From the IMG/VR virus record IMGVR_UViG_3300009093_000034, positions 62,001 through 126,000 of that record: a stretch of DNA of 64,000 nucleotides; one strand, written 5' to 3'. Under the pieces are notes generated by a model, which ran no database searches, was not told where the DNA came from, and saw only the letters and a list, made by a program, of their open reading frames with translations. Positions 1 to 64,000 of the stretch are shown here, piece by piece. A program made the position numbers and the translations under genes. Numbering within the stretch: the first letter of the stretch is position 1; the number at the start of each line of letters is the position of its first letter.

Positions 1-10
1 ACTTTGTGCA

Positions 11-199
11 GTGTTTCTTAACATTGCTCTAGGAATTGCTTTCTATGGCGTGGCTGTTCCGTATGCAGTCAATGAGCTTCCAGGAGGCTCTGGTTTCATC
101 TTGGTCGGAGTAGGAATCATCCTACAGCTCTGGATCAACTGGACCATTTTCAAGAAGCCTCTCAAGGCTCTTGGTGAAAAGATTAAGGAGGACTTCTAA
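11..199 (+). CDS. small membrane protein
   Basis: 62-aa ORF with two hydrophobic segments, directly upstream of the SPFH gene. Confidence 0.6.
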   Translation: MFLNIALGIAFYGVAVPYAVNELPGGSGFILVGVGIILQLWINWTIFKKPLKALGEKIKEDF

Positions 200-202
200 A
201 AT

Positions 203-1066
203 ATGAGAAGTTTCAAGTTCATTTCGTTGCTGGCAGTTGTTCTGTTGGCACTGGCAAGCTGTTCTCAGCTCCAGGTTAAGGCAGGTCACGTTGGTATCAT
301 CGTTGACCAGTACGGATCTGGTTCTGGTGTTGAACAGCAGGTCGTAGGTGTAGGTTATCACAGTCTTGGCTGGAATCAGCAAGGATATGACTACCCGATC
401 TATAAGATCCAGTACCAGTTCAAGAACAATGGCAAAGAAGGAGTGGATGAATCGATCCCCTTCCAATCTAAGGAAGGTGTGAAGTGCTCGGCTGATGTGG
501 CCATTCAGGTCCAGGTCGAGAACGATAACAAGTCGATCATCAACTTGTTCACCAGTTACCGAGAGGACATCGAGACCGTCGTCCATACCCAGGTTCATAA
601 TCGACTTCGTGACTACATGGGTCTCTACGCATCCAAGATGACCGTAGATGATCTGTATGGAAACAAGCGCTTTGACATGTTGATTGATGTTACCAAGGCC
701 CTAGCGGACGAGTTCTCCAAGCAAGGTCTGATCATTGACAACCTTAGCTTCTTGGGTGTTGTTGAGTTCCCTGAGACTATCAAGTCTGCCATTGATGCAA
801 AGATGGCTGCTACTCAAAAGGCTCAGCAGAGAGACAACGAGATCGCGACTGCTCAGGCAAGTGCTGCTATCCAGGTCACCCAGGCTAAAGGTGAGGCCGA
901 TTCTAACCGAATCTTGGCTGCTTCGATCAGTCCTGAGATCCTGAAGCTCAAGGAGCTCCAGAACCAAGAGAAGTTCATCGAGGCTCTTTCCACAGGAAAG
1001 GCTACGATGCCTACCACGTATGTGGCAGGTGGTTCTAACTCCCAGACCTTCATTCCTTTGAAGTAA
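203..1066 (+). CDS. SPFH/band-7 (prohibitin-like) membrane protein with lipoprotein-type signal
   Basis: Signal ending LALASC; VKAGHVGIIVD...G start; Ala-rich coiled coil (AIDAKMAATQKAQQ...AKGEADSNRILAASISPEIL) typical of band-7 proteins. Confidence 0.85.
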   Translation: MRSFKFISLLAVVLLALASCSQLQVKAGHVGIIVDQYGSGSGVEQQVVGVGYHSLGWNQQGYDYPIYKIQYQFKNNGKEGVDESIPFQSKEGVKCSADVAIQVQVENDNKSIINLFTSYREDIETVVHTQVHNRLRDYMGLYASKMTVDDLYGNKRFDMLIDVTKALADEFSKQGLIIDNLSFLGVVEFPETIKSAIDAKMAATQKAQQRDNEIATAQASAAIQVTQAKGEADSNRILAASISPEILKLKELQNQEKFIEALSTGKATMPTTYVAGGSNSQTFIPLK

Positions 1067-1085
1067 GTCATTTGATTTACTGATC

Positions 1086-1110
1086 AAGGCCCTCGTAAGA
1101 GGGCCTTTTT
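1086..1110 (+). terminator. intrinsic terminator
   Basis: GGCCCTC-GTAA-GAGGGCC hairpin followed by TTTTT. Confidence 0.85.
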
Positions 1111-1114
1111 ATTT

Positions 1115-1121
1115 ACTAATT
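1115..1121 (+). promoter_or_regulatory. ACTAA(T/C)T putative phage late promoter (first of many copies on both strands)
   Basis: Recurs directly upstream of structural, lysis and head genes and some tRNAs; nine copies lie exactly 4 nt before an ATG. Confidence 0.75.
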
Positions 1122-1125
1122 GATC

Positions 1126-1894
1126 ATGCCATTCAAGAAATCTTTAGACGTTCCTATCATCATTCGAAGAGCAACCTCGCTTTATCATCAGATCTCTGAG
1201 AAATTTCCAAATGAGTCCGGAGTCTACAGCACAGCCTTCTTTCAATATGGTCTTCAAGTAGATGTGATGTTTGAGCCAGCTGAAGGTAAAGACTCTCCTG
1301 CAATTGAAGCTTGGGGAATTTATACTGTAAAGAGAAAGAATGGAAAAGGTTACACGTCTGGGACCTTCCCCATCTTCTATCCTGAAGCTTACAAGCTAGG
1401 TATAGTTCCAAGAGACGAGGCAGTAAATGTCCATGAACAGCTCCCTGTGGGAGCACACAGCTAAAATGAAAAAAGCTGCCGATAAATGGGCAGCTAAACA
1501 AAAACCCCAATGGGGTGATGAAAAATGGCAAAGAGATCTAGACGAGTTTGGTGGTCTTGGTTACGATATCGTTCAAGACATAGTAGATGATCTAGATCGG
1601 AAGCACCAAAAGAGTGAAGACAACAAGAAGAGCATCTTCTACGAGTCTAAGTTGATCCACAAACTTGATGATAGTTTGTTCTGGGCTTTAGATAATAAAT
1701 TACCTGTTGGATGGGTAGAAGTCTCACCTGATGTTTGGGATGGTTTACAACTAAGTCCTAACTTTGTTAGGCTTGATTCAACCATGGCCAATTATAGAGG
1801 CTTTGTCATTTACAGAGTGAATGAAGGAAAAGAGCTTTGTTCTCTTCATCCTGGAGATGAAGCTCCCCCAGGATTTCAATTACAGAAACAGTGA
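1126..1894 (+). CDS. two hypothetical proteins (1126-1464 and 1466-1894)
   Basis: ORF track with starts adjusted to ATG; first ATG lies 4 nt after an ACTAATT motif. Confidence 0.6.
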
Positions 1895-2134
1895 TTACCT
1901 ACTGAAACTTCTAGCTAGAACATCTACGAACCAATCGCAAGCTTGTTCATACTCACGTTCGTTAGAAACTTTATCTAGTCTCATTCTTAGTTGAGGAACT
2001 ATGTTAGAGTCGATAGCGTAGACAGTATCTAAAATAACTCTGATGACTTCTTCATTGACCTCGTTTGAATCAAATCCTTCGAGTTGATCAAGGTCTTCTT
2101 CTAATTTCTTCAAAGTCTGAATGGGATCTTTCAT
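1895..2134 (-). CDS. hypothetical acidic protein
   Basis: 79-aa ORF, last gene of the minus-strand run. Confidence 0.6.
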   Translation of the reverse strand: MKDPIQTLKKLEEDLDQLEGFDSNEVNEEVIRVILDTVYAIDSNIVPQLRMRLDKVSNEREYEQACDWFVDVLARSFSR

Positions 2135-2136
2135 TC

Positions 2137-3528
2137 TTATAATACCTCTAATTGATCAGCAATGGTTCTAAAAAATTGTTTCAAAGTTGATATGTACTTG
2201 TCTCTTGGTTCATTTTTAACCGTAAGAACATCACTACCCTCATAATGAAGATCAATGAACTCTTCAGCATCTTTGTCGTATTCTTCTTTGAAGAAGTTAA
2301 AAAAGGAACCTTGAGGATCATCAGAAGCCTTTTCTGCGGCAGAAACTAATACCTTTAGAATATTTACACCTGCCCAAACTTCACCATCTCCCATCATGTC
2401 TCTAGCATTTTCTAGAGGCAGTAATATAGAAACGTTCTCTTCATCAAAAAGTGCTGGAGTATCTCCTTTCTCAGGATCTTCAATGATGTTTCCCTTTGTA
2501 GTTGCTTTGGATACATCATAGTCTACTCTATTAAGAACTTCATCCAATCTGTTCAGTACGTTAATCATCTTGTTCATTTTGCTTTCCTTTAGGTATGGGT
2601 TATCTTTAACCTTTGTAGCCATGTCCTCAATCTCTTCATCAGACATCCAGTCTGCCCAAAAGACCTTAGAGTTTACATCTTTGATGATCTCAGGAATAGA
2701 AGTTCCTCTTCTGACTTCATCGGCGATGAACTTTTGAAGTCTGTCTAGATTTTCAGTAACATCTTTTTTGAAGTCTTCACTCTCAAAATCCATGTAGTCG
2801 ATAGTCTTTCCTAGGATCTTCTTAAGCTCTGAGCGAGAAAACTTGTACTTCTTCTCAAGACGATCAAGGATATCTTCTCGTGGAAAACCTTCATCAATCA
2901 AACCTTCGAACTCATCTTCAATTTGACCGTTCGTGATCTCTTTGTTCTTTGGATCACGATCATTTAACCAATCATTGTAAGCTTCCATAGCACTAGACAT
3001 CTCAGAACCCATGAGATCTTGTAGAGCGATAAGCATGTCCTCTCTATCGTAACCACCACGCTTCATATCGTCGAGGATCTCGTTTAGTTCGTCTTGATAA
3101 GTCATACTTTCCTCCAGTTTAGAGTTCTCTTTAAGAGAAGAATTCCACGTAGAACTACCTTCTTTCTTCCAAGACCAATCAATTTTTCCAGTGGTCTCGT
3201 TTTGAATTCCTCTGTAGATGAAGTCACATAGACTGTAGAACTCGATACCTTTGATACTTGGAAGTTTAGTGGTTCTTGGGCTATCAGGAGCCTTATCCAT
3301 TATATCCCGATAAGGATCATCATTGTTGTAGTAGTGGATGAAGTTAGGGTGTTCTTCAATACCTGCGCAGTCTCCCCCTGAGATCAACTTATCTGCTTTT
3401 TTTGCAGATATATAGTACTTGGTGAGAATCCTATAAGTAAATTCAGGAAAACCGTCTCCATGAGAATAGATAGATTTATAACTATCCCAATCTTTCAGTT
3501 TTAAGAAGATCGCTGCTCTTGTTGCCAT
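2137..3528 (-). CDS. multi-domain acidic phage protein, possible head-packaged internal protein
   Basis: N-terminal MATRAAI...SIYSHGDGFP motif seen in phage hypotheticals; domains separated by LKEN/LEES/LKES linkers. Confidence 0.6.
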   Translation of the reverse strand: MATRAAIFLKLKDWDSYKSIYSHGDGFPEFTYRILTKYYISAKKADKLISGGDCAGIEEHPNFIHYYNNDDPYRDIMDKAPDSPRTTKLPSIKGIEFYSLCDFIYRGIQNETTGKIDWSWKKEGSSTWNSSLKENSKLEESMTYQDELNEILDDMKRGGYDREDMLIALQDLMGSEMSSAMEAYNDWLNDRDPKNKEITNGQIEDEFEGLIDEGFPREDILDRLEKKYKFSRSELKKILGKTIDYMDFESEDFKKDVTENLDRLQKFIADEVRRGTSIPEIIKDVNSKVFWADWMSDEEIEDMATKVKDNPYLKESKMNKMINVLNRLDEVLNRVDYDVSKATTKGNIIEDPEKGDTPALFDEENVSILLPLENARDMMGDGEVWAGVNILKVLVSAAEKASDDPQGSFFNFFKEEYDKDAEEFIDLHYEGSDVLTVKNEPRDKYISTLKQFFRTIADQLEVL

Positions 3529-5003
3529 TATTCAGTTCCTTCTGGGTTTTGAATATAGTTCTCAAGAATGTTTCTAGTGTAAGAGTCTCCGCCTATTGTT
3601 TCAACGAACTCTTGGTTCTCTTGGAAGGTCTTAAGATCTTTCTCATAAGAGATGAAAGCTCTTTCCAAAGACTCTTTGTACTCTTTGGACTCCATCTTCT
3701 CACCACAATCTGGGCAAACGTAAGTTCCGCCACCTTCATTCAAGAAGTCTTGAAGAAGTCCGGCACAACCTGGGCAAGCACCTTCATTCTTGAAAAACTT
3801 GGTGTCGTGATTGAAGACCTTATCTTCTGGAGCAGATGGATAATGTGGATCATCCCAATGAGACTTAGACTTGAGAAGTTTTTCATTCAACTTGCTCTTT
3901 TTGGCTTGACTAAGAACTGATTCTGCGAAGGACACGTCATCTGCATCCCAAAGTACCAAACTTGGTTCAAACTCTTTGGTGATGAACTCAGAGGCCTTAG
4001 TAGCTGGCCAACCAAGACCATTCATAAGAAGTTGCTTGGCTCTTTCAATCACGATGTCCACATCTTCAGGAGAGACTTTCAAAGCTTCTGTTAAAGAAAC
4101 AGATTCGTTGATCTCGTTTACTTTTTTAGCAAGATTCTTGATGACCTTGTTTCTACCTTGAGCAGAAACATATCGTTGAATATAAAAAGGGTTGTATTCT
4201 TTCTTCAAAGAATCTTCTAACTTGTTAGCTAGATCCCCTGTAACTCCAAGTTCATTCAAGATTCCTTGAATGATCTCCTCATATAACTTTTGTGTCTTCT
4301 CGTCTGCTTTGATTGTTTCGGTAATAGGACCATGAGTTTCTGGATAGTTGATCTCAGCTAATCCTCCTGGAGAGTTCCAGGGATCACTGTTAGTGTCTTC
4401 TCTGTCTTGTAATTTTTCTTTAACAGATTCAACCCAATCGTTGATCTGATAAACAACATCTTCAAAGGATGCGTTAAAACTTTCTGGGTATCCTTCATTT
4501 AAGATGTTATTAATACCGTCGCCTAAGGATCCTTCAGCAGTATCAAAAGCAAGTGAAGCCCAGAATCCGTTGACCTCAAAAGCAGCAGAAGCAAAATTTT
4601 CTAAAGCTTCAACCAATTCAGGAATTCTTTCTTTATCAAATATGTCAAACGAGGGATTAAAACTAGATTCCTTAAGAGGACTTTTCTTTTTACTTCCCTG
4701 GTACTCATCGTACCAAGAGAGAACACCTTCAAGGATTTTGTAAGGAGACTTCTTAGCCTCTTCGTTCAAGTTCACTCGAACAGGCATCTTGTCGTTGGTG
4801 ATCCAAGAGCTAACAGCTTCTAAAACCTTATCTAGGTCCGTCTCTGTCTTACTAGCTTTCTCAACAACCTTGATTAGAGAAGCAACACCTCTCCAATCCA
4901 TTCCCCACTCTTTGAACTTTCCTAGATCTTTACCTGAGTTCTTAAACTCAAAGGTGAGACCGTTGATCTTGTCTACTAAAATATTTCCGCTATCACTTGG
5001 CAT
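3528..5003 (-). CDS. multi-domain acidic phage protein, possible head-packaged internal protein
   Basis: Repeated (L/I)xE linkers; CPGC/CPDC Zn-finger near C-terminus; ACTAATT motif and RBS upstream. Confidence 0.6.
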   Translation of the reverse strand: MPSDSGNILVDKINGLTFEFKNSGKDLGKFKEWGMDWRGVASLIKVVEKASKTETDLDKVLEAVSSWITNDKMPVRVNLNEEAKKSPYKILEGVLSWYDEYQGSKKKSPLKESSFNPSFDIFDKERIPELVEALENFASAAFEVNGFWASLAFDTAEGSLGDGINNILNEGYPESFNASFEDVVYQINDWVESVKEKLQDREDTNSDPWNSPGGLAEINYPETHGPITETIKADEKTQKLYEEIIQGILNELGVTGDLANKLEDSLKKEYNPFYIQRYVSAQGRNKVIKNLAKKVNEINESVSLTEALKVSPEDVDIVIERAKQLLMNGLGWPATKASEFITKEFEPSLVLWDADDVSFAESVLSQAKKSKLNEKLLKSKSHWDDPHYPSAPEDKVFNHDTKFFKNEGACPGCAGLLQDFLNEGGGTYVCPDCGEKMESKEYKESLERAFISYEKDLKTFQENQEFVETIGGDSYTRNILENYIQNPEGTE

Positions 5004-5068
5004 GGATTCATTCCTCCGAGATTCTTTATCAATTAGTGCAAATAACTCGTAAGTTTATAGGAACGCAT

Positions 5069-5096
5069 AAAAAAAGCACCCCGAAGGGTGCTTTTT
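5069..5096. terminator. bidirectional intrinsic terminator
   Basis: A7-GCACCC-CGAA-GGGTGC-T5. Confidence 0.85.
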
Positions 5097-5113
5097 CAAT
5101 CGAAAGAGATTGA

Positions 5114-5644
5114 TTAGATCTCAAGAGCGGTTGCGGTAACTCCGGTGACGGTAACCGTACCACCCGTAACAGCGAGCTGAGAGAAGTCGAACCAGTAAGA
5201 GGTACCTGGAACAACGGTAGCAAAACCGTGAAGAACGAATCCGACGGTTTGAGCAGCGACGGCCTCGACGAAGGTCTGAGCAATACCAACCAAGGTACCA
5301 GCGACTGCGGCACCGTTAGCAGGAGCAGCACCAGTTCCAATTCTGGCATCAAGAGTTGCACCATCAGAGATGGTTCCGTTCTTAACAACACCAGTGATGG
5401 TGATCTCTACCTGAGTAGAGAAAGCTGGGGTGATGGATCCTGCAAGTCCACCCATGACTGCGGTAGCAGAGGTAGTTCCGGCTGGTGAAGCTGCGGTTAC
5501 CTGAGCTGCGACTCTTCCGGAAGCTGGACCAAAGGCTGGTGACCATCTACCAACCTCGCCACCTTGGTTCTGCAAGAACATACCAATGTGGAGATCACTT
5601 GCTGCCTCAACAACTGTTGGGACTAAAGACTGTACTTGTGACAT
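5114..5644 (-). CDS. putative virion structural protein
   Basis: Ala/Thr/Val/Gly-rich beta-type sequence; RBS AAGGAG; next to tail-fibre genes. Confidence 0.6.
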   Translation of the reverse strand: MSQVQSLVPTVVEAASDLHIGMFLQNQGGEVGRWSPAFGPASGRVAAQVTAASPAGTTSATAVMGGLAGSITPAFSTQVEITITGVVKNGTISDGATLDARIGTGAAPANGAAVAGTLVGIAQTFVEAVAAQTVGFVLHGFATVVPGTSYWFDFSQLAVTGGTVTVTGVTATALEI

Positions 5645-5693
5645 AAAGACTCCTTAGAAAATCTCCATGTTACTCATGGGTTTTCTACCCTAG

Positions 5694-5894
5694 TTAGTGG
5701 GAAGGGGTCACTACGGTTCGGTCTAAAAACTCGCTTCTAGCAGTTTGCATAAGAATATTCACTTCACCTTCGTCATAAAAACGATTCTTCTTGGCATAGG
5801 TCTTAACCCAAGAGTAAACCGTCCAATAATACACGAAAGGTTGTTGGTGAAATTCTTTGATAAAGAGATCGATCTGATCTTTTGAGACACTCAT
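5694..5894 (-). CDS. hypothetical protein
   Basis: 66-aa ORF; ATG 4 nt after ACTAACT. Confidence 0.6.
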   Translation of the reverse strand: MSVSKDQIDLFIKEFHQQPFVYYWTVYSWVKTYAKKNRFYDEGEVNILMQTARSEFLDRTVVTPSH

Positions 5895-5900
5895 GATAAG

Positions 5901-7898
5901 TTAGTTTCCTAGTCTAGTGATTTGAGCCCAGTCGTTAGATCCACCACCATTTGTTCCGGTGATGTCCCTAAATTGGATTGCATCTCCTGCTAAGAGCTGG
6001 AGTTTTATTGCACTGTGGTAAGTTCCAGTGGTTGGAGGACTCATCATAACTCTTAAGTTAGATCCATTCTTCACAAGCTCAATAACGTGGTTAGTAGTAG
6101 TTCCGTTCACAATGGAACATTCATATAATCCTGAGACCGGTATGGTAAAAGTACCGGCGCTATACATGTTATGAGTATCTACTACTTTGGTAGTATACAA
6201 GATCGGGTTGTTAATCGTTGCAGCAGAAGACCCAATGTAGTCTGCATGAACAAGAGCTGGTTGTTCTGCTGTGTTTCCATTAGAGATCTTTCTGATTCTC
6301 CAGAGAAAAGTTGAGAAAGTTGACCAATCGTCTCCTGCTCCACCATAAGCAGCACCAGAAGCAGGTCTTGCATAACGAGCAAAGCCAACTGTGACGTCAG
6401 TTCCTGTGATTCCGTTGAACCTAGTTCCAAAGTCAACCGTGTTTTGTCTCAAGTAATAAAGACCTAAGTTTCCTCTATCAGCACTGACCCAAGTTTTTCC
6501 AGAGTCAACAGAGTACTCAAAGGTTAGAATGTCACTAGGTTGAACATTTCTTTGAAATCTAACCACTTTGCTTCTAGCAACTGTCAATGTTACAGGGAAC
6601 AAAGATCCTGCTGGACCAGGAACTGATGTAGAAACTGTTGCGTCAGAGTCAGCAGTAGCTGAGTTAGATGCGTACTCAGTAAAGTCTGTGTAAAGATTTA
6701 TATTGACTGGCCAAGTAGAGATAGGTATGGTACACTCAAGAGAAACTCGAATCACAGTAGTTGATAGCGCAAAGTTTGCACTGTTCCAATAACCAAGACC
6801 AACAGCAGACCCGTTTGTGTTAAGATCGGAGATCAACAATCTTGTTGAATCAAAAGCGCTAACTGAACCACTTCCGTAAGACGTACCATTGAAGATCTTA
6901 ACAGCTCCAAGAACTGTACCGTTAAAGTTTACACCATCATCCAACACAATGTTTGTGGTGTCTATCGTGTATCCAGAAGGAAGAGAGATGAGATAAACAC
7001 CTGAACCTGCAGAGCCTGCTGCTGTTTGATTCAAAGTCCAGAACAATCTCATTTTAGAACCAATTCGACTCCAAGAAGCTTTTTGAGTGTTTGTTCCAAG
7101 AGTAGGGTTGCTTGTTACTCCTGTGAGAGTTGGAGTGTAAGTACTTTCTGATCCAATGGCAGCAGCTTGAATTTGAACGTAAGAGCTAACCTGGATCTTA
7201 GCTAAGTTCACTGTATAAGCTAAAGCAGAGGTTGAGGCCACATGGAAGATAACACGATAACTTAAAGAAGATGATGCAAAGAACGAACAAGAGAACTTAG
7301 CTGGTTGAGTAGCTGTGCTAGGTAGAGATGACAATGAAAGAGGAATTAAGACTGAGTTTGTGATGTCATATAAAAAGACGGCCATGTCATTGTCAGCATA
7401 ATTTGAAGAGGTCTTGTAAGACAATGTGAAGGTAAGTTGTTGACCTCTATCTGAGTTTGAGATTTGGAAGGTCTCAGAGACACCTTGACCTTGACGATTC
7501 GCCGCATCTTTAGTAAAGAGAAAATCACTTGTGAGATCTAGAGGAGTTGTGGTGTTGACAGCCACTGTCACGTTTGGAGAACCACCGGTACCATCAACTG
7601 GAGAAGTCGATGCAGCGTCGGCGTAAGTTGAGACGTTTGTTAAACCTTGACCACCTGAAGGGTTTGAAATGTATCCAGTTGATCCTGATCCACTTGAGAC
7701 TGTGGTCCAATAAGTTTGAGAGGTATCTAAGAGAGGGTCTTGTCCTGTGTTTGCTTGAACAGCTTCGAACAAAGATCCGTTTCTGTTGACAATGGCTTGA
7801 ATTGGATAAGGAACTCCAGCGGACCAGAGAGCAACTTGAATGTCTGATTGCCTGATAGCAGGAGAAAGGGCAATTGGCCAACCTAAGGATCTTGACAT
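5901..7898 (-). CDS. tail fibre / receptor-binding protein with C-terminal C1q-like domain
   Basis: Ser/Thr-rich; paralogous to the C-terminal part of 8293-12711 (TKDAANRQGQG, DFTEYASN, RKISNGNTAEQP); ends ...FTIPVSGLY...QITRLGN. Confidence 0.75.
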   Translation of the reverse strand: MSRSLGWPIALSPAIRQSDIQVALWSAGVPYPIQAIVNRNGSLFEAVQANTGQDPLLDTSQTYWTTVSSGSGSTGYISNPSGGQGLTNVSTYADAASTSPVDGTGGSPNVTVAVNTTTPLDLTSDFLFTKDAANRQGQGVSETFQISNSDRGQQLTFTLSYKTSSNYADNDMAVFLYDITNSVLIPLSLSSLPSTATQPAKFSCSFFASSSLSYRVIFHVASTSALAYTVNLAKIQVSSYVQIQAAAIGSESTYTPTLTGVTSNPTLGTNTQKASWSRIGSKMRLFWTLNQTAAGSAGSGVYLISLPSGYTIDTTNIVLDDGVNFNGTVLGAVKIFNGTSYGSGSVSAFDSTRLLISDLNTNGSAVGLGYWNSANFALSTTVIRVSLECTIPISTWPVNINLYTDFTEYASNSATADSDATVSTSVPGPAGSLFPVTLTVARSKVVRFQRNVQPSDILTFEYSVDSGKTWVSADRGNLGLYYLRQNTVDFGTRFNGITGTDVTVGFARYARPASGAAYGGAGDDWSTFSTFLWRIRKISNGNTAEQPALVHADYIGSSAATINNPILYTTKVVDTHNMYSAGTFTIPVSGLYECSIVNGTTTNHVIELVKNGSNLRVMMSPPTTGTYHSAIKLQLLAGDAIQFRDITGTNGGGSNDWAQITRLGN

Positions 7899-8293
7899 TA
7901 TGAACCTATCCTAGTGATCTGAATATAGCTGGCCGTAGGACTGCTTGACGCAGTTCCTGTAGTGTCACGCACATCGATAGTATCATTGACTGCCAGACGA
8001 ACAGTCGTCACCAATTGTACACGACCTGAACTACTACCGTCAGAGCCTTGCTTGAATGCACTACCATTTTTGTAAAGAGTCACAATATGACCTGACGATA
8101 CTATGCAAAGAGCTGTGATTTGATACACACCAGCTTTAGGCGCGGTAAACTTCCAGGTACCTGTACCTGTGGTTACACATGAATCTGTATCTTCAACGAG
8201 TGTGGACCAGTTGATCGGAGTGTTAATTGTTGCTGCATCTGAGTTTGAATACTCAGCACGAATGAGGGATGTTTCCATCCATAGTTTAGCCAT
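7898..8293 (-). CDS. stand-alone C1q-like tail-fibre tip domain
   Basis: WKFTAPKAGVYQI...VRLAVNDTIDV...QITRIGS, matching the C-termini of both flanking fibres. Confidence 0.7.
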   Translation of the reverse strand: MAKLWMETSLIRAEYSNSDAATINTPINWSTLVEDTDSCVTTGTGTWKFTAPKAGVYQITALCIVSSGHIVTLYKNGSAFKQGSDGSSSGRVQLVTTVRLAVNDTIDVRDTTGTASSSPTASYIQITRIGS

Positions 8294-11200
8294 TAGCTAC
8301 CGATCCTTGTGATCTGGATCCACACGTTAACGTCTGATGGTTGAGAAGCAGCACTGTCGTTTTGAAGCCAGATCTGATCTCCTACTACCAATCGAAGAGT
8401 GATGTTTGAAGAACCAGAGGTTGCTGTTACTGGAGTGGTACCAAAGTACCTCCATCTAGAACCATTCTTAAAGATCTGACAGTTACCTGCTGTTCCTGTG
8501 GTATAGGAGTTGGTTTCTACCAAATAGAGTCCAGCAACTGGACAAACGAACTTCCAGCTTGCTCCTGTTGTGACAGCACTGTGAGTATCTTCCACTTTCG
8601 TTTGAAAGTTAAGAACTACGTTAGTTGCCGTGGAAGGAACAGAGATGTACTCAGCTCTAACCATGGATGGTTGTTCAGCCATGTTTCCATTGCTGACTTT
8701 TCTAACTCGCCACTTAACAGTAGAAAACGCACTCCAAGCTGAACCGTTATTGGTTCCATAAGTTGATCCAGGATAAATACCGCTGTTTCCTATTTCTACT
8801 AGAGCTCGTTTCTTGTTGGTTGTGTCTCGTCTTACTTGAACACCATATCTGGCGTTACCTTGAACAGCAAATTCCATAAAAGCATAAAGAGGTCCCCAAC
8901 CTATTCCGTTATCGTTTATCTCTAGAATAAGTTGGTCTGTAGATTGAATCTCTCTAGCAAAGTCAACAGCGTACTTTGTGGAGAATCCGTTAGAGAAGTC
9001 TGTACTGACAACAGCAACAAAAGCACTTCCATCTTGACCAGTTTTTTGTCCTGTGGTAAAGGTGGTGTTGGTAGTTGTTCCTCCAGATCCATCGTTAGAT
9101 GCATACTCTGTGAAATCGCTTGCTAGGTTTACATTTGACGACCATTGAGAGATCTTAGCCTGGAAGTAAACTGTGATGACGTCTGTAGACGCCCATGTGA
9201 TTGGGGTGGTTGCTGTCCATGCTGTAGCTCCGTTACCACCAAAGGGGTAACGATACTCCAAGTTAAATCCGATTCCTCCGCCTAGAAGACCAGGAGATAA
9301 ATCACCACCATAACGTGAAGATGAGTGGGTTCCTATTGCATATCCAACAGGCCTGAAGGTTGAGGTTAATCCTGAAGGGAAAAGAACGTTGATCTGACCA
9401 GTAACTGCTCCAGATAAGGTGATAGCTATGACACCTTCCAAAAGATCGCCTTTACGCCAAACGTGAGAGTTTGCTAGGTCGATAGTTCCAGGAACGTTTT
9501 GGAAAGACATTTGACCGGCGTACTCTCCACCAATTGCTGCTCCAAGAACTGGAATGAATGGAGTGATAGTAACTTGATCGATGTTCATGGTCCAAGCAAG
9601 AGCGTTTGTTGTGGCAACATGGAAAACCAAACGATAACTTGTTGATGTCGAAGCTGGCCAGAAGGTAGCTGAGAAATAGGTTCCAGCTGAAGCAGTTGGA
9701 AGAGAGTTTATTGAGATCGGAATGAAGTTCGAGTTTGTCTTATCATATAGATAGGCTAGAATGTCTCCTGCAGCGTAGTTTGTTGATGTCTTGAAGTAGA
9801 AGGACAAACCTAGAGTGGAACCTAGAACAGCCGGATCCAAGGTAAAGTCATATGAGATTCCTTGACCTTGTCTGTTGGCAGCATCTTTGGTAATTAGACC
9901 ATCGCCTGTTCCAATGAGAGGTGTTGTTCCATTTCTAGCTAGAGTAAGGACAGCTGTTCCACCAGTTCCATCAACTGGCGTTGCTGAAGCTCCATCGTTG
10001 TATGTTGCCCAGCCAGAGATATCACTCTCAAATGTTCCATTAGAAATGTAGTTCAATCCACTGGACGGGTTGGTGAAGATGACGCTAGGGTTGTTCAACA
10101 AAACTGTATCAGGGAAAGCTTGAACTGTCCAAAAAGAGATCACTGTTCCAGTTGAGTCTTTTACACTTAAAGAGGAAAGATCTGGAATGTTAAAGGTGGT
10201 TGAACCATCTCCAACTCCATAAGAAGTTCCCCACAATGAGAACAACTGAGAATAAAAAGATCTACCAACAGCAGCTCCGTTCAATTGTAAGAGGTTTCCT
10301 GGAAGAGATCCAACAGAACCTGTCCAAAGAGTTGTTCTTCCAAGTCCTACAAGAGCCGTTGTTCCTGTGATGACTTGAACAGGCTCACCAATGGTGATCA
10401 AGAGGTCGGTGGCGTTGACAGCGATACCGATAGCAACTCTGAAGCTTCCAATGGTGATGGTGTTAGGATCTGTGATGACTTGGCCATTTGTACCAAGATA
10501 GTAAAAGGTTCCAGGTGTCATTCCTGATCCGAAACCAACCATGATCGAGCCAGAGGCTTGCCAAACAATGGTAGCTGCAGAAGCTCCTCCATTGAAAGCT
10601 ATTCCAATAGCAGTAGCTGTTGTCTCGGTGTCGTTGCTAGCGTGTTGAAGTGTTCCAGAGGACGTGATGTAGACCACTCTCTTGGTGGTGACTGCGTTTG
10701 TTCCTACGGTTCCTGTAGATGAAGCAGAACCTCCAACAGGAGTCCAGTTTGCGTGGGTTGTGTCTGTTGATGGATCGTGGTTTAGGTTACCGTTGGCGTT
10801 AGAAGAATAGGCAACACCTAATCTGTTGATGATCGCGTATTGGGTGTAGGTAACGTTTGATTGCCAAAGAGGAAGAGACGAGATTCTAAAAGCTTCTTTG
10901 ACTGAAGCTTGAGAAGGCGGTTGAGTAGTGGAGTTTGATGCGAAGGTAGCATCATCTATGGCAGCAAGACCAGACAAAGCTGAACTGAGACCCGTGACAT
11001 TAGCTATGACTACGTTAGCAAACACTCCTGAAGCTGATAAAAATTTACCTGCTGCAGTATCACCAGAAGCTGGTGCAGGAACCACACCTTGAGTTCCACC
11101 AGATCCTGAATCTCCTATGAAAGTAGGAAGATGAACCATAACTGAAGAAGGACTGTTAGCTTGAGGAATAGCAGAACTTCCTGAAAAGTTACTGAGGATA

Positions 11201-12711
11201 GCATTGTTTGGTATGCTAGCCATCTTAGTAAGAGTTACTGCTCCGTTTGAGATCGTTGTAGAAAGAGATCCGGCAGAGTTTGTTACATCTCCAGTTAAGG
11301 CAGGAAACTGAGCAGCCTGTAAGGTTCCTGATACATCAGAGCTAAGAGAGATAGACAAGAGGGTCTTAACTTGAGAAGGCGTTAATGCGGCTGGAGTGGC
11401 TGGAGATCCCGTGTTGTTTCCGATGATAGAGTTGGCTGCCAGGTTTGCCATCTTGGAAAGACCAACTGCTCCAGCAGAGATGGTAACAGACAATGAGCCT
11501 GATGTTGTGGTAGCATCTCCTGTTAAGGCCGGAAATTGAGCAGCTTGAAGAGTTCCAGAGACATCTGTAGAAAGAGAGATCGCTAGTAAGGTTTTAACTT
11601 GAGTTGAGGTCAACTCAGATGGTGCTGCTGAAGAACCTGAAACGTTGCCTAAGATCGATGAGTTGGAGATGTTAGCCAACATTGACAAGGTGACTTGACT
11701 AGCTCCGATTGAGAACTGAGTTCCAGTAAGTGTTAAACCAGAGCCTGCTGTGTAACTAGGAACAGCGGAGAACTGGACGAAAGTGATGTTTGTGGTTCCT
11801 ACGGTCAAACCTGAAGTAGGTGTTGTACAAACCCATCCTGTTGAAGCATTTATTGTACCAGAAAGAACTAGAGAGAAAGCACCGAAGAACTCCGTAGGAG
11901 CATCCATACCAACAGATCTTGTAAGAACTACAAAGAGTCCAGCTCCACCGGCGTTGGTGACTGTATAAAGACCATTGTGAGGTTGATTTCCTCCTGTCTC
12001 GTTCTTAACTAGAACAACATCGCCTAACGAAAGAACAACGCCATCTATGGTTAAGGTTCCACTTCCGTTCATGGTGATCGTAGCACCGACTCCTGAGGTT
12101 CCGTTGGAGTAGGTGTTGGAAGGAAGAGCCGTTGTTGTGGCTACTTTAGCAGAAGATTTGACAGACAAGCCTTGAGCTGTCATGTCAACGTAGTTCTTGG
12201 TAGCGATGTCTTGAGCAGCAGAAGGATCAACGACTTGAGCTCGGCCAGATCCATCTCTTAGAACTGGTTGGTTTACTGTTGCTGAAGAGGTTCCTACTAC
12301 CACCCAAGTTCCACCAGCTGATAAGAACTTATGACTAGAGAAATCTCCAGAGGCTGGAGCTGGAACTAGACCAGCTGTTCCTCCAGAACCTGAGTCTCCA
12401 ACCAAGATAGAAAGGTAAGCTGTGATGGCTGAGATCGCTGTAGCGACAGGTATTGCTGGAGACCCTGTGACGTTGGCTAGAACAGTGTGAGACGCTATGT
12501 TTCCTAGACCACCTGCTGCTAAAGCATCTTCTAGGTCTGGGATATCTGAGATCTGAGGATAAGGTTGGTTGTCTCTCTTGATCCCGTTCTCAGGATCAAA
12601 CTCCATGGACCTACCATTCTGAGAAATGGTGATCTTAGCTCCGGCCGTGATCTGTCCGGTTGTTTTGAGAGTACCGGTAAGGATGGATGGAACTAGGAGA
12701 GGATTTGCCAT
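8293..12711 (-). CDS. long tail fibre with tail-collar domain and C1q-like tip
   Basis: 1472 aa; tail-collar motif NLLQLNGAAVGRSFYSQLFSLWGTSYGVGDGSTTFNIPDL; internal repeats (SDVSGTLQAAQFPALTGD x2; GDSGSGGT..VPAPASGD x2). Confidence 0.85.
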   Translation of the reverse strand: MANPLLVPSILTGTLKTTGQITAGAKITISQNGRSMEFDPENGIKRDNQPYPQISDIPDLEDALAAGGLGNIASHTVLANVTGSPAIPVATAISAITAYLSILVGDSGSGGTAGLVPAPASGDFSSHKFLSAGGTWVVVGTSSATVNQPVLRDGSGRAQVVDPSAAQDIATKNYVDMTAQGLSVKSSAKVATTTALPSNTYSNGTSGVGATITMNGSGTLTIDGVVLSLGDVVLVKNETGGNQPHNGLYTVTNAGGAGLFVVLTRSVGMDAPTEFFGAFSLVLSGTINASTGWVCTTPTSGLTVGTTNITFVQFSAVPSYTAGSGLTLTGTQFSIGASQVTLSMLANISNSSILGNVSGSSAAPSELTSTQVKTLLAISLSTDVSGTLQAAQFPALTGDATTTSGSLSVTISAGAVGLSKMANLAANSIIGNNTGSPATPAALTPSQVKTLLSISLSSDVSGTLQAAQFPALTGDVTNSAGSLSTTISNGAVTLTKMASIPNNAILSNFSGSSAIPQANSPSSVMVHLPTFIGDSGSGGTQGVVPAPASGDTAAGKFLSASGVFANVVIANVTGLSSALSGLAAIDDATFASNSTTQPPSQASVKEAFRISSLPLWQSNVTYTQYAIINRLGVAYSSNANGNLNHDPSTDTTHANWTPVGGSASSTGTVGTNAVTTKRVVYITSSGTLQHASNDTETTATAIGIAFNGGASAATIVWQASGSIMVGFGSGMTPGTFYYLGTNGQVITDPNTITIGSFRVAIGIAVNATDLLITIGEPVQVITGTTALVGLGRTTLWTGSVGSLPGNLLQLNGAAVGRSFYSQLFSLWGTSYGVGDGSTTFNIPDLSSLSVKDSTGTVISFWTVQAFPDTVLLNNPSVIFTNPSSGLNYISNGTFESDISGWATYNDGASATPVDGTGGTAVLTLARNGTTPLIGTGDGLITKDAANRQGQGISYDFTLDPAVLGSTLGLSFYFKTSTNYAAGDILAYLYDKTNSNFIPISINSLPTASAGTYFSATFWPASTSTSYRLVFHVATTNALAWTMNIDQVTITPFIPVLGAAIGGEYAGQMSFQNVPGTIDLANSHVWRKGDLLEGVIAITLSGAVTGQINVLFPSGLTSTFRPVGYAIGTHSSSRYGGDLSPGLLGGGIGFNLEYRYPFGGNGATAWTATTPITWASTDVITVYFQAKISQWSSNVNLASDFTEYASNDGSGGTTTNTTFTTGQKTGQDGSAFVAVVSTDFSNGFSTKYAVDFAREIQSTDQLILEINDNGIGWGPLYAFMEFAVQGNARYGVQVRRDTTNKKRALVEIGNSGIYPGSTYGTNNGSAWSAFSTVKWRVRKVSNGNMAEQPSMVRAEYISVPSTATNVVLNFQTKVEDTHSAVTTGASWKFVCPVAGLYLVETNSYTTGTAGNCQIFKNGSRWRYFGTTPVTATSGSSNITLRLVVGDQIWLQNDSAASQPSDVNVWIQITRIGS

Positions 12712-12735
12712 AACTTTGATAATTAGTCAAATTTT

Positions 12736-12744
12736 TGAGATATT
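12736..12744 (+). promoter_or_regulatory. TGAGATATT extended -10-like promoter (copies also at 24888, 45908, 52851, 53469, 55410)
   Basis: Identical 9-mer in six intergenic positions at the head of transcription units; in several copies a TTT-rich hexamer lies 17 nt upstream of GATATT. Confidence 0.7.
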
Positions 12745-12766
12745 TTAGACGAAAGAGGTACGCTAA

Positions 12767-13446
12767 ATGATCCGTACTGAGCGCGAGCTCTGCTCATACA
12801 TCCACAATGAGATGAACTTTAATCTCAATGCCCAGTTCGGTGACTTCAAGAGAGTCGTCCTTCAGAAGGATCACTCTATTGATGACAACGAGATCAAGAT
12901 CACGTACTCATCCAATGACTCCAAGACCAAGAGAACCATCGATACTCTGATCGCCAAGAAGAAACCTTACGGAGAGTACATTCTCCAGATCAAGGATCTT
13001 CCGTCGGCGATTTACTTCCTCAGCTGCATCAACGAGTTTGATACTCTTGATGAAAAGCATCGGGTGAGCATGATCGACCAGCTCTTTAGGAGCGTTCAAT
13101 GATTCAATCAGAAGCTGACCTTTGCCGGTTTATCCGTTTCGGTCAGATGCCTTCTTGGCCTGCTGGACGCTTTCAAACCTATTTTGAAAGCAATAATCTT
13201 TTGATCGTAACTTACCATCCTTACCATCCTCAGGCAAGTTCAGATCTTATTAAAGTACTATCTATCGAGTATTTTCCAAGCGAGTTTGCTTCTGGAATCC
13301 TTGGTGGTTGTCGTCTCTCTGTTCATGACAAAGCCAGTGCTATGATCTTCTTGACTCAAGTGAATTCAATGCAAGAGCCTCTTTACCTGGAAGAAGAAAT
13401 CAAGCGTCTTAAGGACATCTCTGATCTTTTTGAGAGTGTAAAATGA
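12767..13446 (+). CDS. pair of paralogous hypothetical proteins (12767-13102, 13099-13446)
   Basis: Similar N-termini (MIRTERELCSYI / MIQSEADLCRFI) and C-terminal helices. Confidence 0.6.
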
Positions 13447-14222
13447 GCTCAGAACTTGCTAACCTCGCAGTCTATAACGCTGGCATGAAGAAGTCGATGA
13501 TGGACAAGATGTTCTTCATCGACAAAGTCGATGCCCATGTTTTCATCGACTATGGCTGTGCCGACGGAACTCTCATTCACTTTCTTCGAGGTCTCTTTCC
13601 TGAGTTCATCTACTATGGCTTTGACATCTCTGAAGACATGATCCAGGAAGCCAAGAAGAAGAACCCTGAGATCGCTCACAACTTCACCTCCGACTGGAGT
13701 TACATCTCTGACAGAATTCCTTCTCTTAGAGGAGAGGGAAAGATCTCTGTTCTCTTGTCCTCGATCATCCACGAGGTCTACAGCTACGGAACCGGAAACG
13801 ATGTTGAGACTTTCTGGGATCGAATCTTCAATGATGGTTTTGACTACATCGTTATCAGAGACATGATGCCCAGCACGAGTATGAACCGCCAGGCTGACAT
13901 CAACGACGTAGCCAAGATCTACCGTAAGGCTGATAAAGAAAAGCTCTACGAGTTCCAGCAGACTTGGGGTTCTATCGAGAACAACAAGAGCATGATCCAC
14001 TGGTTCCTCAAGTATCGTTACGACGACAACTGGGAACGTGAAGTCAAAGAGAACTATCTCCCTTTGAATCGGGAACAGTTCTTGAGCATGCTTCCAGACA
14101 ACTACGACATCACCTTTCATGAGCACTTCATTCTTCCTTACCTCCTCACTCAGGTTCAGAAAGACTTTGGAGTCGTGATCAAGGATAACACTCACTTGAA
14201 ATTGATCTTAAGGAAAGCATGA
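13443..14222 (+). CDS. class I SAM-dependent methyltransferase-like protein
   Basis: Motif I FIDYGCADG followed by YYGFDISEDM. Confidence 0.7.
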   Translation: MSSELANLAVYNAGMKKSMMDKMFFIDKVDAHVFIDYGCADGTLIHFLRGLFPEFIYYGFDISEDMIQEAKKKNPEIAHNFTSDWSYISDRIPSLRGEGKISVLLSSIIHEVYSYGTGNDVETFWDRIFNDGFDYIVIRDMMPSTSMNRQADINDVAKIYRKADKEKLYEFQQTWGSIENNKSMIHWFLKYRYDDNWEREVKENYLPLNREQFLSMLPDNYDITFHEHFILPYLLTQVQKDFGVVIKDNTHLKLILRKA

Positions 14223-15205
14223 TGGAAGTAGGAATTTTCATAGTGATCTTGTCTGCGGCTTTCCTAGTTTGTGTTCTTCTTTGCGTTGTTGCCACGTGCT
14301 CAGGTAACATCAAAAAATTTTATGAAAAAGAAGAAAAAGAACTTAAGGATAAGATTCTACTTTTATTGTCCTCTGGTCTAAAAGAAGAAGCTTTCCAAAA
14401 GTTCTGGTGGGATAGTCCGGAATGTATGGTGTTGAGTCCGGACATTTACAACCCCACTGACAAGATCTCAGAAGATGAAGCTAAAGAACTCTTTTTCCAA
14501 AAGTACAATGTGAGATTTTCGTGAAGAACAATGATGAACTCTTGAGACTTTTGATGTCTGCCAACCAAGGCTTAGGCGGACAAATCTTTGAAAAAGCTAT
14601 CGTCAACATTCAGGTAGGACTTTGTCCTACTTGTGGAGAAGCTTACAAAGGTTTTAGAGATCGAGCATCTATTGAAGAGTACAGAATCAGTAGAATGTGT
14701 CAGGATTGTCAAGACTCCGTTTTCAAAGAGCCTGACGATGACGAAATGTTTTACGATCCTCCGGAAAATTAAGATGGTTACAAGAAAAATTTGGCGTTTT
14801 GAAAACGAAAAAGGTGAAGGTCCTTATAACGGACACCCTAGTCCAAAATTTCTCTTTAAGTCTACTCATGACGGAGAGTCTAAGAAACATCCTCATCCCA
14901 AGTATGACTTTAAGAACTCTAAGATCATTAGATTCTTAAACAACATGAACACTAAAGATCACTTTAGATGTGGATTTTCTACAAAGAAACAGGCATTTGA
15001 GTGGTTTACTGAACGAGAAAGAAAGATCTTGAAAAATAATGGCTACAATTTAGTCCGTAAAAATGCAGATAGAATCTTTAAAGGAAACAAACAAGTTATC
15101 TATATTCGTGAAGGTCATTTAGAAGAACTTGTTAAAGTTTTTCGTTTTGATCATTCTGTTCCAAAAACATTAACATCAATATATTCAATCAGGAGCTCAA
15201 CATGA
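14219..15205 (+). CDS. run of small hypothetical proteins (14219-14524; 14521-14772 with two CxxC; one ORF ending 15205)
   Basis: Tightly coupled ORFs with overlapping stop/start codons. Confidence 0.55.
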
Positions 15206-15753
15206 TGCTACAGACCATTGAAGGAAACCTAATCACTCTCGCCCTTGAAGGCAAGTTCGACATGATCGCTCATGGTTGTAACTGCTTCCATACCATGGGA
15301 GGAGGGATCGCCAAGTCTATTTCTGAGACTTTTCCTGAAGCTCTTCAAGCCGACAGGGTCTTTGGAGAAAGAGGAAACGTTTGGAAGCTTGGTCAGGCTT
15401 CCAAGGCTACGATCTTTCGTGGAGACACTCAGTTTGTTGTGGTGAACCTCTATACTCAGTTTGAGCCTGGAGCCAACTTTGAATACTTGGCCTTGATCAA
15501 CTCTTTAGAGCATCTCAAGAAATACTTGGATATTCATCTCTACGATCGAGTGTCCGATAAACCTTACCGTCTTGGTTTTCCCAAGATCGGAGCTGGTATT
15601 GGTGGTGGAGATTGGGACCAGATCTACCAGATCATTGACCAGTCTCTTGACGAGAAGTATCGTGAGGAACAGGGAGTCGAAATCACGGTTGTCGAGTTCA
15701 TTCCTCCTAATCCTCTTCAGGAGATCGTTGTTCGTTCTCTTCAGAAGAAGTAA
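15202..15753 (+). CDS. macro domain (ADP-ribose-binding/hydrolase) protein
   Basis: IEGNLI...IAHGCNCFHTMGGGIAK...VVNLYTQ...FPKIGAGIGGGDW. Confidence 0.9.
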   Translation: MMLQTIEGNLITLALEGKFDMIAHGCNCFHTMGGGIAKSISETFPEALQADRVFGERGNVWKLGQASKATIFRGDTQFVVVNLYTQFEPGANFEYLALINSLEHLKKYLDIHLYDRVSDKPYRLGFPKIGAGIGGGDWDQIYQIIDQSLDEKYREEQGVEITVVEFIPPNPLQEIVVRSLQKK

Positions 15754-15917
15754 GCCATGGAAACAATAGAAGAACAGATTGAAAATATGCTCATCATGGC
15801 CTCGGCTATGAGAGTTTCCAATCTTCCTATCTCAATCAAGATTGCAGCACTCGAAGTTGAAGTAGCCCTTAGAAAATTAGGGCTAGAGATTCTCAAAGCA
15901 AAGGTAGAAGAACCTGT

Positions 15918-16223
15918 ATGAAAAAGATCATTACTCTTTTGATCCTCTTGGTAGGACTCACTCTCTCCGTTGGAGCTGAAAAGGCTGATATCAGTGGAAC
16001 TGTGTCTAGACCTGGATATAGTTCTTACGACTATCATCTAGATATTACTCAGGTTCCTCAGGCTCCTGCTGAGTACAAGCTCGTAGAAGCCAAGGATGCT
16101 GCTGAGCTCACTCATTTGATCACCGAGATGGTGAAGATCGGTTGGGTTCCTCTTGGTCAGGCGTTTATGAGCAACACTGGAAACCACTTTTACCAGACCA
16201 TGGTGAAGTACGGAAGGTACTAA
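15918..16223 (+). CDS. secreted protein with DUF1737-like C-terminus
   Basis: Signal peptide; YKLVEAKDAAELTHLITEMVKIGWVPLG. Confidence 0.5.
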   Translation: MKKIITLLILLVGLTLSVGAEKADISGTVSRPGYSSYDYHLDITQVPQAPAEYKLVEAKDAAELTHLITEMVKIGWVPLGQAFMSNTGNHFYQTMVKYGRY

Positions 16224-16224
16224 C

Positions 16225-18167
16225 ATGCCCCCAGAATTCGATTCAATCAAAAGGTACTCCGAGATCGAAGATGGTATCGTAGATAGAATGGCCGTCTCAG
16301 CTTTTGGAGAAGCCACAACTCGAATGGAGAAAGATGGAGACGATGCCTCAGAGTGGCTCGCTCTTGATCTTTCAGATTCTCTACTCTATCTTCTCAAGTC
16401 TGACTCGATCCTCAAGAAACTTAAGAAGGCTCTCGGGACTCCTTTCAATGAAGAGCTTTATCTTGATCAGTTAGAAGCCATCAGAGACCAGGTGAGACAA
16501 TTTTACGAGATCATGTAATGTCCACCGAAAAAGAGTTCTCCGACATCATCAAGAAGACTCAAGAAGACGAAGCGACTTACCAATTTTTGAAGTCAAGAAA
16601 TAAGGCTCAAAGGATCTACGTTTGGAACTGGATCTATCGAGGTTTTTGTTTTCTTCCACTTCAAGCTGTTGCTCCTTTCATGTTTTGGTTTGTCTTTTTA
16701 TCAAATCATGGAATGTTTCAAAACCCTGAAGACATAAATTGGTTCGGGCCGTTCTCATGCTCTTGATGTTAGGTGTTTTAGCTTTCTTTGTCGGATGGAT
16801 GTGTATCGATGGCCTTCGTAAGATCATGATGGACTCTTTCTTGGAAAGATTCGATGACGTTGATGACGATGATGATGTCGAGGATGCAGATTTTGTTTGG
16901 CCAGACTATAAAGCTCCTGATAGAAAAGTTTCTTTCTTGGGAAAACAGTTCTCAGCTACAAATGCCATGCTTTGGTTGACAGCTAGACAAGAAAGAATTC
17001 CAGCTGAAAAACGTCAAAGACAGATTGAACGAGATGTCAAGAGAAACCAAAGAAATGCAGAGCTCATGCGAAAGCAGGAGTTGTTGAGTGCTAAACAAAA
17101 GGTCCGAAATGAAGAGAAAAGAATCTTCAAAACCTCTAGAAAACGAAAAGCTGTTCTTGAGTGGATCAAAGAAGTCGGTGCTATCAACGATCCTGAGATC
17201 TACAAGAAAGTTATCAATGATCTAAAGATCGCTTTGAACGAAGGAAAAGAAAATGTGGGTCAAACAAGTCAGTCCTGATCCGAAACTAGTGTTGTATCAC
17301 GGAATCTGTGATTACTGCGGTGATCCTAACGCTCAGGTCTATCGAGCACATGTTTCTGCTGGAGGGCCTTTAAGGTACGACTCATCTAACCACGATGATA
17401 TCAAAAGATGCCTTCATTATCTCAAGAAAAGAGTAGAGTCTTTAGAGAAAAATCAAAAAGACTAATTCCTTATGCACCAAAATCTTAGCTATCTCAAATG
17501 GTGGTTCAAGTACCGTCCGAGCGTCTTCTGGTTTAGCATCAGGGACGCTTTCAAGTATCCAAAACATACCATAAGAAATCTTATCACCTTCTTCTCAAAC
17601 GATGGAGTCCGTCACTCAGATTCTTGGAGTCCATACTCTGCTCTGTCTGAGAAATTCTTGAGGATGACCAAGACTTTTAGACAAAAAGTTCATGGGTACC
17701 CTGGAATCGAAGGTGACTCAAACTGTGATACTTACGAGCACTGGCAAGACACCATCAAGAAGATCAGACTTGCACACTTTTGGATTTGGTGGCAGGACAA
17801 CGATCCATCTTGGATGATCGAGTCTTCTGAAGATCGTAAGAATGTCTATCTCTGGTTAAAGAAAAAGTACCCTTTTGCTGCAGAGTTCATAACTCCAAGG
17901 TTCTTGAAAAGATGGCACACCGATGTGCATCTTGAGTGGAACTTGGAGATCGATTGGAACGAGATAGAAGATCACACGGTTGAAGGCACTTATTATCACT
18001 CTGATTTTAAGTTTATCAACAAGAAAACTGGTGAGATCTTTCCTTGCGTCAATGCTCTAGATGAACCTGATGGTTGGGGAAACAACGAACTTCGTCAAGA
18101 GATGGAGAAAAAGTACTTAGAAGGGAGTGATCTCTTTCATAAGTACTACAGGAACCTTTGGGACTAA
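16225..18167 (+). CDS. run of hypothetical proteins (16225-16518, 16518-16766, 16739-17278, 17253-17465, 17472-18167)
   Basis: Consecutive coupled ORFs; no recognisable family. Confidence 0.55.
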
Positions 18168-18173
18168 CTTTCA

Positions 18174-18761
18174 ATGGGAAAGACTGCAGTTTTTACATTT
18201 GCAAGAATGAATCCTCCAACTTTAGGTCATGAACTATTGCTCTCAGAACTTGTCATTCAAGCCTTAGAAAAGAAAGCTGATCCATTTCTTTTCCTTTCCC
18301 ACACAGAAGACTCTAAGAAAAACCCTATTCCTTACGGGAACAAAGTTAAATTTGTCAAAGAACTTTTCAAAGATAAGTTCCCTGAACTCCATATCTACTC
18401 AGGAGAGAGCTGCAAGAACCCTAGAGAAGCTCTCTCTTTCCTTTACAATCTTGACGATTACTCTGAGGTGATTGGAGTCTTTGGTAGTGATCGAGTGGAT
18501 GACATGTACGATCTTATGACCAGAGGAAACGGAAAAGAAGGTCTTTCATCTGGTTTCTATCTCTTCAACAAACTCTCTGTCACATCAGCCGGAGAACGAG
18601 ACCCAGAACAAGATGGAGTTGAAGGTGTTTCTGCCACTAAACTCCGTGAGTACGCTCTAGAAAATGACTTTGAGTCCTTCAAAAAAGGTCTTCCAGAGGC
18701 TGACGAAACACTAATTAATAACATCTTTCTAACGACCCAACGAGGACTTGAACGTGCCTGA
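18174..18761 (+). CDS. HIGH-superfamily cytidyltransferase-like nucleotidyltransferase
   Basis: VFTFARMNPPTLGHE...VFGSDRV...SAGERDPEQDGVEGVSATKLRE, as in T4-like phage cytidyltransferases. Confidence 0.85.
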   Translation: MGKTAVFTFARMNPPTLGHELLLSELVIQALEKKADPFLFLSHTEDSKKNPIPYGNKVKFVKELFKDKFPELHIYSGESCKNPREALSFLYNLDDYSEVIGVFGSDRVDDMYDLMTRGNGKEGLSSGFYLFNKLSVTSAGERDPEQDGVEGVSATKLREYALENDFESFKKGLPEADETLINNIFLTTQRGLERA

Positions 18762-20892
18762 AAAAACTATCCCTAACTCTGGAGCGGTCTCTTCTGATCG
18801 AATCCTTCAAAAGAACGTTTTTCCAACCATTGAGGTCTTTGTTGATAAGATCTTGAACTTGGTTCCTCACCAGAAGTATGGCGTGATCGGATCTACTGGA
18901 AAGAAACAAGACAACGGAGATATCGACCTAGGCCTTGAAACCTCTTTGACCTTAGATCAAGTGAGTGCTGTCCTAAACGACCTTGACGTTGATCATGTGG
19001 TTCAAAAAGGACTTAATGAGATCAATTGTCGATTTCCTCAGTATGAGAACGGAGCTCACAAGTTAGATCTTTGGGTTCAGGTTGACTTGATGTTAGGAAA
19101 TTTGGATTGGTTGGAGTTCGTGTTCTACGTGGACAAGGACACCAAGTACAAGCCGATGGCTAGAACTGGTCTTCTCTTCGGTCTACTCAAAGTAGCTGCT
19201 ATGCCTATCGCTGGCCAAAACACACCTCAAGGTCCATCTAATGAAGTTTGGTCTTTTGCTCCTACTCGTGGTATGTTCACCAAGGTTGGAACCAAAAGAA
19301 CTAACAGAAAAGGTGAAGAAGTCATCGATTGGACCAACTCGTCTTCTTATACCCCTGACCCAAACAAGTTTTGTGAGATCGCCTTTGAACAAGCTAGGCG
19401 CGCTGTAAAACCCTCTGAACTAGAAACTTCCTTTGAAGGTTGTTGGAAGGTTATGACAGACGTTTTCTCTAACAACCCTACTCTCTTAGGTCAACTCGCA
19501 GAGTATGTCATGAACTTCTGTAAGGACAAGGGAGTCTCACCGGTTCCTGAGCTTGAACAATGGACCAAAGCCTTGAAGGTTCAAGAGTCTATTGAACAAC
19601 TTCTTGAATACGTTGAGTACATCAAGGGTCACAAAAACTCCTCTGGAGAATCTGCTCCTTGGGTCATCAAACAACATAACACTGGAAAGATCCTCTCAAG
19701 CCACTCCTCTGAGGCCAAGGCTAAGGCTCACCTCGGTCAGATGGAGATGCACAAACATCTGGAAGAAAAGTATGACACTAGGGATGACGGAAGTGAGCTC
19801 GCTAGTTTCCTTCTTGATCCTCGTGTCATCCAAGAACTTCGTAGATCATCAGAGCCTTTGAGAACTTTGGTGGTCGACGGACTCAGACAATTTGGTATCT
19901 CTGTCAAAGACTCTACTAAGAGTGAAGACTCCGACTTTATCTACCCAGACGTAGGTATTGAAGGCGGAGTGATGTATCCTAATGGAAAACTTCAGATCAT
20001 CATTGACGTTGATCAAGTTGAGGAAATTCTTGCTGGTCTTAGGTTTGATGGTCTAGATCAATACAAGAAGTTCATTAGGTATCTAGCAGCTGTCTACGCT
20101 CATGAAAAGATTCATGATGCCCAGTACAAAGCATCAGGTGAAGAATATACTTTGAGAAAAAAAGATCTCTTATCTCTCACAGGAGACGACAGAGATTATC
20201 TCTCGAACGAAAGAGAGATTCATGCTCAGGCTTCCAGTGCAGTAGATGAATGGATAGCCGAAGGTTATGCTCCAGAACAAATTAGAAAATGGTTAACTAA
20301 CACAGTTGAGTTGATCCGTCATGCTAAAGATGCTCCTGCTATTATGGACTATTGGAAAGGTTTTGGCATCTACAAGAGTGAAGAAAGTCAAAAGGTCTGG
20401 CGACAGTTCTTGAAGCAGGTTTATGACTTTACTCAACAAAAGATGATCAAAGAATCCACAGATAGTGACAAGATCGCAATGTTCATCAACAGGCCTTCTG
20501 AAGCCATCAAAGAAGGAAAGTTCTATTGGCAAGATCCTACCAACGATGAGATCCACGGTGGAAAGATCATTAGTGTTGATGCTCCTGACTTCATCGTTGA
20601 GGTCGAGTGTGAACTCTGTGGAAAGACTTGTTACACAGACAACTTCAGAGACTCACAAGATAAAGAATGGTGGATCAAAGCTCAAAAGCTCTTAGAAGGT
20701 GTTTCTCAAAGTGCTATTCAAGCTTATCAACAGCAAAAGAACTCCCCTGAGAAACATAAGGTAGATATTGTCTCAACTGAGATGGCAGCTCCAGAGAACG
20801 GGGTGAACTTCTTGGCTGGAGGTGGAAGACCTCAAGATCTTCAACCTGCCACGGTTAGGTATGACTCAAATGGAAAACTCAGAAACGAATGA
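18748..20892 (+). CDS. Pol-beta-superfamily nucleotidyltransferase fused to a zincin-like metallopeptidase domain
   Basis: IGSTGKKQDNGDIDLG and VQVDLM NTase motifs; later HEKIH (HExxH) with downstream EREIHAQA. Confidence 0.7.
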   Translation: MNVPEKTIPNSGAVSSDRILQKNVFPTIEVFVDKILNLVPHQKYGVIGSTGKKQDNGDIDLGLETSLTLDQVSAVLNDLDVDHVVQKGLNEINCRFPQYENGAHKLDLWVQVDLMLGNLDWLEFVFYVDKDTKYKPMARTGLLFGLLKVAAMPIAGQNTPQGPSNEVWSFAPTRGMFTKVGTKRTNRKGEEVIDWTNSSSYTPDPNKFCEIAFEQARRAVKPSELETSFEGCWKVMTDVFSNNPTLLGQLAEYVMNFCKDKGVSPVPELEQWTKALKVQESIEQLLEYVEYIKGHKNSSGESAPWVIKQHNTGKILSSHSSEAKAKAHLGQMEMHKHLEEKYDTRDDGSELASFLLDPRVIQELRRSSEPLRTLVVDGLRQFGISVKDSTKSEDSDFIYPDVGIEGGVMYPNGKLQIIIDVDQVEEILAGLRFDGLDQYKKFIRYLAAVYAHEKIHDAQYKASGEEYTLRKKDLLSLTGDDRDYLSNEREIHAQASSAVDEWIAEGYAPEQIRKWLTNTVELIRHAKDAPAIMDYWKGFGIYKSEESQKVWRQFLKQVYDFTQQKMIKESTDSDKIAMFINRPSEAIKEGKFYWQDPTNDEIHGGKIISVDAPDFIVEVECELCGKTCYTDNFRDSQDKEWWIKAQKLLEGVSQSAIQAYQQQKNSPEKHKVDIVSTEMAAPENGVNFLAGGGRPQDLQPATVRYDSNGKLRNE

Positions 20893-21431
20893 GCATGTCC
20901 AACTGGTTAAGAGGAAATGCTTTTCAAGAGAAAGACGAATACTATACGCCTAAAATTTTAGTAGATATAATTGTTCCTTATGTGCCTGCTGGATCAACAG
21001 TATGGCTCCCATTTGATACTGAAGACTCCGAGTTTGTTCATGCGTTTAAGCACACACATGAGGTAGTCTTCTCTCACATCTGGGAAGGAAAAGACTTCTT
21101 TGATTTCATTCCAGACAAAGTTGACTACGTCATCAGTAATCCTCCCTATTCTAGAAAGATGGATGTTTTGAAGAGACTCTATGACTTAGATTTTCCTTTC
21201 GCTATGGTTCTCCCTCTTCCTTGTTTAAACTATCAAGAGGTTGGAAAGTTCTTTTTAGATCGAGAACTTCAGCTCTTGATCCCAGACAAGAAAGTCTCTT
21301 TTAATGGAAACACAGCGTCTTTCAACAGTACCTTCTTTTGTCACAAACTTCTACCTTCCAACTTGATGTTTGCTCACTTAGAACACAACAATACTGGGAA
21401 GAACTTTGTTGGAAGTAGAATGATCTCTTAA
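20889..21431 (+). CDS. N6-adenine DNA methyltransferase-like protein
   Basis: DEYYTP...VWLPFD...VISNPPYS motif. Confidence 0.75.
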   Translation: MSMSNWLRGNAFQEKDEYYTPKILVDIIVPYVPAGSTVWLPFDTEDSEFVHAFKHTHEVVFSHIWEGKDFFDFIPDKVDYVISNPPYSRKMDVLKRLYDLDFPFAMVLPLPCLNYQEVGKFFLDRELQLLIPDKKVSFNGNTASFNSTFFCHKLLPSNLMFAHLEHNNTGKNFVGSRMIS

Positions 21432-21462
21432 ATTTCTAAGATATATTATCAGTAGGTTCAAT

Positions 21463-22674
21463 ATGCCAAACACAGACAAAAATCACTCCACTCACATTGA
21501 AGACTCTGTCCTACAAGGTCCGAAGAAGATCCAAATGGCGATCCTCTTCTTTGAAGGTCTTCTCAACAACTCGTCTAGTCTAACCAAGAGTCTCAAGATC
21601 GACGGAGCTCCCGTTGTCTTGGCAGGTTCCAACGCTGTTGGGATCACCAGGCCTTTTGTTGCAGCCAAGTCCTTCTTGAACAACGGTAAGGTCGCGACCA
21701 ACGAGGATGAGATCCAAGAGCTCTTTGGAGATCGTCCTGGTCTTGCTTCCAAGATGAAGAAGCTTCTTGAGCTCCTTCCAGAACTTCAGATCCCTGAAGG
21801 AGAGATTTGGAGAGGAGACTTGCTCTTCTCTAAAGACACTCTTCAAAACGAAGGTGGAAACAACTACTTCCACCCTAACACTCTTGTTTATGCTCCAAAC
21901 TCCCAATCTGAGATTGATGCTGTCAATCAAGCAGACATCGGAATCATCTGGCACACCTACTACACAGGGGAGACACTTACGTCTCTCACAGCTCATGCCG
22001 ATCTCGATGTCTACCGATTGAAACCTTCTACATCTGTTTTTACTCTGAGTCCTCTCTTCAAACAAGAAGAGCTCTCCATTGAGGAAACCTTCTTGATCAA
22101 GAGTACATTGGCAACAGTCAAGGAAAGATTCAGAGGTCTGATGGCTGGTTCTGTTGGAGCTACGTACGCCGAAGTTCTTAAGAACAAGGTGTTTCTTGAA
22201 CACCTCACAACCTACCTCAATCACTTGATCAGACAAGGAAAAGGAATCTACCAGTTCTCTCCTACGGATCTTGCTTACAGCTGGATCCCTCAACGATATG
22301 AGCAAAAGATCGAAGGTCTTAAGACTGAGAAGTTCAAGACCAAGTGGAAGAACGAACGAGACTCCTACATCGATGCTGCTAGGTTCATTGAACCTGTCCT
22401 TGGTCAGATGATCTCCTTGATGAAAGCCCTTGTTCACGTCAAGGCTTTGTTCATCCAAAACTTCAACTCTTTGAAAGATCTTCCTTTCATGACCTTCTAC
22501 AAAAAGAAGATCGATGATCGGGCTGTGTTGGTCAAGACTGCTCATGAAGGCTTTGTCATCACGGACAAGAAAGGAAACTCTTTTAAGCTTGTTGACCGAG
22601 AAGAGTTCACGAAGATCAACTTTGGAGTTGATACTGTTCGCGGATGGAAGGAAGAGTCGAAACAAGTCCAATGA
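21463..22674 (+). CDS. DUF6267-like (RNA-ligase-like) phage protein
   Basis: NHSTHIED...KIDGAPVVLAG...WRGDLLF...HPNTLVY...HEGFV...KLVDREEF. Confidence 0.7.
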   Translation: MPNTDKNHSTHIEDSVLQGPKKIQMAILFFEGLLNNSSSLTKSLKIDGAPVVLAGSNAVGITRPFVAAKSFLNNGKVATNEDEIQELFGDRPGLASKMKKLLELLPELQIPEGEIWRGDLLFSKDTLQNEGGNNYFHPNTLVYAPNSQSEIDAVNQADIGIIWHTYYTGETLTSLTAHADLDVYRLKPSTSVFTLSPLFKQEELSIEETFLIKSTLATVKERFRGLMAGSVGATYAEVLKNKVFLEHLTTYLNHLIRQGKGIYQFSPTDLAYSWIPQRYEQKIEGLKTEKFKTKWKNERDSYIDAARFIEPVLGQMISLMKALVHVKALFIQNFNSLKDLPFMTFYKKKIDDRAVLVKTAHEGFVITDKKGNSFKLVDREEFTKINFGVDTVRGWKEESKQVQ

Positions 22675-22684
22675 CTAATTGGGC

Positions 22685-24871
22685 ATGAGCACTAACAGCC
22701 TCCAGTTCTTAGGACCATGGGATCCCACCTCTGGTGCCTTTCCAATCATTCCCAGCAACGCAACGAGTGCTTACTACTTCGTTGACCATGCTGGTACTTT
22801 TAACTCTTTCAACTTTGAAGTAGGAGATTGGCTTCTCTTCATAGAAGATTCTGTTGGAAACGGAACGTGGTACCAAACAACTGGTGGTGTCATCCAGATC
22901 GCTCTAAGTCATAGCGATTTCCATGGACACTCTTACACTCACGGACCTGTTGATCCTGTAGGCCAAACCATAGGCGGAGTTGTTCTTCCTAACCTACAAG
23001 TTGAGATCAAGCAAGCTCTTGGAACCTTGTTCCAAAATCCTTCTGGAAACCCAGTTGTTTTCACGTATGATCCTGTAGCTAACACAGTTGTTGCTACGGT
23101 CAAACACGATGACACTCTAGATATAACAAATGCAGGACAACTTAGAGTTGTTTCTTCTGGCGGTTCTTCTCAACCTAGTGAGATCACACCTGACGACATC
23201 GTTGGTTTTGATGCAGCTGTCATTGCTGCTGTCGGTGCCAACCAATTTGCTTCTCCCTCCTCTAAAGCAGTTCAGTTCGCTTTTGACCCAAATACTAGTT
23301 CGGTCTCTGCTGATGTCAAGATCGACGGCAGCTCAATCACCAAGAACAATCTTGGACAACTCCAGTCTAATCCTGTAGGAGCTCAACTTGCTGCTCCTCA
23401 ACAGATCATAGGCCTTCCAACCTCTGGAAATTATGACGATGGAGCCGAGAACTTGGCTAACATGAAGATCGTCGATGCTGTTGCTACATTGAACAGATTG
23501 ATCAAAGTCATGGAAGCTGCACTAGATGTTGCTGAAGCTGCTCCTTCTTTGAACCTTGGGGACTACACCTTAACCTTTGCAGGAACCACAGTTACCGCTA
23601 AAGCAGTTTCTGATGGAACTGACATTCAAGTTTACACGATAGCTCCTACTGTTCCTCAAGTTGGTCCATTCAAGAGAGTCAATGGAAACCTCAATGTTTT
23701 CTTAGACAGTACTCTTGTAGGAACTCTTGTTATTGACACAGCTGACTTAACCGGTCAAGTCAATGGGGACTTGACCGTTGTCCATGACACTGACCTTTAC
23801 GAAGACATTCCTTTCTTCTTCGGAAGATACAAGGTCTTGGATGCTTTGGTCACCATCCTAGATTCCTTAACTGAAGGGACTCACGAGATCATCCTTCAGA
23901 GTACCGGAGATAACCAGTCTGTTTCGAACGTCTTCAATTTTGCTGATACAAACGTTACAGGTTCCATTGATGAAGAGAGTTCAACTATCATCACCTTCGG
24001 TGCTGGTGAACATCTCTCCGGAGTTCCAGTTCTTTCTACTCCAAACGTTTTGGTCGGGCCTCTTTTCGTAGATAACGTAGCTAAGCAGTTCTATCAAGGA
24101 ACAGACATTGTTGAGCTGGCAAGCCCATCACTTCACTTTGACGTAGCTACTCCTACTTCTGAACCTACAGAGGATAACTTCACCGTTCTTGAGACCAACT
24201 CTTTGAGTGGAACTCTTCCTGGTTCCTTCTTCAGTTCTGTCTCTTTGGACTTCACGATCTTTACAATAGGACACAAGAATGTAGGAACTCAGAATGTCAC
24301 CATTCCTAAGAGATGGGACGCTTCTATTGTTCTTGAAACTTCAGGAAATCCAATAGCAAGAATTGATTCAGGAAGCGGAGATTTTGATTTCACTGGTTCA
24401 GACTATGATTCTACAGTAAGTCTTGTGGACAACACAGAACTTCAGATTGAGAACAGAAAGATCAAGTTCCCTACTCAAGACTATACCACTTTGAGTGGAC
24501 CAGATTACTCTGGTATCGTCCAAGGTTCTGCTTTTAGATATTGTACCTTGGTAGAAACTTCAGGGGTCACTAGTGCTACAGGTTTTGACTTGGATCTCAG
24601 AGGACTCACCACCATCAATGGATCTAATCCTCTCAAGGTTCTCATCAAGGTTGGTTCCAACCCAGTTGTAGATGCTACACTTCCGTACAACTCAGGAAAC
24701 ACTTGGCAAGATGGAGTTCCTGGTTGGGACCAAACTGCCACAGGACTTCCTGCTAATGTTAGAAGAATCACCTTCGGTTCTCACACCTTGACCGGTCCTC
24801 TTTACATCAAGGTCGCATACAAGGGAGCAGATTACGAGTTAACTGTTCCTACTTCTTGGATCTTTATCTAA
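22685..24871 (+). CDS. putative virion structural / tail-associated protein
   Basis: N-terminal FLGPWDP...YYFV..AGT...GDWL fibre-anchor-like motif; Thr/Ser/Val/Asp-rich; ATG 4 nt after ACTAATT. Confidence 0.6.
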   Translation: MSTNSLQFLGPWDPTSGAFPIIPSNATSAYYFVDHAGTFNSFNFEVGDWLLFIEDSVGNGTWYQTTGGVIQIALSHSDFHGHSYTHGPVDPVGQTIGGVVLPNLQVEIKQALGTLFQNPSGNPVVFTYDPVANTVVATVKHDDTLDITNAGQLRVVSSGGSSQPSEITPDDIVGFDAAVIAAVGANQFASPSSKAVQFAFDPNTSSVSADVKIDGSSITKNNLGQLQSNPVGAQLAAPQQIIGLPTSGNYDDGAENLANMKIVDAVATLNRLIKVMEAALDVAEAAPSLNLGDYTLTFAGTTVTAKAVSDGTDIQVYTIAPTVPQVGPFKRVNGNLNVFLDSTLVGTLVIDTADLTGQVNGDLTVVHDTDLYEDIPFFFGRYKVLDALVTILDSLTEGTHEIILQSTGDNQSVSNVFNFADTNVTGSIDEESSTIITFGAGEHLSGVPVLSTPNVLVGPLFVDNVAKQFYQGTDIVELASPSLHFDVATPTSEPTEDNFTVLETNSLSGTLPGSFFSSVSLDFTIFTIGHKNVGTQNVTIPKRWDASIVLETSGNPIARIDSGSGDFDFTGSDYDSTVSLVDNTELQIENRKIKFPTQDYTTLSGPDYSGIVQGSAFRYCTLVETSGVTSATGFDLDLRGLTTINGSNPLKVLIKVGSNPVVDATLPYNSGNTWQDGVPGWDQTATGLPANVRRITFGSHTLTGPLYIKVAYKGADYELTVPTSWIFI

Positions 24872-24918
24872 CAATTGTAAAATCTTTTGAGATATTGTAG
24901 ATATCTCAGGAGAGTATC

Positions 24919-25119
24919 ATGATTCAGACCCTAGCTGGCATCTGGCTGTTTGGTTGGATGCTTGCAGTTGCTACGGTTCTTCTAGACTACCCTAAGAAGG
25001 GAGCTCTGAAAGGCTGGCAGGAAACAGTCTCCATCCTTCTCTACTGTCTGGTTTTGATCCTTCTTTGGCCTCGTCGTGTTTACTGGCTTGGCAAGCAGAT
25101 CTTGAAAGGTAACCCCTAA
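24919..25119 (+). CDS. small membrane protein
   Basis: Two TM segments; RBS AGGAG; TGAGATATT promoter upstream. Confidence 0.6.
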   Translation: MIQTLAGIWLFGWMLAVATVLLDYPKKGALKGWQETVSILLYCLVLILLWPRRVYWLGKQILKGNP

Positions 25120-25120
25120 A

Positions 25121-26218
25121 ATGCAGAACCTTCTCGTCCTCAAGTTCATTCAGGAACATCCCAACGATTGGGAGCAGATCCTCTCTGCTGAGCCTTACCA
25201 CATGTCAGTCAAGCACTACGATGGTAAGGAACTCATCAACCAGAACTTGGTGATGCTCTCCTACAACCAGATCTTCTCCGACTTCCACAACCCGATCGTT
25301 CGTGAGTGCCGAGGTATCATCATCGACAAGGTCACCATGAAGGCTGTCTGTGTTCCGTTCTTCAAGTTCGGAAACCAGGGAGAGAGCTATGCTGACAAGA
25401 TCGATTGGTCCACAGCTCATGTTCTCCAGAAGATCGATGGTTCTCTGATCAAGCTCTATTTCTACAATGGAACCTGGCGAATCGCCACCAATGGAACCAT
25501 CAACGCTCTCGAGTGTGATCTTCCTTCGGACCTTGGTCCTTCGAAGACCTTCGGTGAGTTGTTCTTGAACAACATCCCTGTGGACAGCTTCCTCGACATC
25601 GCCGACAAAGACTACACTTACATGTTTGAGATCTGCTCTCCTTGGAACCGGGTGGTAACTCCCTGGCAGACCACCGAGATCTTCTTCTTGGGCATGCGTC
25701 ACAACGAGACCCTTCAGGAAACTCTTCCTGATGACCGGTTCATGCCGATCCTTCCTCCGAAGATGTATCCTCTGACCTCTTTGGCTGAGGTCGAAGCTGC
25801 TTCCAAAGAGCTTCCCTTCCAGGATGAAGGTTATGTCGTCGTTGACGCTGACTTCAAGCGTGTCAAGATCAAGGGTCCGGCTTACGTCAAGATCCACCAT
25901 CTCCGTTCTGAAGGGCCCTTCACCATGAAGCGTGCCTTCGAGTTGGTTCAGGCCAATGAAGTTGGTGAGTTTCTTTCGTACTATCCCGAGTATACTAACG
26001 TTGTAGAAGGTGTTCGTTCCAAATTGGACGTCATCAAGGAAGCTCTGAAGGAACAGGAAACTCTTGTTTTCTCCCAGAACTTCCTTAGCCGAAAGGACTA
26101 CGCTCTCTTTGTCAAGGACTTCCAGTACAAGTCTTACTTCTTCTCGAAGTTGGATGGCAAGGTGTCTGGCATCGACGAGTACGTTTCTAAACTCAAGTTC
26201 GATCAGGTTCAACTGTGA
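25121..26218 (+). CDS. T4 Rnl1-like RNA ligase
   Basis: RECRGIII...PFFKFGN...motif I KIDGSLI...TYMFE...EGYVV...VKIKGPAY. Confidence 0.88.
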   Translation: MQNLLVLKFIQEHPNDWEQILSAEPYHMSVKHYDGKELINQNLVMLSYNQIFSDFHNPIVRECRGIIIDKVTMKAVCVPFFKFGNQGESYADKIDWSTAHVLQKIDGSLIKLYFYNGTWRIATNGTINALECDLPSDLGPSKTFGELFLNNIPVDSFLDIADKDYTYMFEICSPWNRVVTPWQTTEIFFLGMRHNETLQETLPDDRFMPILPPKMYPLTSLAEVEAASKELPFQDEGYVVVDADFKRVKIKGPAYVKIHHLRSEGPFTMKRAFELVQANEVGEFLSYYPEYTNVVEGVRSKLDVIKEALKEQETLVFSQNFLSRKDYALFVKDFQYKSYFFSKLDGKVSGIDEYVSKLKFDQVQL

Positions 26219-27184
26219 AAAAAGAAAAGCCTTTATATCGAATCCTAGAAAAACACAGTAAGTTCTACCCTCAATGGCGAGGGTGGTTTTTCTGGAATTA
26301 TTTTGAAGCAGATCCTGACACCGGAGAAGTTAAAGTTTGGAAAGAAACTTTAACTGCTGCCAAGCAGTACATCAAGTTCCACATTCAAGCTGTAAAAGAA
26401 GTTGAAGAAATGTGGAACCCTAAGATCGTGATCCATAGTTTTGAATAGGAGTACATCATAAGAGTATGAACAAAATTTTCACAAATGCAAACGTCTCAGC
26501 AATGGCCTCGGGCTTATCCTTAGTGGAAAATCCTGAGGCTATTTCTATTGTGGTCCAAAAGGATCCGTCATCTTTTCATCGATCTTCTGAGTTCTTGGAG
26601 TTTACCAAGAAAGCCTTTCAGATGATGGTTGACTCTGAAGTCCCAGTCCTTTCCTCTGTTGAGGTTAGTGAGTTTCCGGTTGAGGGAAATAATGGAGACT
26701 GGTTTCTCTGGTGGCACAAGACCCGCCAGCCTATCGTCTGTCTTAGTCCTACCTTCTACATCACCAAGAGAGTCTCAAGGTCCAACAAGCACATTCGTTG
26801 GGATCGCGCTGCCCACAATGCCTTCAGTGGCATCAATGGTTACGCTCCTAGCATCAGAGCTGTTTGGTACGAGTTCGATGTTGATGGAAAGTTGGTCAAG
26901 TCTTTCAAGGATCTTGTCAAGGATGAAGCAGCAGACTTCCAAAGAGGAACTCTTCTTCTTAGAGGAAAGCTAAAGTGATCACCACAATCTCTTTCCTTTG
27001 GCTGATGGGATTCCTTGGTTGTCTAGTTCATTTCACTTTGGAAAAGATCAAGTTCGTTAGGTTCGACGAGTTTGGATGGGAGTGGTTTCACTCTGCTCAC
27101 TGGCTAGTTTGTTCTGTTGTCTTGTTCTTTATCTGGCCAGCTTATGGCTTGATCCCAAAGTTTCGTCTCATCAGTAAAATGTAA
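26215..27184 (+). CDS. three hypothetical proteins (26215-26448, 26466-26978, 26975-27184 membrane)
   Basis: ORF track. Confidence 0.55.
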
Positions 27185-27189
27185 ATAAA

Positions 27190-27381
27190 GGGAACTCTGT
27201 TTCAGCGTAACAACCGAAGTTAGCGCCGACAAAATGAGATGATGCGAAAGGCCTTGGGGAGCACAAGGTACCAACGAGTAGCTACCATCTCACGTACTGT
27301 CTCTCATGCCCCTGAGAGAACTTCCGTTTTAAGAAGCGACCACGAATTGCTTCCCAGGTTGCGGAAGAACAAATAGTTCCC
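27190..27381 (+). ncRNA. candidate structured RNA of ~190 nt
   Basis: Closed by GGGAACT/AGTTCCC; internal helices TGAGATG/CATCTCA, CCTTG/CAAGG, CTCTCA/TGAGAG, CTTCCG/CGGAAG; no ORF. Confidence 0.5.
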
Positions 27382-27382
27382 G

Positions 27383-27456
27383 AGCAAAGTAGTGTAACGG
27401 TTTCGCACGACCAGTGTCTACTGGTTAGTTCTAGGATCATCCCCTAGACTTTGCTA
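27383..27456 (+). tRNA. degenerate tRNA-like element (Asp-like GTC in a 6-nt loop, non-canonical T loop)
   Basis: Acceptor AGCAAAG/CTTTGCT, D arm TAGTGTAACGG..GCAC, stem ACCAG/CTGGT, T stem CTAGG/CCTAG. Confidence 0.5.
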
Positions 27457-27550
27457 TTGCTCTTGAATTCCACGTAAAGGAGGTTAACCATTCACATGAA
27501 TTCCAAGGACAACTTTCACACTTCACACATCATAAGGTCTTCTCACGAAA

Positions 27551-28225
27551 ATGAAAACTATCGAAAGCAGTCCGCTCAACGACCGAGACTTGATCTACGA
27601 GATCAAGAACAACCAGGAAACATCTAGTAAAAACAGGTGGATCCTTTTCAAACGCTATGAGAATCTGATACATAAGCACTGGCATGGACTTAGAAATACT
27701 CTAGACAACTCTAGGTATGTCCAAGACGTCAAAGACGACTTTTACAGTGATGCCTTCATCACCTTCTGTAGCGCGTTGGATGCTATCAATCTCGACAAGG
27801 TTCGAGACAACAAGTGGAAGTTCCTAGGGTACTTTGGCTGGTACCTTTCAAATCAAAGGAACTCTTCAGCCAGACGAATCATCAAGAAGCACCAGAAAGA
27901 AACTGCGATTGAGATTGCAGTTGAGAACCCAAGATCTTCTAGACCAAAGAACATCTATATCACAGATAGTTTCGATCATCTGTCTTCTCTTTCTACAGAG
28001 GAAGAAGTGATCAAGAACGATGAGTCACAGAGATTTTGGACGGCTTTGAACAGGTGCAAGACCAAGATTTGGTCTTCAGTAGAATCTGAGATCTTCGATC
28101 GAAGAGAGAAAGGAGAATCGATCGGAACCATCGGACAGTCGATGAAGTTGTCAACTCCCATCATTAGAAAAACGTTATCTTCCATGCTATCAACTCTTAA
28201 GGTGGAAGCAGAGAAATCATTCTAA
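27551..28225 (+). CDS. sigma70-like phage RNA polymerase sigma factor
   Basis: Region-2-like helices (LFKRYENLIHKHW...DFYSDAFITF..A...KFLGYFGWYL) and C-terminal HTH (RREKGESIGTIGQSMKLS). Confidence 0.65.
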   Translation: MKTIESSPLNDRDLIYEIKNNQETSSKNRWILFKRYENLIHKHWHGLRNTLDNSRYVQDVKDDFYSDAFITFCSALDAINLDKVRDNKWKFLGYFGWYLSNQRNSSARRIIKKHQKETAIEIAVENPRSSRPKNIYITDSFDHLSSLSTEEEVIKNDESQRFWTALNRCKTKIWSSVESEIFDRREKGESIGTIGQSMKLSTPIIRKTLSSMLSTLKVEAEKSF

Positions 28226-28269
28226 CCAGAAACGATCTTGCGTTAAAGCAAGGGATCTGAGTCCCAAAG

Positions 28270-28296
28270 AAAAAGCCCTCTTTCGAGGGCTTTTTT
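28270..28296. terminator. bidirectional terminator between convergent genes
   Basis: A5-GCCCTC-TTTC-GAGGGC-T6. Confidence 0.85.
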
Positions 28297-28510
28297 ATTT
28301 TCTGATGATTTGAACTTGTTTACCATCAGGTTTTTCAATCAAGATCTTTGATCCTTTTTGTTCTTGTCTGATCAAGTATTGACAGTACTCAAGATCTTTT
28401 CTAAAGATCTCAGAGACAGCCAAGTTCACACTCTGATTTGATTCTTTAAGTCTTCTCATAAGACTTCGTGGCAAGGTCACGACAACCGTGACCCTATCAG
28501 GATCTTCCAT
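28295..28510 (-). CDS. small ribbon-helix-helix-like protein
   Basis: RVTVVVTLPRSLMRRLKE strand-helix pattern; RBS AGGAGAG. Confidence 0.45.
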   Translation of the reverse strand: MEDPDRVTVVVTLPRSLMRRLKESNQSVNLAVSEIFRKDLEYCQYLIRQEQKGSKILIEKPDGKQVQIIRK

Positions 28511-28521
28511 TGTTCTCTCCT

Positions 28522-30603
28522 TTATGCAAAAACCAACTCATCTTCAGGCTTGAGAGAGTAAGCGGGTTTGACTCCCTTGGTGGTCTTCACAGGATCAAAG
28601 GTGTTGAACGTGTAGGTTTTTCCTGTGGTTTCATCTAACACCTCGTAAAGAACTGGTAGGTCCAACTCTTTTCCTAGAGCGAAGACGTTGAAGGCAGTGA
28701 GACTGTGAAGGTCTGCTCCCATCTTTGGGTCTGTGTAAACTCCATACAAGGTTCTATCTCTACCAGCATTGTTCAAGCTTGTGTCGATAGCTGCAATTCT
28801 TGCTTGAAGAGAAGCGTAGTCAACCGTGGCCAACAGATAGTCTTCTGTGTTTGGAGACGTGATACATCTCTTAACCAGTTCAGCCAAGTCTCCGTGAGCA
28901 GGGATGTTTTGAAGGTTTGGGTTACTGCATCGGCCTCGGCCAGACTCAGTCAACATGACACCGTAGTTAGGATGCATTCTGAAACTGTTGTCTTCAGGAT
29001 GGTACTTGATGTACTGCTCCCAACCCTTTTCACTATCTTCTGAGCTTGAGATAAACGCCTTGAGGATTGTTTTCAACGATCTGAGCTCTTGAAGTTCTTC
29101 AGCTCCAGCTCTTCCTTTTTGCTTCCAACGTTCTAGACAAGCATCGTCCGTGATGTACAGACCAACCTTGGTTCTACCGAGCTCTTCCCAACCCATGGAC
29201 TCAAAAAGTCGACCTAGAGCATGAGTACTGTTGAAGTCAAAGTCTCTAGTGATGTTCCAAAGTCCAGCCAACTTGGCCTCTAGTCTTTCAACCTCACCAA
29301 GAATTCTTGCTCTTGAACTTTGAAGCTCCGTCTTATTGACGTAGACACCTCGGTACTCTATCTCAGCGAACACTCGGTAAGCTGGCATCATGATCTCGTT
29401 GTAGTAACGTTCCATAGACCATGAAGGATCTTTCTCGTTTGGATATCTTTCATCCAACTCTCTGAGTTGGGACAATTGAGCAAAGTACACTCTGAATGCC
29501 AGGATGGCGTCTTTTGTAGCATAAGGAAAACAAATGTGCTTTGGGATCAACGAGTAGTCTTCAACTCCAGTCTTCTCTTTGTAAAGGTCCAACTCTCTGT
29601 CATACCCTCCGAATGGGGTGTAGTAGTAAGTGGAAGGTTTAAGACCATTGTATCTCTGTTCATTGATGACGTGGCCGAGCTCGACAGTATCCCCGTAAAC
29701 ACAAGCAAAGGGAACTCCCTCTTGCCAAAGCCACTTAACGTCGAACTTGAGGTTAGCACCGATCTGTCTCTTCTTCTTGAGAAGTCTGTTCAGTGTTGGT
29801 TTATCAACTAGATGCCAAGGAACATAGTAACCAGTCTCTCCGTCAAATGAGAACGTAAAACAAACAATTTTGTTTCCAAAGAAACTAAGACTGTTGGTTT
29901 CCAAGTCCCAAGAGAGGAAGGGATATCGATCATCGTCTTCATATCTTTCACAGATCTCAATGAACTCTTCCGTAGTTTGAATATCAACTAGCTTCAGTTC
30001 AGGAATATCAGGAGGAGAGAGATCATAGTCTTGAGCCCAACTGAACTGATACTCAGCGAACCTTGTCTTGTACGTATCAACAGGAAACTCAGGATTTGAT
30101 GGGACATTGTTCTTCCTCATGACTGGAACAAAGATCTCAAGGAAGGAGTCTAGAGGAAAGACCCACGTGTTAGCATCTGGAGACCAAAAGTAAGTCTTAT
30201 TGAAAATGATGTCTCTAAAACAATCGATGGTGATGTCTGCACTTTTGTTGATAGCATAAAGAGCAGAACCTACTGCAAAGATAGCACGAGCACCTTCTGA
30301 GTACTTTTTCCAATTGGTTTGATTTGACCTATAAAACTTAGCCAAACCTCCAGTGATCTCCTCTTTTTTAACGTCTACGTTCAAACTATACAAAATCTTG
30401 AAGCTTCTAATTCCATTCTTGAGAACAAACTTCTCGATCCTCTTAAGTTTCACAGGGGAGTAAAGTTCATCCAATAGAATGACATAAAAAGGTTCGTCTG
30501 GTTGAATATGATCAAGTGCTAATGCATCATGAACCATGTCAGCAGCAAGAACTTTCTTTGTTGCAGATGTGTTAAGTCCACCAAAACTAAAACTAAAACT
30601 CAT
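28522..30603 (-). CDS. polA: family-A DNA polymerase, N-terminal fragment (3'-5' exonuclease plus motif A; motifs B and C absent)
   Basis: Exo I WDLETN, Exo II GANLKFD, Exo III YATKDA; TESGRGRCSNPNLQNIP; motif A VDYASLQARI; DLHSLTA then a ~45-aa tail and stop. Confidence 0.85.
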   Translation of the reverse strand: MSFSFSFGGLNTSATKKVLAADMVHDALALDHIQPDEPFYVILLDELYSPVKLKRIEKFVLKNGIRSFKILYSLNVDVKKEEITGGLAKFYRSNQTNWKKYSEGARAIFAVGSALYAINKSADITIDCFRDIIFNKTYFWSPDANTWVFPLDSFLEIFVPVMRKNNVPSNPEFPVDTYKTRFAEYQFSWAQDYDLSPPDIPELKLVDIQTTEEFIEICERYEDDDRYPFLSWDLETNSLSFFGNKIVCFTFSFDGETGYYVPWHLVDKPTLNRLLKKKRQIGANLKFDVKWLWQEGVPFACVYGDTVELGHVINEQRYNGLKPSTYYYTPFGGYDRELDLYKEKTGVEDYSLIPKHICFPYATKDAILAFRVYFAQLSQLRELDERYPNEKDPSWSMERYYNEIMMPAYRVFAEIEYRGVYVNKTELQSSRARILGEVERLEAKLAGLWNITRDFDFNSTHALGRLFESMGWEELGRTKVGLYITDDACLERWKQKGRAGAEELQELRSLKTILKAFISSSEDSEKGWEQYIKYHPEDNSFRMHPNYGVMLTESGRGRCSNPNLQNIPAHGDLAELVKRCITSPNTEDYLLATVDYASLQARIAAIDTSLNNAGRDRTLYGVYTDPKMGADLHSLTAFNVFALGKELDLPVLYEVLDETTGKTYTFNTFDPVKTTKGVKPAYSLKPEDELVFA

Positions 30604-30841
30604 TATTTTCCTTCTTTATCAAAAGTAATATATAGACTAATGTGCAAATTTACTCACCAATGCAAATAAGAAAAAGTTAATATGGATTCCTAGATTGTTC
30701 ATTTTGAACAGTGTGTAAAATGAGCAGCATATATAAGAATCTAACATAATAAGAATCTTAGTACTTAGGGTCAAACCCGGATCAACAAGAGGTTGATTGG
30801 AGTTCATGAAGTTTTTACTGGACCATGTTATACTTGTTTGT

Positions 30842-32485
30842 ATGGCAAAAGAACTCCGATACTCAAACGATTCCAGACAACGCATGTTCAAGGGAGTTGA
30901 CAAGCTTGCAAAAGCTGTCATGACGACTCTTGGCCCAAGAGGACGAACAGTCATCATTCAAAAGACCTTCGGGTCTCCTTTGATCACAAAGGACGGTGTG
31001 ACCGTCGCTAGAGAAATAGAACTTCCAGATCCTTATGAGAACCTAGGTGCTCAGTTGATCAAGGAAGCTGCGATCAGAACTAATGATCTCGCAGGAGACG
31101 GTACCACAACGGCAACAACGTTGGCCTACTCCTTGATCAATCAAGGTCTTAAGAAGATCTCCGAGGGTTTTGACCCGATTGAGATCAAGAAAGGAATGGA
31201 AGAAGCTACTCTTAGAGCTCAGAAACACCTTCAGTCTTTTAAGATGGATGTTCAGGATACCAAAGACATCAGGCATGTTGCAACCATCTCAGCCAACAAC
31301 GATGCAGAACTTGGTGGCCTTCTGGCTGAAGCCTTTGATCACATTGGAAATGACGGAATTGTGACAGTAGAGGATTCTCCAAATCGACAGACCTTTGTCT
31401 CATATTCCGAAGGACTCGAGTATGATGAAGGATACGCAACTCCGTTCATTATCAACGACCCTAGAGGAATTGTTACTTATCAGAACCCAAGGTTCTTGCT
31501 CATTGATAGTGAGCTGAACAGCTTTCACATCATAGTCAAGATACTCGAGAAGTGGACGAGAGACGGTTGTAAGTATCCTTTCGTCATTGTTGCTACTGGG
31601 TTTTCTAACGAAGTTCTGACGACTATCGGTCAGAATGTTCAAGGTGGAAAAAGACCTATAGCTTGTTTCAAAGCTCCAGGTTTTGGAGAGAAGAAACAGG
31701 TTTACTTGAAGGACTTGGCTGCTGCTTTGGGAGCATCCATCTTTACACAACAAGAGGTTGGTCTTCAACTAGCTCAGTTCCAAGAAGAACACCTTGGAAA
31801 AGCTGGTTCCTTGAAGCTTACCTCAAACAGAACAACCATCGTTGATCCTAAGGGAGACGGAGAGGCATTTGAAAAACATGTTCAAGAACTTAGAGAGATG
31901 GAAGCAGAGTCTACTTCAGGCTTTGAAAAAGAACTTCTCCAAGAGCGACTCGCTAAACTCGCTGGTGGAGTTGCTGTGGTTCACGTTGGTGCTTCAACCG
32001 AAGTTGAACTCAAGGAAAAGAAACACAGGGTTGAAGACGCTCTGAATGCAACTAGAGCTGCTCTAGAAGAAGGTATTGTCATCGGTGGAGGAAACACACT
32101 CCTTAGAGTGGCAAAGCTTCTTTCTCAAAACATCAAGAACCTTGGATCACCAGGTTTTATGGCTGGTTACAACGCAGTGGTAAGAGGTCTTAGAGAACCA
32201 TTCTATCAGATCGCTTATAACGCTGGAAAGTCTCTAGAAGATATCGTCGAAGCCGTTCCAATCATTACCAAGACTGGAAGCACCAACATGGGTTGGAACG
32301 CTTTGACTGATACCTTTGGAGACCTATATGAAGAGGGAGTTATCGACCCCATCAAGGTCACTCGATATGCCTTAGAACACGCAGCTTCTGTTGCTGCTAT
32401 CTTCATGGTGGTTGAGTGTGCTATCATCGATCAAGGAAACATCCGTGTCGTACCTAATGGCTCGGAGTTAATGGGAGAATTCTAA
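30842..32485 (+). CDS. groEL: chaperonin GroEL (phage-encoded)
   Basis: MAKELRY...TLGPRGR...TKDGVTVAREI...AGDGTTTAT...ERLAKLAGGVAV...GGG; start set at MAKE. Confidence 0.97.
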   Translation: MAKELRYSNDSRQRMFKGVDKLAKAVMTTLGPRGRTVIIQKTFGSPLITKDGVTVAREIELPDPYENLGAQLIKEAAIRTNDLAGDGTTTATTLAYSLINQGLKKISEGFDPIEIKKGMEEATLRAQKHLQSFKMDVQDTKDIRHVATISANNDAELGGLLAEAFDHIGNDGIVTVEDSPNRQTFVSYSEGLEYDEGYATPFIINDPRGIVTYQNPRFLLIDSELNSFHIIVKILEKWTRDGCKYPFVIVATGFSNEVLTTIGQNVQGGKRPIACFKAPGFGEKKQVYLKDLAAALGASIFTQQEVGLQLAQFQEEHLGKAGSLKLTSNRTTIVDPKGDGEAFEKHVQELREMEAESTSGFEKELLQERLAKLAGGVAVVHVGASTEVELKEKKHRVEDALNATRAALEEGIVIGGGNTLLRVAKLLSQNIKNLGSPGFMAGYNAVVRGLREPFYQIAYNAGKSLEDIVEAVPIITKTGSTNMGWNALTDTFGDLYEEGVIDPIKVTRYALEHAASVAAIFMVVECAIIDQGNIRVVPNGSELMGEF

Positions 32486-32486
32486 A

Positions 32487-32768
32487 ATGGCAAAAGACGT
32501 GATTGAGACTAGAGGTCTCTTTCAAGTAAGAATCACACCTACCCTCAAGTGGCCGTTCAAGACCATGCCTATTTTTTATGATTCTAGGCACGTGTTCTTG
32601 AACACCAAAGACGCTGAGGCTTATAAGCCCTCCTTTGTTGAAGCGGCCATCGAGGCCGGGTTGATCATTGAACCCAATGACAAACAAAAGAAAAAGGGAA
32701 TTGAGACCTTCACTGTCACGGTGATTCCTCTAGAACTTGTAATCAGAGAAGGATCTTTGAAGTCATGA
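32487..32768 (+). CDS. hypothetical protein (not GroES-like)
   Basis: No GroES PLxDRV or mobile-loop motif. Confidence 0.55.
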   Translation: MAKDVIETRGLFQVRITPTLKWPFKTMPIFYDSRHVFLNTKDAEAYKPSFVEAAIEAGLIIEPNDKQKKKGIETFTVTVIPLELVIREGSLKS

Positions 32769-33172
32769 GCAACGATGTAGAACAAGGATACAACAACTTC
32801 ACGAACTATGATCTAGTTCAAGATGAAACCAAGAAGAGTGTTGACATGTCCTTTCCAGTCCTTTACTCAAAGGCCATGAATGAACTTTGCAACTTCTACA
32901 GCGTTCCATTAGATCTTCAGAAGATTCTTCAAGACAAGAGAGATTTTGGACTTAAAAAGTACGGAGAAAGATCTTTCCAAGGTAGTCTTGAAAACACACT
33001 AAGTGTCCCAATTTGGCTTCATCTTCATGATGAACTCGTGGACGCAATCAACTACTCCCTTCACTACATCTATCGGATTGGTCTAGCAGGTGAAGAAGGA
33101 AAAAGAGAAAAGCTTGAAGAAATTCTCAAGATTCTTCTTGATTTGATCGGAAATAAGCTTGAAAGACTCTAA
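32765..33172 (+). CDS. all-alpha NTP pyrophosphohydrolase-like protein
   Basis: KRDFGLKKYG...WLHLHDELVDAINY pattern. Confidence 0.5.
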   Translation: MSNDVEQGYNNFTNYDLVQDETKKSVDMSFPVLYSKAMNELCNFYSVPLDLQKILQDKRDFGLKKYGERSFQGSLENTLSVPIWLHLHDELVDAINYSLHYIYRIGLAGEEGKREKLEEILKILLDLIGNKLERL

Positions 33173-33437
33173 TCCTTTCAAGATTGGAGATATTGTATTC
33201 ATGAGACAGGCTGGTCTCAAGAGCATGATCTACTATGCCGAGAAAGGCCGAAAGTGGGAGTGTCCATGTACTTGGCACGGCATCACTGCTCCAATCACAA
33301 ACATTCAAGGTGATTTTTGTACTCTGGAACCTGAGACTGGAAGGACATCTGTCTTTCACAGATCAGACTTGGCCAGATCTATACAAGAGTCTCCAACAAG
33401 ACCTGAAGAAGTCTTCAGCTGTGAAGACCCAGACTGA
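33159..33437 (+). CDS. hypothetical protein
   Basis: ORF track; SH3-like FKIGDIV start. Confidence 0.5.
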   Translation: MKDSNPFKIGDIVFMRQAGLKSMIYYAEKGRKWECPCTWHGITAPITNIQGDFCTLEPETGRTSVFHRSDLARSIQESPTRPEEVFSCEDPD

Positions 33438-33463
33438 CTAATTTCTTCAAGGAATCAAAAACC

Positions 33464-33937
33464 ATGAAGAAGAGTAAAGAGAACTACCTAATCGTTGGTG
33501 GTAAAGAACTTAGTGCAGGTGTCGTTCTAACAGATGGCTCCTACATTTTAGGTTGTCTTCCCTTTGGTAGATCCTCTGGACCTAGACAATATGATCTTCC
33601 AAAAGGTCACGTTGAGGTTGGAGAGAAACCTAAAGAAGCTGCCATTCGAGAGATGGCAGAAGAAACTGGAATTCATCAACAAGAAGATTGGTTGATCGAT
33701 GTAGGTCAAATGGCTTACACTCCAAAGAAGAACCTTCATCTCTTCTTAAGTCTTCCAGATGCTCTTCCAGCCACAAAAGATCTTCGATGTAGTACCTACT
33801 TTGAGATTGGAGAAAAGGGAAAACAAGTACCTGAGATCATCGGATACAAGTGGATTCCGACTAATGAGCTTCATTGGTTCTTCCCAAGACTCGAACCTCT
33901 AGTTGCAACTGCTCTTAGAAAACTAGAGAATTTGTAA
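33464..33937 (+). CDS. NUDIX hydrolase
   Basis: Nudix box PKGHVEVGEKPKEAAIREMAEETG. Confidence 0.92.
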   Translation: MKKSKENYLIVGGKELSAGVVLTDGSYILGCLPFGRSSGPRQYDLPKGHVEVGEKPKEAAIREMAEETGIHQQEDWLIDVGQMAYTPKKNLHLFLSLPDALPATKDLRCSTYFEIGEKGKQVPEIIGYKWIPTNELHWFFPRLEPLVATALRKLENL

Positions 33938-33959
33938 AAGTCATGACAAGGAAAATAAA

Positions 33960-34637
33960 ATGTCCCAAGATAACATTCTCTCTCAAGATGAGATTGATGA
34001 ACTTCTAACAGCCATATCTGTTGGAGGTTATGAAGATCAGGATTCTACAGAGCCTCCTTTTAGAGACATGTATGGTGATAAACATAAGAGGATCAAGATC
34101 TATGACTTCAAGAGACCTGACGTTCTAACTAAGGAACAAATCAGGATCCTAAGTAAGATCCATGAGCAAGCTTCAAGAGAGCTTCAGAAAACTCTTGCCC
34201 AGAGTTTTGATACTGAGGTCTTTAGGATCGCAGTAGCATCAGTAGACCAACTTCAGTACGAAGAATACACTAGAAGTATTAACAACCCGTCCCTAAACTA
34301 TTTCTTTGACGTCAATGATCTTGTTACCAATGTATCGTTGGAACTAGATCTCAAGTTCATCACAAAGTTCATAGTTAGAAGTATGGATGGCATAGCCAAA
34401 GATAAGTTCATTGACTACAATGAACATCACATCATTCGTGATGATGAATACGCTGAGTTTATTAAAGACAGAGACGTTGTATTAAAAGTTGTGAACCAAA
34501 TTTGGGAAACTCTTGATGTCCATTGGAACACATCTCTAGGAAGATCTAGAGATGATCAAGATCCTTCTTCTAACAAAGTCCAAATCGATGCAAACCCTCA
34601 GTTTCTTACTAACCTCTCTCTCCTGAAGAGATGTTAG
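33960..34637 (+). CDS. fliM: FliM-like protein, N-terminal and middle domains (frameshifted at a CT tract)
   Basis: ILSQDEIDELLTAIS (CheY-P binding), IKIYDFKRPD..TKEQIR, VASVDQLQYEEYTRSI, IDANPQF. Confidence 0.88.
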   Translation: MSQDNILSQDEIDELLTAISVGGYEDQDSTEPPFRDMYGDKHKRIKIYDFKRPDVLTKEQIRILSKIHEQASRELQKTLAQSFDTEVFRIAVASVDQLQYEEYTRSINNPSLNYFFDVNDLVTNVSLELDLKFITKFIVRSMDGIAKDKFIDYNEHHIIRDDEYAEFIKDRDVVLKVVNQIWETLDVHWNTSLGRSRDDQDPSSNKVQIDANPQFLTNLSLLKRC

Positions 34638-35098
34638 TTCTAATTACCTATGAGATCTCTATCAAAGATAGACAAGATCTTGATCAGGAACCAGACGAGT
34701 TCATGATGTGCATAGCTTATCCAAGAACCATGTTTACCAAAGAGGTACTGGAGTTACTCCAACCTGATTGGATGAATCAACGATTAGGATTAAATAACAA
34801 AAAACCTAAGAAGGTACAAAAAATGTCACTTAGCGAAGACGCTACAAAGAACTTCAAGCTTATTCAAGGAACAGAGCTTCCTATTGAGGTCCGTCTGGGA
34901 AAGACCAGTAAACCTCTTCAAGATGTCCTGAAGATTGGTGAAGGAACTATTCTGTCACTTGACAAGCTTGCGGGAGAAGCTGTTGATGTTTTTGTCAACG
35001 GAGTTCTCTTTGCAAAAGGCGAAGTGGTTGTTATCGACGAGAACTTTGGTGTTCGAGTAACCGAGGTTCTTGGAGACCAAGATGGAACGTCTGAATAA
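34631..35098 (+). CDS. fliN: end of the FliM middle domain plus FliN/FliY-type SpoA domain
   Basis: EEMLVLITYE...MMCIAYP then IEVRLGKT...GEGTILSLDKLAGEAVDVFVNGVLFAKGEVVVIDENFGVRVTE. Confidence 0.9.
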   Translation: MLVLITYEISIKDRQDLDQEPDEFMMCIAYPRTMFTKEVLELLQPDWMNQRLGLNNKKPKKVQKMSLSEDATKNFKLIQGTELPIEVRLGKTSKPLQDVLKIGEGTILSLDKLAGEAVDVFVNGVLFAKGEVVVIDENFGVRVTEVLGDQDGTSE

Positions 35099-36259
35099 AA
35101 AGATCTTTATGGAAGCATATCCTATTGTTAGGAAGGATTTTCCTAACTCTGTAAAAGACAAGATCAAATCAGAGTTTGCTATAATTCATTCAAAGACCGT
35201 AGAAGTTAAACCAGTCCAAGAGATACAAATCTACGATCCTAGACGGGTCATGTACGGTCCTGATCTTGGTTATGGTAGAGATGATCCACGAGATAAGGTC
35301 CAGATTCGTAGAGTGGTGAAGCTAGTTCCGGTAGAAAAACTAGATGAAAGTATCTATTCATTGATTTATTGTCATACCATTGAAGTTATCAAAGAGTATA
35401 CTTTTCTTGAGTGGGATTCAGTTTTGGATCCAAAACGCTACATCTAAGGAAACATCATGTTAACGGAAGAGGAAGAGCTCGTAGCCGAGATCGTTTCTCG
35501 TTACGCAACTCGAATGGCCAGAAATGGCATTGCTATCCCCATGGGAGAAGCTTCTATTGAACTTTTGACCTGGAACAAAACCAAGCCATTGAATCTTTGG
35601 GGTCTCTTGGAAGCTTCAGAAGAAGACATTGTACATGACGTTGGCGGAATCCGTGTCAATTGGAAAGGCTCTAAGAAAATTGGACATTTCCAACCAATCT
35701 TTGAACCAATCTACGCTTAAAGGAAAATGAAATGAGTGGAAACTCAGGCGGACTTTATCAAGGACAGGTTGTCCTTCACAAAGGTAAAGAAAAGACAATC
35801 AAGAACTGGCACTTTATCGGAGATCCACAAGGTGGACATAACTCCGACATCATCTTCATTCAGTTCAAAGATGGAACTGACACCAAGCAAGAAGGTTTTA
35901 CTCACATTGAGTACACCGGAAAAGAGAAAGAAGAACAGGTTCGTCGCCACAATGAGTGGAAAGAAGAACAAGAGAACAAACCTGGAATCTTCGAACGATT
36001 TCTTCTTGAAAGATATAACAAAAAGGTTGAGAAGAAACTTTTTGGTCTTTGGGAAACTAGAGACTTGATTGGATCAATGGTTGTTGTCTCTCACTTTAAG
36101 GATTTTGATCTAGCAGATCAGGTCCAAGTGGGTATCTTGGAAAGAATTGACGGTAAGTACTTTTACCTTCAAGGAAGTAAGAGAGGCTGGAGACATTGCC
36201 GAGTGGTAGAGAAGCAAGAGGTTTTCTTGGTCAAAGACCAAGATGAAGACGATGAGTAA
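35070..36259 (+). CDS. hypothetical proteins (35070-35447; 35457-35720 DUF6874-like; 35732-36259)
   Basis: PLNLWGLLEASEEDIVHDVGGI resembles DUF6874; others unassigned. Confidence 0.5.
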
Positions 36260-36533
36260 ATGCACTCTTTGTGGTCGAGAAGGTGACTCTCAGTATTTTG
36301 AGGAACATCATCTTACTCCGGCCTCGATGAGAAAGACAAGTGACACGATCACTGTTGATCATCAGTGTGGAGACCAGATCCATCAACTCTTCGAAAACTA
36401 TCAACTAAAGACTCAATACAACACTCTTGAAAAACTTCTATCTTCTGATAAGGTTCAGAACTGGGTGAAGTGGGTTAGAAAACAACCTCTTGAAAAGAGA
36501 GTTGTGATGGCTCAAAAGAAAAGAAAGAAATGA
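36243..36533 (+). CDS. HNH-like small protein
   Basis: CTLCGR...EEHHLTP...HQCGDQIH. Confidence 0.6.
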   Translation: MKTMSKCTLCGREGDSQYFEEHHLTPASMRKTSDTITVDHQCGDQIHQLFENYQLKTQYNTLEKLLSSDKVQNWVKWVRKQPLEKRVVMAQKKRKK

Positions 36534-36787
36534 GTTTCATAGATAAATTGAAAGATGGTAAGATGGTTCAAGTCAAACTCGAGAAGAAGTATGGCGAAGA
36601 AATCATAACTACCACAGCATGGGTGGATGTTTCTGAACGATCTAAAAGGATCAAAGTAGGAGACACCATCACGATTTCTACTCACCCAGACCCAGAAGGG
36701 AGATGGTTAGTAAAAGAGATCTTCTCTGAAGACCAAAATATTGGACGATCAGACCTTCATACGGATTGGCCTGTCGGAGGCTTGTGA
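36530..36787 (+). CDS. hypothetical protein
   Basis: Coupled ORF. Confidence 0.5.
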   Translation: MSFIDKLKDGKMVQVKLEKKYGEEIITTTAWVDVSERSKRIKVGDTITISTHPDPEGRWLVKEIFSEDQNIGRSDLHTDWPVGGL

Positions 36788-37062
36788 TGCCAAGAGTCTT
36801 GAACCTTCTTAAAGAAGGAAGACCAAGGGGTTCTGTATACATTGGGAGACCAAGTGTGTACGGGAACCCCTTTATTCTTGATGTTCATGGAACCAGAGAA
36901 GAGGTCATCAAGAAGTATGAAGATTGGGTAGTGACTCAACCTGATATGATCTATTCGATCAAAAAAGAATTAAAAGGAAAAGATCTAGTTTGTTTTTGTG
37001 CCCCTCTTCCATGTCATGGGGACATCTTACTGAAGATCGCAAATGAGGATCAAAATGAGTAG
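36787..37062 (+). CDS. DUF4326 family protein
   Basis: VYIGRPSVYGNPF...LKGKDLVCFCAPLPCHGDIL. Confidence 0.85.
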   Translation: MPRVLNLLKEGRPRGSVYIGRPSVYGNPFILDVHGTREEVIKKYEDWVVTQPDMIYSIKKELKGKDLVCFCAPLPCHGDILLKIANEDQNE

Positions 37063-37537
37063 TCCATTAGAAGAGTATCTTTCACCTGGAGTTTTTAAGA
37101 CAGCATATGCTATTCTTAGAAATGCCTCAGATGAAGTTCAAAAGATTGTTGTCGAACACATTGACACTCACAAGTACTTTCTAAATCTTAATGTTCAGTC
37201 TAGAGAGATCTCTCCTTCTGAAGCCTATTCTAGCTGGGTGGAGTATGTCTTTGAACCTCACTATCAAGTGTCTCAAAAAACATCTCCCAAGGTAAGTGGA
37301 GACATCAGAATCAAGGAGACCCTTGCTCTTTGTACGATCTCGTTCTTTCTAAAAAGATATCTTCCAAAAGAACAAATCGAGGTTCATCCTAAGTTGTCTA
37401 TGGCTTACTTAGATAGCTATTGTGGGCTAGGAAGATTTGGATTTTTCTGGGAACATCTCTTGAGAGCCAAAACCAAGAGATGGTCCGGATACTCTGTTTT
37501 GAAAGAACTTGACAAAAAGTTTGTTGAACGATTATAG
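37055..37537 (+). CDS. DUF4032-like protein
   Basis: VEHIDTHKYFLN...EAYSSWVEYVFEP resembles the DUF4032 C-terminal region. Confidence 0.5.
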   Translation: MSSPLEEYLSPGVFKTAYAILRNASDEVQKIVVEHIDTHKYFLNLNVQSREISPSEAYSSWVEYVFEPHYQVSQKTSPKVSGDIRIKETLALCTISFFLKRYLPKEQIEVHPKLSMAYLDSYCGLGRFGFFWEHLLRAKTKRWSGYSVLKELDKKFVERL

Positions 37538-37602
37538 ATAAAAATCTATCAAATAAAATCTGAGTAGCATGTACTAATTCCTTTAAATGGAGGAATTTTT
37601 AT

Positions 37603-38145
37603 ATGCTTACTCTTGTTTGGAAACGAGGGGATAAGTTCCTTTACGTATACAAAGGCTACGGAGTAGCTGGTGAGACTCAGGTGGTTTTAACTGTACCTGT
37701 GTTTAACATTGTTCGTAATGAGATAGACCCGGATCATCCTAGACCACTTCACGACCCTAGTGACGTGGTAACGACCGAGCCAGAAGGAGACTCTCAAGCC
37801 CATCCTTTCATGCCTCGATACTTTCCAAGTGGAACGTGGAAGATCATCACGATCCTCGCTCACCCTAAAGAAGAACCTTATCTCTATCCATTCTTCATCG
37901 CCACTGAAGCTTGGCAAAAGCTCCCAGTTTGGGCTACCGATGCAGCAGGTGGATATGACCATGTTACTGACCAACTAGTCGTAGACGTTGGCTATGGTCT
38001 TCACAACTCGAGTTCAAGTACGACCCTTGGTTGCATCAGAATCGGAGATGTGAATGATCCAAGTTATCTTCTTCAAGTTGTCAATCTTCTCAAGCCAGCC
38101 TTAGCTGATGGTGGAGAAGGAGCTCAGATAAAGGTCACAGATTAA
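37603..38145 (+). CDS. L,D-transpeptidase/YkuD-like peptidoglycan enzyme, endolysin candidate
   Basis: FPSGTWKI...GYGLHNSSSSTTLGCIRI (His...GC catalytic pattern). Confidence 0.6.
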   Translation: MLTLVWKRGDKFLYVYKGYGVAGETQVVLTVPVFNIVRNEIDPDHPRPLHDPSDVVTTEPEGDSQAHPFMPRYFPSGTWKIITILAHPKEEPYLYPFFIATEAWQKLPVWATDAAGGYDHVTDQLVVDVGYGLHNSSSSTTLGCIRIGDVNDPSYLLQVVNLLKPALADGGEGAQIKVTD

Positions 38146-38154
38146 GGAGAATCT

Positions 38155-38517
38155 ATGTCAGATAACAAAACCCCTGCTCCTGTAGCAGACGCACAAAAAG
38201 TAGCTGAAGGTATCGGAGGATTCATCACCAAAGAGATCCACGATAAAAGATTCAAGCAGACCATTCTTTGGTTTGGATCTTTGATCCTTGCCTTAGCAGT
38301 TCTTTTCATTGGATATGAAAAGTTGGTCACAGAACCAGCTCAACAGAAGCTTGTAGCTCAAAGCCAACAAGTTCTTCAAGATGCCAAGAACACCCAAGCT
38401 TTAACTCAAGCTTTGGCAGACACCTGGAAGTCACAGAACAAGACCTACGCCACTACCTTTGACAACAACCTCAAAGCTGCCGGTTTTACCAAATCAACAG
38501 ATGGAGGAAACAAGTAA
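38155..38517 (+). CDS. single-TM coiled-coil membrane protein (spanin-like)
   Basis: One TM helix followed by a Gln/Ala-rich coil; downstream of the endolysin candidate. Confidence 0.45.
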   Translation: MSDNKTPAPVADAQKVAEGIGGFITKEIHDKRFKQTILWFGSLILALAVLFIGYEKLVTEPAQQKLVAQSQQVLQDAKNTQALTQALADTWKSQNKTYATTFDNNLKAAGFTKSTDGGNK

Positions 38518-39041
38518 TGAATAAACTTCTTCTTTCTGTTCTTTTCTTTCTTTGTTTAGGAGCTTTTGGTTTTAGCCAAGACGTACCAGCACCTGTTGAT
38601 GCTCCTAACCTTACCATAGTGGTAGGGTCAGACCATTACACCAGAGACCTTCCTTCTACTCTTGCTGAGTCTCAGAGTTTGAACATTCAGCTTGTCAGTT
38701 TGATCAATCAACTTGTGGTTCTTTACACAGCGAACGATCAACAAAATGTAGAGAAGATCAACGCTCTTTTGACTGGAGCTCAGAAAACAGTTGAAGCTGC
38801 AACCACAGAGAACAAAACATTGTCTCAAACAGCCTTTGCTAGGGTTAAGACCTTTGCTCTAGGCGGATATGTTCTAATTAATCCGTTCCCTTCTATTGGT
38901 GGTTTCAATTACGGTTTCGGTCCACAAGCAACTCTTAACATCTTCAACACCTTTTTATTGAATGCTGGTGTTGGTCTTGAGATTGATGCAAAGGATCTTC
39001 GACCACAGTTTCAAGTTAGCTTAAGCACTTGGCTCTTCTAA
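38517..39041 (+). CDS. secreted protein with C-terminal outer-membrane beta-strand signature
   Basis: Signal peptide, coiled coil, amphipathic strands ending ...QVSLSTWLF. Confidence 0.5.
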   Translation: MNKLLLSVLFFLCLGAFGFSQDVPAPVDAPNLTIVVGSDHYTRDLPSTLAESQSLNIQLVSLINQLVVLYTANDQQNVEKINALLTGAQKTVEAATTENKTLSQTAFARVKTFALGGYVLINPFPSIGGFNYGFGPQATLNIFNTFLLNAGVGLEIDAKDLRPQFQVSLSTWLF

Positions 39042-39057
39042 TCAATTTCTTAAAAAC

Positions 39058-39084
39058 AAAAGGGACCAATTTGGTCCCTTTTTT
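39058..39084. terminator. intrinsic terminator
   Basis: AAAAGGGACC-AATTT-GGTCCCTTTTTT. Confidence 0.85.
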
Positions 39085-39107
39085 ATTGTCTTTGTGACTA
39101 ATTGTTC

Positions 39108-39275
39108 ATGCTACCTTACATGACAAGCGACACCCCAAAAGACATACAAGAAATTTATGAATCTCTCAAAAAGCTCGGATGGATAGTGTTGTCTCATCAT
39201 AGCCTATCTCAAGAAGATGGACCATTTGCTAGATTATTGCTTGTTGTAGGAAAAGACAAAGAGTTAGAAAAGTAA
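39108..39275 (+). CDS. small hypothetical protein (55 aa, not in ORF track)
   Basis: ATG 4 nt after ACTAATT; open frame MLPYMTSD...KELEK. Confidence 0.55.
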   Translation: MLPYMTSDTPKDIQEIYESLKKLGWIVLSHHSLSQEDGPFARLLLVVGKDKELEK

Positions 39276-39276
39276 C

Positions 39277-40428
39277 TTACTTTTCTTCGTATTTCCATCC
39301 ACGTTCTTGAAGAATATTAACGACAAAACAACTTGGCCCACATGCCTTATGGATCACTTGTTTCTGAGTAAAAGATCTAACAATTTCTTTCTTGTTGGTA
39401 AAGATCGACTCTAAGGAATCTTTTGTTAGATCTCCTAAGTACTCCCTATTTTCACAACAAATGAACGACCAAATGTTTCCTTCTTGAGAGTACTCGAAGT
39501 AGATGTTCTGCAAGAAAGGACAATTATATCTATCGAAACTGAGAACCCAAGATCTTTTAGCATCATTCGATAAGATCGAGATGGTGTTTAAGATCTCTTT
39601 GGTTTGTTCTTTTTCCATCTTGATCAAACCAACAATAGCGGAGATATCAGAGAACGGAACCTTGATCTTTCTATCTTTGTGGGTAGAAACAAGAGCGTTG
39701 ACGTCTTCTTTGATTGCTTGGATCAACAATTCATCTTGTGGATGTTTGGAAAAAACCTCTTCATCACTATAGTCCGGATTGGTGTCGTTCTTATTAAAGA
39801 TGACTGTTAACCTAGACTTTTCTTCATCAGAGAACTCTTCTTCAACAAAATCAAGGATCTTGATGACATAGTGCTCTAAGATGGTCTTTGGACTCATAAC
39901 AAATGAAACAGTTGTAGATAGTTGAGCCTTTAAAAGCTCATGAACAGTGTTGACTGCAGCTTTCCATGCGTTAGGAACTCTCATTCTGGTCATGTGAGTC
40001 TCAGCGTTGTAGCCGTTTAGAGAGACTTGAATGCCTGTTCCTCTACTCGAGATCTTTAGGAAATCTATCCAAGACTTTGTCAGTCTGATACCATTGGTGA
40101 TCAATGAGTAAGAAATATTTGGAGCTTGTTCATACCAAGACTTGAAGATCTCAAGGTTGTGAGGGTTCATTGTGACCTCGCCGCCTTTGATGTTGACGTG
40201 AAAAGTTCCACCAAAGGCTATAGCAGCACCGACGACAGTTTTGGTTAGGATGTCCAAAACCTCTTTGTCCTTAGAGATCTCCATTCCTCTGTTTCCTTTA
40301 TAATTTCTTAAGGACGGAGGAAGATAACAAAACTCACAACTTGCATTGCAGTGGAGGTTATCCAAGCTGACTTGCATAGTTGTGGTTCTATGGTGTTTGA
40401 AGAAGTCGATGTAATAGTCTAAGTCCAT
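39277..40428 (-). CDS. radical SAM protein with SPASM/twitch-like C-terminus
   Basis: CNASCEFC (CxxxCxxC), GGEVT, ITNG, VSLNG; Cys cluster near the C-terminus. Confidence 0.9.
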   Translation of the reverse strand: MDLDYYIDFFKHHRTTTMQVSLDNLHCNASCEFCYLPPSLRNYKGNRGMEISKDKEVLDILTKTVVGAAIAFGGTFHVNIKGGEVTMNPHNLEIFKSWYEQAPNISYSLITNGIRLTKSWIDFLKISSRGTGIQVSLNGYNAETHMTRMRVPNAWKAAVNTVHELLKAQLSTTVSFVMSPKTILEHYVIKILDFVEEEFSDEEKSRLTVIFNKNDTNPDYSDEEVFSKHPQDELLIQAIKEDVNALVSTHKDRKIKVPFSDISAIVGLIKMEKEQTKEILNTISILSNDAKRSWVLSFDRYNCPFLQNIYFEYSQEGNIWSFICCENREYLGDLTKDSLESIFTNKKEIVRSFTQKQVIHKACGPSCFVVNILQERGWKYEEK

Positions 40429-40446
40429 TTGATCATTTAGTGGAAA

Positions 40447-42222
40447 TTAAAGAGCCCCACGGATGACAGCAACCTTTGGAAGTTCTGCCCAAGACTTATC
40501 GACCCCGTCTTCAAGTTCCTTGGCTCGACTGATGAATCCTGAGAAGTCTAAAGCTCCTGGAAGGTCAGCTTTAACTTGACTTCTTAACATACCAAAGGCT
40601 CTGAGAACTTTGGCAGTAGCTAGTTTTCTGACGTCGTTCAATCTATCAAAGTGGATAGCTCTCCAATCATTAGAAGCCATAGCCCAGTGAATCTCAACAG
40701 GTCCAATCTTGTTGGAGTAACCAACCAGAACCTGCTTGTCCTTTTTCAACTCAATGTGGAACTCAATACGAGTAGAGTAGTTGATCATACCTTGACGCGC
40801 TGCTCTATCCAATGCCATGACGCTGAAACCTTGAAGGTTAGCGTAGCCTGGTGAGTTTTGAGAGTTGTTTCTATTTGGAGACCAAGAAGAACCAAAGCCA
40901 GAAGCAGCAACCTCAGTAGCATAGAAGAAGAATGGAGATGATCCTGCACCACCCTTACCTACTGAACCTTGGTTGACGAAGGCACGAAGAGCACCGTAAG
41001 CTCCTTCAGGAAGAGGGATCTCAAACTGATTGTAACCAACATAACTGATGTTGGTGTAGAGTTTTGGTTTTGAGATTGGAAAGAACTTAAAATACTCTTG
41101 CATTGCAGGTTTGATCATGTTGTTCAAGATCTTAGAACGAGAGAACTCCAACTCTTCATATAAGAAGAATGGAACTCCAACTTCTGTCATGATGATCTCA
41201 AGTTCCTCATCGGAGATGTTGATGTCTGAGGTCTCGTCGTTCGAGTAAGGAACAAAGCTGAAGTCTGTCTCTATAGCAGAGACGTTCAAGAGCTCTTGAG
41301 CTGTCATCAAAAGTCTGAAGTGTGGAGTGATGATGTTGTTGTTGAAACAGAAGAAACCTTGATTCTCATCGCTGATGAAGGCACTGTCCCATGGAAGAGG
41401 ATCTTTACTATAAAGAGACGCCTCGCAGTAGATCAAAGCTCCTTCCAATTCGAACTGAGGAAGAGGAGGCAATGGAGGGACTGGTGGAGGAGGATAAGGT
41501 GGAGGCTGAACAGAAGCAGGGGTTGTATAGCTTGTGACCAAAGAAGGAGCTGACTCTGTTCCAGGAGAAAGAGTCTTGGTCATCACGAAGTAATATGTTG
41601 TGCTAGCATCAAGTCCGTTTATAGCAACTGGACTTGTAACGTTTGAGATCTTGGTGCTTAGAAGGGTGACAGGTTGAGTACTAGACCAATAGATGTTGTA
41701 CGTAGCTCCTACGTCTGCTGTGAAAGTAACGTTTACATCTGTTGGTGTCACTTGTGTAACAGTAGGAGCAGGTGGAGTGGTCGTGACGGTGGTTAGAGGA
41801 GTACCTGACATCTGAGAGGTCTGTCCAGACTCTCCAGTTGGAGCGATAGCTGTGACAATGTAAAAGTACTCTGTGCCATTGATCAATCCAGCATGATTGA
41901 AAGGAGGTTGGAGTTGAACGATCTTGTTAGCAGACTCTGGAAGAACAACTCCAGGGGTGGTAGACCAGTAGACGTTGTAAGAGACGGCGTCTGGAACTAG
42001 ATCCCACGAAAGGGTGTTTTGTCCATTTCCAGGAGTAACAACAAAGTTAGAAGGAGGGCTTGGAACAGACAACTGAACCAAGTAAATCATGTCTTTGACA
42101 TAGGTTCTTGACTGAGGGGTGATGATGGCCGAGCCTAAACTGGCCCAAGCATCTCTTACCTTAGAAGGAAAACCATAGTCTTTGTATTGCTTGAGAACGT
42201 CGTAGTTAGTTAACTGAGGCAT
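40447..42222 (-). CDS. virion structural protein with two fibronectin type III domains
   Basis: PSNFVVTPGNGQNTLSWDLVPDAVSYNVYW...NGTEYFYIVTA and a second FN3; Pro-rich linker; C-terminal neck/adaptor-like domain. Confidence 0.7.
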   Translation of the reverse strand: MPQLTNYDVLKQYKDYGFPSKVRDAWASLGSAIITPQSRTYVKDMIYLVQLSVPSPPSNFVVTPGNGQNTLSWDLVPDAVSYNVYWSTTPGVVLPESANKIVQLQPPFNHAGLINGTEYFYIVTAIAPTGESGQTSQMSGTPLTTVTTTPPAPTVTQVTPTDVNVTFTADVGATYNIYWSSTQPVTLLSTKISNVTSPVAINGLDASTTYYFVMTKTLSPGTESAPSLVTSYTTPASVQPPPYPPPPVPPLPPLPQFELEGALIYCEASLYSKDPLPWDSAFISDENQGFFCFNNNIITPHFRLLMTAQELLNVSAIETDFSFVPYSNDETSDINISDEELEIIMTEVGVPFFLYEELEFSRSKILNNMIKPAMQEYFKFFPISKPKLYTNISYVGYNQFEIPLPEGAYGALRAFVNQGSVGKGGAGSSPFFFYATEVAASGFGSSWSPNRNNSQNSPGYANLQGFSVMALDRAARQGMINYSTRIEFHIELKKDKQVLVGYSNKIGPVEIHWAMASNDWRAIHFDRLNDVRKLATAKVLRAFGMLRSQVKADLPGALDFSGFISRAKELEDGVDKSWAELPKVAVIRGAL

Positions 42223-42676
42223 TGGTCTGAGCCTCCAATGAAGAAGCCATCAAGGTATATGAGAACACAACTTGACCCGTAGAGAAGTTGAACTGAACAG
42301 CTTGTTGACCCCAAATAGCGGTCTTTCCAGCTGACTTTAACCTTTGGAGAATGATTTGTCTATCATGCTCAACAGCTTGTGGGTTTCCACTGAAACCTTT
42401 GAAGTCTGGAACGTCATAGACCGATGTAACACCAAAGCCGAGAAGAACTTCTTGTTGATCTAGGATTGGATGAATCTGACCAGCGTTCTTTTTGAAGCTA
42501 TTGTCATTTCCTAGTAGATCTAACATAGAAGCATAAATCAGAGGCTCAATTGTTCTTGTCATGGTATCCCAAAGTGTTGAGATTCCACCATAAAACAGCT
42601 GAGTCCATCTTTCAATGTTACCGTTTGGGTAACCACTTAAGCTCTTAGGTTTTGGCGTTTGTGCTGGCTGGTCCAT
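42206..42676 (-). CDS. hypothetical protein (late-motif gene)
   Basis: ATG 4 nt after ACTAATT on the minus strand. Confidence 0.6.
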   Translation of the reverse strand: MDQPAQTPKPKSLSGYPNGNIERWTQLFYGGISTLWDTMTRTIEPLIYASMLDLLGNDNSFKKNAGQIHPILDQQEVLLGFGVTSVYDVPDFKGFSGNPQAVEHDRQIILQRLKSAGKTAIWGQQAVQFNFSTGQVVFSYTLMASSLEAQTNASVN

Positions 42677-42707
42677 GAATAATTAGTGCTTTCTAGAATT
42701 ATACTAA

Positions 42708-44318
42708 GTGATTAGGAGAGTTATCTTGCCTGACCTTCAAAAAGAAGACCAGAAGAAAGACAAAAAAGAAAAGAAGCCATTTAAGTGGTCAGTTCTTTTT
42801 ATTGTATTGAAGTACACGGCTTTTGCTATCTTCTCCATCGTGTCTTTTCTTCTATCACTAAACATGTTCAGACAGCTTTCAAGCGAGCCATTTGAACAAC
42901 TTCTACTGACCTGTGTTACTGTTGCCCTTGAGGGTTTTAAGATCTTTGTGTTGATTAGAGCCAACACTTTATTTCGTCTAAAGTTCAAAAAACCTGCTAG
43001 AAGATCATACTTGATGTATGCTATTCTAGCTATGATGTCCATCTTGGCTGCTTATGGAACAACTAGAACCATCATTGAAAGATCTGCTGCTACAGAAAGT
43101 ACCAACGAATACGTTCTCAAGATCGCAGATAAGCAAGCTGAGATCACAGCTTTAGAGAAAGCAACAGCTACTTTAACAAACGACATTGAGACCTTAAAAG
43201 CTCGTCAAGCTAAGTTACCTGACGATTTTTCTGGAGAGTTCAACACTCTACAAAATGGAATCAACAAAGACGCGTCTAAGATCGCTGATAACGACAATGC
43301 TAAGTCCATCAAGAACAATGAACTTACTGCTCTAAAGTTGCTCTCTTCGAAACAGAGTAACATTACAAGATCTAGCGTTGGAATGTTCCCTCTCATGGCT
43401 TCAGACTTTCACATCCCTGTGAACTTCTTGACCTTGTTCATTCTTCTGTTGATCTCAATCTTGATTGAGCTAGGAATCATCTCGACCTCACCAACCATCA
43501 AAGTTGACAAGGAACACTTGTCTCACTTCTTAGATGAGTTCTCTCATGAAGCAGCTTCTCAAGCTGAACAAGAAGAGGAAACCAAAAAAGAAGAGTCTAA
43601 AGTTGAAGAAACTATGGTTGAACCTCCTCAGGAAGAACCACCAAAGGTTTCAAAGAAAAGATCTCCTTCCAAGAAGTCTCAAAGTAAGAAAGTAACAAAG
43701 TCTCCAGTCCAAAAGATCAAAGAGGAACCTATTGTTCCTCCTCAGGTTCCTGAAGAGACGATTCCTGAACCTGAAGAACCTACTGTTGAAGCTTCTCCTT
43801 CAGAAGAAGCTGAACCTACTCCATCTCCTGAAGTAGCAGAGACCAAAGAGGAAATAAAACAACCGGACCCTTCTACTGAAGGTCCAAAACCTGTTGTTTT
43901 TAGAGGCGTACCCAAGTCTGTCGTTCCTTTGACTGAACAACCTTCTGCCTTTGCTTCGGATCTTGTTGTTACAAGAAAGAAGCCTACAACAAACGCTGTT
44001 TCTCCGACTGAGGTTTCCAAGTTGTACAGGTTTGGAAAAACCACCGAAGCAGTTAAGAATGCCTTTGTTGAGTTTGTGAAAGAGATCTTCAAGGATGGAA
44101 AAGCTGACCTGTCCAGAACTGCAGACATCGCTCAGTCTTTGAAGCTAAAGCCTGGAATTGGAGCAGTTTTTGCTTCTAGACTTAGAGAAACTAGGGACCC
44201 AAACGGAGATCCTTTGGTTGTTCAACACAGCACACAAGAAGGAAATTTCTTAGTTCCCAAATTTCCAATTGATTACATCATAGAGTACAGCACACAAGAA
44301 ACAGGAGCTAACACGTGA
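42708..44318 (+). CDS. polytopic membrane protein with coiled coil and Pro/Glu-rich tail
   Basis: Three N-terminal TM helices, long coil, fourth TM, low-complexity C-terminal half. Confidence 0.65.
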   Translation: MIRRVILPDLQKEDQKKDKKEKKPFKWSVLFIVLKYTAFAIFSIVSFLLSLNMFRQLSSEPFEQLLLTCVTVALEGFKIFVLIRANTLFRLKFKKPARRSYLMYAILAMMSILAAYGTTRTIIERSAATESTNEYVLKIADKQAEITALEKATATLTNDIETLKARQAKLPDDFSGEFNTLQNGINKDASKIADNDNAKSIKNNELTALKLLSSKQSNITRSSVGMFPLMASDFHIPVNFLTLFILLLISILIELGIISTSPTIKVDKEHLSHFLDEFSHEAASQAEQEEETKKEESKVEETMVEPPQEEPPKVSKKRSPSKKSQSKKVTKSPVQKIKEEPIVPPQVPEETIPEPEEPTVEASPSEEAEPTPSPEVAETKEEIKQPDPSTEGPKPVVFRGVPKSVVPLTEQPSAFASDLVVTRKKPTTNAVSPTEVSKLYRFGKTTEAVKNAFVEFVKEIFKDGKADLSRTADIAQSLKLKPGIGAVFASRLRETRDPNGDPLVVQHSTQEGNFLVPKFPIDYIIEYSTQETGANT

Positions 44319-44683
44319 ATCTCAAGTTAGATGATCAGACCAAAAGCCTTATTGAAGACGTCTCAGCTCTCTCAGGTTACCATAAAGACGTTGTCAGAGA
44401 GATCTGGGAACTGACACTTTACCGTTGGTTAGAAGACATCACAAGAAACCCTAAAGGGTTAAACCATCTCAACGTCCCATTCTTGGGAACAGTCGGAGTT
44501 AAGTACTCAGGAGATCTCAGAAAAGAAGATGGAACCTTTGTTCCTCAAGTTGAGAACTTCGTGTCATTGTCCGACAAGTTCAAGTCTCTTGTAGGAGAGA
44601 TCTACTCAGAAGGGAACCTTGTTCTAGCCTCATTGTTTGAAAGCAAGATTGAACAAGCCATCCTCTCAGCAGCTAAAGGTTAA
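44315..44683 (+). CDS. HU/IHF-like DNA-binding protein
   Basis: SLIEDVSALSGYHKDVVREIW...LNVPFLGTVGV pattern. Confidence 0.5.
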   Translation: MNLKLDDQTKSLIEDVSALSGYHKDVVREIWELTLYRWLEDITRNPKGLNHLNVPFLGTVGVKYSGDLRKEDGTFVPQVENFVSLSDKFKSLVGEIYSEGNLVLASLFESKIEQAILSAAKG

Positions 44684-44699
44684 ATTTTACTAATTGAAC

Positions 44700-44987
44700 A
44701 TGATGAGTGATGGACAAGATCTATACGAACGCCTCCTTAAGATAAATGAACCTTTCTACAAAGAGTTCAAAGAGTATGTCGAAAAAGAATTCCACTGCGA
44801 TCTTTCTTCTTTTTTGGAAGATCTTTGGCCAAAGACCGAAGATTATGCCCACGAAGATGATGATTTTTGGATGACCCTTTCTGAAACATACCCAGATCCT
44901 AAGGTAGCAGTTAATGATCTCTTCCAAGAGTCTGAAGGCGTCAGGGTACAATCAATGATGGCAACACACTACATCAGACATCACTAA
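44700..44987 (+). CDS. hypothetical protein
   Basis: ATG 4 nt after ACTAATT. Confidence 0.55.
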   Translation: MMSDGQDLYERLLKINEPFYKEFKEYVEKEFHCDLSSFLEDLWPKTEDYAHEDDDFWMTLSETYPDPKVAVNDLFQESEGVRVQSMMATHYIRHH

Positions 44988-45012
44988 TTGTAGTAACATA
45001 GGAGAATCCTTT

Positions 45013-45879
45013 ATGGCCAATCGACGTTCATCTAGTGCTAACATCAACGATCTTTACCTTTCTCTTGACACCGTCAAGCAGATGCTAGGTGAGGTCATCA
45101 GAACTCTTGAAGATGCATCTAGCGTTGCAGAGAGACTAGGTGCTGATGTTGCATCCAAGCTCGTCCCCCTTCTTAAGACCAACCTTCCAGCCAAAGTCAG
45201 AGACATGGTTGAAGGACAAAACGGCGACAGCATCTATTCCATGCTTGACTACTTAGACGCTCTTCCAGTTGGAGCAATCAGAGACAGAGGAGACGAAGCA
45301 ATCTTCGGAGCTTCTCCAGGTGCAGCCGCTGCCCCAGGTGAAGAAGATCTTTCTTCTAGATTTGGTGCAAGACCAGCCGGAGGCGTAGCTCTTCCAGGAC
45401 AAGGCGGAGCTCCAGTTGAGACTCAGACCCCTGAGTTTACTCCTAGAGACTCTCAGTCTGAGATTCAGAGAGTTGCTGCTTCTACCAAGAACGATCTCTC
45501 AAGAGTTATGAGAGAGACTCAAGAAGAAGAGAGCGCAGCTCCAATCTACGAAGGTAGATTAGACTTCAAGGAACTCAAGAGAAAGGAGAACTTCCAGGAG
45601 TCTCTTTCTTCTGGTGTTTCTAGCGATGACAGATACTATCAGTCCTTGCTTGAGCAAAGCACACACTCTCCAAGAGAGGATGTTACTGGTGCCATCTCCT
45701 TGAAAGAAGACATCTTGATGGGAACCTCTACTAAGCCTCTCTACGACTCTAAGTCTAAGTTCAGAGATGAACCTACCAAGGAGTCAGCTGATTGGGGAGA
45801 TTGGAAGAACTTGGTTGACGACAACCCAATCAAGGGTATGGACGCAGCCGACCTTGCTTCTGCTCTTACAAGAATGTAA
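45013..45879 (+). CDS. hypothetical protein (late-motif gene, possible head/scaffold component)
   Basis: ACTAATT motif and AGGAG RBS; IYEG/FQES/LKED linkers. Confidence 0.6.
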   Translation: MANRRSSSANINDLYLSLDTVKQMLGEVIRTLEDASSVAERLGADVASKLVPLLKTNLPAKVRDMVEGQNGDSIYSMLDYLDALPVGAIRDRGDEAIFGASPGAAAAPGEEDLSSRFGARPAGGVALPGQGGAPVETQTPEFTPRDSQSEIQRVAASTKNDLSRVMRETQEEESAAPIYEGRLDFKELKRKENFQESLSSGVSSDDRYYQSLLEQSTHSPREDVTGAISLKEDILMGTSTKPLYDSKSKFRDEPTKESADWGDWKNLVDDNPIKGMDAADLASALTRM

Positions 45880-46096
45880 GGAAAAACTTTACTTCCAGCC
45901 GGGAAGGTGAGATATTATCAATACAACGGTGAGTAACTCAGTTCTCATAGAGAATTCGGGTATTCGAAGTGGTTTAGTATTTCACCTGCCCCAGTGGTTC
46001 TTCGAAGCCCTGGAAGGGGCCAGTAGCTTTTAGTTCCCCGAGGTTTCTAAGAGCATTCAAAGCAGTAATCAGCCCGCCTGCGCCCAACCTCGTTAT

Positions 46097-46169
46097 GCTG
46101 ACATAGCTCCAATGGTAGAGCACAACCATGGTAAGGTTGTTGTTCCCGGTTCGAGTCCGGGTGTCAGCT
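46097..46169 (+). tRNA. tRNA-Thr(GGT)
   Basis: Full cloverleaf; CAACC-ATGGTAA-GGTTG; TTCGAGT T loop. Confidence 0.9.
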
Positions 46170-46170
46170 C

Positions 46171-46563
46171 TTGAAAAAGAGAAATGGTACTTGCATCCAA
46201 TGTGGAGAACCACTACATGCAGGTGATAAATACTGTAGTAGTACTTGTCAAAATCGATTCCAAACTAAAACTTTGATTTTGAATTGGTTAAACTACGGTT
46301 TACCTAAGAAATATGCCAGTCCCCGTAGAGGACTGGCTTTACCTACCTATGTTTCTTCTTATATTAAAGAACAACAACACGATTGTTGTTCTCTCTGTAA
46401 TAGAGAAGCAATTTGGGAAAATAAACCACTCAATATGGTTTTAGACCATATTGACGGAGATGCATCAAATAATCTAAGATCTAATCTTAGATTAATTTGT
46501 CCAAACTGTAACTCTCAAACTTCTACTTTTTCAGGTAGAAATAGAGGAAACGGTAAAAGATAA
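46171..46563 (+). mobile_element. free-standing HNH endonuclease between tRNA genes
   Basis: LDHIDGDASNNLRSNLRLICPNCNSQT; locally AT-richer; wedged between tRNA-Thr and tRNA-Ala. Confidence 0.8.
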
Positions 46564-46636
46564 GGGGCCTTAGTGACATCGGTAGCACACCTCTATGGCA
46601 TGGAGGAAGGGCGGGTTCGACTCTCCGCAGGTTCCA
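46564..46636 (+). tRNA. tRNA-Ala(GGC)
   Basis: GGGGCCT acceptor; CCTCT-ATGGCAT-GGAGG. Confidence 0.8.
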
Positions 46637-46652
46637 GTGTTTAAGTTTTATT

Positions 46653-46724
46653 GGGCCGTTCGTTCAACGGATAGGACAGGATACTTCTAATATTCTAATG
46701 TGGGTTCGATTCCTGCACGGCTCG
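46653..46724 (+). tRNA. tRNA-Arg(TCT)
   Basis: GGATA-CTTCTAA-TATTC; TTCGATT. Confidence 0.85.
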
Positions 46725-46738
46725 TAGAAGGTATAAAA

Positions 46739-47194
46739 ATGATCAAGAATGTGGCCATGATCTTCATGGCAGCTGTTTTGTTCTCTTGTACTCCAGAGGT
46801 AAAAGTTGAGGTCGTTCCTAGTCCTCAGCCTACTCTGACTCAGGCAGAAGTGACTGCTGAACCTCAGCATCTTCATGTTGATCTTCTCGGTGTTCACACT
46901 GTGAAGCCCAAGGATACTCTTTGGGGTATCAGTGGACTTTGGTACAACGACTACGTTTTGTGGCCGGCTATCTACCAAATCAACAAGGGTCAGATCAAAG
47001 ATCCGGACCTGATCTACACTGGTCAGAAGTTCGATATTCCTAAGCTTTCTGGTACCGATCTTTCTACTTTGTCCGATGGTGATAAGTCCCTTCTTTCTGA
47101 AGGTTACTTGGAAGCCTATCGTGTCTACAAAGACAAGGGTCGTGCCGACGCTGAAGACTATCACAAGTCTGGTGAAGACTTGATCAACAAGTAA
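46739..47194 (+). CDS. LysM-domain lipoprotein
   Basis: Lipobox VLFSC; HTVKPKDTLWGIS...WPAIYQINKGQIKDPDLIYTGQKFDIP. Confidence 0.88.
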   Translation: MIKNVAMIFMAAVLFSCTPEVKVEVVPSPQPTLTQAEVTAEPQHLHVDLLGVHTVKPKDTLWGISGLWYNDYVLWPAIYQINKGQIKDPDLIYTGQKFDIPKLSGTDLSTLSDGDKSLLSEGYLEAYRVYKDKGRADAEDYHKSGEDLINK

Positions 47195-47573
47195 TCAAGT
47201 CTAAGGAAAGGAAAATGACCTTTGCTGTTGGAGCAATTTGTTTAGGGATCGGTTTGATCCTTGGAGTAGCTTTGAGAAAAAGTCCTAAGAAGGATTACGA
47301 AGCTGTTCCAGAACCAGGTTCAGAATGGCTGTAATTCCTGATGATGCTTTCGTCTCATGGATGGATAAGGAAGGAGTTTGGTACTGTACCACCAAGGATT
47401 CACATCTGGTAGGTTCAGGACCTAGCATGCTTCATGCTAGACTTTCTTACTTAGAACTTTTGAAAAACGAGAATAGTTAAGTCGAGGCGGCTGCCCTAAA
47501 GTCGGAGAAATAACGCGTGTCCAGTTCGAAGCGCTCCGCACCTTACACTGGAGAGGGTAACTATTCTTTATAC

Positions 47574-47656
47574 GCACTTGTGGCGGAACGGTATACGCGC
47601 TAGTTTGAGGTACTAGTGGGCGCAAGCTCGTGAGGGTTCAAATCCCTCCAAGTGCA
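47574..47656 (+). tRNA. tRNA-Leu(GAG), canonical type II
   Basis: CTAGT-TTGAGGT-ACTAG; variable arm GGGC-GCAA-GCTC. Confidence 0.92.
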
Positions 47657-47668
47657 TAAGGTAAGAAA

Positions 47669-48779
47669 ATGAAACACTTGTTTTGTAAGATCTTTCACAA
47701 GCCTACGTTTGTGAAACAGTGGGAGAGCGAAGGTAAAAAGCATTTAGATGCTTGGCCTTATAATCCTCTTGTTCTTCATCCAGATCTGAGTTACAACTTC
47801 CTTCATTTCATGTGTCCAAAGTGCAAGGAAGAATGGGACGAGTTCAAAGGCGATCCTTTCCCAAGGGTTCTTCGTCCGAGATATTATAGAAAAAGTGAGA
47901 CCGACACTACAGATACAATCTGGAGTTAAGTCTAAAACATGGTGGAGTTGCCAGAGAGGTTATTGGCCCTGACTGTGAATCAGGTGGTCGCGGGTTCGAG
48001 TCCCGTACTTCACCCTTTCTTAGGAGCATCAAATGCTGGTTAATCCGTTGATCTCTGTTCCGTGCAAACATTGCCAACAGACTACTACGATCAACGTCAA
48101 GTCTATCTCAAGTCTAAACACAGAGAATGAAAGACTCCAGCGAGAGTTAGATGAAGCCAACAAGAAGATCAAGTTGTTAGAACTTGCTGCTGGTTGGGGA
48201 AAGTCAGACTCAGGTGGCTTTGATGGTATGTTTGGAGATCTCTTCTCTACAAAGAAGAGAAACGAATATTGATGAAAGTAAAACTTCCATCTAGAGGACG
48301 AGGTCTCTTTAGAGAAGAGTACTATTCAATTTGCTCAGCTCACCAAGAGTTCAATCAAGAGTGTTCTACTTGCAAGATTGGTTCTTGGCATAATGTGTGG
48401 TTAGGTGTTGCTAATAGCGTTCTTTTCAAAGTTTGGCCAGCTCTTTGGATCTGGAATGCCAATCGTCCAAAGAACAAAACCAAGTGGCTCAAGTCCATCA
48501 ACGCTAAGAATAATTTCCCAAATCTAAGGTAAGAAAATGAAATTCTCAATTTTGGTCTTGTCATTCTGTCTTCTAACTGGTTGTAGCGCTGCTTACAATG
48601 GCGGAATGAACAACAGCTATTCTCCTTCCCTGTTTTCAATCCCAGAAGGATTGGAGTACGGAAAAGAAGTGGGAAAGAACTGGTTCGAAGGAACCTACAA
48701 AGGTGACAAGGTTTTGATCCATCAGACCGTTTCATACGGTGGATATTGGGAAGTTACCTTTATGTACGTGAAGAAGTAA
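47669..48779 (+). CDS. small hypothetical proteins (47669-47929, 48033-48272, 48269-48532, 48537-48779 lipoprotein)
   Basis: ORF track; the last has lipobox LLTGC. Confidence 0.55.
47941..48015 (+). tRNA. tRNA-His(GTG)
   Basis: CCTGA-CTGTGAA-TCAGG; C73. Confidence 0.88.
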
Positions 48780-48796
48780 GATCGTATATTAGATGA

Positions 48797-49408
48797 ATGC
48801 CTCAATTCACCGACGACCAAACCTTCTTACTGAAAAAGTCCTTTGAAAAGTTCTTGAAGAACTCAACTGGAAAGTTCGTTGTTTTTGACCTTGAGACAAA
48901 CGGTTTTCATGGTTCTAGTGTTCTTTCCATCTCAGCACAAAAGTGCCTCTTTGTAAGAGGAAAGAAAGTCTCTGTTCTTGGGGACTACAATCGTTTCTAC
49001 TTTCCTGTAGAGAAGTTCAATTGGCAGGCCATCAAGATCAACGGTCTTGGAAGAACTGCAGTGACAGCAAAAAGAGGTTCAGCTACTTACGCTCAGAACT
49101 TTATCGACGACATTACTGCCTTCAAACGATGGTGTGAAGGAATCGAACACTTTGTAGGTCACAACATCATCAAGTTCGATTGTGAGTTCTTTCCAAAGGA
49201 CTTCAAGTTCACACACGTGTTTGACACCATGTTAGAAACTGTGGAACTTTGTAAGATATTGAGAGATGACGGTAAGAACAAGTTCCCTAAGTTGAGGGAA
49301 GCCGCAGAGTTCTTTGAGATTGATATTTCTGAGGGAATTCTTCACACGTCTAGTTTTGACGTAGATGTGACCACTCAACTGTTTGAGAAATTGTACTCAC
49401 TAACTTAA
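48797..49408 (+). CDS. DEDDh 3'-5' exonuclease (DnaQ-like)
   Basis: VVFDLETNG...VGHNIIKFD...DTM...PKLREAAE...HTSSFDV. Confidence 0.9.
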   Translation: MPQFTDDQTFLLKKSFEKFLKNSTGKFVVFDLETNGFHGSSVLSISAQKCLFVRGKKVSVLGDYNRFYFPVEKFNWQAIKINGLGRTAVTAKRGSATYAQNFIDDITAFKRWCEGIEHFVGHNIIKFDCEFFPKDFKFTHVFDTMLETVELCKILRDDGKNKFPKLREAAEFFEIDISEGILHTSSFDVDVTTQLFEKLYSLT

Positions 49409-49581
49409 GGAGTGATCGTGACTGCAAGTATCATTTTCTTGTGTATCTTTTTTGCAGTAGCCGTTTTTTGGCTTGGTTACACTGTTGGTTGGTCGTCTAA
49501 CGATAACTCATTCAACAAACAAATGCGTCGACGAAGACAAATTGATATCCAGAACACCATTGAGAGTTTTGGAAGAACTAC

Positions 49582-49662
49582 GCGGAAGTGACCTCAGAGC
49601 GAATGGCACAGCTCGGAGTCTTAAACACTTTGGTTTTGGGGGTTCGAGTCCCCTCTTCCGTA
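49582..49662 (+). tRNA. atypical tRNA-Leu(TAA) with extra helix and no variable arm
   Basis: Acceptor GCGGAAG/CTTCCGT+A; D loop GAATGGCACA; loop CTTAAAC. Confidence 0.8.
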
Positions 49663-49817
49663 GAAAGGTAGAGTCAAACCTTGAGGGTTAAATTCTTCAA
49701 AATGACGAAGGTTGATTTCAGCAACCACCTAATGCACAGGTCTTGGGATAAACGTGGCGCGACGATTATACCTGGGAACAGGGTAGCCCCGATGAAAAGG
49801 GACTGAATGTGCTACAT

Positions 49818-49889
49818 GCTTCCATCGACTAGCGGCTAGGTCGACTCCCTCTCAAGGAGTAAACGCGGGTTCGATTCCCGCTGGAAGTA
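49818..49889 (+). tRNA. tRNA-Glu(CTC)
   Basis: ACTCC-CTCTCAA-GGAGT. Confidence 0.9.
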
Positions 49890-49894
49890 TACAC

Positions 49895-49967
49895 GCTCTA
49901 GTCGTCTACTGGATAGGATGCCTGACTTTCAATCAGGAAGACGTGGGTTCGAATCCCACCTAGAGTA
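49895..49967 (+). tRNA. tRNA-Glu(TTC)
   Basis: CCTGA-CTTTCAA-TCAGG. Confidence 0.9.
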
Positions 49968-49973
49968 TACATA

Positions 49974-50060
49974 GGCTCGGTGGCAGAATAGTTATGCAGC
50001 GGTCTGCAAAACCGTATAGGTTTGAAAGAACCTAAGTGGGTGCAAGTCCCATCTGGGCCT
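49974..50060 (+). tRNA. tRNA-Cys(GCA) with a long variable arm
   Basis: GCGGT-CTGCAAA-ACCGT; extra hairpin TAGGTT-TGAAAG-AACCTA; U73. Confidence 0.8.
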
Positions 50061-50371
50061 CTAGGTTTGATAGAAGGGAAGCATAAGACTTCTGTATTGA
50101 GAACCTTACAAAGGAGAGTGGTGCGTATACGCGTATCGCTAATATCGTAGAGAAGGAAGTCCAATGTTTTGGTCAGCCTTCGACCTACATCACGGTCTTT
50201 GTAGATGAGAATGGTCAAGAGATTGAGCATATTGAGTCTAGAGAGATTGAAGAGTTTGAATACCGTCTTGAGGAGCAACTTTTGCTTCTTAGGATCACCC
50301 AGGAAGAACGCGAACGCCAGTTGATAAAGACTGAAGCGTTCTTCAAGGACCTTCAACAGGTCGGGTAATAG

Positions 50372-50445
50372 GCTGATGTGCATCGACTAGTAAAGTGGCC
50401 GCTCTCATAAGGCGGATTATGTGGGAGCGTTACCCACCATCAGCA
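50372..50445 (+). tRNA. tRNA-Met/Ile2(CAT), variant T loop
   Basis: GCTGATG/CATCAGC; CCGCT-CTCATAA-GGCGG; T loop AGCGTTA. Confidence 0.75.
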
Positions 50446-50534
50446 TCCCTAAAGAAAAGTCAACTGTCCCTGGCCGCGAGTTGTCGTGAGACTTCCGCAT
50501 GCCCACCATAGTTGACTTTTCTTTTTAGAAAGGA

Positions 50535-50849
50535 ATGAAAATGAAGAAATTTCTTTTGGCTGCTCTTGTAGCCATGCTTTTGTTCTCTTGTACGGGAGAG
50601 TTCAAAGAAACTGACATTGCCCCACAGTGGGCTCACAGTTCATCAACGAACTATGTTTTTACTGAACTTACCAACTACGATCGTTACAACTTTCGTGTGT
50701 ACAATTGGGTCTTGACTCCTATGAATGGTAAGGTCAAGCAGGATGCTGTTCTCTATCTTGAGAAACTTTATCCTGGAGACTCTGTTTACAACGAGAGTGA
50801 TTCTTTGATCGTGATCTCTGAAATGAAACCTATTCCGATAACCAAGTAA
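50535..50849 (+). CDS. lipoprotein
   Basis: MKKFLLAALVAMLLFSC lipobox. Confidence 0.7.
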   Translation: MKMKKFLLAALVAMLLFSCTGEFKETDIAPQWAHSSSTNYVFTELTNYDRYNFRVYNWVLTPMNGKVKQDAVLYLEKLYPGDSVYNESDSLIVISEMKPIPITK

Positions 50850-51141
50850 AAGAAACGTGTGAAAAGACTTATGGCGTCGGGAGATACACCACAACCTATG
50901 ACTACTGGAAGCGTGACCTAGAGCACGTAGCCGCCCCAAAAGAATAAAGGCAGTATCTGTCAACTACAGAGGCGGACTCAGAAGGTAGCAATGGAACTTC
51001 TAAACGACAGGTAAGATGGATAAAGGCCCTGTTTTGGAAGACAGACGGAATAATTGGCCGTCAACTTCGGTGAAAGAGATCCAGGTAAATAACCGAGGAA
51101 AAGAAGTGTGAAAAAGTTCCCCACATGTTTATATTTGAATC

Positions 51142-51441
51142 ATGAGTAAGTACTTAGTTCTTAAGGAACAACTAGAAACTATTGGGACAGGTGAGATGAC
51201 CTGTTTTGGAAATTCTATGACCCCAATTTTATCTAGTGGTTCCAGATTACTCTTTCAAAAATGTGATGACTACGAAGTTGGAGACATCGTCTTTTGTAAG
51301 ATCAAAGGACGATTCATAGATGCTCACTTGGTCACTAAGAAAGACAAAGGTTCTAAGAGATGGATGATCTCTAACAATCATGGCCATGAAAATGGTTGGA
51401 CTCATACGATCTATGGTAAGGTCGTGAAGGTGCTTAGTTAA
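51142..51441 (+). CDS. S24/S26 peptidase-like protein
   Basis: GNSMTPIL...EVGDIVFCK...AHLV. Confidence 0.7.
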   Translation: MSKYLVLKEQLETIGTGEMTCFGNSMTPILSSGSRLLFQKCDDYEVGDIVFCKIKGRFIDAHLVTKKDKGSKRWMISNNHGHENGWTHTIYGKVVKVLS

Positions 51442-51442
51442 A

Positions 51443-51981
51443 ATGGTTACTGTCTACATGTCCAAAGAAGACGAACAAATTCTAAAAGATCTCAATGAAA
51501 ACGTTGATCTAGCTACACAGGTTAGAGAAGATTTCTTAGACAAGATGCTTTTGAAGTACTCAAAGTTCAAAGACAGAGATAGGATGTATTTTGAAAATGG
51601 ACGAGTTGAAAAGTTTGAGTCTGTTCGTAGAAATAAAGATAATCCCAGGCATCTTGAACTCACATACTACTACATGAGGACAGGAAACCACGATTATCCT
51701 CTTGGTGAGGAACCAATCAAAGATCAACTCTACACCAAACAAGAACTGATTGAGAGATTGACATCCCATCTAGAGTCTCTTAAGCGATGACTCTATCTTG
51801 GCATCTTACTGATGAACAGGTTCAAAAACTAGTGGAATGGAAGAAAACTCTTTCTCCAGAACCGAGGACTGCTATAGGTGGAGCTTTTACCTATAGTTTC
51901 ACTGATACGTCTATCGGAACCGTGATCAAGGTTAAGTACTGGGATGGTCAAGAGATTGATCTCACAGACTATGATTTTTAG
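51443..51981 (+). CDS. two hypothetical proteins (51443-51790, 51787-51981)
   Basis: Coupled ORFs. Confidence 0.55.
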
Positions 51982-51996
51982 TTACTAATTTTATAC

Positions 51997-52072
51997 GCGT
52001 CGGAAACGGAGCTGGTGGCAGCCGCGCGAGCTTATATCTCGCTGTAGGAGAGTTCGATTCTCTCACGACGTA
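51997..52072 (+). tRNA. tRNA-Ile(TAT)
   Basis: GCGAG-CTTATAT-CTCGC; TTCGATT. Confidence 0.78.
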
Positions 52073-52193
52073 GAAAACAAGAAGGCCTTCACGGCGGACC
52101 AGGTCGCTCCTGGTTTGGTTTATGATCTTCGTCAGTACTGAAACGACACCGGAAAAGCTGACGAAATCTTTCTTGTGATTTTACTAACTCTCT

Positions 52194-52826
52194 ATGACAA
52201 GAGACAACGCTCGACACATGGTTTTGTCCATAGCAAATAGTATGGGGATAAAGCTCTCTTCTGAAGAGGAAGAGAAGCACATCAATGATGTCATAAAGAG
52301 CACAGATGAGTGGTTAGAGAATAATGGTCCAGATCTTCCAGAAGAGGAGATCTCAGACGAAGATGCTTTTCCCATCACTGATGTTTCTAGCGATGAGAGA
52401 AAGGTCTTGAACAGCTATAGAAACTATGGTTATGAGACTATCAATAAGTTCTTGAGGTTCGGAAACTCTGAGTCTTTGTCTCAACACAAAGACATGATTG
52501 AGTTTCGAATAGCTACGATCGATGACGTCATAGAAAGGAATCATTCCTTATCTGACGGAGTGGTCTATAGAATTGTTGAAGATGAAGGTTTTCTAAAAAG
52601 TTCGTTCACTGAACCAGCTTTTTTATCAACTTCATTTGATCACAGTTATATTGATTCACAGACGGAGAACTATGAGAACCCAGAGATTCTGGTGATTCAT
52701 GTTCCAAAAGGAACTCCGTACGCAAGAGTGGCAGAACATGCCATGGATGATTTTGAAGGTGAGGTTCTTCTTCCAAGAGGAGGAACCTTGACAAAGCAAG
52801 GAGATCATTGGAACTTTTCTTGCTAA
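52194..52826 (+). CDS. ADP-ribosyltransferase (Alt/VIP2-like, R-S-E clade)
   Basis: YRNYGYETINKFLR...VVYR...FLSTS...EGEVLLPRG. Confidence 0.9.
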   Translation: MTRDNARHMVLSIANSMGIKLSSEEEEKHINDVIKSTDEWLENNGPDLPEEEISDEDAFPITDVSSDERKVLNSYRNYGYETINKFLRFGNSESLSQHKDMIEFRIATIDDVIERNHSLSDGVVYRIVEDEGFLKSSFTEPAFLSTSFDHSYIDSQTENYENPEILVIHVPKGTPYARVAEHAMDDFEGEVLLPRGGTLTKQGDHWNFSC

Positions 52827-52869
52827 AAAGTTTTCAAAAGGATAAGATCGTGAGATATTATTCTTTACA

Positions 52870-53066
52870 AGGGCTTGTACAGTTTCGACGGCTGTTGTAA
52901 TAAGGTTCAACGAAATGCCCATGCACCCGAACGAACCTGTTCCCTTTAAACAAGGGACGTATAGCAAGCCGGACCCGATGTCAAAGTCGGCAGGTCCATT
53001 GGGATAAGGGTTCCCCGCATGACCGTACCGGGGAGTAAGAGCAAAGGTCATAAATCATGACACCCT
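52870..53066 (+). ncRNA. tmRNA-like structured RNA with no recognisable tmRNA 3' end
   Basis: Begins GGGCTTGTACAGTTTCGACGG just after a TGAGATATT promoter; hairpins and two possible pseudoknots. Confidence 0.4.
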
Positions 53067-53080
53067 GTATCTTTTATTCT

Positions 53081-53152
<72 letters not shown>

Positions 53153-53171
53153 TCTCTTTTATACTCTCACT

Positions 53172-53248
53172 ACCGAGTGAGCTCAGCTGGTTGCTGAGAC
53201 CCGTCTGATAAGCGGTTACAGGACGTGTTCGATTCACTCCACTCGGAT
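53172..53248 (+). tRNA. tRNA-Ile(GAT)
   Basis: CCCGT-CTGATAA-GCGGT; imperfect T stem. Confidence 0.65.
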
Positions 53249-53276
53249 AACTCGCGTTGGTGCTATGACTTACTTC

Positions 53277-53352
53277 GGAAAATTCGCCTAGCTGGTCAAG
53301 GCAAAATCATTTGAGATTTCTATCGCTGGTTCAACTCCAGCATTTTTCACCA
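53277..53352 (+). tRNA. degenerate tRNA-Gln-like (TTG in a 6-nt loop), encoded CCA
   Basis: GGAAAAT/ATTTTTC-A-CCA; AAATC-ATTTGA-GATTT. Confidence 0.55.
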
Positions 53353-53483
53353 CAAAACAGTTGTGGCAGAAGTTACCGAGTTACTTTGAATCAAACCAAC
53401 CAGTTCCCACGGTTAAGTAGTTGATTCCTGGAAACTTTTGAAAAAAAGTTTTCAAAAACCAAAAGCTTTGAGATATTAAATAA

Positions 53484-54050
53484 GCAAACTGACGCTGAGT
53501 CAGTTCTAAAGTTTAACTTAGTTGAGAGCAAAAACTAAGATGCGTGCTTAAAACCTTCTCCACGAAAGTGGATCCCCCCGGAAGCAGAGGCTGTTGTAGG
53601 TAACCTGAAGGCCTCCTCGATGCATCGCTCTCCCTGGAAGATCTTACGACGATCGTTGATCCTAGTAAGTTATTCTAGAACCAAGTTCGTTGAACTTGGG
53701 AGCCGGACAAGTTGGATAAGTAAACACCTAATGGTGACGCGAATCTGACTTCAGTGCACACTGAAAACCCTCCTTTGGAACCGAAACGTTCTGAAGATTC
53801 ACCCCAGGTGAGGCTGTTGTGGGTATCCTGAAGGCCTCCATCGTGCACGGTATGTCTTGGCCGCTTTTGGCGGCGCCTGAGACCTTTTAGACAGGACTCG
53901 GGGAGGTGAAAACCTGGCAGTTTATGTGAGTTCGCTATTTGCGTTGGCGCGCACCGGGAACAACCCTCGCCAAAGGGGATCTGAGTAGGAATCCAGTTAG
54001 GATCGAAAGGATAAACGTGGCTGCTTTCTCATTCCAACTCTTTGAGTTGG
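53484..54050 (+). ncRNA. candidate large ornate ncRNA (~570 nt)
   Basis: ORF-free, GC-elevated, own promoter, many hairpins, duplicated 30-nt module. Confidence 0.65.
53587..53839 (+). repeat. direct repeat GAGGCTGTTGT(A/G)GGTA(A/T)CCTGAAGGCCTCC at 53587-53616 and 53810-53839
   Basis: 28 of 30 positions identical by eye. Confidence 0.9.
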
Positions 54051-54052
54051 GG

Positions 54053-54147
54053 AACCATCTAGTGTAACGGTGGCACACCGCCTGACGATAGGTCGTAGAG
54101 ACTGACAATAAGGGGGCAGATTGAGGTTCAACTCCTCTCGATGGAAT
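54053..54147 (+). tRNA. tRNA-like element with an expanded anticodon arm
   Basis: D arm TAGTGTAACGGTGGCAC, T loop TTCAACT, CCATC/GATGG acceptor; ~20 extra nt in the anticodon region. Confidence 0.45.
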
Positions 54148-54242
54148 CAGTAGATTTTTGAGAATCAAGATCTTGCGGGGTTAAGAGGATCAACGAACTG
54201 ACGTATCATGAAATCTAGCCGCAAACGGAAAGTAGAGATGCG

Positions 54243-54315
54243 GTTCCCATCGTCTAGTCGGATAGGACACCGGCCGTGCAGGCCGGAAACACGGGTTCGA
54301 GCCCCGTTGGGGATA
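54243..54315 (+). tRNA. tRNA with Glu/Asp-like body and a TGC-centred loop (identity uncertain)
   Basis: CGTCTAGTCGGATAGGAC D arm; CCGGC-CGTGCAG-GCCGG; U3-G70. Confidence 0.6.
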
Positions 54316-54341
54316 ACGTACTAACTAAAAGTACAACACAT

Positions 54342-54411
54342 TGCGAGTTGGTGTAATAGCAGCATCAAAGTCTCATAAGCTTTAGGTCCCGTGCAATTCG
54401 GTGGCTCGCGT
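54342..54411 (+). tRNA. tRNA(CAT), variant T arm
   Basis: AAAGT-CTCATAA-GCTTT; GCGAGT/GCTCGC. Confidence 0.6.
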
Positions 54412-54574
54412 CTAACCCACAGCGGTGGAATGTCTTACTTCGGTCTAGAAAAAACAGACAGTCCGATTATTCTTGGGTTTATTTTCATATCAGGCGTGCT
54501 TCACAACGTCTCAGAAGTCTATCGTAGTGGTAGAAAGAGTGATCGGAATTGTCGTGACCGTCCTATCGACCTAC

Positions 54575-54646
54575 GGGCTGATCGTATAACGGTTATTACA
54601 GTAGCTTTGCAAGCTTCGAATCAGGGTTCGATTCCCTGTTGGTCCA
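54575..54646 (+). tRNA. tRNA-Ala(TGC)
   Basis: G3-U70, A73; loop TTTGCAA. Confidence 0.85.
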
Positions 54647-54701
54647 GTGAAGATGTATAGAAACAGATTGGTAAGAATCCGTTCTCCATTCTGATAAAAA
54701 C

Positions 54702-54776
54702 GGGTCATTAGCTCAGTCCAGTAGAGCAACTCACTTGCAATGAGAAGGTCATCGGAGCGAAGCCGATATGTATCCA
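54702..54776 (+). tRNA. tRNA-Ala(TGC), variant T loop
   Basis: CTCA-CTTGCAA-TGAG; T loop AGCGAAG. Confidence 0.7.
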
Positions 54777-54884
54777 ACAAACAAAAGAGGAAGAGTGATG
54801 AAACAGAAACTATTCCTCGGCAATCTCTAATAGCCATCCAGCTAAGAATTGTCCGAGGTTAAACAAGAAAAATTGGATAACCTT

Positions 54885-54956
54885 GGGCTCTTGGCAGATC
54901 GGTATTGCAGCTGACTTTTAATCAGTTATAGGTGGGTTCGACTCCTACAGGGCTTA
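54885..54956 (+). tRNA. tRNA-Lys(TTT)
   Basis: GCTGA-CTTTTAA-TCAGT. Confidence 0.88.
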
Positions 54957-54960
54957 TTTT

Positions 54961-55032
54961 CGGCGGCTAGCTCAATGGTAGAGCAAGAGCCTTTTAATCT
55001 CTAGGTTCAGGGTTCGAGTCCCTGGTCGCTGA
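54961..55032 (+). tRNA. tRNA-Lys(TTT)
   Basis: Canonical D and T arms; loop CTTTTAA. Confidence 0.85.
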
Positions 55033-55036
55033 TAAC

Positions 55037-55109
55037 GGACCCTTAGCTCAATAGGTAGAGCGGCAGACTCTTAATCTGTAGGTCCTCGGTTCGATTCCGA
55101 GAGGGTTCA
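55037..55109 (+). tRNA. tRNA-Lys(CTT)
   Basis: GCAGA-CTCTTAA-TCTGT. Confidence 0.92.
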
Positions 55110-55113
55110 TCAC

Positions 55114-55186
55114 GGGCAGTTGACAGAATGGGATTGTGACTGGCTCTTACCCAGTTTTTGAGGGAGTTCGATCCTCCCACTGCTCA
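55114..55186 (+). tRNA. tRNA-Lys(CTT)
   Basis: ACTGG-CTCTTAC-CCAGT. Confidence 0.82.
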
Positions 55187-55309
55187 CTAATTAGAGGTCC
55201 AGTAAATGGATGTTAGTCGTTAAACTCGATGAAGTTGGTGGTGAAGCCCAACACGGTTTTGACAATACGACTGATGCCTCTTCGGTAACGTACGCATCAG
55301 TTATCATAT

Positions 55310-55382
55310 TCTTTCGTAGCTCAGTCGGTAGAGCGGCGCACTGTTAATGCGATGGTCGGCGGTTCGAGTCCGTCCGAGGGAG
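55310..55382 (+). tRNA. tRNA-Asn(GTT)
   Basis: CGCA-CTGTTAA-TGCG; G73. Confidence 0.9.
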
Positions 55383-55436
55383 TAATTTGTTTCTGTTTGG
55401 TGAATCTTTTGAGATATTTCTATTTCAGAGGTTAAT

Positions 55437-55757
55437 ATGATCACTAACACAGTTACAGTCAAGGCTAAGTACATGAATGTAACTTGTTACTTTCTAGTTA
55501 CTGGTCAAGACGCAGCTTCTATCATTAGATCAGAACTTTTAGGAAGAAATCATTATGATAGACATTCAAGATCTTGGATGGCTTATCGTCTTGAAGGATC
55601 TAAAAGAATTCACACTACTCTTGCAAGAAAAATTTGCATTGAAGGTTATGATCTAAAGATCGAAAATGACAAAGTTTTTAGAGGAAGAGATAATACTCCA
55701 ACTAAGGATTGTTATTTTGACTTTAGAAAGGACACCTTGGAAAAGGTGATCAAATGA
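55437..55757 (+). CDS. hypothetical protein
   Basis: RBS GAGG; TGAGATATT promoter upstream. Confidence 0.6.
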   Translation: MITNTVTVKAKYMNVTCYFLVTGQDAASIIRSELLGRNHYDRHSRSWMAYRLEGSKRIHTTLARKICIEGYDLKIENDKVFRGRDNTPTKDCYFDFRKDTLEKVIK

Positions 55758-55761
55758 ACAT

Positions 55762-55837
55762 TCTGGAGAGAGCCGTTCGGTAGGCTGCCTGCCTGTTAAG
55801 CAGAGAGATCTTGTGGGTTCGAATCCCACCTCCAGAG
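55762..55837 (+). tRNA. tRNA-Asn(GTT)
   Basis: TCTGGAG/CTCCAGA; loop CTGTTAA. Confidence 0.85.
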
Positions 55838-56001
55838 TACGCTTTATATTATCATCAACTCTCTATCAAGGAGCCTTTGACATGGACGACTTTGATGATG
55901 ACTTTGATGATCTCAACATGACATCCCTTGTGGATGGCGAGTGGGACAAGAATGATCTTGTGGGTAGCGACCCATGGGAAGATGATGAAGAAGAGTAAAA
56001 T

Positions 56002-56078
56002 GCTGGGACAGCTCGGTGAAGGAGCAAGGGCCCTTTAAGCCCATAAGGTCGGTGGTTCAAGTCCATCTCCCGGCACCA
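56002..56078 (+). tRNA. tRNA-Lys(TTT) with C33, encoded CCA
   Basis: GGGC-CCTTTAA-GCCC. Confidence 0.75.
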
Positions 56079-56081
56079 TTT

Positions 56082-56152
56082 CGGCCGTTAGTTTATTAGT
56101 AGAACACTAGTCTGTCTAACTTGAGGGAGGGGAGCGTAACCCCTACGGCTGG
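56082..56152 (+). tRNA. tRNA-Asp(GTC), variant T loop
   Basis: CGGCCGT/ACGGCTG; loop CTGTCTA; T loop AGCGTAA. Confidence 0.65.
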
Positions 56153-56158
56153 TAACAT

Positions 56159-56231
56159 ACCGACGAAGATCAACAGCATGGTCGTCTCCCTGTCACGGAG
56201 AAGGAAGCGGGGGCAGCACCCGTCGTTGGTG
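56159..56231 (+). tRNA. tRNA-Asp(GTC), variant T loop
   Basis: TCTCC-CTGTCAC-GGAGA; T loop GGCAGCA; G73. Confidence 0.78.
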
Positions 56232-56258
56232 TAAAAAAGAAGCGGTGGTCGAAAGACT

Positions 56259-56329
56259 TACTTCGTAGCTCAATGGTCGAGCATTTGTCAGAAAAACAAA
56301 CCGTGCTGGTTCGATTCCAGTCGATTCCG
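56259..56329 (+). tRNA. degenerate tRNA-Phe-like (GAA)
   Basis: Good D and T arms, TTTGT-CAGAAAA-ACAAA, mismatched acceptor. Confidence 0.45.
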
Positions 56330-56382
56330 AAAGGAATTTTAGTTTTTCGAAGCGATCCCTTCTTTTATTTTAAGGATGCTGT

Positions 56383-56560
56383 CATGGGAAAGAAGAAAGC
56401 AGTCTCTAAGAACGCTCGACGTGAAGGAGCTCAAAAGCTCATGTCTCGTTGGGGTGGAGAAATCAAGATGAAGTCTGTTTTTGAAGATGGACGACTTCGC
56501 CATGAAGCTTACTGCACTGTTTCAGGAAACACGGCTAGAAAGCCACGCGACCTGATGTAA
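56383..56560 (+). CDS. small basic hypothetical protein
   Basis: MGKKKAVSK...; RBS AAGGA. Confidence 0.55.
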
Positions 56561-56721
56561 CTAGTAACCAAATCGAAGGCTGTCGGAGCTCTCCATGCAG
56601 AGGTTCGTCTTAGTCAAGTGAGGAGCTCACAACCTTGCTTGGTGAAGTTCTTTTTGGCTGGCACCTTAGAGAATGGTTAGTTGTTCTGCCAGGAACAAAT
56701 CGACCAAAAAGTGGGACACAT

Positions 56722-56792
56722 TTCGAGTTAGTTTAACGGTAAAACGCGAGCCTTTGGAACTCGCTTCGTGGGTTCGACTCCTACACTCGAAG
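56722..56792 (+). tRNA. tRNA-Gln(TTG)
   Basis: TTCGAGT/ACTCGAA; loop CTTTGGA. Confidence 0.82.
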
Positions 56793-56828
56793 TACTTTCT
56801 TACCACTAATTGTAGTAAGAGGATGAAC

Positions 56829-57407
56829 ATGAGTCTTGACAAAACACTAGAACAGCTTAACCAAGCTGCTAAGGCATTGAGAGAATCTCAAGTGTCTGCT
56901 CAGTACGATGAAGAGTACAACATGTTCGTTCCAGTCTTGCACAAGGGAGTCAAGTTCCTTGTGGGAACGTTGATCGAATCAGCTAACCCTGATTACAGCG
57001 TTCGAGAGATTAGAGCAGAAAACTTGAAGCCTACCTTAGGTTACATCTCTCCAGATGGAAAGACCTACGGTGAAGAAGTTTCTGGTCCTGCTGCTCTACG
57101 ATCTGAGATTTTGTCTGAGTTGGTTAGGCTAGCAGCTGGTTTCCAAGACGATGCAGTTTTGGTTTCTTCTGAAACTCAAGCAGCCGGAAAAGATTGGATC
57201 ATCGACCAGGGAACTGGTTGGGCTCCTGGTGAGCCTAACTTTAGAGATGGTGGATGGTTGACTGAAGATGAGTGGCCAATTGTGGAAGGTCTTAAGCTTC
57301 CAGTAGAGTGTCTTGAGGATGGAACAAAGCCTAAGGACATCACGAGTTGGGTCACTAAAGAGTATCTTGATCTTCTCAGTGAAGAACTTTTCTCTGACGA
57401 TTACTAA
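56829..57407 (+). CDS. hypothetical protein (late-motif gene)
   Basis: ACTAATT motif and RBS; LRES/LIES linkers; the ORF-track 5' extension overlaps tRNA-Gln. Confidence 0.6.
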   Translation: MSLDKTLEQLNQAAKALRESQVSAQYDEEYNMFVPVLHKGVKFLVGTLIESANPDYSVREIRAENLKPTLGYISPDGKTYGEEVSGPAALRSEILSELVRLAAGFQDDAVLVSSETQAAGKDWIIDQGTGWAPGEPNFRDGGWLTEDEWPIVEGLKLPVECLEDGTKPKDITSWVTKEYLDLLSEELFSDDY

Positions 57408-57429
57408 GATATTGAGTTGAATAGAACAT

Positions 57430-57503
57430 TGAGATTGCGCATAACGGCTGGTGCGGCTGCCTCTGAAGCAGCTTTTTAGTAGGTTCGACTCCTACAGTCT
57501 CAG
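57430..57503 (+). tRNA. tRNA-Gln(CTG)
   Basis: GCTGC-CTCTGAA-GCAGC. Confidence 0.85.
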
Positions 57504-57534
57504 GAAAAAGAAGAATGTGACTGAATATCCTTCC

Positions 57535-57865
57535 ACAGAAGGAAAAGTCGAGTGGCCGTGAAGAGCGGTTGTTCGGATAAGTCATATCCCTTGGTCAAGG
57601 CCCAAAGTAAGGACGGTTGGGGGTTGCGCAACCCTTGAGGTGCTTGCTCTCGCAAGAGAACAGGTTACAGCCGTGAAAGGGTGGTGTGGTATAAATCCTT
57701 GAGCTATACATTATGGCTATGTGATACCGCGCCCTGAAGGTAACCAATCCTTCCATCACTCCTTTAGTGGAGAAGTTTCAGACCCGACGGGGTTAGAAAC
57801 GGTGTGGCTGAATAGACTGGGAGAACATGATAAGTTGGGGGTAATAAGCTAATCCCTCCTTTCTT
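57535..57865 (+). ncRNA. candidate structured ncRNA (~330 nt)
   Basis: ORF-free, GC-elevated; hairpins with GCAA/GTGA-type loops. Confidence 0.45.
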
Positions 57866-57939
57866 CTTTTATTTTGACACTCATCCACCCATGGTGGAAG
57901 GAGATGAGGGCTCGTTTAACACACGAATCCCTTTTATAT

Positions 57940-58012
57940 CGGATAGTGGCTCAGCGGCAACAGCTCCTGATTTCCAATCAGGTACACGAGAGTTCGAGTC
58001 TCTCCTATCCGA
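57940..58012 (+). tRNA. tRNA-Gly(TCC)
   Basis: CCTGA-TTTCCAA-TCAGG. Confidence 0.82.
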
Positions 58013-58191
58013 GATCCTTTAAGGAGTTCATCGTGAGTATCGGAGTTCATTTTGATGATGAAGACACTGATGACTCTGGTTGGGATCACGGCATCATGTG
58101 GCGCGATGACTACGATGAAGACTGGACAGGTTTTTGGAATAGAACCCCTAAAGAGGATGAGAAACCAAGACCTGTGAGAAATGAAGAATAA

Positions 58192-58263
58192 CAGCCATTA
58201 GCGCAGCGGTAGCGCATCGCGTTTGGGACGCGAGGGTCGTCTGTTCAATCCAGACATGGCTGA
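58192..58263 (+). tRNA. tRNA-Pro(TGG)
   Basis: TCGCG-TTTGGGA-CGCGA. Confidence 0.9.
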
Positions 58264-58371
58264 TATCGGGGAAGCCAAACCCTTCAAATACGGATAGGTG
58301 GGAGACCGGCGAGTTATCAGGTCTTGGGCGGGCTAAGAAACCCTATAGTGTGGCCAACTCCACACTCGTTA

Positions 58372-58444
58372 CAGCCGGTGCAGTGCTACGGGAGACACAT
58401 CTGCTTTGGGAGCAGAGGAAGCGGTTCGAATCCGACGTCGGCTA
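58372..58444 (+). tRNA. tRNA-Pro(TGG), weak T stem
   Basis: TCTGC-TTTGGGA-GCAGA. Confidence 0.65.
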
Positions 58445-58454
58445 AATGTTTTAA

Positions 58455-58528
58455 CAGGATGTGGAGGAGCGGTCAACCTTACGATCTTCGGACGATCGGG
58501 CGCGTGGGTTCGAGTCCCACCATCCTGA
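58455..58528 (+). tRNA. tRNA-Pro(CGG)
   Basis: CGATC-TTCGGAC-GATCG. Confidence 0.88.
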
Positions 58529-58701
58529 TAATTAAATCCCAGAATCAACCAGTAATGGTTGCGAGGTTGCTTGAAAGAGCATCACGTTGTTCCGGTGAGA
58601 CGGTTCCGCGCCCCTGCATGCGAGGGAACTATCGGTCATTAGAACCGTTTGATTGGTGGATAAAAGGAACACCCAAGTGGAGTGGGAAGCTCTACAACAA
58701 C

Positions 58702-58775
58702 GCCGGGTGGGCAGGCTGGAGAATGCACCACTCCTACAAAGTGGCACCCGCTGGGTTCGATCCCCAGGCCCGGCA
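58702..58775 (+). tRNA. tRNA-Val(TAC) with C33
   Basis: CCACT-CCTACAA-AGTGG. Confidence 0.8.
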
Positions 58776-58809
58776 TCTCATGGTTATAACTGAACCTAAA
58801 GTTAAAAAT

Positions 58810-58890
58810 GCCAGGGTGGATAACATCGAATAGCACAGATGCCTGCCTTAGAAGCAGTGATCTTTGGGGGTGCAACTCCCCTCCCTGGTA
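58810..58890 (+). tRNA. atypical tRNA-Leu(TAG) with extra helix and no variable arm
   Basis: GCCAGGG/CCCTGGT+A; D loop GAATAGCACA; loop CTTAGAA. Confidence 0.8.
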
Positions 58891-59004
58891 CTTTAGAATC
58901 TTTTCTTGGAGGAAATGATGAATCTATTTATCGTCCTCCCCTCATTAGCTAGCTAACGATTTCGGCATGAGGGCGAGGTGAAACATTCACTGATCGTTTA
59001 TCAT

Positions 59005-59075
59005 GCCGTCCTAGCGTAAAGGTAGCGCACCCGATTGAAGATCGGTGGGACAGAGTTCAATTCTCTGGGTCGGCA
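59005..59075 (+). tRNA. tRNA-Phe(GAA)
   Basis: CCGA-TTGAAGA-TCGG. Confidence 0.82.
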
Positions 59076-59081
59076 CTTTTC

Positions 59082-59153
59082 GCCTTCGTAGCGTAAATGG
59101 TAGCGCACCAGACTGAAAATCTGAGGGAGAGGATTCGAGCGCCTCCGATGGCA
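59082..59153 (+). tRNA. tRNA-Phe(GAA)
   Basis: CAGA-CTGAAAA-TCTG. Confidence 0.8.
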
Positions 59154-59423
59154 TAGTGGAGACTTTTAATGTCACAAGAATTTCCTAGTGATCCTGAGAT
59201 TCGATATGATAGTGAAGGATTCTTGGAGCATGTTTGGCCAGATTCTGACACTGGGGAGTTAAAACCTCGCCACCAAGAAATTAGGAATGGTAAAGTTGTG
59301 GGTAAAGAAGAAACCATAACAATCATCATTCGTAGATAAATAGAAATTTGGTCTTTTATTTCAAAGTAGAATACTGTCCATTTGGGACGGAGATACTGAT
59401 TCACGACCAGTAGAGACCACCAT

Positions 59424-59499
59424 GGGCCTGTCGTATAATGTAAATTTCGCCTGGAATCGACTCTTGGAGATAGTGGTTCAAATCCACTCTGGCCTACCA
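59424..59499 (+). tRNA. tRNA-like gene with ambiguous anticodon, encoded CCA
   Basis: Good T arm (TTCAAAT) and ACCA end; irregular anticodon arm. Confidence 0.5.
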
Positions 59500-59511
59500 T
59501 TTGAAAACATC

Positions 59512-59584
59512 GGGGCGTTAGTATAACGCTATTATACCGATCATTGGACCGGAGAAGGTTGTTCAACTCAGCCACGCCCCACCA
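59512..59584 (+). tRNA. tRNA-like gene with ambiguous anticodon, encoded CCA
   Basis: Perfect GGGGCGT/ACGCCCC acceptor plus ACCA; irregular anticodon arm CCGATCATTGGACCGG. Confidence 0.55.
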
Positions 59585-59585
59585 T

Positions 59586-60221
59586 TTACTTACTATGAGT
59601 CAAACTCCAAGTAAGTTGGAAGATATCAAAAGCACCTTGACCAAGCAATCCCCAAAATAAAGTATCATCAGTTTTCTTGACTTGAGTTTCTATCTTGACA
59701 AGATTCTTTGGCTCTTGGTTTGTTACGTTAATGATCGGAACTGGAATCTTAGTGATCTGATCCTTGGTAGCATCTACCTTTGATCCTAGATCAACAACAG
59801 AGCCTTTGACATCAGAAATTGATTGATCAAGTTTACTGACTTTACCTTGAGTAGTTTCAATTGATGAACTTAGATCTGAGATCTTGTCATCAAGGTTTGA
59901 GATGGCAGAGAGTGAAAGAGTTTGGTTGTTCTTGACCTCTTCTTTGAGTTCTTGGACGGCTGCACTAAGAGCTTGAACTTTGCCTCTGTTAGCATTAGCC
60001 TTAGTCTCATCATCGCAACCTTTTAAAGTAAGACCTGCTGAAAGAGTTAGAGCAACTAGGAAGGTTGTGAGAGCGTGTTTGACGTAGTCTTCAAGAAAGT
60101 CTTTGAAGATATCCACAAAAAAATCTCTGATGGCTTCCCAACAATGTTGTAGAAAAGTCAAAACACCTTTGATCTCTGTTCTTTTTCTTTTTTCTTTTGG
60201 TTTCTTAGTCTCTTCACTCAT
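59586..60221 (-). CDS. membrane-anchored coiled-coil protein
   Basis: Hydrophobic helix then heptad coil; ATG 4 nt after ACTAATT. Confidence 0.6.
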   Translation of the reverse strand: MSEETKKPKEKRKRTEIKGVLTFLQHCWEAIRDFFVDIFKDFLEDYVKHALTTFLVALTLSAGLTLKGCDDETKANANRGKVQALSAAVQELKEEVKNNQTLSLSAISNLDDKISDLSSSIETTQGKVSKLDQSISDVKGSVVDLGSKVDATKDQITKIPVPIINVTNQEPKNLVKIETQVKKTDDTLFWGLLGQGAFDIFQLTWSLTHSK

Positions 60222-60273
60222 AAATAATTAGTCGAGCGCTTTATACTAACTTGAGTGTAAGGAGGACTCATTC

Positions 60274-60540
60274 ATGGCAGACGAACCACAGAAAGATGAA
60301 GGTCCAGTAGAAGATACCAAGGCCATTGCGTCTAAGATCATCGATGACGTTGTAGCTGGATACAACACAGTTGCAACTGACACAAAGAAAGTAGTTGAGA
60401 CCGTTAAGAAGGACGAGAAGATCCTTCAGGACAACATTGAAAAAGACGTAAGTTTCGTTAAGACAAATTGGGGATGGATCGGACCATTGGTTGGTTTCAT
60501 CGTTGGTTTTGGTTTAGCACTCTTGCTTCTAGCAAAGTAA
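60274..60540 (+). CDS. small protein with C-terminal TM helix
   Basis: ACTAACT motif and AAGGAGG RBS. Confidence 0.65.
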   Translation: MADEPQKDEGPVEDTKAIASKIIDDVVAGYNTVATDTKKVVETVKKDEKILQDNIEKDVSFVKTNWGWIGPLVGFIVGFGLALLLLAK

Positions 60541-60635
60541 ATAAAAGAAAGTCGCAGTGGTGGTAAGAGTTACTTCGCTGGTTGAAAGACCTGCCCATAA
60601 AGCTCACTCTCACCTAGCAATCTCGATTTTCATAT

Positions 60636-60716
60636 GCCGGAGTGGTTTATCGGGAATAGCAGACCGACCTGATTCAAAACCAGTGAGCCTTGGGAGTGCA
60701 ACTCTCCTCTCCGGTA
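60636..60716 (+). tRNA. atypical tRNA-Leu(CAA) with extra helix and no variable arm
   Basis: GCCGGAG/CTCCGGT+A; D loop GAATAGCAGA; loop TTCAAAA. Confidence 0.75.
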
Positions 60717-60720
60717 TACT

Positions 60721-60750
60721 AAGCCCTGTGAAAGCAGGGCTTTTCTTTTT
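60721..60750 (+). terminator. intrinsic terminator
   Basis: AAGCCCTG-TGAAAG-CAGGGCTT plus T run. Confidence 0.85.
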
Positions 60751-60759
60751 TGGAGCATC

Positions 60760-62019
60760 ATGAGTCAGAACTTAGAAACATCAGAGACGTTTAAGAGTCT
60801 ACTGAAGAAACACCAGAACCAAGGTTTAGACAAAGCTAACTTCTGGAGGAACGGCCACTTAGGACCAATTCCTCCTGATGTCCATAACAGTCTATCTAAC
60901 CAGATCAAGGACCAAAGAGAGTTCTTTGATCTACCAAAACCAGACATGTACGTTTGGTTGGTCTTTGGTGGCTACGACGATCTAGATAGTTTTCTAGACT
61001 ACTATTCCAAAGTTCTTCCAGAGAAAACGTACTTAATCTTCCTCTTAGATAAAAACCCTCCTTTGTCTATCCCAGAGTTGAAGAGTCGACTCTCTCCTAT
61101 CTTCCAACAAATTCTATTTCTCAAAATTCCTGATACCAGCTTGCACAGCTACGTAAAGGTTCAACTCCATTATTTCAGTGCGATCTACGCTAGACTGGGA
61201 TCTAATGCGTGGAATCTATTCGTAGATCTAGATGAATTTCTTCCACTTCCAAAAGAGTATCCCACCTTTCAAACCTTCTGTTCTATGTTGGAAGAGAAGA
61301 AGATCCTTCAACTCACCACTCTTATGGTCGATGCGTGGGAACTACAGTCTCATGGTCAAACAGACTTTTACTTTGACTCTCTTGGTCCTGATAAGAGTAA
61401 ATTTTTAACTAAACATCTTAAGAACAACTACATGATGGATAACGTTCTCAAGGACGAGAGCTACTTCATCTCCCCTGAAGGCATTCGATGTATGTTGTTC
61501 AACTTCTCAAGGAATGAACTCCTTGGGATCTTCTCTACGAGAATGGAAGAGACCGGCCAGAAGGTTGTGTTGATTAAGCCAAAGAACATGTCTTATGCTT
61601 ATCCAGTTTCTAGCCATGAACCTCACTTCGTCTATAGCTCTGTGAAAGAAGCTCTGGTGAAGTATCCGTTGATCCACAAGAAGTTTGTCAAGAAGTTCTA
61701 CACCAATGCCTTGGCCTCTGTTTATTCCAAAGAGAAACAGATCAAGGACGCAGGAAAAACCTCGTTTGGTTGGCCTGTAGAGATGAACTGGGTAGAGGAG
61801 ACTGAGAAGCTCTACTCCTCTTTGGATGGTTATGGACCCTACAAACTTCTAGGAGACCACGATGATGATCACTTCTTGGATCTCTTCAAAGATAGGTTCT
61901 TGAAGTTGTCAGAACTCGTAGACGATAAACTTCAACTTTCCTTATCAGATAACCAGTTCGGTTTGAAGTCAGGAGACAAGACCATGTATCCATTTCTACA
62001 CTTGGACCCTCTACTATGA
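60760..62019 (+). CDS. GT-A (family-2-like) glycosyltransferase paralogue 1
   Basis: WNLFVDLDEFL DxD motif. Confidence 0.6.
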   Translation: MSQNLETSETFKSLLKKHQNQGLDKANFWRNGHLGPIPPDVHNSLSNQIKDQREFFDLPKPDMYVWLVFGGYDDLDSFLDYYSKVLPEKTYLIFLLDKNPPLSIPELKSRLSPIFQQILFLKIPDTSLHSYVKVQLHYFSAIYARLGSNAWNLFVDLDEFLPLPKEYPTFQTFCSMLEEKKILQLTTLMVDAWELQSHGQTDFYFDSLGPDKSKFLTKHLKNNYMMDNVLKDESYFISPEGIRCMLFNFSRNELLGIFSTRMEETGQKVVLIKPKNMSYAYPVSSHEPHFVYSSVKEALVKYPLIHKKFVKKFYTNALASVYSKEKQIKDAGKTSFGWPVEMNWVEETEKLYSSLDGYGPYKLLGDHDDDHFLDLFKDRFLKLSELVDDKLQLSLSDNQFGLKSGDKTMYPFLHLDPLL

Positions 62020-63227
62020 ATCTAAAAGATTACTTGATCAAGAACCAAGAGTTGGGTCTTCCTTACGCCAACTACTACAGAAAAGACTTTGATGAGGTTC
62101 CTCTTCCAGAGGATATCAAACTTCAGATGGACTCCCAACTAAGAGACCAAAAACATATCATGAACCTTCTAGCTCCCGAGGCTTTCATCTGGATTGTCTA
62201 CTCAGGAGTTGAGGACATCACTGAGTTCTTATCTTACTATTCTAGAGTTCTCCCAAAGAACACTCGAGCCATTGTTCTGTTGGATCGATTGTCTCCTAAG
62301 CCAGCTAAAGAAGTCAAAGATCTTTTTGAAGCTGTTTGGACCACTTTATTTCTTGAGATCCCTGAGAACTGTACTTACAGTTTTGTCAGGGTCCAACTCT
62401 ATTACTTCTCCTATCTCTTCAACAGGCTAGGAAAGTGGACTTGGAACTTGTTCGTGGACGTGGATGAGTTTCTACCTTTACCTAAAGAACATCCAACTTT
62501 CTCTAGTTTGTTTCAACTACTGGACTCTAAGAACATCACTCAGCTTTGTACCACCCTGTTGGATACTTGGGAGCTTAGAAAAAATGGGATCTCAGATATG
62601 TACTTTGATTCCATGGAGGAAGAGGAGTTACAGAACAACTTAGACCTTCATCTCTCAAAGGGATGGTGGCTAACAGATAACCAAGATCTTCCTTTCTTAG
62701 AAACTGATGGAAAGAGACGTGTGTTTTACAACTTCTTCAGAAACAAGGTTCTTGGGATCACTAGTTACGATGACATCCTTCAGAAGACTGTCTTGGTCAA
62801 AAGAACAGACAACAACTACTTGTACTCATTGAGCAACCATGAACCTTTCTCTTTCTATCGTTCTGAGAATGAGTTTCTTGTTCGATATCCTTTGATCCAC
62901 AAGAAGTTCTTGAGAGACATTTATCCAAAAGCTCTTGCTTCTGTCTTCAAGAAAGAAAAACAGATCAAAGAACTTGGAAGAAACACCAACGCCTGGGCCG
63001 ATCACTTTTACTGGGTGGATGCTCTTGAAGAGCTCAATAAACAAGTAGGTGAAGGTTTCGGACCTTACAAGGTGTTAGGAGATCACGATGACGACTCTCT
63101 TTTTAGAGCTCATGGCTTTCACTTGTCCAAGTTGAGTGAACTAGTAGACAACGATCTTACGTTCTCTCTTAAAGATTTTCCTTACCAATCAATGTATCCG
63201 TTTCTCAATGTGGATCCTCTACTATGA
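62016..63227 (+). CDS. GT-A (family-2-like) glycosyltransferase paralogue 2
   Basis: WNLFVDVDEFL; colinear with paralogue 1, both ending YPFLxxDPLL. Confidence 0.6.
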   Translation: MNLKDYLIKNQELGLPYANYYRKDFDEVPLPEDIKLQMDSQLRDQKHIMNLLAPEAFIWIVYSGVEDITEFLSYYSRVLPKNTRAIVLLDRLSPKPAKEVKDLFEAVWTTLFLEIPENCTYSFVRVQLYYFSYLFNRLGKWTWNLFVDVDEFLPLPKEHPTFSSLFQLLDSKNITQLCTTLLDTWELRKNGISDMYFDSMEEEELQNNLDLHLSKGWWLTDNQDLPFLETDGKRRVFYNFFRNKVLGITSYDDILQKTVLVKRTDNNYLYSLSNHEPFSFYRSENEFLVRYPLIHKKFLRDIYPKALASVFKKEKQIKELGRNTNAWADHFYWVDALEELNKQVGEGFGPYKVLGDHDDDSLFRAHGFHLSKLSELVDNDLTFSLKDFPYQSMYPFLNVDPLL

Positions 63228-64000
63228 CCATAGATCTTGATGCTATTCAACGAAGGCTCAGACAAAATCAAGATAGGTTGGAGTTTCCTTACGATAGCAT
63301 TCATCCATGGAATCAGGCTTACTCGATCATAGATGAACTCAAAGTTGAACTAGACAAGCAGTTAAAAGGACAGCAAGACTTCTTCAAACGACTAAAACCG
63401 AAGATGTATCTTTGGGTGGTGATTGGAGAGAACGATGATCACAAGAAGTTCATTTCTTACTATTCCAAGATCCTTCCTAGAGATACCGAAGCCATCTTGT
63501 TGTTTGACCATGTGAGTGAGGCAACTAAGAAACAGTTTCTAAAAGCGTGGCCTAACTCTCTTATCTTGAACGTTCCTGATTTTAATTATCACTATGATAA
63601 GGTCAGGTTCACTTTTTTCTCGTCTCTCTATCCTAAGTTAGGTGAGGACGTTTGGAACTTGTTTCTAGATCTAGATGAGTTCTTACCTTTGTTCTCAGAT
63701 CACTATGACATTGAAGGTCTTTGCGAGTTGTTGGAGAGAAAGAAGATCACCCAACTCACTTCGATCATGCTAGATGTTTGGGAGCTCCAAAAATGTGGAC
63801 AAAGAGATTTGTACTTTGATTCCTTTGGAGACAAAGGTCATCAGATTGCCAGAGAGAACTATTACTTGAATCATCGATACGACCCTGTGGTTCAGTACGA
63901 GAAAGACGTCTTGTTCGGGGTAGATCTCAACAAAGGCGAGAACTTCTTCATCAAAGAGAACGGATTTAGAGTAATGAACTTTCAACATCTAAGAGGAAAG
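63224..64000 (+). CDS. GT-A-like paralogue 3, truncated by the window end (not in ORF track)
   Basis: Open frame from ATG 63224 encoding WNLFLDLDEFLP. Confidence 0.6.
   Translation, partial: MTIDLDAIQRRLRQNQDRLEFPYDSIHPWNQAYSIIDELKVELDKQLKGQQDFFKRLKPKMYLWVVIGENDDHKKFISYYSKILPRDTEAILLFDHVSEATKKQFLKAWPNSLILNVPDFNYHYDKVRFTFFSSLYPKLGEDVWNLFLDLDEFLPLFSDHYDIEGLCELLERKKITQLTSIMLDVWELQKCGQRDLYFDSFGDKGHQIARENYYLNHRYDPVVQYEKDVLFGVDLNKGENFFIKENGFRVMNFQHLRGK

What the first reader, a model, noticed from the sequence alone, without database searches (positions are those of the whole stretch)
53484..54050. Candidate large ornate ncRNA with a duplicated module and self-complementary loops
Seen: ~570 ORF-free nt start just after a strong promoter (TTTTCA-17 nt-GATATT with TG) and end at a tRNA-like element. 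They contain a 5' three-way junction (TAAGCA/TGCTTA closing AACTGAC/GTCAGTT and CTTAGTT/AACTAAG), GAAA tetraloop hairpins (TCCAC-GAAA-GTGGA), CCAAGTTC/GAACTTGG, a long-range GATCCCC/GGGGATC pairing, and two near-identical 30-nt modules GAGGC-TGTTGT-RGG-TAW-CCT-GAAG-GCCTC. Each module is followed by a small hairpin with a palindromic TGCA loop (CGA-TGCA-TCG; TCG-TGCA-CGG). Established: GOLLD and ROOL are large ornate RNAs found in phage tRNA clusters and have been reported to form multimers. Inference: a member of one of these classes or a new one, with repeated modules as multimerisation or protein-binding sites.
Basis: partly seen in the sequence, partly recalled or inferred. Interest (0 to 1): 0.8.

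Follow-up and report, generated by a model that had tools for sequence, protein, structure and literature searches.

The report
Orphan two-domain RNA beside phage tRNAs
A 570-760-nt non-coding stretch inside the tRNA island of an uncultured 306-kb soil phage looks like a real, undescribed structured RNA built from two duplicated units of about 160 nt, but it matches no known RNA family and has almost no relatives, so its function is still a hypothesis.

Summary
The stretch is closed in all six frames under any stop reassignment. It lies on the tRNA strand of a 30+-tRNA island in an uncultured 306-kb phage. It is preceded by a strand-specific motif (GAGATATT, 8 on +, 0 on -) that marks likely phage promoters. 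No Rfam family matches even at E<=10, including GOLLD, ROOL, OLE, tmRNA, RNase P, introns and riboswitches. The closing helix of each junction uses the 'TGCA' hexamers, so the palindromic 'loops' need not be kissing loops. One metagenomic relative keeps unit B: 87 nt identical, then two compensatory pairs in one hairpin, while a candidate small ORF is frameshifted. Searches of IMG/VR, JGI metagenomes, GTDB genomes, GenBank phages and 5.8 billion protein clusters found no other relative. Best reading: a new, orphan structured ncRNA co-transcribed with tRNAs, most likely a two-site binding platform. A multimeric cage, a cis-acting leader and non-functional spacer all remain open. Interest is moderate, because covariation and expression evidence are thin.

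The parts
53449..53477 (+). Promoter-like site: TTTTCA, 17 nt, TG-n-GATATT. The -10-like part belongs to the recurrent motif GAGATATT.
   Evidence: Same arrangement at 52831-52859; 0.04 expected. GAGATATT occurs 8 times on +, 0 on -, against about 1 expected per strand. Seven of the eight sites lie in gaps between predicted ORFs or tRNA genes; the one at 47878 lies inside the 3' end of ORF 47669-47929. All lie ahead of + strand genes or tRNA groups (positions checked).
53481..53551 (+). 5' three-way junction: UAAGCA/UGCUUA closing AACUGAC/GUCAGUU and CUUAGUU/AACUAAG. Its 3' strand overlaps the start of unit A, so the two folds compete.
   Evidence: MFE equals centroid, z -2.57, 2/200 shuffles.
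53538..53707 (+). Unit A. A three-way junction (closing helix 53539-45/53620-26, GAAA-tetraloop hairpin 53559-72, module 1 at 53587-53616), followed by hairpins 53634-78 and 53681-99, closed by GCUC/GAGC.
   Evidence: Unconstrained MFE of the isolated unit. Paralogous to unit B, 64 identical of 108 aligned columns.
53587..53616 (+). Module 1: GAGGCU/GGCCUC stem, asymmetric internal loop (GUUG / AA), UAGG/CCUG stem, UAA triloop.
   Evidence: pair probability 0.97-0.99.
53709..53751 (+). Inter-unit hairpin (AGUUGGAU/AUCUGACU with inner CACC-UAAU-GGUG).
   Evidence: Pair probability 0.95-1.00 in all folds.
53752..53910 (+). Unit B. A three-way junction (closing helix GUGCAC 53754-59 / GUGCAC 53843-48, hairpin 53773-96 with CGAAAC loop, module 2 at 53810-39), then hairpins 53860-74 and 53876-53902 and a G-rich closing strand. 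This is the part conserved in the metagenomic relative.
   Evidence: A 1,891-nt contig in run X3 matches 53753-53910 only. 53753-53839 is identical. Hairpin 53860-65/53869-74 is kept through C62U:G72A and G63U:C71A plus U65C. Fold.
53810..53839 (+). Module 2, 28/30 identical to module 1. The A-to-G difference turns an A-U pair into G-U; the other difference is in the triloop.
53911..54053 (+). 3' region with several hairpins (for example UCCAACUC-UUU-GAGUUGGG at 54033-51). No comparative evidence.
54054..54146 (+). Degenerate type II tRNA-Ser(CGA)-like element. Good T arm and D arm; two acceptor-stem mismatches, one anticodon-stem mismatch, no U33, and a 27-nt variable region without a stem.
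   Evidence: ARAGORN at relaxed threshold only. Not found. z +0.63.
54147..54212 (+). Tail carrying the 3' strand (54168-87) of a possible long-range closing helix with 53628-44. If that helix is real, the RNA encloses the tRNA-like element and ends about 30-40 nt before tRNA-Ala (54243).
   Evidence: Cofold gain -20.0 against -10.0 +/- 3.4 in shuffles, 4/400. It competes with local hairpin 53634-78 at a cost of only 4.2 kcal/mol.

Best explanation
The stretch encodes a previously undescribed structured non-coding RNA of the phage.

Build (shown): two tandem paralogous units of about 160-170 nt, 53538-53707 and 53752-53910. Each is a three-way junction: a closing helix, a GAAA-type hairpin, and a hairpin with a nearly invariant asymmetric internal loop (the 'module'). 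Two further hairpins follow each junction. A 5' three-way junction, a 3' region, and possibly an enclosed degenerate tRNA-Ser-like element flank the two units.

Biogenesis (inferred):
- Transcription starts near 53484 from a phage promoter.
- The transcript runs on into the downstream tRNA genes.
- RNase P cutting at the 5' end of the first downstream tRNA frees the RNA.

Mechanism (inferred, weakest step): it acts in trans as a platform with two equivalent binding sites. These are the two modules, whose sequence, and not only their pairing, is conserved. They would hold two copies of a protein or RNA partner during infection.

It is not a member of GOLLD, ROOL or any other Rfam family.
For: Non-coding:
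- All frames are closed under any stop reassignment.
- No gene was called there in the assemblies whose gene lists cover the stretch.
- No spurious-ORF relatives.

Context:
- Same strand as 30 tRNAs.
- Largest gap of the cluster, 701 nt.
- The strand-specific motif GAGATATT (8:0) sits directly upstream; the next copy is at 55411.
- No terminator-like site lies between it and the tRNAs.

Structure:
- The module duplication is beyond chance.
- The duplication extends to about 90-160 nt.
- Both units fold on their own into the same three-way junction.
- 32/32 cells pair in register, against 31-47% when partners are slid. Both double-sided changes fall in the closing helix.

Comparative:
- The X3 relative keeps unit B from exactly the first base of its closing helix.
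- It has 87 identical nt and then two double compensatory changes plus one wobble-to-Watson-Crick change in hairpin 53860-74.
- A 4-nt deletion frameshifts the only candidate small ORF.

Module: it is invariant in X3 and 28/30 between paralogues, while neighbouring stems change. That argues for sequence-specific recognition.
Against: - Only one relative, seen only as a difference table. Its flanks are not detectably homologous (15-16% of random segments score as well).
- The 87 identical nt could reflect recent recombination rather than selection.
- With two sequences the shuffle control cannot be significant (121/500).
- The folding z-score (-2.9) is not strand-specific (-2.6 antisense) and not exceptional within the cluster.
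- No RNA run was listed as holding it, so transcription is not shown.
- No partner is known.
- The local and long-range folds differ by about 4 kcal/mol, so the boundaries are uncertain.
Confidence: 0.45

Rival explanations
1. A self-assembling large RNA in the manner of GOLLD or ROOL. The transcript (53484 to about 54207) forms homo-oligomers through its self-complementary hexamers (AUGCAU at 53620, GUGCAC at 53754 and 53843). It may hold the enclosed tRNA-Ser-like element or other tRNAs inside.
For: - Same genomic niche and size range as GOLLD/ROOL, which form cages using palindromic kissing loops and sometimes carry embedded tRNAs (papers read).
- Three palindromic hexamers are present.
- A long-range helix that would enclose the tRNA-like element exceeds chance, 4/400.
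Against: - No Rfam match.
- TGCA is not enriched: 3 seen, about 3 expected by my own estimate from length.
- In unit A the upstream partner is AUGCGU, which is not palindromic. That fits an intramolecular closing helix better than symmetric kissing.
- The small hairpin stem is weakened in X3.
- Pairing with the tRNA-like element itself is not beyond chance, 71/400.
Confidence: 0.1
2. Non-functional spacer: decayed tRNA genes and a local duplication in a fast-evolving tRNA island, with hairpins that arise by chance.
For: - A degenerate tRNA-like element is present.
- No relatives in any collection.
- The z-score is similar on both strands and in another gap.
- The identical 87 nt in X3 could be a recombination tract.
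Against: - Compensatory double changes in hairpin 53860-74.
- Covarying closing helix between paralogues, with the X3 match starting exactly at the helix.
- Its own promoter-like motif.
- No tRNA-model similarity anywhere in 53484-54050 at E<=10.
- The module is kept at 28/30 while its surroundings diverged to about 60% identity.
Confidence: 0.2
3. A cis-acting leader of the tRNA operon. The structured 5' part controls transcription read-through, processing or stability of the roughly eight downstream tRNAs. One possible route is alternative pairing that masks or exposes the tRNA-Ser-like element and the first tRNA.
For: - Position between the promoter-like motif and the tRNA genes, with no further motif until 55411.
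- Near-isoenergetic alternative folds, local against long-range.
- Long-range helix to the tail just upstream of tRNA-Ala.
- An 'inhibited storage' role has been proposed for tRNAs embedded in GOLLD.
Against: - No terminator-like hairpin with a U-run in the leader.
- Complementarity to the tRNA-like element is at chance level.
- In X3 unit B sits in a different sequence context, which suggests an autonomous unit.
- I know of no precedent for tandem-aptamer control of tRNA operons.
Confidence: 0.15
4. Small-protein genes. Each module is a ribosome-binding-site hairpin (GAAGG, 7 nt, then ATG at 53620 or GTG at 53843) ahead of a short ORF of 42 aa or 15 aa.
For: Shine-Dalgarno-like GAAGG at the right spacing before both start codons.
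Against: - In X3 a 4-nt deletion shifts the frame after codon 2 of the second ORF, while the overlapping hairpin is kept by compensatory changes.
- The two peptides are unrelated beyond what the DNA duplication gives.
- No gene caller called either.
Confidence: 0.03
5. A DNA-level element, such as a replication origin, packaging site or protein-binding iterons, rather than an RNA.
For: Two direct 30-bp repeats 223 bp apart and several palindromes in a non-coding stretch. Similar folding scores on both strands.
Against: - Only two repeats.
- No inflection of cumulative GC skew at this place.
- G-U pairs in the conserved helices (for example two in 53773-81/53788-96, and U-G in both modules) would be A-C mismatches on the other strand.
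- A GAAA tetraloop and a promoter-like motif both lie on the + strand.
Confidence: 0.04
6. A phage tmRNA (53838-54145) that uses the T arm of the tRNA-like element.
For: ARAGORN proposes it at an 80% threshold, with tag VAAFSFQLFELGNHLV.
Against: - Not found at default or 95% threshold.
- No G3:U70 pair in the acceptor stem, and an atypical tag end.
- No Rfam tmRNA model matches at E<=10.
Confidence: 0.01

Closest known systems
[quoted passage not shown]
   Same: - A large non-coding RNA encoded in phages and prophages next to tRNA islands.
- A many-hairpin ('ornate') layout.
- tRNAs can be embedded inside the RNA.
- Function unknown.
   Different: - No similarity to the Rfam model, even locally at E<=10.
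- Here the core is an internal tandem duplication of a unit of about 160 nt, not a conserved 3' domain with a variable 5' domain.
- Multimerisation is untested.
- The embedded element is a degenerate tRNA.
ROOL RNA (rumen-originating, ornate, large)
   Same: Size (550-600 nt), phage or prophage origin, proximity to tRNA arrays, no associated protein gene.
   Different: - No match to the Rfam model.
- No evidence for the pseudoknotted multi-junction ROOL architecture.
- Essentially a single lineage rather than a widespread family.
Stable RNAs of the phage T4 tRNA gene cluster (species 1 and 2; recalled from my own knowledge, not checked here)
   Same: Non-tRNA stable RNAs encoded among phage tRNA genes, co-transcribed with them and released by tRNA-processing enzymes. 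Function unknown.
   Different: Those are about 120-140 nt single-domain RNAs. This is 4-6 times longer and internally duplicated.
Tandem-aptamer riboswitches such as the glycine riboswitch (own knowledge)
   Same: Two paralogous three-way-junction domains in tandem in a 5' leader. Conserved junction or internal-loop nucleotides with covarying stems.
   Different: - No Rfam riboswitch match.
- No expression platform.
- What lies downstream is tRNA genes, not an mRNA.

Membership tests
GOLLD | Match to the family covariance model (conserved 3' domain) | tested here: not met
   No hit at gathering score on the window. No hit at E<=10 with permissive filters on 53300-54300 or on each unit. The paper read confirms the family is in Rfam.
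GOLLD | Encoded in a phage or prophage near a tRNA island | tested here: met
   Uncultured 305.8-kb phage contig. 30 tRNAs on the same strand around it.
GOLLD | Homo-oligomeric cage assembly | not testable with these tools
   Needs SEC-MALS or cryo-EM of the transcript.
ROOL | Match to the family covariance model | tested here: not met
   no hit at E<=10.
ROOL | About 550-600 nt, phage or prophage, near tRNA arrays, no partner protein gene | tested here: met
   570-720 nt. Context as above. Nearest genes are an ADP-ribosyltransferase 650 nt upstream and a 106-aa ORF 1.2 kb downstream.
tmRNA | tRNA-Ala-like acceptor with G3:U70, tag reading frame, detection by ARAGORN and Rfam | tested here: not met
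   Proposed only at the 80% ARAGORN threshold. No G3:U70, atypical tag. No Rfam hit.
tRNA (element 54054-54146) | Cloverleaf that passes tRNA detectors; U33; intact stems | tested here: inconclusive
   Called tRNA-Ser(CGA) only at relaxed threshold, with 3 stem mismatches, no U33 and no variable-arm stem. Missed. z +0.63.
Group I / group II introns, RNase P RNA, OLE, raiA, riboswitch classes | Match to the Rfam models | tested here: not met
   Only noise-level hits to unrelated eukaryotic families, far below gathering scores.
New structured-RNA family (claim made here) | Statistically supported covariation across independent homologues | tested here: inconclusive
   Two double compensatory pairs in one hairpin in the single relative, and two between the paralogues. 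This is too few sequences for a significance test (121/500 shuffles).
New structured-RNA family (claim made here) | Expressed as a stable RNA | tested here: inconclusive
   No RNA run was listed as holding the stretch; the tool states that this is not proof of absence.

The most novel reading that the evidence does not exclude
The element is the founding member of a third class of large phage tRNA-island RNAs, unrelated in sequence to GOLLD and ROOL. It has a two-fold internally duplicated core that gives it built-in pseudo-symmetry. It encloses a tRNA-derived domain within a long-range helix. It either self-assembles through its self-complementary hexamers or clamps two copies of a partner (for example tRNAs or a tRNA-targeting host nuclease) during infection.
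Probability: 0.1. Interest if true: 0.85.

Novelty: new variant of a known kind. Interest (0 to 1): 0.5.

Why it matters
Large structured RNAs of unknown function in phage tRNA islands (GOLLD, ROOL) were recently shown to form RNA-only cages, and what they do is an open question. An independent, unrelated RNA in the same niche would show that the niche itself selects for large structured RNAs, not one lineage. Its simple architecture, two copies of a 160-nt unit carrying an invariant internal loop, would give a tractable handle on the partner through pull-down with a 30-nt hairpin.

It also shows that jumbo-phage tRNA islands hold unannotated RNA genes. In this window these include at least one uncalled tRNA and a second, even more strongly folded gap.

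The practical value is limited for now. The phage is uncultured, its host is unknown, and the lineage is almost alone in public data.

Tried and rejected
Homologue hunting, all negative except the same phage:
- blastn against GenBank phages.
- Four module or core patterns and one neighbouring-tRNA pattern in IMG/VR.
- Module pattern in JGI metagenomes: 96 loci, all chance coding hits apart from two copies of the same phage.
- Module pattern in GTDB genomes: 60 loci, all chance.
- L048 looked promising because it lies in a tRNA array. It is a different structure, in which the motif is one strand of a 16-bp stem.

Spurious-ORF searches to catch gene calls laid over homologous RNAs: none.

Synteny through neighbouring proteins:
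- ADP-ribosyltransferase: one 99% relative.
- 244-aa protein: none.
- RNase T-like and 419-aa proteins: self only.
- GroEL: 43% at best.
- Exact-protein look-up: five assemblies of the identical phage.

Ideas dropped:
- The loose ends of the X3 contig seemed to show a hairpin swap. Their similarity to the window's flanks is at chance level, so I withdrew it.
- tmRNA.
- Small ORFs behind RBS-like modules.
- Hidden coding through stop reassignment.
- A third domain copy, searched with a covariance model of the domain: none in the window.
- Pairing of the upstream segment with the tRNA-like element: at chance, 71/400.

Full report
**Context**
- The window is part of IMGVR_UViG_3300009093_000034, a 305,833-bp uncultured phage contig from a rhizosphere metagenome.
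- It encodes a family A DNA polymerase, GroEL, a tail-collar protein and an ADP-ribosyltransferase.
- From about 46.1 to 59.5 kb it carries a + strand island of 30 or more tRNA genes interspersed with small ORFs.
- The finding lies in the largest non-coding gap of that island: 701 nt between tRNA 53277-53352 and the tRNA-like element at 54054.
- The same phage, identical over this region, turns up in five assemblies. In the assemblies whose gene lists cover the stretch, no gene caller placed a gene between the ADP-ribosyltransferase gene and the 106-aa ORF at 55437.

**Check of the observation**
All the literal features exist at the stated places.
- The two 30-nt modules (53587-53616, 53810-53839) are 28/30 identical. 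Nothing like them is expected by chance or found elsewhere in the window.
- The 5' three-way junction folds exactly as drawn and beats shuffles, z -2.57, 2/200.
- The GAAA hairpin and the CCAAGUUC/GAACUUGG hairpin have pair probabilities of 0.99.

Several claims need trimming.
- The promoter is only an 8/12 match to sigma-70 consensus and was not reported by the consensus scan.
- The GATCCCC/GGGGATC pairing costs about 19 kcal/mol when enforced and crosses the other predicted long-range helices.
- TGCA occurs three times in about 740 nt. By my own estimate from length, about three are expected.
- The 'tRNA-like element' is recognised only at relaxed ARAGORN threshold, as a degenerate tRNA-Ser(CGA). 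On its own it folds no better than shuffles.

**Coding potential**
- Each + frame has 11-20 stops of all three kinds, and no single reassignment opens a frame.
- Each module ends in GAAGG followed 7 nt later by ATG or GTG, so I considered small ORFs behind RBS hairpins.
- In the one relative available, a 4-nt deletion shifts the second ORF's frame after two codons, while the hairpin overlapping it is preserved by compensatory changes. This points to an RNA rather than a peptide.

**Known families**
- Rfam 15 (4227 models) gives only tRNAs at gathering scores.
- At E<=10 with permissive filters there is nothing for GOLLD, ROOL, OLE, tmRNA, RNase P, introns or riboswitches. This holds for the 1-kb region and for each unit scanned alone.
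- A tmRNA proposal by ARAGORN at an 80% threshold lacks G3:U70 and has an atypical tag. I rejected it.

**Anatomy**
- The duplication is much larger than 30 nt. Both copies read: hexamer, AAAACC-YUC, GAAA-type hairpin, CCCC linker, module, complementary hexamer.
- Each isolated domain (53538-53628 and 53752-53851) folds as its unconstrained MFE into the same three-way junction. The closing helix is GAUGCGU/AUGCAUC in A and GUGCAC/GUGCAC in B.
- On the paralogue alignment all 32 cells of the closing helix and module pair, against 31-47% when partners are slid. Both double-sided changes (A-U to G-C, U-A to C-G) and a G-U to A-U change lie in the closing helix. With two sequences the shuffle control cannot be significant (121/500).
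In unit A the partner, AUGCGU, is not palindromic, which fits intramolecular pairing.
- Each junction is followed by two more hairpins and a G-rich strand. This gives two tandem units: 53538-53707 and 53752-53910.
- A covariance model of the domain finds no third copy in the window.

**Boundaries**
- The free MFE contains a nest of long-range helices joining 53617-79 to 54058-54196.
- Tested against shuffles, the part that pairs with the tRNA-like element is at chance (71/400). The helix between 53612-46 and the tail 54147-54212 is not (4/400).
- That helix competes with a local hairpin (53634-78) at a cost of only 4.2 kcal/mol.
- The RNA may therefore end near 53910, near 54050 or near 54207. 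In the last case it encloses the tRNA-like element, as some GOLLD RNAs enclose tRNAs.

**Comparative evidence**
- Of four other metagenome runs holding parts of the region, three show the same phage.
- Run X3 (mine metagenome) also has a 1,891-nt contig, at higher depth, that matches only 53753-53910.
- The match begins at the first base of unit B's closing helix. It is identical up to 53839, through module 2.
- It then carries C62U with G72A and G63U with C71A, which are two double compensatory changes, plus U65C (wobble to Watson-Crick) in hairpin 53860-65/53869-74. The loop changes freely.
- The next hairpin (53876-53902) is invariant.
- The 30-nt loose ends on both sides are not detectably similar to the window's flanks. 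Only unit B is shown to be conserved, and the 87 identical nt could be a recombination tract.
- A second X3 contig of the same depth matches an uncalled tRNA-Met gene at 54342-54412 with one difference. The relative is thus a related phage whose spacers have diverged.

**Search for more relatives**
Every route was exhausted: GenBank phages, IMG/VR patterns, JGI metagenomes, GTDB genomes, spurious-ORF searches, neighbouring proteins and exact-protein look-up. Only the same phage was found. The lineage is nearly alone in public data; GroEL is at most 43% identical to any GenBank phage.

**Thermodynamic controls**
- The candidate's z-score is -2.9 on + and -2.6 on -.
- Other gaps of the island give -1.0 to -2.7, and one (50062-50534) gives -6.1.
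- Folding energy alone therefore does not single out this region or its strand.
- Strand is indicated instead by G-U pairs in conserved helices, by the GAAA tetraloop, and by the promoter motif.

**Transcription unit (inferred)**
- GAGATATT occurs 8 times on + and never on -, against about 1 expected per strand. Seven sites lie in gaps between predicted ORFs or tRNA genes; the eighth, at 47878, lies inside the 3' end of ORF 47669-47929. All are ahead of + strand genes or tRNA groups.
- Two copies share the fuller TTTTCAAAA-N-TGAGATATT form: 52831-59 ahead of tRNA-Gly and 53449-77 ahead of the candidate.
- The next copy is at 55411, and no terminator-like site intervenes.
- The candidate would therefore be the 5' part of a transcript that also carries about eight tRNAs. 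RNase P cleavage at the first tRNA would free it (established tRNA biology; not tested here).
- No RNA run was listed as holding the stretch.

**Mechanism**
- Shown: a non-coding stretch with two paralogous three-way-junction units, and structure-preserving change in one relative and between the paralogues.
- Inferred: transcription from 53484 and release by tRNA processing.
- Most speculative: function. The module is conserved in sequence (30/30 in X3, 28/30 between paralogues) while neighbouring stems change. I take the two modules to be two equivalent recognition sites, and the RNA to be a two-site platform for a protein or RNA partner.
- I put about 0.7 on 'functional structured RNA' overall: 0.45 on this reading, 0.10 on a GOLLD/ROOL-like self-assembling RNA and 0.15 on a cis-acting tRNA-operon leader.
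- Non-functional spacer gets 0.2. The small-ORF, DNA-element and tmRNA readings together get under 0.1.

**Comparison and novelty**
- It works, as far as context goes, like GOLLD and ROOL: large, many-hairpinned, phage-encoded, in a tRNA island, with no partner gene.
- It fails their defining model test, so it is not a member of either.
- It would be a new family of a known kind.
- The evidence falls short of what the field requires for a new class, namely covariation across many homologues and expression.

Noticed in passing
window 50062-50534 (+): The gap right after the odd 88-nt tRNA-Cys folds far better than shuffles and in a strand-specific way: z -6.1 on +, -2.4 on -, and -6.6 with 100 shuffles. 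It forms a chain of long near-perfect hairpins, including a 15-17-bp stem followed by a U-run. No Rfam hit at E<=10 and no phage blastn hit. It also holds a 93-codon stop-free frame (50087-50365) with a protein-like, Glu-rich translation but no ATG/GTG/TTG before 50282 and no Pfam or PHROG match. It may be a second structured RNA, a pseudogene, or both.
   Followed up: partly
window 12737, 24889, 33187, 45909, 47878, 52852, 53470, 55411 (+): GAGATATT occurs 8 times on the + strand and 0 on the - strand, against about 1 expected per strand. Seven sites lie in gaps between predicted ORFs or tRNA genes; the site at 47878 lies inside the 3' end of ORF 47669-47929. It is often preceded by TTTT or TG, and two copies share TTTTCAAAA upstream. 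It is probably the -10-like element of a phage promoter class.
   Followed up: partly
window 54342-54412 (+): A probable tRNA-Met(CAT) gene with a weak T arm. It is missed by default ARAGORN and Rfam and called at the relaxed ARAGORN threshold. The overlapping stretch 54338-54400 matches a contig of the X3 relative with 1 difference. The 89-aa ORF 54391-54660 that overlaps it is probably spurious.
   Followed up: partly
window 49974-50061 (+): tRNA-Cys(GCA) of 88 nt with a 17-nt insertion in the variable region, forming its own hairpin (Rfam alignment). This is unusual for a class I tRNA.
   Followed up: no
window 52194-52826, 48797-49408, 51142-51441 (+): Protein genes embedded in the tRNA island: an intact ADP-ribosyltransferase (PF03496), an RNase T-like exonuclease and a short S24 peptidase-like protein. 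This looks like a possible host-takeover or counter-defence neighbourhood.
   Followed up: no
window 60760-62019 and 62016-63227 (+): Tandem paralogous genes (419 and 403 aa, 43% identical), with a third of 416 aa just beyond the window. They have no relative outside this phage among 5.8 billion protein clusters.
   Followed up: no
L048 1-230 (- strand), contig Ga0265797_10034273: In a tRNA array (Arg/Glu/Asp repeats; bacterial-looking, origin not checked), a non-tRNA insert of about 150 nt is closed by a perfect 16-bp stem (CCUGUUGUGGGCAACC / GGUUGCCCACAACAGG) and contains T-arm-like sequences. It is unrelated to the finding.
   Followed up: no
window 27383-27456 and 53277-53352 (+): ARAGORN calls two tRNAs with undetermined identity and two-base 'anticodons'. 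The second also scores 45 bits with the Rfam tRNA model.
   Followed up: no
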